This document shows positions 1-64,000 of a DNA stretch of 64,000 nt, one piece after another (position 1 is the stretch's first letter; each line of letters opens with the position of its first letter). Source of the stretch: the human T2T-CHM13v2.0 reference genome, Homo sapiens. The notes beneath the pieces are model-generated. The model searched no databases. It had not been told where the DNA came from and saw only the letters and a list, made by a program, of their open reading frames with translations. The stretch is taken from NCBI RefSeq assembly GCF_009914755.1, contig NC_060935.1; one strand, given 5' to 3'. The position numbers and the translations under genes are program-made.

Positions 1-120
1 CTGAAGCTGCATAGTGGTGATGGTTTTACAACACTGTGAATGTACTAAATGCCACTAAATTGCACACTTTTAACTGGTTTAAGTGGTAAATTGTATGTGT
101 ATTTTACAACTTTTTTTAAA
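1..120 (+). mobile_element. Old L1M (L1MB/MC-like) 3' end
   Basis: atagtggtgatggtt..acaacactgtgaatgtactaaatgccact..ttgcacactttt is typical L1M 3'UTR. Confidence 0.8.
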
Positions 121-1374
121 AGCCCCATTCAACTTAAGGATGCTTCACCACTGCCCTTTCATCATTTTCCCAAGCTATCTCAAAGAAAAGAGTTTGCTTG
201 GGAGCACAATGGAAAAGATTAGCTCGAGAGAGTGGTAGAGCTGAGGGAAGGTTTTCCTGAGAATGGGCAGAAAAGAGCAGGTTTGGAAGGAAGGGAGCCA
301 GGGGAATGGAAAGTGACAGAGGAAGAGGGGAACAACACACTGTAGTCTCCCCTGCTGCACTTTGATGCAGCTCTGAAGGCTTCTTAAGGACCTGTGTTAC
401 CTGCTGGAAGGTTCTTGGGGCCACCGCAGCACAATCTCTTTGTTAGAAGGACCCTGAAGCAGTGGGGTGAACACAGATGGGCCCCTCCTCCCCTCCTTAG
501 ATGTGGCATGTATACTGTTGCTGTTCCTAAGGGAGAAATAATTGGACAGATAATTAATAATAATAATACCTCATGACTGCCTCTCTGGCAGGTGCTTAGC
601 TATAGCCCCAGGAGCTTGGTAGCTGAATAATCCTCTATTATAAATTGATTTCTCAGTGAATAGTATTATTGGTATTAATAATTAGAGCCAATTTACTATT
701 ACATACACTATTGAGGGGAGCAACAATGTGTGTAATCTGCAGCACAAGATGACTTTTTAAATGCTTTGCATTGTGTCACGGGTATTTGGCTGTCCTTCAA
801 TATATTTACTTTCTTGATTATGTCTGACTTGGGATAATTTGAAAGTCACTTTGCATTCCCAGAGGAGGGCCATGCAAGTATCACTCTCCTGGTTTCTTTC
901 CTTCCTGCAAACATGCTTAGCTCTCCCCATTCTAATAAATGTTGACCTTAAACTAAAAACCAGCTTTTAAAAATTCTATAAATAATATAATTGAGAGCAA
1001 GATATATTAGAATGATGGTAGCAGTAATTAATGAGTCTCAGTCTAATCTGCCTTAAAACATTTGGGCAATGTTTACTAGTCAATAACATTTAAATCTCCT
1101 TGATAGTCGTTCATCCAATAAACAAATTTTGAGGGCCATGTAGCGGGTGCAGAAGATACAGAAATAAATAAGATCATTGCTCTCAAGGAACCACTGCTCT
1201 AGCAGAGGAAACAGATGTAGAAACAAATCTTTCCTCTCAAATTTAATAAATATAAGGAAAAAGCAATCAACTCAGCCTGGAATCAAGGCCTTCAGTGAGG
1301 ATATACATGAGAGCTATCTAAAAATACTACCTCATGTAGCTATAAAATATTTGATTTTTTCCACTTAAGCATAT

Positions 1375-3690
1375 TTATTTATTTTTTATTTCATATAATT
1401 TCAACTTTTATTTTAGATTCAGGGGCAAATGTGCAGAATTGTTACATAGATATATTGTGTGATGCTGAGGTTTGGGGTATGAATGATCCCATCACCCATG
1501 TAGTGAGCATAGTACCCAATAGGTAGTTTTGCAACCCTTGCCCTCTTCAACCTCTCCCCTCTTTTAGCCTCCAGTGTCTATTATTGCCCTCTTTATGTCT
1601 ATGAGTACCCAATGTTTAGCACCCACTTATAAGTGAGAACACACAGTATTTGGTTTTCTGTTCCTTTGGATTATGGCATCCAGATGCATCCATGTTGCTG
1701 CCAAAGGCATTAGTTTGTTCTTTCTTTTTATGGCTGCATAGTATTCTATGGTGTATATGTACCACATTTTCTTTATCCAGTCCATCTTGGATGGACACCT
1801 GGGTTCATTCCATGTGTTTACTATTGTGAATAGTACTGCAATGAACATACAAGTACATGCGTCTTTTGGTAGAATGACTTATTTTCCTTAGAGTATATAT
1901 CTAGTAATGGGATTTCTGAGTTGAATGGTAGTTCTGTTTTAAGTTCTTTGAGAAATCTCCAAACTGCTTTCCACATTGGCTGGATTAATTTACATTCCTT
2001 CACAGTGTATAAGTGTTCTCTTTTACCTGCAGCTTCACCAGCTTCTGTCGTTTATGACGTTTTAATAATGGCCATTCTGACTGGTGTGAGATGGTATCTC
2101 ATTTTGGTTTTGATTTGCATTTCTCTGATGATCAGTGATGTTGAGCATTTTTTCATGTTTGTTAGCTGCCTGCATGTCTTCTTTGAGAAGTTCCCGTCTT
2201 TTGCCCACTCTTTAACGGGGTTATTTGTTTTTCGCTTGTTGAATTGCTTAAGTTCTGTATAGATTATGGGTATTAGATCTTTGACAGATGTGTAGTTTGT
2301 GAATATTTTCTCCCATTCTGTAGGGTTTCTGTTTCCTCTGATGATAGTTTCTTTTGCTGTGCAGAAACTCTTTAGTTTCATTAAATCCCACTTGTGAATT
2401 TTTGCTTCTGTTGCAATTACTTTTGAGGATTTCGTCGTAAGTTCTTTCCCAAGGCCAATGTCCACAGGGTCTTTCTGAGGTTTTCTTCTAGATTCTTGAA
2501 GTTTGAGGTCTTACATTTAAATCTTTAATTCATCTTTTCTTTTTTTTTTTTTTTTTGAGACAGAGTCTTGCACTGTTTCCCAGGCTGGAGTGCAGCGGCT
2601 GATCTCGGCTCACTGCAAGCTCCGCCTCCTGGGTTCATGCCATTCTCCTGGCTCAGCCTCCCAAGTAGTTGGGACTACAGGCACCCGCCACCACGCCTGG
2701 CTAATTTTTTATACTTTTAGTAGAGACAGGGTTTCACCGTGTTAGCCAGGATGGTCTCAATCTCCTCACCTCGTGATCCGCCTGCCTCGGCCTCCCAAAG
2801 CGCTGGGATTACAGGCATGAGCCACCACGCCCGGCCAATTCATCTTTTGTATATGATGAAAGCTAGGGGTTCAGTTTCATTCTTCTACATACATCCAGCC
2901 AGCTATACCAGCATTATTTATTGAATGGGGAGTCCCTTCCACATTGCCTATTTTTGTCATCTTTAATGAAGATCACGTGGCTGTAGGTATATGGCTTTAT
3001 TTCTGGGTTCTCTATCCTGTTCCAGTGACCTATGTGTCTGTTTTTGTAACAGTACCAAGCTGTTTCAGTTACTGTAGCCTTATAGTATAGTTTGAAGTTA
3101 GGCAATGTGATGCTTCTGGCTTTGTTCCTTTTGCTTAAGATTGCTTTGGCTATTTGGGCTATTTTTCTGGTTCCATATGAGTTTTAGAATAGTTTTTTCT
3201 AGTTCTGTCAAAAATGACATTGATAGTTTGATAGGAATGACATTGAATCTATAGATTGCTTTGGGCAGTATGGCCATTTTAATGATATCAATTCTTCCAA
3301 TCCATGAGCATGAAATGTTTTTTCATTTGTTTATGTCATCTACAATTTCTTTCAGCAGTGTTTTGTAACTTTTGTAGAAACCTTTCACCTCCTTGGTTAG
3401 ATGTACTCCCAGGTATTTGTGCATGTGTGTGTGGCTATTGTAAATGGGATCGTGTTCTTGATTTGGCTCTCGGCTTGAACATCATTTCTGTATAGAAATG
3501 CTACTGAGTTTTGTACATTGATTTTTGTATCCTGAAACTTTACTGAAGTCAGTTCCAGAAGCCTTCTGTCAGAGTCTTCAGGGTTTTCTAGGTAGCCAAT
3601 CATATCATCAGTGAAGAGATATTTTGAGTTCTTCTTTTCCTATTTGATGCCTTTTATTTCTTTCTCTTGATTTCTCTGGTTAGGACTTCC
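1375..3690 (-). mobile_element. 5'-truncated L1 (old L1PA/L1PB-like): ORF2 C-terminus and 3'UTR
   Basis: ORF2 peptides [40 protein letters not shown]; T-rich tail at ~1375. Confidence 0.93.
2539..2836 (-). mobile_element. AluY-like insertion in L1
   Basis: Full Alu with gcaagctccgcc/gccattctcc diagnostics; TSD AATTCATCTTTT at 2527-2538 and 2837-2848. Confidence 0.93.
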
Positions 3691-4359
3691 AAGATATTTT
3701 ATTCATGTATGTAGAGCCAACCCAATCAAAGATTATAATTAACCTATTTTTAGTGCACCTCAGACTTTACCTGTTTAAACTATTATTAACATTTTTTTAT
3801 TTATTATTATTACTTATATTGCACTATTATTGTCACCTTTATTGACATGTGCTAGCATCTTTCATCAACCTAAAGGAATTTCATAGCTGAAAAAGCCTAA
3901 CTGCTTATGCTGTGCTAGCAAATGTCTCAGGCCAAAGTTCATAAATAGGAGTTTCTGACCATCTGCAAGAAGACTGATGATCACACCCAGACTTCAGCTG
4001 TGGGCTAAAGCAGATCATCTGCTGGACTGTCAATGTCATTGTGGTGTGTGACACTTGGCCTTGGCTGATTTACTGCCTTTCTTTGTAATCAACCTATCTC
4101 TGCAGTACAGTCCAGACACTCTAGGTCCAGGGCACTGTTAATGCATTGGTGATTAAGACATTGGTAGGACAATAAATGAGCAGAATTTTCACCTCTCCCA
4201 GGTCTCTAGATAGATATCAGTGTGGTTCAGTATTCTACATATCTTATTCCCTCTGGCTGGGGGGATGTCTCTTAAATACCATCCCTGTGGAAGAGTAAAG
4301 AAGGAAAAGGCAATTGAATCCTAGGTTGGAACAGATACAGACCTTAAAGGTCATCTCAA

Positions 4360-4620
4360 CTCATCACTCATTCATTGATTTATTCATGCATCAATATTTA
4401 ATGAGTGCCTACTGTATGCCAGGCACTGTTCATGGTGCTAGGAACAAAACATTCCATGGCTGATCTATGGAATTTATAGTCTAGTAGGGGAGAAAGACAG
4501 GAAACAAGTAAACCAATAAACGAGACAATAACAGATCTGAATCAATGCAGAAATGAGAAGGTAGAGGGGTAGGATGGTGTGGGCATTGAGGTGGTAGGCA
4601 CTTCAGATAGGGTGGCAATG
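4360..4620 (-). mobile_element. L2 3' end
   Basis: ttcattcatt..atatttaatgagtgcctactgtatgccaggcactgtt motif. Confidence 0.8.
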
Positions 4621-4818
4621 CTAATTAGAACCAGGAGACTAATGCCAGATGTCACCAAATTAGGGCTGGGAGCTTTAGCTAGAGAAATGGAAAAAGTATA
4701 AAAATAAGAGTTTAGCTATAACACAAGGGTCCTATAACAAGACCCAAAAACAAGTCTGAGTCTGCAGAGAGGTTTGATCTAGCTTTCACTGGGCACACAA
4801 TTGTAGAGATTATTTAGC

Positions 4819-5208
4819 TGTTAGGGGCTAAATTTTGTCCCCCCAAATGCATATGTTACTAACACTGGTAACTCAGAATTTGAGATTGGGCCTTCAAAGA
4901 GCTGGTTAAGTTAAAATGAGGCCATTAAGATAGGCCTTAATCTAATCTGACTTGTGTCCTTATAAGAAGAGATTAAGACACACAAACAGACACCAGGAGT
5001 ACCCATGCACAGAGAGTTGACCATGTGAGGACATAGTGAGAAGATGCCCATCTATAAGCCAAGGAGAGAGGCCTCAGAAGAAACTAAATCCTCTGACACC
5101 TTGATCTTGGAGTTCCAGCCTCCAGAACTGTAGAAAAATTAATTTCTGTTGCTTAAACCACCCAGCCTATTATGGTATTGTGTTATGGCAGCCCTAGCAA
5201 ACTAATGT
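4819..5208 (+). mobile_element. MaLR solo LTR (MLT1A/B-like)
   Basis: accttgatcttggagttccagcctccagaactg ... ttatggcagccctagcaaactaat. Confidence 0.88.
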
Positions 5209-5290
5209 ACTAGCCCAGGATCACTTGTATCAAATACTTTTTTATTCTTTTTTTATTTTAATTTTTACCTTCAACCAACTTACACTATCA

Positions 5291-6055
<765 letters not shown>

Positions 6056-6235
6056 AAGAGAGAGAGAGAGAAAGACAGGAAGGCAGGTAGGCAGGCAGGC
6101 AGGCAGGCTGGCAGGCAGGCAGGCAGGCAAGAAGGAAGGAAGGAAGGAAGAAAGGAAGGAAGGAGAAGAGAGAAAGGAAGGGAGAGAGGGAGGAAGAAAG
6201 GAAGGAAGGAAGGAAGGAAAGAAAGAAGGAAGGAA
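6056..6235 (+). repeat. Compound purine-rich microsatellite (GA)n(GGCA)n(GGAA)n from an Alu tail
   Basis: Directly visible. Confidence 0.95.
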
Positions 6236-7660
6236 ATATTGTTCATTTTACAGATGAGAAAACTGGGGCCAAAAGAAGGAAAACAATATGTGGAGTAGGA
6301 CCTGCAAGCCAAGCTTCCTAACACAGAGCTTGCTGCTCTTCCCACTGCCCCAGCTGCCCCAGCAGGCCTGGGAAGCATGCTGTTGAGTCAGAGCTGGACT
6401 CACAGCAGAGACTGCCCAGCAATGCTGACTAGGCAATTGGCTGTAGTAGCTCCAGTAAACTCTCTCACTGGAACTGAGATTGAGGGTGTGTGGGCATGGT
6501 GGGTAATGGAGATCTACAGAAAGTAGGGCACGGAGCTTCTGATCACTCAACGACGCTGAAGGCTATGCCCTTTGCTAACACAGCCCGGCTCATGGACTCA
6601 ACAATTCCATAATGAGGTCGCATTACAGCTTCTAAACTCTGCTTGCTGTAGGGGAAGCCTATTTCTTCTTATTTTCTCTGACTGGGAAAGAAAAATAATT
6701 GACGACTAATGTGGTCAATAATAACTCTTCATATAATTAAAGGTATTGACTGATAAAAATTCAATTTTTTCCTTGAGCAGACAACCACTTTCTGCAGCCT
6801 TTTAGCAACACCCATTTCTTGACCCTTTTATCAATTTTGTTGTTTTCATAGTTTTTCAAATGAGTTCCACATTATGGAACCCCAAACTAGCCATAATTTA
6901 CATTTAATACATTATTATTGAATAATTACATGAATAAAAGAAGGAATGGTTCTCCTTTTGTTCTCTCCTTCCTTCTAGGCTATGAGTTTCTGTGGTTTTA
7001 AAATACATATATGTAACAACAAAAAAAAACTCCTGACTTTACTCATAGAAAATCAGTCGGGCAAAATGTTAGCTTATGAGAAAAACAGATAGATTGTGTC
7101 AATTTTAATGTAATTACCAGCTTGTACTGACCTGGTCTCTCACAGTCTTATCTGGTTCTTTAGATATTGTGTTCATTTTCTGTCTTCTGATTATGTTGTC
7201 TTTTAGCTCAATCTTGTTTTTATCACCTTTTATTTTAAAGCAATTTAAAAAAAAAATAATGAGTTGTCATGGAAAACCTCAGTTCAGCTATTTACGTAGC
7301 TGTACCAGGGGCTCACAGAGAGGGAGTAAAGGATCTTTGGGGACATGAATAGATCTCAGGCACATTAAAATAGCTATGTAAATAAGGAAGGGTCTGAATG
7401 AGATCAGACTGGACTTATGTTTTAATAACTTACCAAGACATAAACGGATTCTGTTGCTCTCCTGCTCAAATATGTGTGTATGTACACATATATGTGTATA
7501 GATACACACATACATGTATAGCTTAACATGGATTTTGGCATAGCAATTGGTAGCAATTGATTATGAGAAGGAGGGGAAGAAGAGATGATTTTCCAAGCAG
7601 CCAGAGCATGCTTTCAAGGATAATGGAAAAATGTGTTAATGGACTTGTCTGTATGGGGGG

Positions 7661-8211
7661 AAATGCTTGATGAAGGGGCATTTTCATGGGCCCTGAACTG
7701 TACAGGACTTTAGGGGTGCACTTATCTAAATGCCTGGCCCTTAGGGTCGAGATAGCTGGTGGCTAATATAATCCAACAGTCCATCAAACATCAGTTCAGT
7801 CCAGCTGACTGGCTGGGTCTGTTATCAGCAGTGCCAATCACAAGAACCTGGTCATAGAATCTCAAAGTTGGACAGAGCGCTAGAAACCACTGCAACCACT
7901 CTTCCACCCAGACACAGTAACAGTACTACCTCATAAGGCTGTCATGAGAATGAAATGGGTTAATATTTGCTGAATACTTACAATAGTGTCTGATGCATAA
8001 TAAGACCTTTGTGAGGTCAGTTAAATAAACACTGTTTGCTGAGCACCTGCCAACCATGGGCACTAGTCAAGGTGCTGTACCCACAGTCATATCATTTAAC
8101 CCTCTCTCCAGCCCAGCTGTCCTGATCCTAAGGGCCAGGCAGTTAGATGGGTATACCCCTAAAGTCCTATACAACTCAGGGCCCCTGAAAATGCCCCCTC
8201 ATCCAGCATTT
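7661..8211. repeat. Old inverted repeat, arms 7661-7759 and 8113-8211
   Basis: Ungapped 99-nt alignment with about 15 mismatches (hand count). Confidence 0.9.
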
Positions 8212-8859
8212 TCCCTACATATGGAAACAAACACCATTGTTTGAAAAAAGTAAAAAACCTTCTTTACACTGAGCTGAAATTTGCCTCCAGTGATTTCTTC
8301 TTGGACTACACCGAATAAGTTTCTTGCTCTTCCACTCCATAAGCCTACAAAATACTGGAGAACAGCTGTCAGGAGAGATAACAAACCCGAAGCCTGGAAA
8401 TCACTCATCAAACCAGTTTTCTTCCTTTTAAGTGACAAATATGTGGGTTGGGTCAAAACTGGAAGAGAAGATCTGCTGCCAGGCCACAGTGCCCTTTGGT
8501 TTTTGCTTTCCAGATGCTCGGGAGCCATTCTGCAGGCAAGCAGACCTATTTGCAGGGACGGGCAATTGTTGCTGTGGTGCAATGAAGCAAGTGGGGCTGG
8601 GAAAGAATCCTTAAGAAGATGGTTCCTGCCAGATTTCTTTCTGCCAGTGCCACAAACTTTAATTAAAGCGAGCCCTCAGGCTGCACCAGGGACTACAGGT
8701 GCTGTGATGTTGGTGTCCAATGGGGTCAACAGAAAGAACTGCTAACTGTGAGTGAGGCAGCAGCCAAGATGCAAGCACCAGCCAACATGCAAAGAGAAAA
8801 GAGAAAATGAACCTGTGTTCCCTTCCGATAAGACAGTATTTACAAACCGGAGATCTGGA

Positions 8860-9714
<855 letters not shown>

Positions 9715-9830
9715 GTAATCTCATTTTATAAATGAAGAAACTGAGGTTTAGAAAATTAACTCACTTGCCCAAGGTCACCAAGTTATAGACCGAGGAATGA
9801 AAATTTGATGTATCTGAGGTCCTCTTTTCA
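9715..9830 (-). mobile_element. MIR
   Basis: cattttataaatgaagaaactgaggtttaga..acttgcccaaggtcac. Confidence 0.8.
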
Positions 9831-10369
9831 CCCACTCCAGTAACAAACAAGAAAGCTCACAGCCCAGGGAAATCAGCCCCACCTGGTACAGAGGTGAGGG
9901 TGTGGAAAAGACAGGAGAGATAAACAGGAAACAGCATAGCACTAGGGTGGAACCAGGACAGGCAATGAATAGGAGACCAGAATAAAGCATGATTAAAAGA
10001 ACTCTGTGCAGGCCAGGGAGTGGGAGGTGGGAAGAAGGTGTCAAGTTCATTGGACTGGTTGGAACCATCAAAAAAGGTTACTTGCACAGTATGCTGTGCA
10101 GATAGCCCATAGCTTGTTCCAGGAAGAAAGCCCTCCAAAGCCTCAACCTTCCTAACTCCTTAATCCAGGCAGGGAAGTGGTCCACATCAATTCAGTCTCC
10201 ATCCCCAAAATACCCACAACCCTCATCTATAGTACCTGTTGCCCAAGAGTCCTTTAATAAGGTAAAGAAACTTTTATTCTGCTATCTGAGAAAACTGTAA
10301 AGCAGATCTGCTTAAAAAGCAGACACTCTGGGGAAAGCAACACACTGACTTTAAGACTGTGCTCTTTCT

Positions 10370-12222
10370 TAAAAAATTTCAACTTTTATCTTAGATCCAA
10401 GGGGTACATATGCAGGTCTGCACAGATACATTGCATGATGCTGGGGTTTAGGGTAAGAATGACTCTGTCACCCAGGTGGTGAGCATAGTACCAAACAGGT
10501 AGCTTTTCCAGCCCACACCGCCCTCCCTCCCTGCTCTAGTAGCCCCCAGTGTCTGTTGTTCCCATCTTTATATGGGAACACCGAAACTTATTCGGTGTAG
10601 TCCAAGAAGAAATCACTGGAGGCAAATTTCAGCTCAGTGTAAAGAAAGTTTTTTACTTTTTTCAAACAATGGTGTTTGTTTCCATATGCAGGGAAAATGC
10701 TGGATGAGGGGGCATTTTCAGGGGCCCTGAGTTGTATAGGACTTTAGGGGTATACCCTTCTAACTGCCTGGCCCTTAGGATCAGGACATCTGGGCTGGAG
10801 AGAGGGTTAAATGATATGACTGTGGGTACAGCACCTTGACTAGTGCCCATGGTTGGCAGGTGCTCAGCAAACAGTGGTTATGTTTATGTTCAATGTTTAT
10901 ATGTTCAATGTTTAGCTCCCACTTATAAGTGAGAACATGCTGTATTTGGTTTTCTGCATTAATTCACTTAGGATTATGCCCTCCAGCTCCATCCATTTTG
11001 CTGCAAAGGACATGATTTTTTTTATGGCAACATAGTATTCCATGGTATATATGTACCATATTTTCTTTATCCAATCCACTGTTGATGGGCACCTAGGTTG
11101 AGCCCATGTGTTTCCTATTGTGAATAATGCTTCAATAAACATATGAGTGTGTGCGTCTTTTTGGTAGGATAATTTATTTTCCTTTGGGTATATACCCAGT
11201 GATGGGATTGCTGGATCAAATGGTAGCTCTGTTTCAGGTTCTTTAAGTGGTGCTACTCATATACAGAAGAATGAAACTAGACTCCTACTTTTCACCATAT
11301 ACAAAAATTATCTCAAGATGGATTAAAGATTTAAATGTAGGACCTAAAACTAGAAAAATCCTAAAAGAAAATCTAGGAAATACCCTTATTGACATTAGCC
11401 TTGGCAAAGAATTTTTGGTGAAGTCCCCAAAAGCAATTGCAACAACAAAAATTGATATATGGGATTTAATTAAATGAAAGAGCTTCAGCACAGAAAAAGG
11501 AACTATCAACTGAATAAACAGATAATTTACAGAATGGAAGAAAATATTCGCAAACTATACATCTGACAAAGGTGTAATATCCAGAATTTATAAGGAACTT
11601 AAACAAATAAGCAAGCAAAAAACAAATAACCCCACTGGGAAATGGGCAAAGGGCTGGGTGCAATGACTCATGCCTTTAATCCCAACACTTTGGGAGGCCA
11701 AGGCAGGAGGATCGATTCAGGCGAGAAGTTTGAGACAAACCTGGGCAACATAAGGAGACCTTGTCTCTACAAAACACTGGGGCATGGTGGCGCATGCCTG
11801 TGGTCCCTGCTACTCAGGAAGCTGAGGTGGGAGGAACAGTTAAGCTCAGGAGGTCAAGGCTGTAAGTGAGTCATGATTGCACCACTGCACTCCAGCCTGG
11901 GAAATGGAGTGAGACCCTGTCTCAAAAAAAAAAAAAAAAACAAAAAAAAAAAAAAAAAAAAAAAACAGGCAAAGGAAATGAGCAGACACTTCTCAAAAGA
12001 AGGCATACAAGTGATCAACGAACATGAAAAAATGCTCATCATCACTAATCATCAGAGAAATGCAAATCAAAACCACAATGAGACCATTTCACACTAGTCA
12101 GAATGGCTATTACTAAGAAGTCAGAAAATAACAGAAGCTGACAAGACTGCAGAGACAAGGGAACATTTATATACTGTTCGTAGGAATGTAAATCAGTTCA
12201 GCCACCATGGAAAGTAGTTCGA
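10370..12222. mobile_element. 5'-inverted (twin-primed) L1: 3' part on minus 10370-11245, upstream ORF2 part on plus 11250-12222
   Basis: Minus arm ends at ..AAAGAACC and plus arm ends at GGAAAGTAGTT, nearly adjacent positions in the L1 consensus. Confidence 0.88.
11651..11966 (+). mobile_element. AluJ-like insertion in L1
   Basis: Alu body, long A tail, GGCAAAGG on both flanks. Confidence 0.9.
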
Positions 12223-12292
12223 ATACTATACTATTAGACTCTAAGTACATAGGTGTTTATTGGTGAAACACCAGCCCCTAGCTTTACCCTTA

Positions 12293-12643
<351 letters not shown>

Positions 12644-12669
12644 TTAATGGATACCAAACTATTGTCTGA

Positions 12670-12985
<316 letters not shown>

Positions 12986-13232
12986 TGAGAACAGGTTTTC
13001 TAGTGTCTGACACTAAGTGTTCAATAAATGTGGAAATTAAATGATATTGTTACAGAAAGAGCACCTTGTGAAGGCAAAGGAGATCAAATCAGCCAATTTT
13101 GCAATTTTGTTGAACCAGTTTTATTATAATTGCTCTTTACTGTTTGTGTAAGACTTGATATCTCTGGTTTGCAATTTTGTAGGAAAAGAAAAAAGAGTGA
13201 TCAGAAGGAAATGGTACACTTGATTAAAACTA

Positions 13233-13484
<252 letters not shown>

Positions 13485-13584
13485 TCACCAAAGATTTCCA
13501 GAACTAATTAATAAAGAACAGTTTTAATAGATTATATAGATCAAATAGGCCTGGCATATTGTGGGGCTTAATAAATGTCTGATA

Positions 13585-14059
13585 TATAAACTGAACAGTT
13601 TTAAATAAATATATAAGTATATGCATATATATATTAACTGAACAGTTAATATATATAACTGTTCAGTATATATATATTAACTGAAGAGTTAATATAACTG
13701 ATATGTTAACTGAACAGTTCTGAATAAATATATGTATATACATACATACATCAAATATATATGTATATACATGTGTGTATATATATGTGTATATATACAC
13801 ACACGTATATATGTGTATATATACCTATATGTATATATGTGTGTATACATGTATATTTATACATATATACACACATATATAAACATATAGGTATATATAC
13901 ATATATACACATGTATACTTGTGTGTATATATACACACCTATATACCTATATACCTATAGGTGTATATATATACACACATCAAATATATATGTATATACA
14001 TATATATTTGATGTGTGTGTGTATATATATGTGTGTGTGTGTATATATATATGTGTGTG

Positions 14060-14109
<50 letters not shown>

Positions 14110-14115
14110 CCTATG
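13585..14115. repeat. AACTGAACAGTT quasi-palindromic array followed by (TA/CA/TG)n low-complexity tract
   Basis: Directly visible. Confidence 0.93.
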
Positions 14116-14883
14116 TAAGAAACTGAACTTTAAAAGAGAATTTTCAAGCAAAGTTTGCCTTAGGACATAGGTCAGGCTGGTCATCCACCTTTGGGTTGGT
14201 GCATTATTTTGGTGCAGTTGAAGAATTTACTTTAGTCCGAGCTGAGAAGCAGATTGATAAGTACTTGCATTGCTCTATTTGGGGCCCTCATCCCTTGTTT
14301 TAACCGTTATCTTCCTTGTTTCTCCCGTGTTTCCTTTTCCTTTTATTCTTTTGAATCTATAACACTGCCACAATGATTTTTCTGTTTATATGCACAAGAT
14401 GTGTATTAATGACAAGGAGCATTCACTTAACAACGAAACTTTTCTCAAAGGAACTATCTTTGGTTATGGTTCATTTCTCATGGACGCTCCAAGGTTCTTC
14501 AATTTTCTTTTATCAGAGAAGCATTTCCCCAGGTCGCATTTCTGATCCTGAGAATTGCTAGACCTGTATAAGTGATTTGAGATCAAGTTGGAAATTAGGC
14601 ATCTAAAACTGCAATATTTCCTATTGGTTCCAAAGGAATGTTGTGAACCAGAAGAAAAATTAAAAAATAAAATAAAAAATAAAAATAAAACTGCAATATT
14701 TCCTTAATGTCTCAATATAGTAACACCTCAGCCACATCAAATGTTGGAGGATGGGTAAAAATAATGAGCAAGTAAATAATTAAGGAAAATGGTGGGTAAA
14801 AGAGAAGTGTTTTGCTGGCATTGCCACAAATAAAATATTTCTTATCATTGAAATTTAAATGTAGTGGAAACTCTGCTCCTAAA

Positions 14884-15490
<607 letters not shown>

Positions 15491-16093
15491 TAAAACATTT
15501 TAATATTTTAAATATTTTCCCACTTTAATGGGAGTCCATTTTACATAACTTAATCTTTGCTTGATTACTCAGTCATATTTTTCTGCACCATAAAATAAAA
15601 ATATGTTTAGAGGTTTTTGAAGCAGTTTATTCCCTACGTTAAAGACTCTGGATTGACAGGCATTGAGTTTGGATGTCTTCTAGATGTATTAGATTATGTC
15701 TTCTCCTTCAGTATTAAATTATTGGCAATCACAGCTGCCACTGCCAGCACAGGTTGCTTCTAATCGTCAGTTGGCTAAGAAATCAGCCATTCAGTCCAGT
15801 TAAAATTATGTCTAAAATAAGAGTAAATCCATTCTAAGTGAAAACTCATGAAGCTCTAGTATAAGGAACAGTGCATGTGATGTGAGGCCATCTGTTTTAT
15901 TTGCTCAGTACTTGATTTTCCTTCAGAGGCTTTTTGTTGATGGTATTTTTTGGTGGGGTGGGACAGATTTTATTTTATTTTTTGGCTATCTTCTAGGTTA
16001 TCTATTTTGTTTCCGCTAGTTAAGGCTGCTACCTAAATGATTCCTGATTACTCTTTGATCTCAAGAGCTAGTCCCAAGGCTCTTTGTGTCTTT

Positions 16094-17015
16094 TGTTGGG
16101 ACTCAGAAAACAATACCCCAAAATGAAGGTCTAGGAAACAGAAGTTTTTCTCTGACCTTTTGCCCTCCTGTCTCCAATTCTCCCCTGGGGTAGCCATAGA
16201 AACTAAAACCGCTCTTCCCCAGGTCATCAAAACCAGAACCTCTTTTTCTCACAGCCAGCCATAAACTAACTTTCTCTCCATCTCTCCACTTTTTTCTTTT
16301 TTTTTTTTTTGAGATAGAGTCTTGCTCTGTTGCCCTGGCTGGAGTACAGTGGTGTGATCTCGGCTCACTGAAAACTCCGCCTCCCCGGTTCAAGCGATTC
16401 TCGTGCCTCAACCTCCCGAGTAGCTGGGGCTACAGGCACACACCTCCAGGCCTGGCTAATTTTTGTATTTTTAGTGGAGACAGAGTTTCACCATGTTGCC
16501 CAGGCTGGTCTCAAACTTCTGGCTTCAAGTGATCCTTCTGCCTTGGCCTCCCAAAGTGCTGGAATTACAGGCGTGAGCCACTGCACCTGGCCTCCTTCCA
16601 CCTTTCTATGTAAAAAGTTGCCACAAATAAATTATCTGACTACTTTGTTTGACTGTAGGTATAAGACCTCCATTCCAGAGAGGGTTCTGCCCCATACTCA
16701 GAAGGAAGGAATGCATGCTTAGAAAGGCCAAGAAGAATCTGGACACACAGGCCTTGCTGTGTTTCCCCTACTCACTCTGCTAACATTAGATCATACTCTT
16801 TCTGTCTAATCATATTTATGTATGGCTATCCATAGTTTGTTGAACCTAAGCATAAAAATGGACAATTTCCCCTGTATCTTTGGGTCTTCATTCTGAAGGC
16901 CCCTATGTATACATATTAAATAAATTTGTATTTCTTATCTCCAACTAACCTGCCTTTTGCAAGTTGATTTTTCAGCGAAACTTCAGAGGGCCAAGGGGAA
17001 CTCTTGGCCCCTACA
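16094..17015 (+). mobile_element. ERV1 MER4-group solo LTR (MER39/MER72/MER93-like) interrupted by a minus-strand Alu (16290-16592)
   Basis: TGTTGGGACTCAGAAAACAATACCCCAAAATG start, ..TTGGCCCCTACA end. Confidence 0.8.
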
Positions 17016-17271
17016 CACCTTTGAGGGAGAATATTTGGCATTTCAAGAATTAGTTGAGTAGATTTAATTATAAGAATCTCTGTATTCAGAATTCCTGGCT
17101 TCTAATACAAAATCCCCTAATTCAGAGTCTGAAACATGCTATATACTAGAAAAATATCAATTCATGTCCCCTAAGACTGTGCCCTTATCCCCATCTTCGG
17201 AACTTATATGACATCTTGGCCTATAACTTGGATCTTCCTCTTCTCTTTCCTTTGTTTAAAAATAAAATGGC

Positions 17272-17274
<3 letters not shown>

Positions 17275-17315
<41 letters not shown>
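17275..17315 (+). repeat. (CA)n microsatellite
   Basis: Directly visible. Confidence 0.97.
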
Positions 17316-17316
<1 letters not shown>

Positions 17317-19965
17317 CCTCCTTAATTGAAGTCCCATTAACTATAAATTCATGAAACATAAACAGGACTGAAGTTTATTTCTGAAAGATTACTAAGGTAA
17401 AGAAAGTTGCAAGAACATTGAATGCTGAAAACTAAAATGTGCTTAAAAGACATCACTTTAGAAGGATCAACCTACTGCACACATAGTCACTATGCTAATT
17501 ATAAGCCCTTGTCAGCTCTAGTCACAAAACTGGCCCTCCCAGAACACCCACCTAGCTAAATTTTCACCTGGCTTGAGTTACTATTTGTATTGAAGAGTAT
17601 AAAAATTGCATTTCTTTGAAAACATTCCGTAAGTCAGACGTTTCTTCTCCCAGGTTAGTTTCAATAAGCAAGGTTTGGCAGAGCAGCCCAGAGAAAGGAA
17701 TTGAACCAAAGCAAAGCCAGGTATGCACTTTACTCATTTTCACCTTTCATTTTACAAAGAAGAGGGACTCTAATCTTTGGATTTGCCTAATGTATTTTGA
17801 CAGCATGATCCTAGCTGCTCTTACAAAGATGCTGAATCCCAGGACGATCCTCCACTGGAGCCATTATGCCTTTCCCCCTACACCTTTTAAGCATGGCATC
17901 CTCCACAGACAATTATTCTTATATAGATAAGGCAGGCTATATTTTAAGAATTTCTGAGTTCAATCAGCATAATGGGTATACTGCAGGGGAGACACATTTT
18001 AAAGTGTTATTACCAGATGAGTATTTCCCAAATCCCTAAGTCATAAGGATAGAGACAGCAATTTATAAAGAGTATAGCAAAAAGTGCATTTCATAAAATG
18101 GATTGAACTTCATGAATTTCAATGTGGCAGGATATTCACTCTGCTGTTCTGCCATTACCAAACAAGATGCTTGTTATAAAAAAGAAATATGCATGACTGT
18201 TGAGGATGTTGCTTTATTAATGACCGTGTTCTGCATGCTGTGAAATACTTCACTGGAATGTCACCTGCACTGAAAGATATACACAAACTTTCTCACTAAA
18301 TTATCTTACTGAAGACATTCAGAATTTGCTAACTCCACAAATCCCCAAATAAAAAAGCCAGCTTAACAAGCTCCCATGTCTTTAAATTTAAAGTGGGAAT
18401 AAAAATACCAGAACCCTGACATGTAGGGATGATCCTTTTCCAGTGAGTTGTAAGATAGTTCTCTTTATTTAATTGCTCCAGTTCAGTTAAGTTTAATAAG
18501 CAAAAGCTGTGTAAAAAGCCAAGTGACTTATATTTTTAATCTGAGAATATATGATTGCCTTATGAAGTATTGTTAGAAGTAAAAATGCACGGTGCTTATT
18601 AGTCTGAAGATAATGAGCAGCAATTCTATAGAGGGGGCCGGGATTTCCTCTGCTGGGGGTTGGTGGGGGGACAGTGTATGTATGAACAGAATATACGTGC
18701 TTCCTTTCTGAGAGTAACCATTCCTCCTGAGCTCTTGGTTTTTACCTTTTCCAGGCTTTTTCAGGATTTAGTTCTTTTTTAATATATCGTCAGTCTCTCT
18801 TTTTTCTACTGGCTCCTCCCCCTCAGCCTATAATTCTGCTCAAATCTGCCTCAGCTTGAAAATCTTTCATTTGTCCTTTCACAATAGTATAAGGTCCATG
18901 CCTAAAATAAATCCTTATTCCATAGTATTCACAGTGGGTCAGCTTCCCTGACTGGACCCTGTCTGCTACACCTGCCCCCTCCCCTCCTTTCCAGTGCCTT
19001 TATCTTCAGCACTCAAACCCTCGTAGTAATGGCCTAACTGCTTCCTCTCCCATCAGTGCATCTTGACCAATGCTGCCAGCCTCATCTTTATCATGATATT
19101 CAAAGGATGAAGGGTATCTACCCATTGCCTGCAAAATACAATCTGAAGCGTGGTCAGGATCCTAACTTTCCAGGTTTATCTCCCACATTCTTACATGAAT
19201 ATTTTCTGCCAAATTGATCTAATCACTGTCACCTGAAACTCCTTGTTCTTACCCACTCTACCTATTCCTTGACTTCACTTACCATCTTTCCTTCCACGGT
19301 ATACTTCTGATTCATTTGTTCAAAGCCAATACATCCTGGAGATGCCAGTTCAAACCCCCTCCTCCTCTGCAAAGACTTTTCTGTCTCAGCTAGAACTGAT
19401 TGCTGTTTATGGAGCAACTTCCTAAAGTAATTAGAGCCTTCTCTTGACATGTCTTTTCTATTATATGGGCCAAAATGCTGATTCTAAAAACACTTTTCCA
19501 TTTGACACAAGATGAAACTATAATACAGAATTTCAATTTTAGTAGACCTCAGTCACCACTAAAAAGGAAACAAGCACTATTTAATGTTGAAATATATTTT
19601 CAAACAGAATAAAACATATTACTTATATGAAATGTTATAACCCTCTGTCTTCTAACATGAACTGAACTCTCCTCCCTTTTGATCAGTGCTGAAGATTCAG
19701 CTAACACAGCCAGTGAGGTCAGAAGGGCCAGGGCCAAGGATGTGTGGGGTCAGACTGGTGGAGGTGGGAATGAAGAGACATCCTGCACGGTCAGGAGGTC
19801 GCCTACATACAGAGGGATGGAGAAAATAAGTAAATGTGTTGATGATGATTGGAGAGGGGAAGACTAGAACAAACTTACAGTGATTGGTTAGAATTAGAGG
19901 TGTTGGTATGAACTCACATATTTGTAAATACAGAAATAGATGTGTATGTGTGCATGTGTGTGTGT

Positions 19966-20299
19966 GTTGCAGATTGGGCTCTCTAGAAGCAAATGCTGAG
20001 ATGAACTTAGGTGTGTAGGGTATTATTAGGGATCGAAATATGTGGAAGCAAACGTATTAGGCAGAAGAAATTGAACTGCAATGCAGGCTCAAGAGAGCTT
20101 TGGCCAACCCCATTCTTGAGCATGTGTGGCCTGTCAGAGTTGTTCCTCATTGGACCAAAATGACCAGCCTTTATAATCTTTTCCTAATCAGTATAAGATG
20201 TGCACTACCCCAGGCAAGGTGTGACACTAGGCAAGGCAATTCTTTGCAACAAGTCCTCTCTTAAAGGAGTCTCTGAGAGATACATGATTGTGTCCACCA

Positions 20300-20300
<1 letters not shown>
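19966..20300 (-). mobile_element. LTR16-like ERVL LTR
   Basis: tgttgcagattgggctctctagaagcaaatgctgagatg..gggcagaag..ttgaactgcaatgcagg pattern. Confidence 0.72.
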
Positions 20301-20342
<42 letters not shown>

Positions 20343-21293
20343 CCTATATTTCCTAGCTCTGAGAAGGCCTAGAAGCAATGAAACTACAGTAGAATGAGCA
20401 TATCTACTGCCCAGATCCTGGTTGCTAAATAACATTCTCCACTCAAAGAAACCAAGGATCCTTGGAAAATAGCTCATTCCAAGGCTGACACAGGGAAAGA
20501 AGAAGATGACTGGAATATCTTCTGCCAGAAAGCAAGGAATTGATCCACGAGTGATAAGGACCTGTCAAAAGGACACCATCCCAAAGAGGCTCAACTTAGC
20601 CAAATCCACAATGTTTTGCCATCAAAACAAATAATGATAGTATATTATAACCCACTGCATAAAATAGAAATCCATGAGACCATATTAATATAAATGAAGA
20701 AATTGGGGAGAAGGGAAGTATCTACCTTACAGTAGAATGACAACTAGTAATATTAGAAGGGTTAGTGAAATTTTAAAAATCACTCTTTGGCAACCATAAT
20801 AGAAATAATCGATTCAGACAAGAATCACCAAAAGATACTAAAACCAGTAGGTAAAAGTTTAAGGAGGATTGGGTATTTAAATAGTCTCAATGTAGTCTCT
20901 CCATAAAATGCCTATTAATTACTTATTAAATAAGGTATAATATATTCTTTATCTTGACAGCAGAGAAACATGGCTAGACACCGTCTTATCAAGTGATAAA
21001 AATTAACACCTAAGTGAAATTCAAAAAAGAAAGAAAGAAGGTGAACGTCTCTAGTAATGGGGCAAGTCATCATCACACGCTCCTGAGATGAGGCACTGCA
21101 AAGAGCACAGTGTCACTTCTGTGAAATTCCTGCCACAGAGGGCATACACTGAATATAAATGTGAAGAAGTAGCAGACAAACCCAAACTGAAGGCCATGCT
21201 ACAAAGTACCTGCTCTGTACTTGTAAAACAAACAAACAAACAAAACAAACATAGTCATGAAACACAAGGAAAGACCGAGGAATGAGGAACGGT

Positions 21294-21493
21294 CAGTGGT
21301 ACATTGGAGCCAGCTGGTACTGGCTCTGCCCCACTCTAGAAAACTGATGCTGATCCCAACTGTGCAGTTCAGTGCCACAAAGCTGGTAACCTGAAATCAG
21401 CCAGAATGGGAATATTCACACCATAATCATTGGCAGCCACTACAAATCAGACCCCCTACCCCACCACATAAGCAGTTTAGCAGCACACCACAG
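21294..21493. mobile_element. MER63A-like hAT MITE
   Basis: Decayed TIRs CAGTGGTACATTGG / CAGCACACCACAG; ggaacggt/ggaagggt 8-bp TSD-like flanks. Confidence 0.78.
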
Positions 21494-21802
21494 GAAGGGT
21501 TCCCAGCTGAAGAGACTAAGGACTCAGACAGCTAAATGCAACACGTGATCCTGGAACTATAAAGGACATTATTGGGATTATCAGAGAAATATGATTGGGC
21601 TCTGAGGTAGTATTTACATGCATACCAATTAATACAATAGTATCGATTACATGGTAGTATTGTATTAATGTTACTTTCCTGATTTTGATGACTGTACTCT
21701 GGTTATATAAGAGGGTGTCCTTGTCTTTAGGACATATACATTGATGTGTTAAGGAGTAAGAGATATATCTGCAACTTATTCTCAAAGGTTTAAAAAAAAC
21801 TA

Positions 21803-21981
21803 TCTAGGTGCAGTGGTGCGTACCTGTAGTCCCAGCTACTTGAGAGGCTGAGGTGAAAGTTTCCCTATAGCGCACGAGTTTGAGTCCAGCCTCAACATGG
21901 CAAGGTCCCTCTTTTTGTTTTAAGAGGCAGGGGCAACATAGCAAGGCCCTTGCCTCTTAAAACTAAAAAAAAAAAAAAAAA
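21803..21981 (+). mobile_element. Alu monomer (FLAM-like) with internal micro-rearrangement
   Basis: ggtgcagtggtgcgtacctgtagtcccagctacttgagaggctgagg plus A tail. Confidence 0.75.
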
Positions 21982-22350
21982 CGCTAAATATATAAATACA
22001 TTTAGAGAAAGCATGAAAGGCAAAGGTGGTAAAATATTAATATCAAATTAGGAAATTAGGGATTAGGAAAGAAATAAAGGGTATATGAGAGTTCATTTTA
22101 CTATTAGTGCATCTTTTCTATGAATTTAAAATTATTTCAAAAAATTATTAAGGAATTATATTTCGATCAAGTGCCAGTCTATGGCTCTCTTCCTTTTCTG
22201 CTGGAAGCTCAACCCCTTTCTCATTCAACAAAGTTAGAGAAATGCCAAAGGAGGAAACAGTGACTTTAGGAAGTGCTCATTTGCAGTACTGTGTAACTAA
22301 ATGCTATCTCTGCTGGGCTGTTGTCCTCCTCTTTAGAAATATTTTGCTGT

Positions 22351-23468
22351 ATACCATTCAGGACATAGACATGGGTAAGGACTTCATGGCTAAAACACCA
22401 AAGCAATGGCAATAAAAGCCAAAATTGACAAATGGGATCTAATTAAACTAAAGAGCTTCTGCACAGCAAAAGAAACTACCATCAGAGTGAACAGGCAACC
22501 GACAGAATGGGAGAAAATTTTTACAATCTACCCATCTGACAAAGGGCTAATATCCAGAATCTACAAAGAACTTAAACAAATTTACAAGAAAAAAATCAAA
22601 CAACCCCATCAAAAACTGGGTGAAAGATATGAACAGACACTTCTCAAAAGAAGACATTTATGCAGCCAACAGACACATGAAAAAATGCTCATCATCACTG
22701 GCCATCAGAGAAATGCAAATCAAAACCACAATGAGGGAGATACCATCTCACGCCAGTTAGAATGGTGATCATTAAAAAGTTAGGAAACAACAGGTGCTGG
22801 AGAGGATGTGGAGGAATAGGAATGCTTTTACACTGTTGGTGGGACTGTAAACTAGTTCAACCATTGTGGAAGACAGTGTGGCAATTCGTCAAGGATCTAG
22901 AACTAGAAATACCATTTGACCCAGCCATCCCATTACTTGTTATATACCCAAAGGATTATAAATCGTGCTGCTATAAAGACACATGCACACATATGTTTAT
23001 TGTGGCACTATTCACAATAGCAAAGACTTGGAACCAACCCAAACGTCCAACAATGATAGACTGGATTAAGAAAATGTGGCACATATACACCATGGAATAC
23101 TATATAGTCATAAAAATGATGAGTTCATGTCTTTTGTAGGGACATGGATGAAGCTGGAAACCATCATTCTGAGCAAACTATCACAAGGACAGAAAACCAA
23201 ACACCACATGTTCTCACTCATAGGTGGGAACTGAACAATGAGAACACTTGGACACAGGGTGGGGAACATCACAAACTGGGGCCTGTTGTGGGGTGGGAGG
23301 ACGTGGGAGGGATAGCATTAGGAGAAACACCTAAGGTAAATGACGAGTTAATGGGTGCAAGCACACCAATATGGCACATGTATACATATGTAACAAACCT
23401 GCACGTTGTGCACATGTACTCTAGAACTTAAAGTACAATTTAAATAAATAAATAAATAAATAAATAAA
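22351..23468 (+). mobile_element. 5'-truncated L1PA element, about 1.1 kb
   Basis: [19 protein letters not shown]..; (TAAA)n tail; TSD AAATA(T/C)TTTGCTGT at 22337-22350 and 23469-23482. Confidence 0.96.
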
Positions 23469-23689
23469 AAATACTTTGCTGTTTCCTTTTGGTTTGGTCT
23501 GGTTTGGCTTAATAGATACTAAGATACGGTAGTGTAATATTCTCAACCTTCATTACTAGATATTAAATATTATTTATTAAAATGCTAATAATTCACTAGT
23601 TTAAAAATTAAAAGTTGAGCCTCTAATAAATTCTTAAACAATTCAATTTAATGAACAGAAATAAAAAGGAGAGCAGGAATTTTTCCAAA

Positions 23690-23808
23690 ATTTTTTCTTC
23701 CTTCCTTCCTTCCTTTTTTCCTTTTTTCCTTCCTTCCTTCCCTCCCTCCCTCCCTCCGTCCTTGTTTCCTTCCTTCCTTCTTCCTTCCTTCCTTCCCTCC
23801 TTCCTTCC
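23690..23808 (+). repeat. (TTCC)n polypyrimidine tract
   Basis: Directly visible. Confidence 0.95.
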
Positions 23809-25136
23809 TGTGGTGAATAAGCACTGTGTGTATGCTTAATCATCTCAAGCAGATTCAGAACTCCCTGAGACTTACACTTCTTTTGTCTCCCACTACACCT
23901 ACCTGCAGTATCAGCCTTTTACATGGGTAATTGGGTTGCTGAATGAGACAACAGAGTTTACTGCTAATGCTGAAAAACCAGTGAGCCCCTTGGGGACAAT
24001 AATCTGAATTGTCACCATAATTAATCAGAGAGTCAGGATGGAACCAAGTCCTGACAAAGAGTCCAGTGATCTGATGGGAATAAAGGTCTTCTCCACCTAT
24101 CCCGTTGTCGCAAAGCAATTTATAGGAGAAAGTAGGAATGTGATGTGAAGGGCTTGCTGTGAACCATTTAGCAACATTTTTTTCTTAGGCTGTCCAGGTT
24201 TGTCAAATGCTCTCAACCTGACATTTAAGAGGGCCCTGCTGTGTTTCTCTTTAGGGAAGACTAATAATGCCAATCAGGAATTTCTATGCCTGTTTACTTG
24301 TAGTCAGATCAGTTCAGTTCCCTCTATTCCTTAAGTTCAAAAAGAGGCAAAGGAGAAAGTTCAGGGTTGGTTACACGAATAATTAACAAGATCTGCTGCT
24401 CTGTAAGTGCATTTGCAAGGGAACCACCAGTCACCTAAGAGTGCCTGGGAGGAGCCGCCTAGGAGGATGCATGCCCACTGATTCTAGCAGCTTTCTCCCA
24501 GCTTGTGGGCCTAAGCATGGACAACGAGTAGTAGCCTTGGGCTTGACCATCAAGGGTGGCCTTTCTGGCAAAAACACATAGAACTCACACTAACAAATTG
24601 TGTGTCCACTATTGTTAACTCATAAATATAGATATTAAATCATACTATCACATTGGGGATTAGGAAGAAAAAGAGAAAAATTTAAAATCAACTTAACTTT
24701 TTTCAATCTTTAGAACATATTTTTCTCTGCATTTTGGTAACTCCCTAGTGACATTGCAAATGAGGTGCTTTTGCAATAGGGCCTTCGGGTTTGTAAGTAT
24801 TGCTTAGGGAGCAGGAGGAAGCATTTAGGGCTGTTTCTGTTCCCCTCTCTCAGACTAAACCTCCCCCCAACCATAGAAGTATGTTCAAATTAGCCAACAA
24901 TTAAAAATTTTGATTGAGGATAATTTATGGATAGTAAAACAATTAAAAATTTTAATTATTTTAATTATATTCAGTAAATACTATCACAGGAGGGATAAAT
25001 CAAGGCATATTGGTATTTATCCTCTAAAATACCATTGTTTTATATCTCAAAACTTCCCCTTTTCCCTAATGATTTATACACATTAACTAGCAATTTCTTG
25101 CAAATACAGTGTGCCTTAAATTATTGTTTTATGTAA

Positions 25137-25435
<299 letters not shown>

Positions 25436-26487
25436 TATTGCTTTATGTAAACAAAAAAGCAGAAACTGTGGAATATAACCCTTTCAGCACATCCTACAGA
25501 TTTAATTTTAAATGTTCGATCAGGTGTTTTATACATGTTATGAATGAGTATAACTTTTTAAAAATTCCTATATTAAAATTATTCTTATTCTTCTGTCACC
25601 TTTTTGTAGCTGGTTATGTTTAGCAACCATTTAAAATACCCTTTAATTACATAATGCCAATCAAAATCTTGTCACGGTGGGCCGTGTGAGAGTCCTAGTC
25701 CTTAATCAACATTGCATTGTTTCTAATTTCACTTCCAAAGTATATTCTCATCTGGAGTGACAACATGTAAAAAAAAAAAATTCTTACATTTCACATCTCA
25801 CACTTACAATCTAAACTGCACGGGACACAGTGGTAATCAGACTATATTGTTTCAATCCTAAATCTAACAGTAGGAGGACATGGGGCTCCTAATGGAAAGA
25901 ATTAATCAGGGGCTTTTTTTGGTATTCATGGAAGGGGGAGATAATCTTTCTGCAGAGTGACATCCTTTTGAGAGAGCTCAGCTTCTGGCTGTGAAACCCA
26001 TTCCCATGTGATTTCTTTCTAACAAGCCAGAAAGCTGCTTTAATCTTTAAACATGAAGGATCCTGCTTACAGTATCAAAGGTAGGCAAGTTCTCTTACTG
26101 AGGTTCAAAAGCAGATAATAATAAGAACCCAGTTGCTACTGTCAGGCTGATGTCAGGTCTGAAATCACTTTTCACTTGATTGAGCTATTTTGTCCTCAGA
26201 ATCACTTTGTTCCTTTTGGCTGGATTTCCACCAGCCCCTAATTGTGAGCAGCACATCGATGCTTCCCCAGTGGCTTCATGTCAGAAGTTAGAGCCTCTGC
26301 ATAGTAGACATGTTATTTAATATCCAGACTCCGTGTAGCCCAGGGATAGCCAGGTAGTTCTTCTCCACGGTGCTCCAGGATCACTTGCCCTGCTGCCCCA
26401 GGGGCACGCAACTCCCCAGCACGGCTCAGGGAGGAGGTCCACTCCAACCAGGCAGGTAACCAGGATGCCAGGCTTTTCTTTTCTTTT

Positions 26488-26709
26488 AAGGGATGAATTC
26501 TTCCTTCCTCTGCCTTTTATTTTATGTACACCCTCAACAAATTGGATGATGCCCACCCACCTTGGGGATGGCAATCTCCTTTACTGAGTCCCCCAATTCA
26601 AATGCAAATGTCCTCTGTAAACACAGTCAAGACACTCCAGAGTAATGTTTAAACACATATCTGGCACCCTGTGGCCTATTCAAATTGACATATAAAATTA
26701 ACCATCACA
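26488..26709 (-). mobile_element. MLT2-type ERVL LTR, first ~220 bp only
   Basis: Minus strand begins TGTGATGGTTAATTTTATATGTCAA (MLT2 start) and stops at the A-rich tail/TSD. Confidence 0.88.
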
Positions 26710-29700
26710 AGTTTACCCTTGTCAACTTGGCACCCATACACATCTCCTTAAACCATACGTAACTGCCACATAAAGACAATAACAAGGTCATAATTCCATC
26801 TAACATGATTAACAATCCAGCATTCTACCAGAAACACACGAACCCATTTCCCAGAAGGGAAGGTAAAGTCTTCATGTGATATTTACTCTCTCCTTGATAT
26901 CCCATAACTTAAATAATATGATGTAAAATTAATCAAGGTTGAACATTGGAGCTAGTTTTAAAAATTAACAATATTTAAACACTATGCTATAAAATCAATG
27001 CATCTTATGTTACAGAATAAGGAAATGAGAAGAAAGAAAACAAAGCTACACACACACAAAATGGAGTCATAGCAAAATATGGAGGACGACAATCACAGTC
27101 TGTTTCTGTAACTGGTCATACGATCAAAGCTAGTATTTCTTCCACCACTTATTCTGTATTCCCTTTGCCTTCAGCAAGCACCTCATCTGGTCATGGTATT
27201 TACCCAGTGGTGACCCAAACCTTTATTCCTGAAAGGTCTGAGTCATTAGTGGTCCTGTCTGAATTAGGTTGTAGTTTTCCACTGACCTTAATCACAGGGC
27301 ATGGTAACATTAAGAGATGCCCTAAGGAATCTCGTGTCTTTCTGACATAGTTTTCCTTACCACCATCTGGGGGTAGTCCAGTTTCTACTTGGTAGTCAGG
27401 AACAATCACCCAGCCAGCACTGTAATTCATTTGTCTATTGAGTTAGAGACATGAGAAGCACAAAATGGCTGAGGAGCAGTCTTAAACTTGCAGTTCAATT
27501 AAATCATTATTGTGTCTCTCAGAGGAAAACTTTCCACCCTATGTAAGACCTCTAGGCCAGCAGAGCATAAGTCATGGGAACAGGAAGCAAAAATTGTACT
27601 AGTGGGTCACTAGGGCTAATAGCGAATGGTGTCCCACCTACTTTGACCCCTTGATTCCTGAACCTGTGAATCCCAGTCTTAAGAGAAATGCACCATATAC
27701 TGGATGCTGATTCAGAGCATAGACAGCCTTCTAGAGAACCTTGTCCCAGCCCTACAAGGCACTGCTATATAGCTGGTGCGATTACTGTCTTCAAAATGTC
27801 ATTCCACTGCTCTATGTAGCCAGTTGATTCAGGATAGTAGGGAACATGGTAAGACCAGTTAATTCCATGAGCATGGGCCCACTGCCACACTTTTGCTGTG
27901 AACTGAGTTCCTTGTAATGCTGTGTGGAATACCATGGTCGTAGATGAGACATTCTGTAAGTCCACGGATGGTAGTTTTAGTAGAAGCATGGCGCGAAGGG
28001 AAAGCAAATCTGTATCCAGAGTAAGCGCTATTTCAGTAAGGAAAAAACACTATCCCTTCAACGATGGAGGTGGATCAATGTAATTAACCTGCCACTAGGC
28101 AGCTGACTGATGACTCTAGGGAATGGTGTCATAATCAGGGGCTCAGTGTTGGTCTCTGCTGCTGGCAGACGGGGGACTCATAGGTAGCCTTGGCCAGGTC
28201 AGCCTCAGTGAGTAGAAGTCCACATTGCTGAGCCCATGCACAACCTCTATCCTTGTCACCATGGCTACTTTGTTCATGAGACAACTGAGTGATGATGGGG
28301 TGGCTGGAGAAAGAGGCCTACTGGTATCCACAGAACAGGTTATCTTGTCCACTTTATTAAAATCCTTCTTTGCTAACCCTTTGGTGAGCATTCACATAGG
28401 GCACAAATATCTTCACCCTTTTTGCCCATTCAGTATCTATCCACACACCTCATCTCCAAATTTCTTTGTCACCAATTTTCCAGTTACGTTCAACTCCCTG
28501 ACCATCCAGCCAAATCACTGGCCACAGCCTATGAATTGGCATATAATTGAATATCTAGCCATTTTTCCTTCTAAGCAAAGTCAACCAGGGGGACTGCTCA
28601 AAATTCTGTCCACTGGGAGGATTTCCCTTCACCACTGTCCTTCAAGGTAGCCCAGAGATGAGCTGTAGTGCTGCAGCTGTCCACTTTTGGGTGGTACCTG
28701 CATATCATACAGAATCCTCTGTAAACCAGGCCTAAGTCTTCTCTTTCTCTGTCAGCTGATCGCAGGGAAGTTCCCATGAAGTCATAGATGCAGGCTGGAA
28801 GAGAGAAGGCAGATAGCAGAAGTGGGAACTATGGAAATTTGGCTTACTTCTTCATGTAACTTCCTTGTGCCTTCAGGGCCTGCTCAGGCCCAATCATGTG
28901 TATACCATTTCCATCTGATGAAGGAGTGTTGCTGTGCATATCCAACTTTGTGTGTTGGTGGCTCAGATAACAACCAGTTCATGATGGGCAGCTCAGGTTG
29001 CATGGTAACTTGGTGACTCATTAAGTATCAGTCTCTACTAAGGCCCAGTAGCAGGCCAAGAGCTATTTCTCAAAAAGAGACTAGTTATTTGTTGGTAATG
29101 GCAGGGTTTCGCTCTAAAATCCTAAACCAAGATTCACCTATAGGGACCTCCCAGAAGCTTTAAACAGCATCCCTATCTGCCACTGCCACTTAAACACCAC
29201 TGGATCTGCTGGATCATATGACCAAGTGGCAGAGCAGGTTGCACAGCAGCCTGGACCTATTGCAGAGACTTTTCTTGTTCTGGGCCCTACTCAAAACTAG
29301 CAGCTTTTTGAGTCAATTGGTAAATGGGCTGGAGTAACATAATGAAATTGGGAAATGTTGCCTCCAAAACCCAAACAGGCCCACTAAGTATTGTGCCTCT
29401 TTCTTGGTTGTAAGAGCAGCAAGATGCAACTACTTATCCTTCACCTTAGAAGAAATATTCCAACATGCCCCATGTCACTGGATCTCTACCAATTTCACTA
29501 AGGTAGAAGGTCCTTGAATTGTAGTCATATTTATTTCCTTCCCTCTGATGCAAATGTCTTTCCACTAAGTCTAGTGTAGTTTCTACTTCTTGCTCACTAG
29601 GTCAAATCAACATAATGTCATTAATATAACCAATCAGTGTAATATTTTGTGGAAGGGAAAGGCAATCAAGATCTCTATGAACTAAATTATGACATAGAGT

Positions 29701-29815
29701 TGGAGAGTTGATATACACCGGAGATACAACAATGAAGGTGTATTGCTGGCCCTGCCATCTGAAAGCAAACTGCCTTTATGGACTGGTATGAAAAAAAAGA
29801 CATTTGCCAGATCAA
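26710..29815 (-). mobile_element. Degenerate ERVL internal region (RT, RNase H, integrase, dUTPase-like remnants)
   Basis: Minus-strand remnants IDLANVFF (~29790-29815), IGYINDIML (decayed YIDD, ~29610-29635) and integrase-like WSYHVPYYPESTGYIEQWNDILK (ORF 27765-28007); PPT-like junction to TGTGATGGTT LTR start at 26709. Confidence 0.9.
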
Positions 29816-30081
29816 TTCTGTTGCCTTACTAAATAATGCTGAAATAAATATTTCATACATAACTTTTATATTTAAAATGCAAATTATAAATATAAGATAC
29901 ATATTTACTTATACTTGTGCAAATAATTCTATAGGCCTGAGTGAAAGGGAATGTTCCACCTTTCTACCTTTTTTTTAATGACAAATTTCTGATAAAATTC
30001 CTTTTTACCTAATGAATGACTTCAGTTTCAAGATATGCTAAATGCATTCAGTTTCCAGTAGCACTGGGCACACATTGTATG

Positions 30082-30723
30082 CTAGAACTTGGTGAACTTG
30101 AGGACTGAAAGTTTCTTGGCCTGCTTGTCTGGAAAGTGCAGTGGTTCCTTGCAGACCTTTTGTCTTCATTATTTTCCAAATGTCTTCTGGGTTGTTTTCT
30201 TTAATGGTAACTAAATAGAATAATCCTTTTGGTGAAAGGAGATCTGGAACAAGGGGGAAAAACCTGTGCATGACTTCCTGACCATTTCTGCCAGCAGCCC
30301 AAGCTGCCTCTATTCCATGACTTCCTACCTCTTCAGGTGGAGTCACTACGTAGAGGGGATTAAACACCAGAAGATCAACTTTTCCTTCAATATTGGTAGC
30401 AAACATTTGACCACATCTGTAATAACTGGTTGAATGTGGACTTTGTTACACCGTGCTGTCTTTAGGGTACAAGCTGCTGCCTCAGGGTTGATATCAGTGC
30501 ACATGTACAAAGCCTGAGGACCTATCACAGAGGCTAGGAATGCAGATACTACACCAGACCCTGCCCCTATTTCCAGGCATATTTCCACTCCCGCCAGCTC
30601 GGCAGCCGCTACCTGGAGTACGTCCAGAAGCAGAAACGTGTCCTCCACAGGCTCATACACATCACTGAACATGCCTCAGCCCACATGCCCTTGCAATGGC
30701 GTGGGGAAGCTCTGGGCTGCCAT
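30082..30723 (-). pseudogene. N6AMT1: Processed pseudogene of N6AMT1/HEMK2 methyltransferase (CDS-homologous part)
   Basis: Intronless translation MAAQSFPTPLQGHVG*GMFSDVYEPVEDTFLLLD...LEIGAGSGVVSAFLAS...KVDLLVFNPLYVVTPPEEVGSHGIEAAWA...KGLQGTTALSRQAGQET matches N6AMT1. Disablements: TGA at codon 16, 1-bp frameshift near 30383, NPPY motif changed to NPLY, frameshift near 30110. The symbol given is that of the parent gene. Confidence 0.96.
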
Positions 30724-31257
30724 CTTCCTTCACTGCCAATGCCAGGCTTTTCTTTTTGCCCAAAAGGCCTAGAGAGATGCTGGGTTTTGTGAAGATTTTC
30801 AGTATTCACTTATGCAATTTCAAGAGCCATGCTATAAAAAAGTCTCCCACCAAAAACAGAGTAGGGGAAATAGATAAAATAACTCTGACAGTGAAATTCT
30901 GTCAGATAAAAGCAAAGCTGAGATAAAGGAAAGCCAGATAAATACATCCCTCCACAGACCATTAGCATTTAGCAATTTATACACCTGCAACTCCAGATTT
31001 GAGTGAATGGACAGTCTGTAGTTTGAGGTATAACCCAAGGTTTGTGAAGTCCGCAAACTCCTACCATCAGTCTCAGGCTCACAGTCATTTTTTTTTTTAA
31101 TCCACTAAAATTTTTTTTTGTATGTTGGACCCAAACAGTCAGTCTGAGGCTCTTTTGGAGGCCAGTTCTGGACCACAGTATATTCTCTACACTTCCTAAC
31201 TTGAGGCAGGTCCTGGCATGACCGAGGATCTTCCTCTCTCCCTGCTTACAGTTCACT

Positions 31258-31733
31258 GTTTGCATAGGGTTTCCTATGGCTGCTATACCAAATTACCACA
31301 AGTTGATGGCTTAGAACAACAGAACTTCTTCTCTCACAGTTCTGGAAGCTGGAAAGAAGTTGCAGATCAAGGTGTTGGCAGGGCCAGCCTCCCTCCAGAG
31401 GCTCCAGGGGAGAACCCGTTCCTTGCCGCTTCAGCCCTGGTGGCTGCTGGCATTCCTTGACTTGCAGCTGCGTGACTCTAGTCTCTGCCTCTGTGGCCAC
31501 CTTGCCTTCTTTTTTGTCAGTGTCACATCTCCCTCTGCTTCCCTCTTAAAAGGACACTGGTGATTGCAGTTAGTGTCCACTTGGATGATCCAGGATAATC
31601 TCCCCATCTCAAGACCTGTAACTTAATTTCATCTGCAAAGTACTTTTGTGCCGTGTAAGGTACCATGCAACGGCTCCGAGCATTAGGACATGGACATCTT
31701 TGGGGAGGGGGCACATGGTTCAGCCTATCATAC
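31258..31733 (-). mobile_element. MLT1C/D-like MaLR LTR
   Basis: aaattaccacaagttgatggcttagaacaacag..ataatctccccatctcaaga..catctgcaaagt. Confidence 0.88.
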
Positions 31734-33419
31734 TGTTCCTGAATGCTAAGACATGGCCTTTCTGTCACCTTAAGGTAGAGGCTAAGAGAAGAGAGCCAAG
31801 GAGTATATCTCAGTTTGGCATCATAGGGCATCCTAGGCTCCCAGGGCCTTCCTTTATTTAAACTACCAAATATAAAACAGAATTCCAGTCAGGTTGAGAG
31901 CCTCCAGATAATCGAGTAAGTTATGGAAGGCCTTTCAAGCAACCTTAAAACTCCCTTTTGGAGGATCCACAAAAAGACCTGTGTTTGATTCAACATACCA
32001 TGTAAATTAAATACCATGTAAACCAAAGAAGTCACAGGCAGAGTCTACATGTAAAGGTGCCAGGGAAACTGCACCACATCATTTTACCACCTTTTTGGTC
32101 ACCCATTGCTATGAGCAAATAGTTAATTGTATAGGACTTCAACAACCTCTCAGTGGGCGAGAGCAGAAGTTGGTGGCATTTGAATGTTTAAATCTGGCCC
32201 ATAAGTCTTGGTGGGTTTCCAGCATGACCTTAATCTAAAATACATTCTGACCTAAATCACCTGGCTTTGCTAGCCTATGCCAACCAAATATACTGGATAA
32301 TTATGCAGTATTGGACTTTGCACTGGTTGGGCACACACCTTTTAGCTTATCTTATCAAAGACAGCAATACAGCAATGCAACTTGGAAATGTAGAAAAACC
32401 AGACCTCAGCTGCAGCGCTGGATTTAATGGGCAATGCATAAGTAATGAGAAGAGCAATACGTGAAAAATAAAAGCAAGGGACCAAGAAACCTTGCCAGTA
32501 AGCTGGTGAGACATTGAAAGCTTTCCTTATAAACCTCAAAGCCTGCTTGCTCAGCTTGTGACCTAGGCCCACCCTGAGCTGCTCAGCAGTAAAGTCTACT
32601 CTGTATTCACTCTGAACCCATTCATTTTGCAAAATGTCCAGTAATAATAATGTCCCTGAGCTGCTAATTGATTGAGAAATGCTTTAAGAGCTTTATGATG
32701 GAGGGAAGGCACAATTAATTATTATTAGACCATGCAATTTATTAACTTTAAGGGCAAACAAAACCTCAACTGCAAGTGTTTCTTCATATTTCCTGTGAGA
32801 AAATAGACTTGTCAGGCCACTGTTCTCTGCTATTAGCAACGTCATCTCCTCACCAGGAATAGAATTTGCATATAGTGTCACAATATAAAGTTTTCTTATA
32901 AATATAGTTGGGAGCACTAATTTAGGGAATGTTTCATCTAAAATATAATTTGGCCATCATGTCTAATAACTGGATTCAAATGTAAATGCTTTTTAAGTAT
33001 CTTAAATATCATAGACGTAAAAGTAGAAGTCATGAATTTGACATTGTTAGAAACCCATCAAAGGAACTCCACATCTATATAGAAAAAAAGGTTCAAAGCT
33101 ATAAGATTGCTTTAAAAAGAAATATTTAAATGGCACTTACAAAATAATCTTCCGTATATGAATTAATACTGATACTATACTGTTTTCTGGTCCTAAAATA
33201 TTTTCTAAGTGAGAAGTCTGATGTCTTTCTTTGGGAATCACCAGCCTATAGCTATACGCTAGCTACTACTCTGAAAAGCCTCTTTAAAAATGGGGAAGCC
33301 ATAGATTGAAAAGCGTCCTCAAGAAATAAACCTAGAAATCAAGTTTTGGGTCTGTGATTAGTTATCCCACTAGTCGGATAAAAATTTTACTGAAAGTGTT
33401 TTCATATATATTCCATCTG

Positions 33420-33990
33420 TTTGGAAACTATCTAGATTCTTTGCTTGCGAGTGACAGACATCCAACTCTGCCATGGTAAACTAGGTAATGTAATACATTA
33501 CCATTGTATACCATAATATATATAAAGTATACATTATGTATACTTTGTATACTTTATATACATTATCTTCCTCCCCATAACTTGTATAGCCATGGAAAGA
33601 GAAAGGAAGGAGCTGGTCTTAGGGATATGTATATCTAGGGACTCAAATGCTTTGGGGACTTTGTCCAACTTGTTTCTGGTCCTTTCTGCATTCTGGCTTC
33701 ATTCACTTTGTTACAAGTAGAATTTCTTCACATAGCAAGGTATATGGCACAGGCCACTCTGGGCTTGCAGCCTCCTAGCTTAATGATCCTAAAGGAAAGA
33801 GAACTTCTCTCTTCCAGGTGTATTTGAAAAATTCCAGGGAAGGGCTCTTGGCTTACTTGAACCACATGATTATACATAGATCAATCACTGAGGACAGAGA
33901 GATGTTATATTATCAATAATATAATATAACTGACCTAGCCTGAGTAATGTGCCTATAATGCCCCCCTGATTAGTAGGGCAAGGGCTGTTT
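33420..33990 (-). mobile_element. Old MLT1 (J/K/L-like) LTR remnant
   Basis: gattctttgcttgcgagtgacagacatccaact; ccagggaagggctcttggc..tcaatcactg. Confidence 0.65.
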
Positions 33991-34490
33991 ATTAATAAAT
34001 AAATAAATAAATTCATCTATGAATTTATTGATTAATAAATTAATGAATTTATTGATTAATAAATTAATGAATTTATTGATTAATAAATTAATGAATTTAT
34101 TGATAAATAAATTCATTAATGAGTTTATTGATTAATAAATTAATGAATTTATTGATGAATTTATTAATAAATTCATTATTTTTAATTTATTGATGAATTT
34201 ATTAATAAATTCATTATTTTTAATTTATTGATAAATTAATTTTTAAATTTATTAATAAATTCATTAATAAATCAATTAATTTTTAAATTTATTAATAACT
34301 TTATTGCTAAATTAATTAATTTTTAAATTTATTAATAAATTAATTTTTAAATTATTAATAAATTAATTTTTAAATCTATTAATAAATTAATTTTTAAATT
34401 TATTAATAAATTTATTAAGAAACTGATTTTTAAATTTATTAAGAAATTTATTAATAAATTAATTTTTAATTTATTAATAAATTTATTAAT
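33988..34490. repeat. AT-rich palindromic minisatellite, about 500 bp
   Basis: 24-mer TTTATTGATTAATAAATTAATGAA units and a recurring palindrome ATTTATTAATAAAT. Confidence 0.95.
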
Positions 34491-34515
34491 GATTGACAAA
34501 TGAATAATAAGAAGG

Positions 34516-34857
34516 TGTATTCGTTCATTTGGGCTGCTAGAACAAAATACCTTAGACCAGGTAATTTATAAACAACAGAAATGTATTGTTTACAGCTCTG
34601 GAGGCTAGGAATTCCAAGATCAAGGCACCAGCAGATTTGGTGCCTGGTGAAGGCTCATACTCTCCTTAAAAAATGGCACTTTCTCACTGTGACTGCACAT
34701 GGTGAAAGGGGCAAATGGTTCCCTCAAGCCTCTTTTATAAGAGCACTAATCTCACTCATGAGGGCAAAGCCTAAAGGCCCTACTGCTTAATGTCATCACA
34801 ATGGGGATTAGATTTCAACATGAATTTTGGAGGAACATGAACATTCAGACCATAGCA
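34516..34857 (-). mobile_element. MaLR LTR (MLT1A/MSTD-like)
   Basis: gggctgctagaacaaaatacc..ttccaagatcaaggcaccagcagattt..aacattcagaccatagca. Confidence 0.88.
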
Positions 34858-34999
34858 GAGGGACAGCACAGTTACTAAGAAAAGTGAGGGGATAGCCTCC
34901 GCCACTAAGGAAAGTGTTCTGTCACCCCCCTTCCACCCCCAGCTGGTATCTACTGCATTCTCTGTGCACACACAGAATGGCCACTTGAGGCAGACATCC

Positions 35000-35200
35000 C
35001 TAGTTAGCGGTGCAAAGTGCGTGGTCTTTGATGTCAGATAGAACAGAGTTTGAATCATGCCTCTGACCCTAACTTGTTGCATTACCTTAGGCAGATTACT
35101 AAACCATTCTAACCCTTAGTTTTCTCATATTAAAAATGGGGATTATAATACCTGATGTATAGCATGTGGTGATTAAATTAAATAAGGTAGGTAAAGGGGG
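35000..35200 (+). mobile_element. MIR
   Basis: gagtttgaatc..accttaggcagattactaaacc..taaaaatggggattataatacc. Confidence 0.8.
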
Positions 35201-35253
35201 CTATTTGTTGACTAAATGAGTGTCAGACCAGGACCAGGCACTAGGAGTTAATG

Positions 35254-35296
<43 letters not shown>

Positions 35297-35544
35297 AACA
35301 CACACCTCAAAAGACCCAGACACTATTCCTGCCCTCAAGGAACCTAATCTAAACCACTTCTGGTTTGGGACAGCAAGACCTTAGATAGCTATGGACCCTC
35401 AAAACCTTCTTGTAATTTCAAATTCCATGTGACTCGTTTGGACCTTAGCCACACCCCTGGACTGGATCCTAGCCTTGGCTGCCCAGGCTTTGGTCTAGGG
35501 TATTCTCTCTGCTCCTCTCTCCAGGTCTCTGACCTCCCACCACT

Positions 35545-35760
35545 TAGTGAACAGCTACTATGCACCAAAGGTTACTATGATAATACTTTATATACATTAT
35601 CTTCCTCCCCACAACTCTAGAAGGTTGCCCCCATTTTAGAGATGAGAAAATGGAAGCTAAGAGAAATCATGTGATTTGACCAGTTAACGTAAGCAGCAGG
35701 AAGTGGAGTCAGAGTTCAAACCCAGATCTGTCTGATTCTAGAGCCCACTCCCTCAAACAC
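35545..35760 (-). mobile_element. MIR
   Basis: ccccattttagagatgagaaaatggaagctaagaga..gagttcaaacccagatctgtctga. Confidence 0.8.
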
Positions 35761-36148
35761 TCACAGCCTAGCCTCACAGCCTCCAAACTTTCCCTATTTC
35801 AGCCTGGGGTGTCTGGCCACTCCTCTTGGCGATAGCTCACTTCCCAGGACCTGCTCTCTGCCCCCTGGGCTTACCGCTGCAGTCCTTTCTCACCTGACAC
35901 AACTCCCAGTCCTGGTCCCCACAGCACAACTCTGCTACCACCCATAATGCTGCATGAACTTAAGAAGCTGACAGTGTTTCCTGCCACCCAACATCACCTA
36001 ACAGATGAGACTGAATTTTTCCAGTCTTCAAATCAGTTTTTTTAGTATAAAGGAAACTTCTTTGGGGATAGTCACTGAATAGCTCAAGCTTCTCTCTCCA
36101 TCTGAGGAAAGCATTTTTGTTTGGACAGAAAGGAAAACAACATCTTCT

Positions 36149-37204
<1,056 letters not shown>

Positions 37205-37619
37205 TCTTCCCACAGTCACCCCCATCACCAGCAAATGAGCTTCCACAACTCTTTCCAAAGGAAGAGAAATCCATCAACAACCACTTGCTCCACAGTGACC
37301 AGTAAGGTGTCCGGCATTGTGCTTATGCACAGGAGCTACAAGGTGAGTAAGGAAGGACTGTCAGGAGCATGTGTTCCTTTTATTTTTTTTAACCTCCACA
37401 TTCATTGGCTAACATAGCCATATCCAGGAATAGCAAATTCAAGGCACATGTATGTACAAAGTTACCCGCACACTCATAACCAGGATCAAGATCCAAATCA
37501 ACCACTGAACCCTACCCACTGAGCCTGGATCACTGCCTCAGAATCCTTTCTAACACAGAGCTCTATGAATCACTACAAATAAGGCCAGATTCCCACTTGA
37601 CATGAAACGTATGTGCCCT

Positions 37620-38875
37620 ATGAGGGAGAAGCTCCTTATTGCTTTCCTAATATCTGTTTTCTTCTTCCTTACTGAGACAGCCTGTTTTTATTCAAGTAAA
37701 AGCAGCATTTCTCACCTTTTCTTTAATACTGTTCAGTGAAATACAATGGAAGATACTGACGGGAAGTCTCCTCAAAAGGACAAGTGACAATTGTATGCAA
37801 TCTTATGTTTCCTATTCATCCATTCTACTTTCTGGGATGAAACAGTGATGACTGGAACTTCAGCAGCCATTTTGGATTATGAGTCCATGATGAGGATGGA
37901 AGCTAACACTGAGGATGAAGTAAAAGAAAGGTAGAAGAAATATGCTTTCTTGATGATTGTGGAGCCTGCATACCAGCCCTAGATTGCCTACAGCCAGACC
38001 CATGTGTTTGAACTATTATTATTTGGGTTTTCTTGTTATATGCTGCCAGACCTAAAATTTATTGATACAGCACCTATGACAATTATTGCAAAATGGCTTA
38101 CTCAACACCAGTGATCAACTTCTTGCTGTATTCCTCTATTATAGAGGCTGGAAAGCTAAAAATACAAATTCCTGGTTCCCTTCCTTGCAGCTGGGGCAGC
38201 CATATGAAATGTAAGCCAGTTCTGCCATTGAATGCAAGCAGAAGTCTGCTGATGATTTCTGAAAAAGACTCTTTCATTTTCTTTCTTCTTTCCACCTGGA
38301 ATGCAGATGCATGGCTGGGTGGCTCCATGGCCACTTTCGATCATGAGGCAACAAGCATGAGGACAAAGACACCAACAAACAGCCAAGCACCAGGCTCATG
38401 CCTGTAATCCCAGAACTTTGGAGGGCCAAGGCAGGAGGATCACGTTAGCCCAGGAGTTTGAGACCGGCCTGAGCAACATACTGAGACCCCATCTCTACAA
38501 AAAGTTTAAAAATTAGCTGTGTATGGTGGTGCATGCCTGTAGTGCCAACTACTTGGGAGGCTAAGGCAGGAAGATTGCTTGAGCCCAGAAGTTCAGGGCT
38601 GCAGTGAGCCATGATCTTACCACTGTGCTCTAGCCTGGGCAACAGTGAGACCCTGTCTCAAAGAAGAAGAAGAAAAAAAAGACACCAACAACCTAGAGAT
38701 AGTAACGTGGAAATACAGGAAGGACCCGGTCCTCCATGGCATTAAGCAAGGGTCCTGCACTGCTTATCTCTGGACTTCTTGTTATGGGAAAGAAACAAAC
38801 CCTATTTGTCTAAGCTACTTTGGATGGGTTTTCCATATTTTGTGGCTGAACACATTCCCCAAACCATCCCTATAC
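37620..38875 (+). mobile_element. Two adjacent LTR33-like remnants; the second is interrupted by an AluJ-like element (38381-38678)
   Basis: cagcagccattttggattatgag..; tttgggttttcttgttatatgc; Alu TSD AAAGACACCAACAA. Confidence 0.65.
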
Positions 38876-38936
38876 TAGCCCTTCAGTTCTCAGCTGAGGC
38901 ATTACCTTGTCTGAGATCACCCCAAGCCTGGGTGAC

Positions 38937-39197
38937 TGTATTAGCTTCCTAAAGCTACCGTAACAAATTGCCACAAATTCAGTGCCTTAAAACAACGTAA
39001 ATTTATTACCTCATAGTCCAAGAGGCCAGAAGTCCTAAATCAAGGTGGCCATAGGGTTAGTTCCTTCTGGAGGCTCTGAAAGAGAAATCATCTCCCAGCT
39101 GCTCTCCTGGCTTCTAGCAGATCCCAGCAATTCTTGGTGTTCCTTGGCTATAGCTACATTACTCCAATCTGCGTCAGTCTTCATATGCCCTTCTTCC

Positions 39198-39243
<46 letters not shown>

Positions 39244-39420
39244 TTGTGTGTTTCCCTTAAAAGGACACCAGTCATTTGATTTAGGGCCCTCCCTAACCCA
39301 GTATGACCTCATCTTAACTTGATTACATCTGCAAAGACCCTATTTCCAAATAAGGTCACATTCACGGTACTGGGGTTAGGACTTAAACATGTCATTTGTA
39401 GGGACACAATTCAACCCAAC
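38937..39420 (-). mobile_element. MLT1C-like LTR containing (TG)n
   Basis: tgtattagcttcct..gtaacaaattgccacaaa..attacatctgcaaagaccctatttccaaataaggtcacattc. Confidence 0.88.
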
Positions 39421-40079
39421 GCCCCCTTGGAGACCTGTACTTACCATGTTAGTCACACACCACACTCAATTCATTACACTATGAAGAGCCTATATAATGG
39501 GACTTCAGACTGGCTTCTTGTTTCAGCCATCTCACTAATTATTTTAATGATTTTTAGCTCTGCAATAACTCAGTTTCTTCATCAGTTATATGGAAATAAA
39601 AATACTTGCTTTGTCTACAAGGTTAACATGCAATGCCACTGAAATAATGTAGATGACACAGCCTTGAAAAACATAAAGCTTTTTTAAGAAGTGAGACCTT
39701 TTGGAATTCCTCTCCTTCTTCAACAGCATCCTCATTATTCACCTCGGATTTTTGAATTTTTAACCATGAAAAGGAAAATAGGAATGAGCTTGGGTAGCTG
39801 GGAACAGTAAGTAGAGACAAGTGAGCATTCAACCTATTTTCTGCTTGCAGAGGGTACCCCAAAGACAGGTCAGGGGGAAGCAGGAGAGGGGCTGGAGCAT
39901 TATCAATTGGACCAGGGCTGGGCTCAAAGGAAATGGTCCTGAGATGGCAGGCTGATGGGCCACCAGGCAAGCCACCAGGCACTTCACAAGCTGCAACTTC
40001 AAATACAATCTACGTTCTCCAAATTTTATCTTTCGTATTTACCTGGACCTCACAGCCTTGCTATCATTCTTTAGGGGTT

Positions 40080-41000
40080 CTAAAAACACAAACTGTTTAA
40101 AACGTAAGAAAAATACAGTAAGCAATGTAATAAAAGCACTTGTTATTCCTACTCAGATTTAACATAGGATAATATTTTGCCACATTGAACCCAAATCCTT
40201 TTTAAGAAACAAAGCATAAAATACAATGAAGTCTTCGCTTTGTGATGCCAGTTCCCTCCCCCATTCCCATTGTTTTGAAGTTGGTGTGTATCCTCCTGTG
40301 GTTTTGATACGTTTCTGCATATGCAGGTAGCCATATTAAAAATATTTAATGTCATTCCCTGCATTTTAAAATTTTCATAAAAGCATCATTCTGTATATAC
40401 ACTGCACTTGCTTTTTTTACTCAGCATGACTTTGAGATTTATCCCTGTTGCTACATATAAATCTAGTTTATTCATTTTAACTACTAAATGTTATTACATT
40501 ATATGAATAAACCACAGTTCATTTTTCTATTCCCCTACTGTGGAACAATTAGACTGTTTCTAATTTCTTTAATATTATAACCAATGCTTCAGTGAACAAA
40601 CTTTTGCATTCCTCTTCATGCCTGTGTATGAGAGTTTCTCTAGATCTATCCATAACCAATAACCATACAAGTACTGGGCTGTAGGGTATTCACATCTTCA
40701 ACTTCACATAAGTTTTAAGCTTTAATATAATTGGAGTTAATCAGTTTATTCAATATGTTTTGAGCTTTGGTGTCTAATTTAGGAAATACTCGTCTCCACT
40801 TAAGGTCCTAGAAATAATATCATATCCTCTTCACTTGTTTACATTTAAGCCTTTAATTCACCTGAAATTAATTTTTGTGTATGGTATGAAGTAGGAATCT
40901 AATTTTGTGCTTTTTCATATGTATGGCTGGTTGTCCAGAACCATTCTTCAAAGGGTCCATTCCTTCTGCATTTATTCATAACCCATCCTGCTGGTATAGC
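40080..41000 (-). mobile_element. Old L1M (L1ME-like) fragments
   Basis: ttgagatttatccctgttgct..tagtttattcatttt; aattaatttttgtgtatggtatgaagtagg. Confidence 0.7.
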
Positions 41001-41683
41001 CATTCCTCCAAATGGTGGAGGCTAATCGTCAGCTCTTTGTACTTTCTAAATTCTTCAAAATTCTCTCCTGCCTGTTCTTGGCTAAGTACTTTCTTAAGGA
41101 AAAATTTTAACTGGGTGAGTCAAAGCTGTCAACTTAAAGGAGCAACATATTTGATGGAAGAAGTTTAACTAAAAACCTGTTAGTACCTTTTGTTAGTGAG
41201 CAGAAGGCAGGCTTAGAAAGAGTCTGAACATAAGAGACCTTCAGATAGGGAAAGGAAGCAGTGAGTCTTGACTGGTGTGGCCCAGGTCAGGGAAGACCTG
41301 AGGTGGGACATTCTGGAGGGCTAGATACTTGAGGAAAGTGGAGGCAGGATGCCCCATTCTGCACCTTTCACGGCTTGCTGCAGGGAACCCCTGCACTACT
41401 GGGTCTCTAAGCCTCAGATTCCTAATATGTAAAATGGGTATAACAATACCATCCTTCCCATGCTGTTTTCTAGAAGATAGAAATGATGCACCTAACATCA
41501 CACCTAACACACACTAAGGGAGCACTTAATGAAGAGTAGCTATACTTGTTATCACTATCAATTATCATTGGTTTATCCAGATTCATTCAATAATACTGGC
41601 AATCCTCAATTTCCTGGAACAAACTTTTAAGCATCAGTTCAAATGCATTTTACCATTGTGTTGGATGTCTCCAAAAAGGGCTG

Positions 41684-42605
41684 TGTATTAGTCCGTTTTC
41701 ACACTGCTATAAAGAAATAACTGAGACTGGGTAATTTAGAAAGGAAAAAGGTTTAATTGATTCACAGTTCTGCATGGCTGGGGAGGCCTCAGGAAACTTA
41801 CAATCATGGCAGAAGGTGAAGGAGGCACAAGGCATGTCTTATATGGCAGCAGAAAAGAGAGGGAGAGAGTGGGGAAGTGCCACGCACTTATCAAACAACC
41901 AGATCTCACTCACTGTCACAAGAACAGCAAGGGTGATATCCACCCCCATGATCCAATCACCTCCCACCAAGTCCCTCCCTTGACACATGGGGATTACAAT
42001 TCCAGCTGAGATTTTGTCAGAGGCGTGTGAACCAGAGCAATTCCATCTTGAATAGGATGGAGGCTGAGATTTACTGGGCTGCATTCCCAGATGGTTAAGG
42101 CATTCTAAGTCACAGGATGAGACAGGAGGTTGGCACTAGATAGAGGTTGGCACAAGATACAGGTCATAAAGACCTTGCTGATAAAACAGGTTGCAGTAAA
42201 GAAGCAGGCCAAAACCCACCAAAACCAAGATGGCGACAAGAGTGACCCCTGGTCATCCTTTCTCACTGCTATCCCACCAGCACCACAACAGTTTACAGAT
42301 GCCATGGCAAAGTCAGGAAATTATCCTATATGGTCTAAAAGGGGGAGGCATGAATAATCTATCCCTTGTTTAGCATATCATCAAGAAATAACCATAAAAA
42401 TGGGCAACCAGCAGCCCTAGAAGCTGCTCTATGGAATAGCCATAATTTTATTCCTATACTTTCCTAATAAACTTGATTTCACTTTACTGTATGGACTCAC
42501 CCTGAATCCTTTCTTGTGCAAGATCCAAGAACCCTATCTTGGGATCTGGATTGGGACCACTTTCCTGTAACAATTTGGGTGGAGACACAGAGCTAAACCA
42601 TATCA
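41684..42605 (-). mobile_element. MST/THE1-family MaLR LTR split by MER41
   Basis: tgtattagtccgttttcacactgctataaagaa..ggaaacttacaatcatggcagaagg..gagatt|tgggtggagacacagagc. Confidence 0.9.
42015..42572 (+). mobile_element. MER41A-like ERV1 solo LTR
   Basis: TGTCAGAGGCGTGTGAACCAGAGCAA start, CCTGTAACA end, 4-bp TSD ATTT. Confidence 0.9.
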
Positions 42606-43143
42606 GGCTGCCATCAATTCCTCCCCCACCTCATTGTGCATGCTGCTTCTGCCACCAAGAGGTGAAGTTGGTTCCTCTTTCCTTTGAATCTGGGCTGGAT
42701 TTGTCACTTGCATTGGCCAACAAAATATGGACAAAGTGACCCTATGCTAGTCCTGGACCACCCCTTAAGAGTTTAAGAAGCCTGGCATTTATTTTTCCTC
42801 TTAGAGCCCAGCAACCACACTGTAAGGAAGTGCAGGCTATCCTCTGGAGATGAGAGGACCTGGAGGATGAGACCTATGTGGAGAGGCAGATACATGGAGG
42901 AAAACAGAGGTGCCCAGTGGACAGTCAGCACCAGGTCCCAGATATGTGAGAGAGACCTTCAGGGACCCTCTAGCCCAGTCCATCTGCCAGCTGAATGAAG
43001 CTGTAAGAGAGCCCAAACAGCACCACATCTGGCTGAAGAACTGCCTGGCCAACCCACAAAATTTAGGAAGATAATGAATTGCTGTTGTTTCAAGACACTA
43101 AATTTTGGGGTGCTTTGTTACCCAAAAGTAGATAACAGAAATA
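42606..43143 (+). mobile_element. MLT1G/H-like LTR
   Basis: ccctttgaatctgggctgg-like start; ctaaattttggggtgctttgttac..tagataacagaaata end. Confidence 0.78.
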
Positions 43144-44773
43144 ATCATAGATACGACAGCTCAAATATGATGGTTGTATTGTTCTAATACTAGCAGGAAT
43201 GGCTGTTTAATCCATAAACATGATACATTTGCAATGAGAAATAATAGAAAATTCTACATACTGATGCAGAATGCCTAGAAAATCCAAGAGGGCCTGGGTA
43301 ATGACATGCAAATGAAGACAAGAATTCCTCATCAGAATCAGACAAACTAGAAAAGTGCTCACAGTCTACCTGAATTCTTATTCTTTACCCTGGGACAATC
43401 TGGTTTTTTGTTTTGTTTTTTTTTAAAGAAAAGAGAGAAAGTATCATTTTTAAAAAGAAAAAAAACCCTTCAGTTCCAATCACTTTTCAAACTTAAGCAG
43501 AACGACTTTCACAGCTTCAGTCAAGTTTGTCAAAAAGTAATTTTCTACCTAATTTACTTTCTGACAAGGGTGAGAATGGAACTCACATTTCCTCCAAGGT
43601 TTCCTTCCCTCTGGCTACTTTGCACGTGTCAGGGGCACCAAGGACAGGCTCTGCTTAACCCAGCAGGCAGCCTGGAGGCAGAAAGTGTTGTGAATCCCTC
43701 AGCAGCAGGGCCAGGAACTTGCTTGCAATTCTCTGCCATGGCTGATCTGTTAGCCCCAGAATTGTGGTCAATTGGAAAGTGAAAACCTGGTTTCTTGGGG
43801 CTGTTCTACAGCTAAGAGTATGAGGAAATCCAGTGTGGCTTCTTGTTTACACAGGGGTCAAATAGAGGTGGAACAAACTGAAAACCAATTTTACTCCACT
43901 GTTCCTAAGTAATTTATGACAATGTGGACAGATAGAAATCTTCCCAGAAAAGAAAAGCAGACAGGTAAATTACTGTGGCTTTTTAAGTGATCTGTAGTAT
44001 TTTTGCTTATCTTCTCTCTTTTTTCTTAAGCTGCTCCTTTGCCTCATTATTTCTGCATATAAATGAGAAGATTTTGTATTAGTGAATGGTCCTGAAGGAC
44101 GACACCATTTCCCAAGCACAGACATCTCTGTGTTTGGTGTGCCCACCCCCACCAACTCACCCCAATCTTTTCCTTTGTGCCCTGAATCCAGCTGGGGGGC
44201 TGTCATGAAACATTAGTGATATTTAATTACAGGGCCTAATAACAGTGATTGAAATGATCATGCAGAGAATAATTCAGTGTATGTACCAGCACACTCAGAC
44301 CTTTGCATTGTGCTTTTATTTGCATTCCTGGACTCACTTGTGCTTGCCATGTGCTGTGGGAAAAAGTTAAGGAGGTGGCCAAATCCCCTTGTAACCTCTG
44401 CAATTAACTTGTACAAAATATGGGCAGTTTTGACATAGTGGAGAGTACATGATCTTCGGCAGACTCTAAATGCACACTGACCATAGGGAAGCCTGCTAAG
44501 TCCAGAGTTCAGCTTTGCCACAAAGAGGAAACTGGAGGAGAGAATACCATGGTTGAGAGGGAGAGGATGGGCCTCCTGAACTACATTGGTTCAGCACCTG
44601 TTATGGACTGGGCTAGAACTTTATACATCTACATTTTCTCCATTAATTCTCCCACAAGCTCCGTGTGTTAAGTATTCCTATCACTCTGTTATTGATGGTT
44701 ACTTCTCCTCCACCTCAAACAGTCTCCTCTCTAACCAGCCCTAGCTCTCTCCTAGTTACCTCCTACTAACCCT

Positions 44774-45243
44774 TGTGAAAGGAAAATAAATCCTGGGGCT
44801 CCAAAATCACTAAGTGAAAGGGAAAAGTCAAGCTGGGAACTGCTTAGGGCAAACCTGCCTCCCATTCTATTCAAAGTTACCCCTCTGCTCATGAAGATAA
44901 ATGCATATCTGATTGCCTCCTTTGGAGAGGCTAATCAGAAACTCAAAAGAATGTAACCATTTGTCTCTTATCTATTTATGACCTGGAAGCCCCCTCCCCT
45001 GCTTCAATCCCGCCTTTGCTTCGAGTTGTCCCACCTTTTCCGAACCAAACCAATGCTTATCGTACATGTGTTGATTGATGTCTCATGTCTCCCTAAAACA
45101 TATAAAACTAAACTGTGCACTAACCACCTTGGGCACATGTCGTCAGGACCTCCTGAGGCAATGTCACTGGCGTGTGTCCTCAACCTTGGCAAATTAAACT
45201 TTCTGAATTAACTGAGACCTGTCGCAGACATTTCAGGTTCACA
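44774..45243 (+). mobile_element. MER4A-like solo LTR
   Basis: TGTGAAAGGAAAATAAATC..GGGAAAAGTCAAGCTGGGAACTGC start, GGTTCACA end. Confidence 0.88.
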
Positions 45244-45629
45244 CTCATTAGGACTCATTCAGTTATTACCCAGTTCCTCTGAGAACGTTTCCCTTACCCT
45301 CCCCTGGGCCTCAGCTCCCACAGCCGCCTGCGATGACAGCTGGTATGCTATGCTATGCGGTAATTAGTTGTTTACTTTTCTGACAGCCTCCACTAGACTC
45401 CAAGAGGGAGAAATTTCATCTTACTCATTTTCGTGTCTCTCAAACTTAGCACAGTGCCTGGCATGTGATCTGTGCTCCGTTAAAATTTGTAGAATGAACT
45501 GAGTAAACTGCTCATAGGGATACAGTTAGCTTCCGCTTCCGTTTAGGTCTATTTGGCTCCAAAGCCTTATCACAAAAGTTTCTATTGAAGACTTTTTATT
45601 AAGTAGACATAGTATTCAGAGCACTGTTT

Positions 45630-45633
<4 letters not shown>

Positions 45634-45672
<39 letters not shown>
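45634..45672 (+). repeat. Pure poly(A) run, about 39 nt
   Basis: Directly visible. Confidence 0.95.
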
Positions 45673-45675
<3 letters not shown>

Positions 45676-46253
45676 AGAGAGAAGAAAACTCATTATCCAA
45701 GTTTAAATTGATGTTAGAGGTCAGGGAGAATCTCCTGGCATTCTCCAAGAAAAGGCATTGAGTGATATGTTGCTGGTTGAGTACGAGGGTGAGTGCTGCA
45801 GCGCTGTGTAGAATGTATTAGTTGTTTGTAAATACTAGAGTAATTCTGCCCCCTTTCCAATCCTTCTGTGGCCCATGGGGTCACTGGGAGCAGAGGACAA
45901 TAGCGTCTCCTGCTGCCTTTCCTAAGAGTACAATTTCAGAATATCTGGAAGAATACCCAGCCGAAGGATTTAATCTTGTCCCCCAAAGTAAAAACTAAAC
46001 AAATAACTTTAATTTTCAAGCTTTGGCAAGGTATTCCAAGTATCCAACTGGTGGCCTTTAATTTATAGATGGCCAAAATTGACACCTTTTTTTTTTTTTC
46101 ACTAAGGTGGCACAGGAAAAGAAACGTTTTAAAGAGATTGACAAAACTCTGCATAGCAATATAATATTCTACTTCTATCACGGGCAAGAGCATTTTAGTG
46201 GACCATATTTTAATTATAAATATGTTTCATTTCATCAGTATGGATTTAGACTG

Positions 46254-46289
<36 letters not shown>

Positions 46290-46442
46290 TGTGAGGGTGT
46301 CCAAGTGAACTAATAGCTATATAGAGGATCACCAAGAAGGATGAGGAGCCCTATATGCACTTTATCCCAGCTAAAAGATCATGGAGGAAATAGTTAAAGC
46401 CCATCCTAAACTATTCTGCTAAAATCTGGACTAGTGTATATA

Positions 46443-48243
46443 CAGGCATACCTCATAAATATTGCATGTACAGATCCAGATCACTGCAAAAAAAGCAATT
46501 ATCATAATAAAGTGAGTAACATGAATTTTTTGGTGTTCCAGTATATATAGAAGATATGTTTATACTATGCTGTACTCTATTAATTGCGCAATTGTGTGTA
46601 TCATTATGTCTATAAAAACAATATACATACCTTAATTTTAAAATGCTTTCTTACTAAAAAGTGCAAAGGATCATCTGAGCCTTCAGTGAGTCATAATCTT
46701 TTTGCTGGTGGAGAGTCTTGCCTGGATGTTGATGGCTGCTGACTGATCAGGGTGGTAGTTGCTGAAGGTTGGGGAGGTTGTGGCAATTTCTTAACATAAC
46801 AATGATATTTGCCACATCAATTGACTCTTCCTTTCATGAAAGATTTCTCTGTAACATGTGATGCTATTAGGTAGCATTGTACCCACAGTGGCACTGCTTT
46901 CAAAATTTCACTCAGTCCTCTCAAATCCTGCCACTGCTTTAGCAACTAAGTTTATGTAATATTCTAAACCCTTTGCTGTCCTTTCAATAGTGTTCACAGC
47001 ATCTTCACCAGGGGTACATTCTATCTCAGTAAACCACTTTCTTTGTTTAATCTATAAAAAGCAATTCCTCATCAATTCAACTTTCATCATGAGAGTGCAG
47101 CAATCCAGTCACATTTTTCAGGCTCCACTTCTAATTCTAGTTTTCTTGCTATTTCCATCACATCTGCAGTTATTTCCTCCACTAAAGTCTTGAGCCCCTC
47201 CAAGTCACTCATGAGGATCTGGGTTATCAGTAAAATAATTTTATTTATTTATTCATTTATTGTATTCTTTTTTAGGGACAGGGTCTCATTCTGTTGCCCA
47301 GGCTGGAGTACAGTGGTGCAATGATGGCTCACTGCAGTCCTGACCTTCCAAACTCAAGTGATCCTCCCACCTCAGCCTCCTGAGTAGTTGGGACTACAGG
47401 TGCAACATCACCACACCTGGCTAATTTCTGTATTTTTTCTAGAGACAGGATCTCACCATGTTGCCCAGGCTGGTCTTGAGCTCCTGAGCTGAAGCAATCC
47501 TCCTGCCTCAGCCTCCAAAAGTGTGCGGATTACAGGAATGAGCCACCATGCCTCGCTAGTAAAATAACTTGTAAAAAGTCATCCATGAAGATTGGAATCA
47601 ACTTCTTCCTAACTCCTATTAGTGTTAATATTTCAACCTCCTCCTATGAATCATGAATGTTCTGAATGGTGAATCCTTTCCAGAAAGTTTTCAATCTATT
47701 TTGCCCCAATCCATCAGAGTAATCACTATCTATGGCAAGTATATAGCCTTACAAAATGTATTTCTGAAATGATAAAACTTAAATGTTAAAATTATTCTTT
47801 GATCCATGGATATTGTGTTATCAGGCATGAAAACAACATTAATCTCCTTGTACATCTCCATCAGAGCTCTTGGGTGACTAGGTGCATTGTCAATAAGCAC
47901 TAACATTTTGAAAGGAATCTTTTTCTCTGAGCAGTAAGTATCATCAACGGTGGACTTAAAATATTCAGTAAACCATGCTGTACACAAATGTGTCATCATC
48001 AGGCTTTGTTGTTCCATTTATAGAGCACAGGCAGTAGATTTAGCATAATTCTTAAGGGCCCTAGGATTTTTAGAATGCTAAATAAGCACTGGCTTCAACT
48101 TAGAGTAGGTGCACTAGTCCCTAACAAGAGAGTCAGCCTGTCCTTTGAGAGTCAGGCCTTGACATCCTCTCTAGCTAAGAAAATTCTAGATGGTATCTTC
48201 TTCCAATGGAAGGGTGTTTCATCTACATTGAAAATGTGTTGAT
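46443..48243 (-). mobile_element. Tigger1 DNA transposon 3' portion, interrupted by a minus-strand AluJ-like element (47243-47557)
   Basis: TA|CAGGCATACCTC TIR; transposase remnants [24 protein letters not shown] and IFNVDETPFHWKKIPSR. Confidence 0.93.
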
Positions 48244-48335
48244 GGCATAGGAAAAAGAAATAATGCTGACTATTAGTGACTCCTGGGTTTTGGAAATCTG
48301 TGCTATGCATAGGATATTGAAGTTGAGCTTGAGTC

Positions 48336-48939
48336 TGTGAAAGGAAAATAAATCTTGGGACCCCAAAATCATTCAGCCAAAGGGAAAAGTCAAGCTGGGA
48401 ACTGCAGGCAAACCTGCCTCTCATTCTATTCCCAAATAAGATAGGTACAAAGATTAAAAAGCTACATACCTCCATCACAATTTACCTACAAAGAAATTAC
48501 TTGTGGACAAAGGACAGGCAGAACTCAAAGTCATTCTTGTGCTCACGTGAGACAAATGCATCTCTGATTTCTTCCTTTGCCCTATTTCACTAAGCCAGAC
48601 TAATGCATAAGTGATGATTCCTGTAAATTGGACATTGGGTGAAAAGCTAATAAGAAACTCAAAAGAATGCAATCGTTCGTCTCTTATCTAACTATGACCT
48701 GGAAGCTCCTTCCCCTCTTCGAGTTGTCCCTCCTTTCCAGACCGAACCAATGTACATCTTACATATATTGACTGATGTCTCATGTCTCCCTGAAATGTAT
48801 AAAACCAAGCTGTGTGCCAACCACCTTGGGCACATGTCATCAGGACCTCCCAAGGCTGTGTCATGGGCGAGTTCTTAACTTTGGCAAAATAAACTTTCTA
48901 AATCAATTGTGACCTGTCTCAGATACCTCTTAGTTTACA
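48336..48939 (+). mobile_element. MER4-family solo LTR (longer subfamily)
   Basis: TGTGAAAGGAAAATAAATCTTGGGACCCC start, GTTTACA end. Confidence 0.88.
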
Positions 48940-48964
48940 ATTCAGTCCTCCATTTTAAGAGCCC

Positions 48965-50012
48965 AAGCCAGTAGAACTCTCTGGAATGATGGAAATGTCC
49001 TATATTTGCACTGTCCAGAACAATAATATGATATTTGAAAAATATTTTTGGTCTTTGAACCTGTTTCCTGGCATGCAACTCCTAAAATTCTTAGAAACTC
49101 CAAAGTTACGCCTTTTTGTATGCTAATAATTGATTGATGGCTGTCAGCCCCTAGGTAGCTTCAGGATAGAGGCTGATCCTGGAAAGACCAAGGCATGATT
49201 GGAGGGTTGGGACTTTCAGTCCATCCCACAACCTCTGAAGAGGAGCTGAAGGTTAAGTTAATTACCAATGGCCAATGGTTTATTAAATTATGTTTATGTA
49301 ATAAAGCCTCCATAAAACCCCAAAAGAAGAGGGTTCAAGGAGCTTTTGGATAGCTGAACACATGGAGTTTCCTGGAGGGTGGTGTGCCTGTGGAGAGCAT
49401 GAAACCTCCTTGCCCCTTCCCCCATACCTCATCCTATGCATCTCTTCATCTGTATCTTCTGTAATATCCTTTATAATAAACCAGTAAACATAAGTGATTC
49501 CCTGAGTTCTATGAGCCACTCTAGCAAATTAATGTAACCCAAAGAGGGTGTCCTGGGAACCCCAACTTGAAGACCATTGGTCAGAAGTTCCTGAGGCCTG
49601 GAGTTGTGATCTGTGGGAAGTGGGGCGCCGTCCTGTGGGACTAAGCCCTCAATATATGGTTTTTGAGGCTATCTCCCAGGTAGAACGCATCAGGATTGAA
49701 CTGGAGGATACCCAGCTGGTGTCCACTGCAAAATTAATTGCTTGCTTAAGTATGTGAGGAAAAACCCCCATACATTTGGTCATAGAGGTCTTCTGTATTG
49801 ATTGTTGTTGGTAGTGTGAAAGCAGAGGAAAACACTTTGAGTTTGAGTGTGTTTCCTATTAGAAGTAGCCACTAGCCACATGTGGATATAGAGCACTTAA
49901 CATGTGGCTAGTGTGACTGAGAAACCAAATTTTTCAAATTAATGTTTATTACTTTAAATTTAAATTTAAATAACCACATGTGGCTAGTGGCTGCCATATT
50001 GGTTCAGCACAG
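48965..50012. mobile_element. MER3-like hAT MITE split by a MER21-like LTR (~49023-49860)
   Basis: gatggaaatgtcctatatttgcactgtcca and agccactagccacatgtgg halves; ggttgggactttcag..aaggttaagttaattaccaatggccaatg MER21 core. Confidence 0.8.
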
Positions 50013-53000
50013 GATTCTAGACAATCAAGTCAGGCAAACTTGAATTCAAATCCCAAATCTGTGTGACCTTACTTCTCTGAGCCCCAGTACCCTAAAATGG
50101 ACATAACAAGATTTACTTCTAACCACATCAAGAAGGGAAGTTTCTGGAAGAAATATCATCACCCAACACTGAGAACTGTCTCTCTTTCGGGAGAGAGAAT
50201 CTGATTTGCTATGTTCAGCCACTGCTTTGCCCACCCCATGCCCCCAATTCCTGGTGCAATCTATAGTGACAGCAGAACTGGCCTCACCACAGTGGAAACA
50301 TGGCCACACAGCAGGGAGAAAGGGGAGACATGACTGATGCTGGTTTATCCTTAAGTAATGTCTCCCACATTCTTTATATTTTAGGAGTTCTTGTAAGCTG
50401 TCTTCAGTGTTTTTTGGAAAAAGATGGGAGAGAGGGAGATGGCAGGAGAGGCTAGGGATCTCAGGGAGCAAGGATGCAATTATCAAACAAACATTTCTCG
50501 AGTACCTACAACACAAAACTATGTAAGACACGATTATAATACAGTAAGCCCAAAGAAACTTTAGCCTCAGTGTCAACTTTGGCTCCAGTTGCCAACACCT
50601 GCTCTTCAGCTTTTAGATTCTCAGGCCTGTGTGATGAAAGCCAGTGTTCAGAGCAATGACCCAGACACTCCAAGAGCTTCCATCACCACTGAAAGATGAA
50701 CTAACATGTTCCTGGAACTGTCTGAGGACAAGAAAATAGACTTGCTCATTTGGAAATATTTTCAACAAGATATGGACAAAAGAGCCCTCATAGCTAATTT
50801 TAAGTTAATCTTTATCTTTCAGTAAACAGAACACTCCATTCCCCATCAAAGCCCTCACTGTAAAAAATTTGTGTCGGCGAGAGTTGATAAGTAAAAAGAG
50901 ATCAGAGAGAAAACAAACAACCCTGGAGAAGTATCATTGGTGGTAGATGATCAGATTATTTCTGGCTTGCATGATCTGCATGTACCTGCAAAACTATGCA
51001 AAAGATACGACAAACACAAAACTAAGGGAAACACAAAACTAAGCCTACTATTTTTACACATCTGAGGGAGGAACTTCAGGAAAATCCTACAGGGGCCACC
51101 GCAGAGTAATTATGATAGTTAACACAGCAGGCACCACTGTTAGGCACTTAGTATATAGTAACTTATTTAAATAAGATACATATATATATGCATATACATA
51201 TATACACATACATATACATATATACACATACATATACATATATATGTATGTGTCTTGTATATAATTCTGAAAGGTAGAGATTATCATCACTCCCACTTTA
51301 CAGATGAGGAAACAGAGTTAATGAGTGAAGAAAACCTTTGGTTTACATGACACTATCTATTTTTAAAGAATTTTTGGTGGCCTAATAAGTCAATGTCTAA
51401 AGAGCCAAATATAAAGTTGAAAATAAACTAACATTCAGTAGTTGTCCAGACACCCAACCCAGATAGTTCTGGCTCAGAAATGGATTTTGGAGGGTCCAAA
51501 TTAGTCATTCATCCAAGCAGGTGTTAATTCTGCAATTTTTAGAACTGCGGGTGTCTCTACGGAATCTACAATTTAAATTAGCAACAACCTCCACCCCAAA
51601 TCATACATTAAGGTGACAACCACTTATAAAAGTCACTAAGATGTCCAACTTCTCAACTTTTGAGTTCAGTTGTGGAACTCAGCCAAGAGGCTTTTTAACT
51701 CAAGCACAGACACAGTGGGATGGCATAATTGCATTGAGTCAAGATCAAATTTGACAACAGGGAAGTCATCTATTAAAGAAAATCACTCAAAGAGCACACA
51801 GAATTGCTCGTTAAAAGTGATCATAAACCATGGTACAAATATTGATGTTTATTAACATTTTTATTATGGCCATTTTAAATGGATAGCTTAGCAGACTATT
51901 CATTTATCTGTTCTGTGGGCCCCTAACTTGGCTCTAATGAGTTTGCCTTATAACATTACTGAAATCAGACCATGCTGTAAAAGCCAGAGCTGAGCAGCCC
52001 TGTGGGGGTTTCTCAGCAAAATCAACAATGGACATATACCGTGTTATTGGAAAGGGACAGTGCCATGTAGAATGGCAGAACGAATGAAGTCACCATTGGC
52101 AAGAATATAAAATTAGGTAGTTTTGGAACAACAGGAAAGGAGAAAGCATTTACATTTTCTGTTTTGCAGTCACCATTGTGGGTGACACTCTGTCCTCTGC
52201 ATTCCTTTTTCTTTCTAGTTTAACTTTTCCTCCTCTTGGCCCTAGAGGACTTTTCTCCAGGCTCTTTGAACAGAATAAAACATCCCTTCTATTCCTCTGC
52301 CCACTAACCTCTGGGCATGTATGCACTTCTCTCCCTCCCCTTTCTCCTCACCACACTGCATCTGTCTGTTTCAGCATTATCTTGCTTCGCTATGATCTGG
52401 GCCACAAGGACAGAAAGCCAATGTCTCTGGCAGGAGAGCAGGTGGGCAGGGCTCTCTTGACTGATGCCAGGCCCCACCTGCACATGCTGTGTGTTCCTGC
52501 CTATCCATATTCCCATTCTGGGTGCTCACCAGAGCTCTGCATACCCCTTTTGTGAACAGCTGGCAGGGTCATCATCGGAGCAGCTATGACAGTCATGGAA
52601 GTTCTCAAGTAGTATAAAAGGGAAAATTAAAAGTTAGATTTTAAGGCATGCGTAAAGGAGAATGGGATATTCTGAAAAGGGGTTTTGGAGACTAGAACAT
52701 TTAAAATACAGTTAAAAATATAAGAAACTAGTTACAGTGGTTGCTTCTGGGGAGAGGGACCTGAAGACTGGGACAAAGTGGAAGGATGACTTCCTTTTAA
52801 TTGTACTTAATCCTTTTGCAGGTTTTGGATGTTGTATCATGTGTATTTTTTTAAATCAGGCTTTAATGGACATTGGGGGTCATCTAGTTGAAGCTGAGAT
52901 GTAAGGCATTATTTTTTAAGAAACAGAACCCCTGATAACTGCTCATCTGCCTTTCGCCAGATCTCCCTGAAGTCCTCTCAGATGGAGGCAACCCATTTAC

Positions 53001-53479
53001 CCAGTCCCCATGTTTGCCCAGAGAATTGACACAAGGATGGGCAGCAGGTGGGACTCGTACTCTTCATACTGTGCTCAACTCATTTCTCATGCATCTTCAT
53101 CTAAAAACTACTCCTTCAATGCTTTTGCCCTCCAGTATTCCACACTTAATAATGTCTACATTTATTGAGTTTTAACTAAATATATAGCATTGCTAAATGC
53201 TCTAAATACATAATCTAATTTCTTCCCATTCATAGATGTGAAAGCTGACACTAAGAGAAGTTAAGTGATTCCATGGCTGCTGTGTGCTAACCCTAAGATT
53301 CAAATCTAGGTGTATCCAAAACCTACACTCTCAATTCCAGCACAATACTAGCTTTCCTTCCACTCTCTGTTGCTTGCTTCTATTACCTCCTGTCACCCCC
53401 ACATCCACTGAAGAGTTTTCCATGTGACATGGAATTTCTATCTTCTCCTTACCTCACTGTCACCCTGCCGTTAGGAAAG

Positions 53480-53708
53480 TGATTAGGCTGTCCTGTCTAA
53501 TGGTTTTTGTGAATAAGGAAGAGAAGGAAAAAAGGAAGAGTGGAAAAAGGAGATGATAGGAGTGTGTAGTAAGGGAGAAAAAAGAGAGATAGAAAGAAGG
53601 CTGAGGGAAAATAAGAAAAGTAATGCAACAAGCACCTGGATAATTTTTAGAGATGTTCTTTCTATGAGTTTAAGAATTCACATGGAAACCCTGGGAGGAT
53701 GGTAAAGA
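53480..53708. repeat. Local chimeric duplication of 55744-55880 (inverted) and 56272-56355 (direct)
   Basis: About 87-93% identity by hand alignment. Confidence 0.92.
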
Positions 53709-53822
53709 AGGCCAGGTAGGAAAAGTAGAGGAAGCATAATTAAAACCATTAGGAAAAAAGTAACCATCGGGAATATCCAGACATTACCTCTTTCTCACTC
53801 TCTATCACCACCTCCTCCCCCA

Positions 53823-53870
<48 letters not shown>

Positions 53871-53925
53871 AAGCACAGACAAATGTAGATTCCATTGTCG
53901 AGGATTCTGCTTCTCTTCTTCCTAG

Positions 53926-54447
<522 letters not shown>

Positions 54448-54490
54448 CTGGGATCAGGGAAGCTCAGGAGGACAGAGAGAGAAAGAGACA

Positions 54491-55199
<709 letters not shown>

Positions 55200-55467
55200 T
55201 AATTCAAAATTTACAAAGCAATTCTAGAAATAAAAAAGCATATCATCTCTCTCCCCCTACTCCCTGGCTAATTGATGGCCTGAAAGTAAATAACAATTAT
55301 TGTCCTCCTCTCAGCCATCCCAATAAGCCATCCTACAGTGAAAAACAAAACAAAACAAAAACTACAGCCAGTTTGTGTACTAGGAACAAATAAGTAGAGA
55401 GTTCGTGTTTGGTTTTTGAACTCAAAAGTGCTTGCCATAGCCTTACTAAGGGACATGGGCGAGCGCT

Positions 55468-55536
55468 CACACACACAGACACACACACACACATACACAT
55501 GCGCACACACACAGACACACACACACACATACACAT

Positions 55537-55568
<32 letters not shown>
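55468..55568 (+). repeat. Compound (CA)n with a duplicated 28-bp unit
   Basis: Directly visible. Confidence 0.93.
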
Positions 55569-55571
<3 letters not shown>

Positions 55572-57134
55572 TAGGACAATTATCTAGATAAGTAGACATC
55601 TTTGAATCTTTTAAGTTTCCTACAGCCTGTGTCCCAGGCAGAAAAGATGTTTCAAGTTCTGACGGGACTGGTTTGAAAGAGAAACTTTGAAGGATTTAAA
55701 CAGTTTTCTGAACAAGGCAAAACTCAAACTGTCAAGAAGATTCGCATTACTTTCCTTATTTTCCCTCAGCCTTCTTTCTATTTCTCTTTTTTCTCCCTTG
55801 CTACACACTCCAGTCATCTCTTTTTTCCACTCCTCCTTTTTTCCTTCTTCACCAATGCGATTAGACAGGACAGGCAATCATGTTGTTCTGACTGTATCAC
55901 AGTGTTTGGGGAATTAGAAAAAAATAAATGCCATACCTCATTAGAAGACTGTCAGCCTGGGAAAAAAAATCCAAGTAAGAGTCATGGGAGCAGAATATTT
56001 GGAGCTCTCAGGGAGCTCTCAGCTCATAATCAGGGAGATGAGAAGAGCTGCCTCTTCAGGGGATGATTTTACTTAATTAGCTGGGTTGATGGTAACAGGT
56101 ATTCAAATCTTTTTACCGATGTTTGCACCATAAGCATGGGGCCAACCCTATAGCAGTTCCCAATAAATATTACCTCATTAGCATATTTTGGCAGAACATA
56201 AAAGCAAGGTCTGAAACATTATGCCACTGGCTTGCAAGCCACCGTGAACCCTTTTGTCAGAGACAATGGTAGCAACAAGCACCTGAATAATTTTTAGAGA
56301 TGTCCTTTCTAAGAATTTGAGCATCCACATGGAAATCCCAGGGGGATGGTAAAGAGCCCTAAATTAGGAATCAGGCAAAGCAAATAACAAGTACTGTGTG
56401 CCACACATGTGCTGAGGAAGCTTGCAGATTCTGCCCTGGAAGCGCTGAAGTCGGCTGATGAGATAAAAAGTAAAGAAAAAATAATATACTGGTATAAATG
56501 CAACAATAAGGTTGAGAATATGTATGGAAGAATACACCCCTCTTTGATGAGCAGAAACCCAGAAAGCTAGCAACCTGTAGCCTCCACTTTCTTCTGCCCT
56601 AACCAGCTGCATTCTCTTCTCACCTTTTGGTTCCTGTCTGTGGCCCTGGGCCCACCCAAATGCTGACATGACTCCTGCCAAGACAGCTTTATAACAAAGA
56701 TTCTTCATCTCTGAGAACTCCCAGTCTGCCGTTGACCCTGGTAGCCAGTAGCCCTTTGTGGTTCTCCATGCTCCTCACTTTTAGCGTATTTCAGACCAGA
56801 AATGACCATTCATGCCTTAGCCCCTACCTAGAATTTTGGACACCTGACTTCTGTCTGTTCCTGTCCACTGATATCCCACTCTCACAGGTCTTTGGCATAC
56901 CCACACCTGGTAATTTGCCTCATGCCCAGACCCCAATGCTTCCTACTTTCCCATCCCTCTCCTTGGCCTGGTGGAGTCCTAATCTATGTCTGATTGGGTG
57001 GAAGGTGAAGACCCAGTATTCTTGCCCCAGTTAAGTGAGTTACATTATAATAATAAAAGAATGGAAAATGGTAGAATTTCCTCTTGTTATGACTTGTCAT
57101 CCTTGTCTAGGTGAAATTACCCAATCAGTCCCTG

Positions 57135-57493
57135 TGATATGGTTTAGCTCTGTGTCCCCACCCAAATCTCATCATGGAATCAGGAATCCCATGATTCCTA
57201 TGTGCTGTGGGAGGGACCCAGTGGGAGATAACCGAATCACGGGGGCAGTTTCCCCCATAGTGTTCTCATCATGGTAGTGAATAAGTCTCACAAGATCTGA
57301 TGATTTTATAAGGGGTTTTCCCTTTCTTTTGGCTCTCATTCTCTCTTGTCTGCTGCCATGTAAGACATGCCTTTTGCCTTCCACCATGATTGTGAGGCCG
57401 CCCCAGCCACGTGGAACTGTGAGTCCATTAAACCTCTTTTTATTTATAAATTACCCAGTCTTTAGTATGTCTTTATCAGCAGCGTGAAAATGG
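57135..57493 (+). mobile_element. THE1-like MaLR solo LTR
   Basis: TGATATGGTTTAGCTCTGTGTCCCCACCCAAATCTCATC..CTTTATCAGCAGCGTGAAAATGG. Confidence 0.93.
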
Positions 57494-58457
57494 TTTGTAA
57501 GGTTTGGAATCCAGAAAGAGGTCTCCATAGCTTTAAGAGACCAACCAAGAGGTCACCACCATATTAGAGTGATCCTCTTCCTCCTCTTAGTTATAAAATG
57601 AATTAACCCCACAGAGGAAGTCAGCAAGTATTATCACTACCTTCAAGAGTGCCAAAAAGTACTGCAGCTAAACCTTTTAATTGTTCAGGAGGTGGTGACG
57701 GACTGGGTATATTAAGGTCTGGTTCCTTGTGTGGCTCAAGTCCACATGAGGAAGGAGCAAGGGAGAGCTCACCAAGGGGACAGCCATGCCATCTGCCTTC
57801 TCTTTCTTTCTCCTGATCTGTACATCAGATTTGAAAATACTTCTTCCACTTTGCAATGGGGTGCTGAGGAAATATTGTGGGTCTCCCCACCGTACTAGAA
57901 GTCCCTAGGATGGAGGCAGCAACTTGCTTATCTCTATACCCCTATGCTTAGGTCAGTGTCTGGCACATAGTGACAGCATGATTAGTGCTTAGTGAACAAA
58001 TTAATAGGCCTGTGTTTCACTCTGTTTTGAATCTACCAATTAAATATTCTTTCAGTTAATACTTCTTGAATTGAATTCAGTTATTAATAGAGATTAGGGG
58101 GCCCTTTCTGAAATGTTGGCTTAGGAGACCCAAAATTTTTAATTAAAGTACCAAGTCTCCTTCTATTTAGGCAGCACATAATCTTTGGCAAAAAAAAAAA
58201 AAAATAATTAATTCAGATCCAACCTAATCTAGATTGTAAGGATTCCTTTCTTAAGGTTGATGTCATTGAACTGTGACCTTCAGAGATTAGTCTGGCATTT
58301 TGAAGTTGGAGCCTCAGGTTCAACTAAGGTTCAGAGCAATCCAGTGAATGAAATTGACTAATAATTTTTCATTTGGACAAATTTCAAACATTCATGTAAA
58401 AATTATATGGTGTTTTCTTCAAACACGGCAGGAATACTAATGGAAAAGAAGGTGCAA

Positions 58458-58495
<38 letters not shown>

Positions 58496-59269
58496 ATTCT
58501 GAAGCACTTAATTGGAATCTTGAATAACAATGATGACTTGGAAATGGCTTTTGGAGCAGAGACAGTGCCTAAGAATTGCTTCGCCTGAACCTGAAATGCA
58601 TTCACATGTCTACTAACCCAGACAGTTTTGAATAGGCACATGGGACCTACTGAAGATTAGTGGAGCCAGGACCCAATCCAATGGGAAATCTGTTCTATTT
58701 TCCTCAAAATACTAATGCATTCTCCCAGAGTTGTACTAATGCATAACTCCTAGGGAGTTAATAAGGCATTTTCTAAACTTCTTAATGATCTCCCAGTCAC
58801 AAGGCCATTCTCTACACTGTTTGGTCTAAATTATCACATCGTCTTGCCAAGATGTGGCTGGTTCCTAGTGCAGACTGGCTCGAGGTGGAACTGGAAAGAT
58901 GTCCGCATTTGTGTTTGTGGCCCAATTCAATGTTCTGCATCTTCCCCTACCCACTCTGTGCCATGTCCCAAGGCTGATGACCCTTCAGAAACCCCAGGCC
59001 TACAGAAGAAAGTTCTTCCCCAATCTCTGCTTTCAGGAAAAGATTGACATGTGAATTCATGTGATTGAATTTTCTGTTCTAAAATGTGTTCTTGCAGAAT
59101 GAAAGTCTTTGTTCTCTCTAACTTGGGGTGGAGGGATGGAGAGAGATGTGTGTAGGTCGATGTGTGTACATGTATATATATATGTCTACATGGCTAAGGA
59201 AGCCCTTGCCCCATACCCTTCAAGCTCAACAAGTGTATTCTAAGCACTTTGCAAAGATAAAACAGTGTA

Positions 59270-59393
59270 GGGCAGTGACCCTCAACCTTTACTACATATT
59301 AGGATTACTGGAGAGGCTTTTGAAACACACCAATGCCTGGGCCTTACTCCAGCCCAGGTAACCAGACTCTCAGCCAATGTTTAGAACTACTGG
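59270..59393. mobile_element. MER5-type hAT-Charlie MITE
   Basis: cagtgaccctcaacctt..gtttagaactactg TIR remnants. Confidence 0.65.
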
Positions 59394-59711
59394 CACAATG
59401 GAACATATCTGGGCATTGGCATTAGCAGATGTGGGTTCAAATCTCAGCTCTGATATTTACGAATGGCACAAACAAGGCCGTGATACTAATACTAATCACA
59501 CTGCATTATAAAGCAGTAAAATGATCAGCAGGGCACCTTTCTCATAGCAGAGGCTCACTAATTTTGCTTCCTTTACCCCAGTCTGTCAGACATTTAAGCT
59601 AGGTGCTAGAAATTACTCACACAAAAAAACAAGTATCATGTCCATATCTGGCTCTATGAACAGATACTTTCCTTTTAAAGAAAAAAAAGTTCCCTAAAAC
59701 TTCTTCCAGAG

Positions 59712-59940
59712 TAGTGATTTCTCACCTCTGGATACACATCAGAAGCACTCTCAGAGTCTCAGAGTTAAAAAAAAGAAAAGAAAGAAAAGAAAAGAAAAAA
59801 GAAAGGAAAAGAAAAAGAAACAATGCAGATGGATATTGGCTCCACCCCAAAGATTCTGATTTAATTTAATTGACCTCAAATAGGGCAGGCATCAGTATTT
59901 TTAAAAGCTTCTAATGTGAGTTCAGGATTGAAAAGATAGT
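59712..59940. mobile_element. MER5B-like MITE with GA-rich insert
   Basis: gtagtgatttctcacctctgg..ccaccccaaagattctgatttaatt..ggcatcagtatttttaaaagct. Confidence 0.7.
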
Positions 59941-60905
59941 ATTCTAGAACAAGGATACACGTACTATTGTGAAAAAAAACAATAAATAAGTGGTCAAAAG
60001 ATGGGTTTGCCTCCAGCTCTGCCACTGACAGTATGACCTTAGATACATCACATAAATTCTCCAGAATTGAAAATGGAGATAATAGTGTGTGGCTTAAAGA
60101 ATAGTCATAAGAATGAAATGATATAATGTAAGTGAAAGTGCATTTTAAACCACAAAGCACTGCACAATTTTAGCTCTTATCATTCTGGAGATGATGATGT
60201 CTTGGGTTAGCTGCATGATTAGTCTACAATCCTTTCGAGATTGTCCAGTACCTGGGTCTAAGAAGGAGGGTTTGGATATGGGAATACATAAGGATTGATA
60301 ACTGTCACAAGACTTTGATGACTTTCTCCAAATGGCAAAAGAGAAAGATTTCCTCTGGGTCAAGAATCCATTGAACTTCAAGGCAAATTGAAACAGAAAA
60401 TTTCTTACCATCCCAAACAATTTATCTGATGGGTAATTAGTTGCTGAGACTGTATTTTTGCAATACAGTTTCTACTTCCCAAATTTGGCTTCCTCCTGAT
60501 CCTCCAATACTCCCCCACTGACAGGTTTTTGAGGTAGACTGGAATAGTAAATCATTCCAATCACACAGGTCCTGGGTATCGGGTTTAATTTAGCTACCTG
60601 TGCAGTAGGATGCTGGGGTATTTTCAAATCTTTAGCCTCCGGCACCATAAATCAGTGTGAATGTCAGCCAAGAAAAGTATTGAGATGTGAGTTAGCCTTG
60701 TGTCTACAAATACCGCTCATTATTTCTGTAAGAAGGAGAAAAAAAAATAAATGTTCCATTTAAACCCTACTTGTGGCAGGTCTTAAAAATCAAGAAAGAT
60801 GAATTGGGGAAGTTTCCTAAAAGCTGCTATGATTTCCCCCTCCCCCTCAGTTTTCAGACCCTCATTGCAGGCTGTAGCCATGTGTCATTCCGAGATTTCT
60901 TTAAA

Positions 60906-61443
60906 CAGTGGTTCTCAACCTTGGTCGTGTCATTTGGGAATCTAGGAGAAATCAGAATCTCAGGCCCCACCTCAGACTTGCTGATTTAGAATCTGCATTT
61001 TTTTCTTTTTTTTCCTTTTTTTTTTTTTGAGATGGAATCTCTCTCTGTTGCCCAGGCTAGAGTAAAATGGCGTGATCTCGGCTCACTGCAACCTCCACCT
61101 CCTAGATTCAAGCAATTCTCATGCCTCAGCCTCCCAAGTAGCTAGGATTACAGGCATACACCACCACACCCTGCTAATTATTTTTGTATTTTTAGTAGAG
61201 ACAGTGTTTCGCTATGTTGGCCAGGGAGGTCTGGAACCCCTGACTTCAAGTGATCCACCCGCCTTGGCCTCCCAAAGTGCTGAGATTACAGGCATGAGCC
61301 ACAGCCTAGAATCTGAATTTTAACCTGGATTTCTCAGAGGTGATTCCAAAGCCCATTACAGGCATGAGCCAGCCTAGAATCTGAATTTTAACCTGGATTT
61401 CTCAGAGGTGACTCCAAAGCCCATTAAAGTTTGAGAAGCCCTG
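60906..61443. mobile_element. MER5A-like MITE interrupted by a minus-strand AluS (60998-61305)
   Basis: cagtggttctcaacc..aatctcaggccccacctcagac..aagtttgagaagccctg; Alu TSD TAGAATCTG(C/A)ATTT. Confidence 0.85.
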
Positions 61444-62229
61444 TCTGACAGAATCATCTCATCAAAGCCTCCCAAACCAATATGGCAGTTATTAAAACAA
61501 ACTCAGCCAGGAGCCATTACGGGACTAGGTCAGGACCACACAGTTAGTTACTGACAAGCTGAGATGGGTCCCACAGGCCCCAGATCTGCTGGTTTCAAAA
61601 GCAGAGCACTTTCCACCTCACAACATTGGCCCTGATGTAGGGTTGTTTGGGTTTTGTTTAAACAATCATTGAGGACACAGTGTCTATAATTTATTTTACA
61701 TCTTCTGCACAAAGCAGCTTCTCGGGGATTATTCTTCACAGACTAACTGCAGATAGAAGTAAAAGAGAAAAGTTGTAAGAGACACACCATCCAGAAAATG
61801 AAGATGATGAAAAAAATTCTACTGATAAGGACCTTGACAAGAAAGCTGGAGAAAGGCTTTAATCTATGGATTTCTGGTAACCCTGGAAACCGGCACCTCT
61901 GAAGCACTGGGATAAAAATCCTCAAAGGACTGGGATGAAGATTAGTAACATCATTAGATAGATGGCAGACAGAGCCCTTTGAGAAATAAATCAATACCCA
62001 TACAGATGCAGAATACCAATATAGGAACCTTCCCCCACCAGGTGATGCCCCGTGGCAAAACACTGTGGCCATGTCCTAGGTATACCAAACATCAGTGGCT
62101 TTGACAGATGATGTGGCCCTGCCATCTTGCACTTTCACCCGCCTGATCCAAACTCTAAGCACCAGCAGTCCAGGCCGTGCCAGAGGCTGAAGGAGCAGCA
62201 CTACATGAAGAAAGATCACTGGATTGGGT

Positions 62230-62400
62230 ATAGAGAAACTAATTAGGTAAGTCACTTAATCCCTCTGTCAGTTTCCACATCCATAAAATGGGGGATAATA
62301 AACCTGCACTGCCTCCATCATAGGCTTTTTGAGTATCAACAAAGTTAATCCACGTGAAAGTGCTTGGGAAATCATGAAGGCTGATGATAAATTATAACTA
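62230..62400 (+). mobile_element. MIR
   Basis: aagtcacttaatccctctgtcagtttccacatccataaaatggggataata. Confidence 0.78.
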
Positions 62401-62488
62401 GTGTTACAATGACTAGTTTTTTCCTGACCATGCAGGCATAGACACCTGAGACCCAGATTCACAACTATCTTGAAGAAAAGTGGTACAG

Positions 62489-62829
<341 letters not shown>

Positions 62830-63599
62830 GAAAAGTGGTACAGTACTATGCAGAAGCCACCAGCAGCTGGGCTGCTTGAATTGTTTGTCAAGCTGGGTGC
62901 TCATAAATACAGGTTATTTAGAAGAGACTAGAAATAAACCAGGGAAGGGCCCCTAACAAAACAACTCCCCTACTGGCAAGCTGCATTGCCTCATATTGCA
63001 CCATTACGGCAGTCTTTTCTTAGTTGAAGCATTGTCCTTGGGAAGATTTTAAATGCAAATTTTCCTAGGAAGAGTAACATATTGACTGGTTACCAGTCAT
63101 TTATTCTGAGTTAGTCTATTCACAGATTCCTCAGGTAGTGCTCTTAAACAAGGAAATTAAACGGTAATTTCAATAGTGGGAAAAAGATTTGGGACACTGA
63201 GACAGGCCTTGAGAGGCAAATCTGGGTAGTACATGTATTGAGTGGGATGCAAGACGGCAGAGGAGGCACAGTTTCCAAACTCGTGAGATGAACACTAAAT
63301 AAAGGAGCGGTAAAGACTGCTGAACCAAACTCACTTACACTTTTTCTCAAGGTCTAAAAGGGGAAGAATTGGATCCTGTGCTTCTTTGCCTAATCCAAGT
63401 TCCTGTTTGCACTGATTCTTTGTCTTTTCCTCTAGGTAGCAGAGTTTACCTTGATATTGCTCCAAGTAATAGAAAAACAAAGCTAATTTAACATTCTTGA
63501 TTATTTCTCCTCATATATCACCATTTATCCCAGACAAGTAGCTATCTGCAAGGCTCTCCTAATGGGTTTTTTAAATCAAAAGTTCTTTAAAGTGGGTTG

Positions 63600-63700
63600 G
63601 AAGGCTTTTAATATAAATTAAAAGCCTTCAATATAAATTATTGGACTCATATAATAAGTCCAATATAAATTGGACTTATTATATAAGTCCAATATAAATT
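63600..63700. repeat. Iterated hairpin array with four AATATAAATT cores
   Basis: 13-bp and 16-bp perfect stems, both with an ATAA loop. Confidence 0.92.
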
Positions 63701-64000
63701 ATCTATTTTAAGAAAGAAGTACTCGATGTCCAAAAATGATCCTCTTAAGGCCATAGACCTGGGAAATGTTCTAGAACCCTCACTGGTATAACATGCTGCC
63801 TCAGTTTCCCCAGGGTGATCAGTGTGGAGAGCAGAAAACAAGGCAATGAGGGTCAGCAAACACCAGATGGACAGCTCACACTACTCAGATGGACCCTAAC
63901 AAGCTGTGTTCCCAAAGTCTGCACATTTGTGAACCTTTAAGCCAGCCAGCTCATCCATGTCCCAGCTAGCACCTATCAGGGAACACAAACTGCCCAGGGT

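What the first reader, a model, noticed from the sequence alone, without database searches (positions are those of the whole stretch)
26465..30756. N6AMT1 retrocopy is about 4.26 kb and appears to have carried an ERVL pol+LTR segment as 3'UTR cargo
Seen: a perfect 18-bp direct repeat brackets 5'UTR, CDS, unique 3'UTR, ~3.1 kb of ERVL internal sequence and a partial MLT2 LTR, all in the same orientation. The ERVL does not continue beyond either TSD, and the site reads TTTT/G, close to the L1 endonuclease consensus TTTT/A. Inference: this ERVL never integrated here but was moved by L1 machinery inside a spliced host mRNA. Repeat and pseudogene annotation would likely split it into unrelated features. 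It would also date use of a long ERV-derived N6AMT1 3'UTR in the germline. From memory and unverified, N6AMT1 is on chr21 with a long 3'UTR and has a chr11 pseudogene.
Basis: partly seen in the sequence, partly recalled or inferred. Interest (0 to 1): 0.8.

Follow-up and report, generated by a model that had tools for sequence, protein, structure and literature searches.

The report
Full-length N6AMT1 retrocopy carrying ERVL UTR
This is an ordinary LINE-1-made processed pseudogene of the chromosome-21 gene N6AMT1, and it looks unusual only because the parent mRNA's long 3' untranslated region is itself made of an old ERVL retrovirus fragment, which was copied along with it.

Summary
A perfect 18-nt direct repeat (26465-26482 and 30739-30756) brackets a 4,256-nt minus-strand insert. 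The 18-mer matches twice in the window where 0.01 matches are expected.

The insert aligns end to end (93.3 %, largest indel 8 nt) with the spliced parent on contig C21. All five GT-AG introns are removed, and the 3.69-kb terminal exon is colinear. The ERVL part is 93 % identical to the sequence just downstream of the parent stop codon. It is at most 76 % identical to any other ERVL copy scored.

The copy ends 23-30 nt after an AATAAA pair inside the MLT2-type LTR. The parent LTR runs on to about 425 nt. That signal is present in only 1 of 28 other LTR copies, so it arose by point changes in the parent copy before retroposition. Both flanks are single-copy.

Divergence suggests an age of roughly 25-35 My; this is inference.

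The mechanism is standard. What is new is only the true extent: RefSeq annotates 983 nt and a published catalogue 1,312 nt. No outgroup or transcript data could be consulted.

The parts
30739..30756 (.). Target-site duplication, the copy at the 5' side of the retrocopy (gene orientation). Its last 4 nt (GCAT on the minus strand) also match the parent sequence just upstream of the copied 5'UTR, a microhomology.
   Evidence: perfect 18-mer, 2 matches against 0.01 expected; 5' junction alignment
30724..30738 (-). Short 5'UTR derived from parent exon 1. The copy is full-length or nearly so.
   Evidence: the parent ATG is at position 18 of the aligned mRNA
30082..30723 (-). Disabled N6AMT1/HEMK2 coding sequence with exons 1-6 joined. 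It has a stop at codon 16 (window about 30676), a 1-nt deletion at 30387 and a 2-nt deletion at 30112, and the NPPY motif reads NPLY. 184 of 215 codons are unchanged.
   Evidence: Pfam MTS PF05175, E 3.3e-5, 24 bits against a cut-off of 23; PDB N6AMT1 chains, E 4e-53
29817..30081 (-). Proximal, non-ERV part of the 3'UTR. Window 29826-30080 has a 77 % relative on C6, so it is probably an older repeat fragment itself.
26714..29816 (-). ERVL internal sequence, same orientation as the gene: the 3' part of pol (a reverse-transcriptase piece including the YxDD region, and the integrase core) down to the LTR. It is heavily degraded, with 49 stops in one frame.
   Evidence: 93 % to the parent, at most 76 % to other ERVLs; homology to other ERVL copies begins at 29816; integrase, prototype foamy virus, E 2.3e-5; weak MMLV RT match, E 0.09; stop count
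26488..26713 (-). The parental LTR is about 425 nt.
   Evidence: retrocopy matches LTR positions 1-226 at 93 %; other genomic copies match to about position 420
26516..26521 (-). AATAAA poly(A) signal inside the LTR. The parent has two overlapping hexamers here.
   Evidence: (a signal at the homologous place in 1 of 28 other LTR copies)
26483..26487 (-). Remnant of the poly(A) tail (AAAAG on the minus strand). The parent reads T-rich, not A-rich, at this point.
26465..26482 (.). Target-site duplication, the copy at the 3' side of the retrocopy.

Best explanation
A single LINE-1-mediated retroposition (target-primed reverse transcription) copied one spliced, polyadenylated N6AMT1 mRNA from chromosome 21 into chromosome 11.

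The parent's terminal exon is about 3.69 kb. After the stop codon it runs through about 265 nt of non-ERV sequence, then 3.1 kb of a 5'-truncated ERVL (pol 3' part), then the first 226 nt of that ERVL's 3' LTR. There, an AATAAA pair made by point changes in this particular LTR copy directs cleavage.

The whole mRNA was reverse-transcribed at a T-rich nick, giving an 18-nt target-site duplication. The ERVL is therefore passive 3'UTR cargo, and the coding part has since decayed into a pseudogene.

Shown: colinearity with the spliced parent, exact intron loss, the duplication, the position of the end relative to the poly(A) signal, and single-copy flanks.

Inferred: that L1 was the enzyme source, the age of about 25-35 My, and that the long-UTR form is the normal mRNA rather than a rare read-through.
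For:: perfect 18-nt duplication, far beyond chance.

six exon-wise matches on C21, and no other close copy.

five introns with GT..AG borders are removed exactly. The global alignment covers 4,235 columns at 93.3 %, with 15 indel events, none longer than 8 nt.

the ERVL part is contiguous with the parental last exon at 93 %. Other ERVLs are at most 76 %.

divergence is similar across the parts (K2P: CDS exons 2-6 0.056, proximal UTR 0.055, ERVL internal 0.065), as expected from one event.

the copy ends 23-30 nt after AATAAA. The parent continues with a T8 run and a GT-rich stretch, and with the rest of the LTR.

the parental LTR is about 425 nt; the retrocopy has positions 1-226.

the signal is present in both parent and retrocopy but in only 1 of 28 other LTR copies.

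the flanks are single-copy, so the ERVL stops at the duplications.

the parent ORF is intact (214 aa); the copy is disabled.

the two ERVL copies changed at equal rates (68 against 78 and 67 against 82 changes; chi-square 0.68 and 1.51).

(passage of PMC5470649): the hallmarks of L1-made retrocopies are intron loss, a poly(A) remnant, duplications and often a complete 3'UTR.
Against: The poly(A) tail is only a 5-nt remnant, and it merges with an A-rich duplication, so this hallmark is weak.

The nick site is TTTT/T (or TTTTT/G), not the canonical TTTT/A.

Exon 1 is much more diverged (79 %, K2P 0.25). Only 17 of its 32 mismatches lie in CpG context, so CpG decay explains only part of this.

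The LTR part is somewhat more diverged (90.4 %, n = 230).

No outgroup genome could be examined for an empty site.

No transcript or 3'-end data were available to show that the parental site is used today. One published catalogue aligned NM_013240 to only 1,312 nt of this locus, which may mean the RefSeq mRNA of that time was shorter than 4.2 kb.
Confidence: 0.95

Rival explanations
1. The mechanism is the same, but the template was a rare read-through transcript and not the usual N6AMT1 mRNA. The major mRNA would end at a proximal site, and the ERVL-containing form would be exceptional.
For: The parental UTR holds five other canonical hexamers upstream of the terminal pair, at UTR positions 103, 546, 1713, 2912 and 2924. 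RefSeq's pseudogene model stops at 29760, and a retrocopy catalogue's alignment of NM_013240 covers only 1,312 nt. The 77 % match on C6 covers only the proximal UTR.
Against: The end has the geometry of a genuine poly(A) site: an AATAAA pair, a 23-30 nt spacing, and a T-rich/GT-rich downstream stretch. The 1,312-nt catalogue alignment already reaches about 385 nt into the ERVL. I recall, from no call, that the current gene model spans about 13 kb, which would fit a 3.6-kb UTR. The flanks of the C6 match look like an old LINE rather than a retrocopy (the family name is recalled).
Confidence: 0.15
2. There were two independent events. A short N6AMT1 retrocopy landed next to, or was later hit by, a separately integrated ERVL provirus.
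For: This is how repeat and pseudogene annotation would split the locus. The RefSeq model covers only 29760-30742.
Against: The ERVL is 93 % identical to the chr21 copy and at most 76 % to all others scored. It is contiguous with the parental exon in one alignment. There is no 5' LTR, the 3' LTR is cut at 226 of about 425 nt, and the single 18-nt duplication encloses both parts.
Confidence: 0.01
3. It arose by DNA-level duplication or gene conversion from chr21, or as a chimeric retrocopy made by template switching between an ERVL RNA and an N6AMT1 mRNA.
For: Chimeric retrocopies and segmental duplications both exist in the human genome (general knowledge).
Against: All five introns are absent, which excludes a DNA copy. 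The junction between the gene part and the ERVL is exactly the parental genomic junction, with no breakpoint, which template switching would not reproduce.
Confidence: 0.01

Closest known systems
L1-mediated processed pseudogenes (retrocopies) of protein-coding genes
   Same: Intronless copy on another chromosome, 18-nt target-site duplication, T-rich nick site, an end at the parental poly(A) site, a complete 3'UTR, and a decayed ORF (the hallmarks are as listed in a passage of PMC5470649).
   Different: 78 % of the insert (3,329 of 4,256 nt) is ERVL-derived because the parental UTR is. For that reason annotation covers only 983 nt (RefSeq, hub table) or 1,312 nt (supplement of PMC4558860). 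The poly(A) tail is almost gone.
HERV-W processed pseudogenes (retroviral RNA retroposed by L1)
   Same: Endogenous-retrovirus sequence placed in the genome by L1 machinery rather than by integrase (abstracts of PMC5537654 and PMC5016936).
   Different: In HERV-W the template is the provirus's own transcript. According to the abstract of PMC5537654, HERV-W is the only HERV group specifically mobilised in this way. Here the template is a host mRNA that starts at the N6AMT1 promoter, and the ERVL is only a passenger in its UTR.
Transposable-element-derived poly(A) sites of human genes (Lee, Ji and Tian 2008, PMC2553571)
   Same: A host gene ends in an LTR element. Table 1 of that paper lists 11 conserved and 77 non-conserved human poly(A) sites associated with ERVL (passages read).
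   Different: The paper says LTR-associated sites are generally the elements' own sites. Here the signal lies mid-LTR and is found in only 1 of 28 other copies. It therefore fits the paper's other mode, sites created by mutation within a TE.
Retrocopies used as fossils of parental transcript structure (microRNA host-gene retrocopies, PMC7692494)
   Same: The retrocopy's ends and exon content record how the parent was spliced and terminated at the time of retroposition (abstract read).
   Different: Here the fossil records a long TE-derived 3'UTR and its poly(A) site, not an alternative exon or a microRNA-adjacent end.

Membership tests
L1-mediated processed pseudogene | All parental introns removed at the exact exon junctions | tested here: met
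   Five introns, each GT..AG in the parent, are absent from the copy.
L1-mediated processed pseudogene | Target-site duplication of about 7-20 nt flanking the whole insert | tested here: met
   Perfect 18-nt repeat, 2 matches against 0.01 expected. It borders the mRNA 5' end and the poly(A) site.
L1-mediated processed pseudogene | Poly(A) tail at the 3' end that is not encoded at the parent locus | tested here: inconclusive
   Only AAAAG remains between the last parental base and the duplication, where the parent reads TTTTTTTT. This is consistent with a shrunken tail, but it is short.
L1-mediated processed pseudogene | 3' end at a parental cleavage/polyadenylation site | tested here: met
   An AATAAA pair lies 23-30 nt upstream of the end, with T-rich and GT-rich sequence downstream in the parent. 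Present-day use of the site was not testable.
L1-mediated processed pseudogene | Insertion at an L1-endonuclease-like site (TTTT/A-type) | tested here: inconclusive
   The plus strand reads CTTTTCTTTT|TGCCC. It is T-rich but is followed by T/G rather than A.
L1-mediated processed pseudogene | Empty orthologous site in species that diverged earlier | not testable with these tools
   No primate genomes are held. A published catalogue lists an N6AMT1 retrocopy on chr11 in human and chimpanzee. Two further occurrences in that file were not seen, and supplements closed.
Autonomous ERVL proviral integration | Two LTRs (or a solo LTR) with complete ends and a short duplication made by integrase | tested here: not met
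   There is no 5' LTR. The internal sequence starts mid-pol at 29816. The 3' LTR is cut at 226 of about 425 nt. The only flanking repeat is the 18-mer, which also encloses the host gene.
ERV processed pseudogene of the HERV-W type | The copy begins at the proviral transcription start in the 5' LTR and ends at the LTR's own poly(A) site | tested here: not met
   The copy begins with N6AMT1 exon 1. It ends at a mid-LTR signal that 27 of 28 other LTR copies lack.
N6AMT1/HEMK2 methyltransferase gene (functional copy) | Intact ORF with the NPPY catalytic motif | tested here: not met
   There is a stop at codon 16 and two frameshifts, and NPPY reads NPLY. The parent ORF is intact at 214 aa. The fragment still matches PDB N6AMT1 chains at E 4e-53.

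The most novel reading that the evidence does not exclude
This locus would be a clean type specimen of an under-annotated class: sizeable ERV internal and LTR segments that repeat annotation counts as retroviral insertions, but that were in fact placed by L1 as passengers in host mRNAs.

Such copies would distort ERV copy counts, age estimates and integration-site statistics. Each would also be a dated fossil of when a TE-derived 3'UTR and poly(A) site came into use. Here, the mid-LTR AATAAA made by point changes was already in use roughly 25-35 My ago.

A bolder corollary: because the copy keeps the whole 3.6-kb UTR at 93 % identity, it could, if transcribed, act as a decoy for factors that bind the N6AMT1 UTR.
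Probability: 0.25. Interest if true: 0.4.

Novelty: new member of a known kind. Interest (0 to 1): 0.2.

Why it matters
It matters mainly for annotation.

The real retrocopy is 4,256 nt, about four times the RefSeq pseudogene model. A 3.3-kb stretch that would be read as an ERVL insertion on chr11 is not a retroviral integration at all. Retrocopy pipelines that discard or trim repeat-rich alignments would miss this; PMC2584115, for example, removed candidates that were more than 50 % repeat.

The copy also shows that a germline N6AMT1 transcript already carried the ERVL-derived UTR, and ended at a mutation-made poly(A) signal inside the LTR, at the time of retroposition. The equal substitution rates of the two copies suggest that the ERVL part of the parental UTR has evolved without detectable constraint since then.

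None of this changes what is known about how retrocopies form.

Tried and rejected
- Pfam on 14 separate ERVL ORF pieces gave no family at E up to 0.01.
Domain names instead rest on PDB sequence matches of two intact ORF pieces. The integrase match is clear; the RT match is weak.
- I looked for a paralogous empty site by searching both 400-nt flanks against the genome. Each matched only itself. This shows the flanks are unique but gives no empty site.
- I considered the C6 match to the proximal UTR as a possible older short-UTR retrocopy. There is no poly(A) run at its end, and its flanks look like an old LINE (the family name is recalled). I set this idea aside without resolving it.
- Supplement look-ups closed, so I could not see in which primates besides human and chimpanzee the catalogue of PMC4558860 lists this retrocopy. 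Two of four occurrences were seen, and a phrase search found none.
- Literature searches for this locus found no paper describing it or the ERVL in the N6AMT1 UTR. 'N6AMT1' with 'pseudogene' gave 16 papers, 15 listed. 'N6AMT1' with 'UTR' and 'polyadenylation' gave 10 papers. I saw the listings only.
- Searches for the general passenger phenomenon turned up no dedicated treatment among the 12-15 titles listed per search. Subscription journals are not covered.
- An Rfam scan of the window gave one unrelated hit.
Full report
**Observation**

The 18-mer ATGCCAGGCTTTTCTTTT is present, perfect, at 26465-26482 and 30739-30756. Allowing up to 2 mismatches, the pattern has 2 matches in the 64-kb window, against 0.01 expected. 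None of 100 dinucleotide-preserving shuffles gave two. Between the two copies lie 4,256 nt (26483-30738).

**Anatomy (minus strand is the sense strand)**

- A 109-aa open stretch at 30346-30675 carries Pfam MTS (PF05175, E 3.3e-5, 24 bits against a cut-off of 23).
- A 135-aa stretch at 30038-30445 matches PDB chains named Methyltransferase N6AMT1 / HemK methyltransferase family member 2 at E 4e-53.
- Downstream of the stop codon (30082-30084) come about 265 nt of non-ERV sequence.
- From 29816 there is sequence homologous to other genomic ERVL copies.
- One ORF piece (27765-28049) matches retroviral integrase cores, best prototype foamy virus, E 2.3e-5.
- Another ORF piece (29602-29775) matches the YxDD region of MMLV reverse transcriptase only weakly (E 0.09).
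- The ERVL reading frames are heavily degraded: 49 stops in one frame, and no Pfam match for 14 ORF pieces.
- The last 226 nt (26488-26713) match the start of an LTR family whose other genomic copies are about 420 nt long.

**The parent**

Searching the window's own genome with 29760-30738 gave six exon-wise matches on contig C21 between 27239238 and 27248577. Five are at 90-96 % and exon 1 is at 80 %. No other close copy was found.

Searching with the ERVL part (26483-29800) gave C21:27235978-27239278 as the best non-self match, at 93 % over query 1-3311 of 3318. This is contiguous with the last coding exon. The next best ERVL copies reach only 76 %, and the rest 68-76 % (40 of 4,124 first-look candidates were scored, so the counts are lower bounds).

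A direct BLAST of the locus against C21:27231000-27249500 shows one uninterrupted segment from inside the coding sequence to the end of the insert. It runs from window 30188-26490 to C21:27239667-27235978, at 93.2 % over 3,714 columns.

The five parental introns all have GT..AG borders and are removed exactly. A global alignment of the insert with the spliced parent has 4,235 aligned columns, 93.3 % identity, 285 mismatches and 15 indel events, none longer than 8 nt.

The parental ORF is intact (214 aa). The copy has a stop at codon 16, a 1-nt deletion and a 2-nt deletion, and reads NPLY for NPPY.

**The ends**

At the 3' end the copy stops at ...GAATTCATCCCTT, followed by AAAAG and then the duplication. 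The parent instead continues with a T8 run, a GT-rich stretch and the remainder of the LTR.

Two overlapping AATAAA hexamers lie 23-30 nt upstream of the end in the parent, and one survives in the copy at 26516-26521. This is the geometry of a genuine cleavage and polyadenylation site. Because the parent is T-rich rather than A-rich at that point, internal priming on a genomic A-run is excluded.

I aligned 28 other LTR copies taken from the 40 scored. Only 1 has AATAAA or ATTAAA at the homologous place; the others read AATAGAAC-type sequence. The signal was therefore created by point changes in the chr21 copy. Since both copies share it, those changes happened before retroposition.

The parental UTR contains five more canonical hexamers upstream. 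The template had read through all of them.

At the 5' end the copy begins about 15-17 nt upstream of the ATG, with a 4-nt microhomology (GCAT) between the duplication and the parent. The parental sequence just upstream carries repeated GCGCATGCGC motifs. I recall these as NRF1-type promoter elements, which would fit a transcription start close by, so the copy is full-length or nearly so (inference).

**One event, and its age**

Divergence is similar across the coding exons 2-6 (K2P 0.056), the proximal UTR (0.055) and the ERVL internal part (0.065). Two parts stand out:

- Exon 1 has K2P 0.25. Of its 32 mismatches, 17 are in CpG context, which fits decay of a CpG island after retroposition. 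CpG decay explains only part of the excess.
- The LTR part has K2P 0.10 on 230 sites.

With two other ERVL copies as single outgroups, the changes split evenly between the chr11 and chr21 lineages: 68 against 78, and 67 against 82, with Tajima chi-square 0.68 and 1.51. This means about 2.6-3.1 % change per lineage, and no detectable constraint on the ERVL part of the parental UTR.

Using substitution rates and a human-macaque divergence of about 6.5 % that I recall rather than computed, this places the event roughly 25-35 My ago, near the split of apes and Old World monkeys. The ERVL itself is far older: it is at most 76 % identical to its relatives.

Both 400-nt flanks are single-copy in the genome. 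The ERVL therefore stops at the duplications, but no paralogous empty site exists to inspect.

**Mechanism**

All of this is what target-primed reverse transcription by LINE-1 does to a cellular mRNA. The hallmarks are intron loss, duplications, a complete 3'UTR and a poly(A) remnant, as listed in a passage of PMC5470649.

Two hallmarks are weak here. The tail is only 5 nt, and the nick site is TTTT/T (or TTTTT/G) rather than TTTT/A.

**Rivals**

- Independent ERVL integration is excluded by the 93 % against 76 % contrast, the missing 5' LTR, the LTR cut at 226 of about 425 nt, and the single enclosing duplication.
- DNA duplication is excluded by intron loss.
- Template switching is excluded by the parental junction being preserved base for base.
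- What remains open is whether the template was the usual mRNA or a rare read-through. I could not consult transcript data. I recall a gene span that fits a 3.6-kb UTR, but a 2015 catalogue aligned NM_013240 to only 1,312 nt here.

**What is known**

The pseudogene is annotated. RefSeq LOC642897 spans 29760-30742 (983 nt; hub table). The supplement of PMC4558860 lists an N6AMT1 retrocopy on chr11 in human (a 1,312-nt span) and in chimpanzee.

Neither annotation covers the 4,256 nt. One pipeline paper states that candidates with more than 50 % repeat overlap were removed (PMC2584115, passage).

Related facts already in print:

- Host genes ending in LTR elements are well documented. PMC2553571, Table 1, lists 11 conserved and 77 non-conserved ERVL-associated poly(A) sites (passages).
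- L1-driven copying of retroviral RNA is known for HERV-W (abstracts of PMC5537654 and PMC5016936).
- A HERV classification paper notes that some 'proviruses' may be processed pseudogenes and were not told apart (PMC4724089, passages).
- Retrocopies have been used as fossils of parental transcript structure (PMC7692494, abstract).

Searches for this locus found no description of it or of the ERVL in the N6AMT1 UTR (listings only). Searches for a dedicated treatment of ERV passengers in host-mRNA retrocopies found none among the listed titles. The library lacks most subscription journals.

**Verdict**

Its value lies in three points:

- It corrects the annotation: the true length is about four times the model.
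- It is a 3.3-kb ERVL segment that was never integrated by a retrovirus.
- It gives a dated record of a mutation-made poly(A) site inside an LTR.

Interest is low.

Noticed in passing
window 29826-30080 (minus strand: proximal 3'UTR); L004 = C6:152479352-152482618, positions 1501-1767: The stretch between the stop codon and the ERVL is not unique. It has a 77 % match on C6 and short matches of about 90 % on C18 and C2. The C6 flanks look like the 3' part of an old LINE-1, lying antisense to N6AMT1 (the family name is recalled). If so, nearly the whole N6AMT1 3'UTR would be TE-derived.
   Followed up: partly
window 30588-30742 (exon-1-derived part): This part is much more diverged from the parent (79 % identity, K2P 0.25) than the rest (about 94 %). 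17 of the 32 mismatches are in CpG context, but the non-CpG sites are also only 86.5 % identical. CpG-island decay explains part of this, not clearly all.
   Followed up: partly
L014 / C21 about 27248582-27248650 (just upstream of the parental 5' end): There are several tandem GCGCATGCGC-type motifs directly upstream of the point where the retrocopy begins. I recall these as NRF1-like promoter elements, which would place the transcription start where the retrocopy's 5' end suggests.
   Followed up: no
window 54905-55052, minus strand: This is the only Rfam match in the window: Metazoa_SRP, 72.2 bits against a gathering score of 70. It lies inside a stretch that NCBI masks as repeat (54842-55244), so it is most likely an Alu or 7SL-derived element rather than an SRP RNA gene.
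   Followed up: no
L013 / C21:27235972-27239294 against window 26483-29816: Since retroposition, neither copy of the 3.3-kb ERVL segment has acquired any insertion or deletion longer than 8 nt. The two copies changed at equal rates, so the parental ERVL-derived UTR shows no sign of selective constraint.
   Followed up: yes
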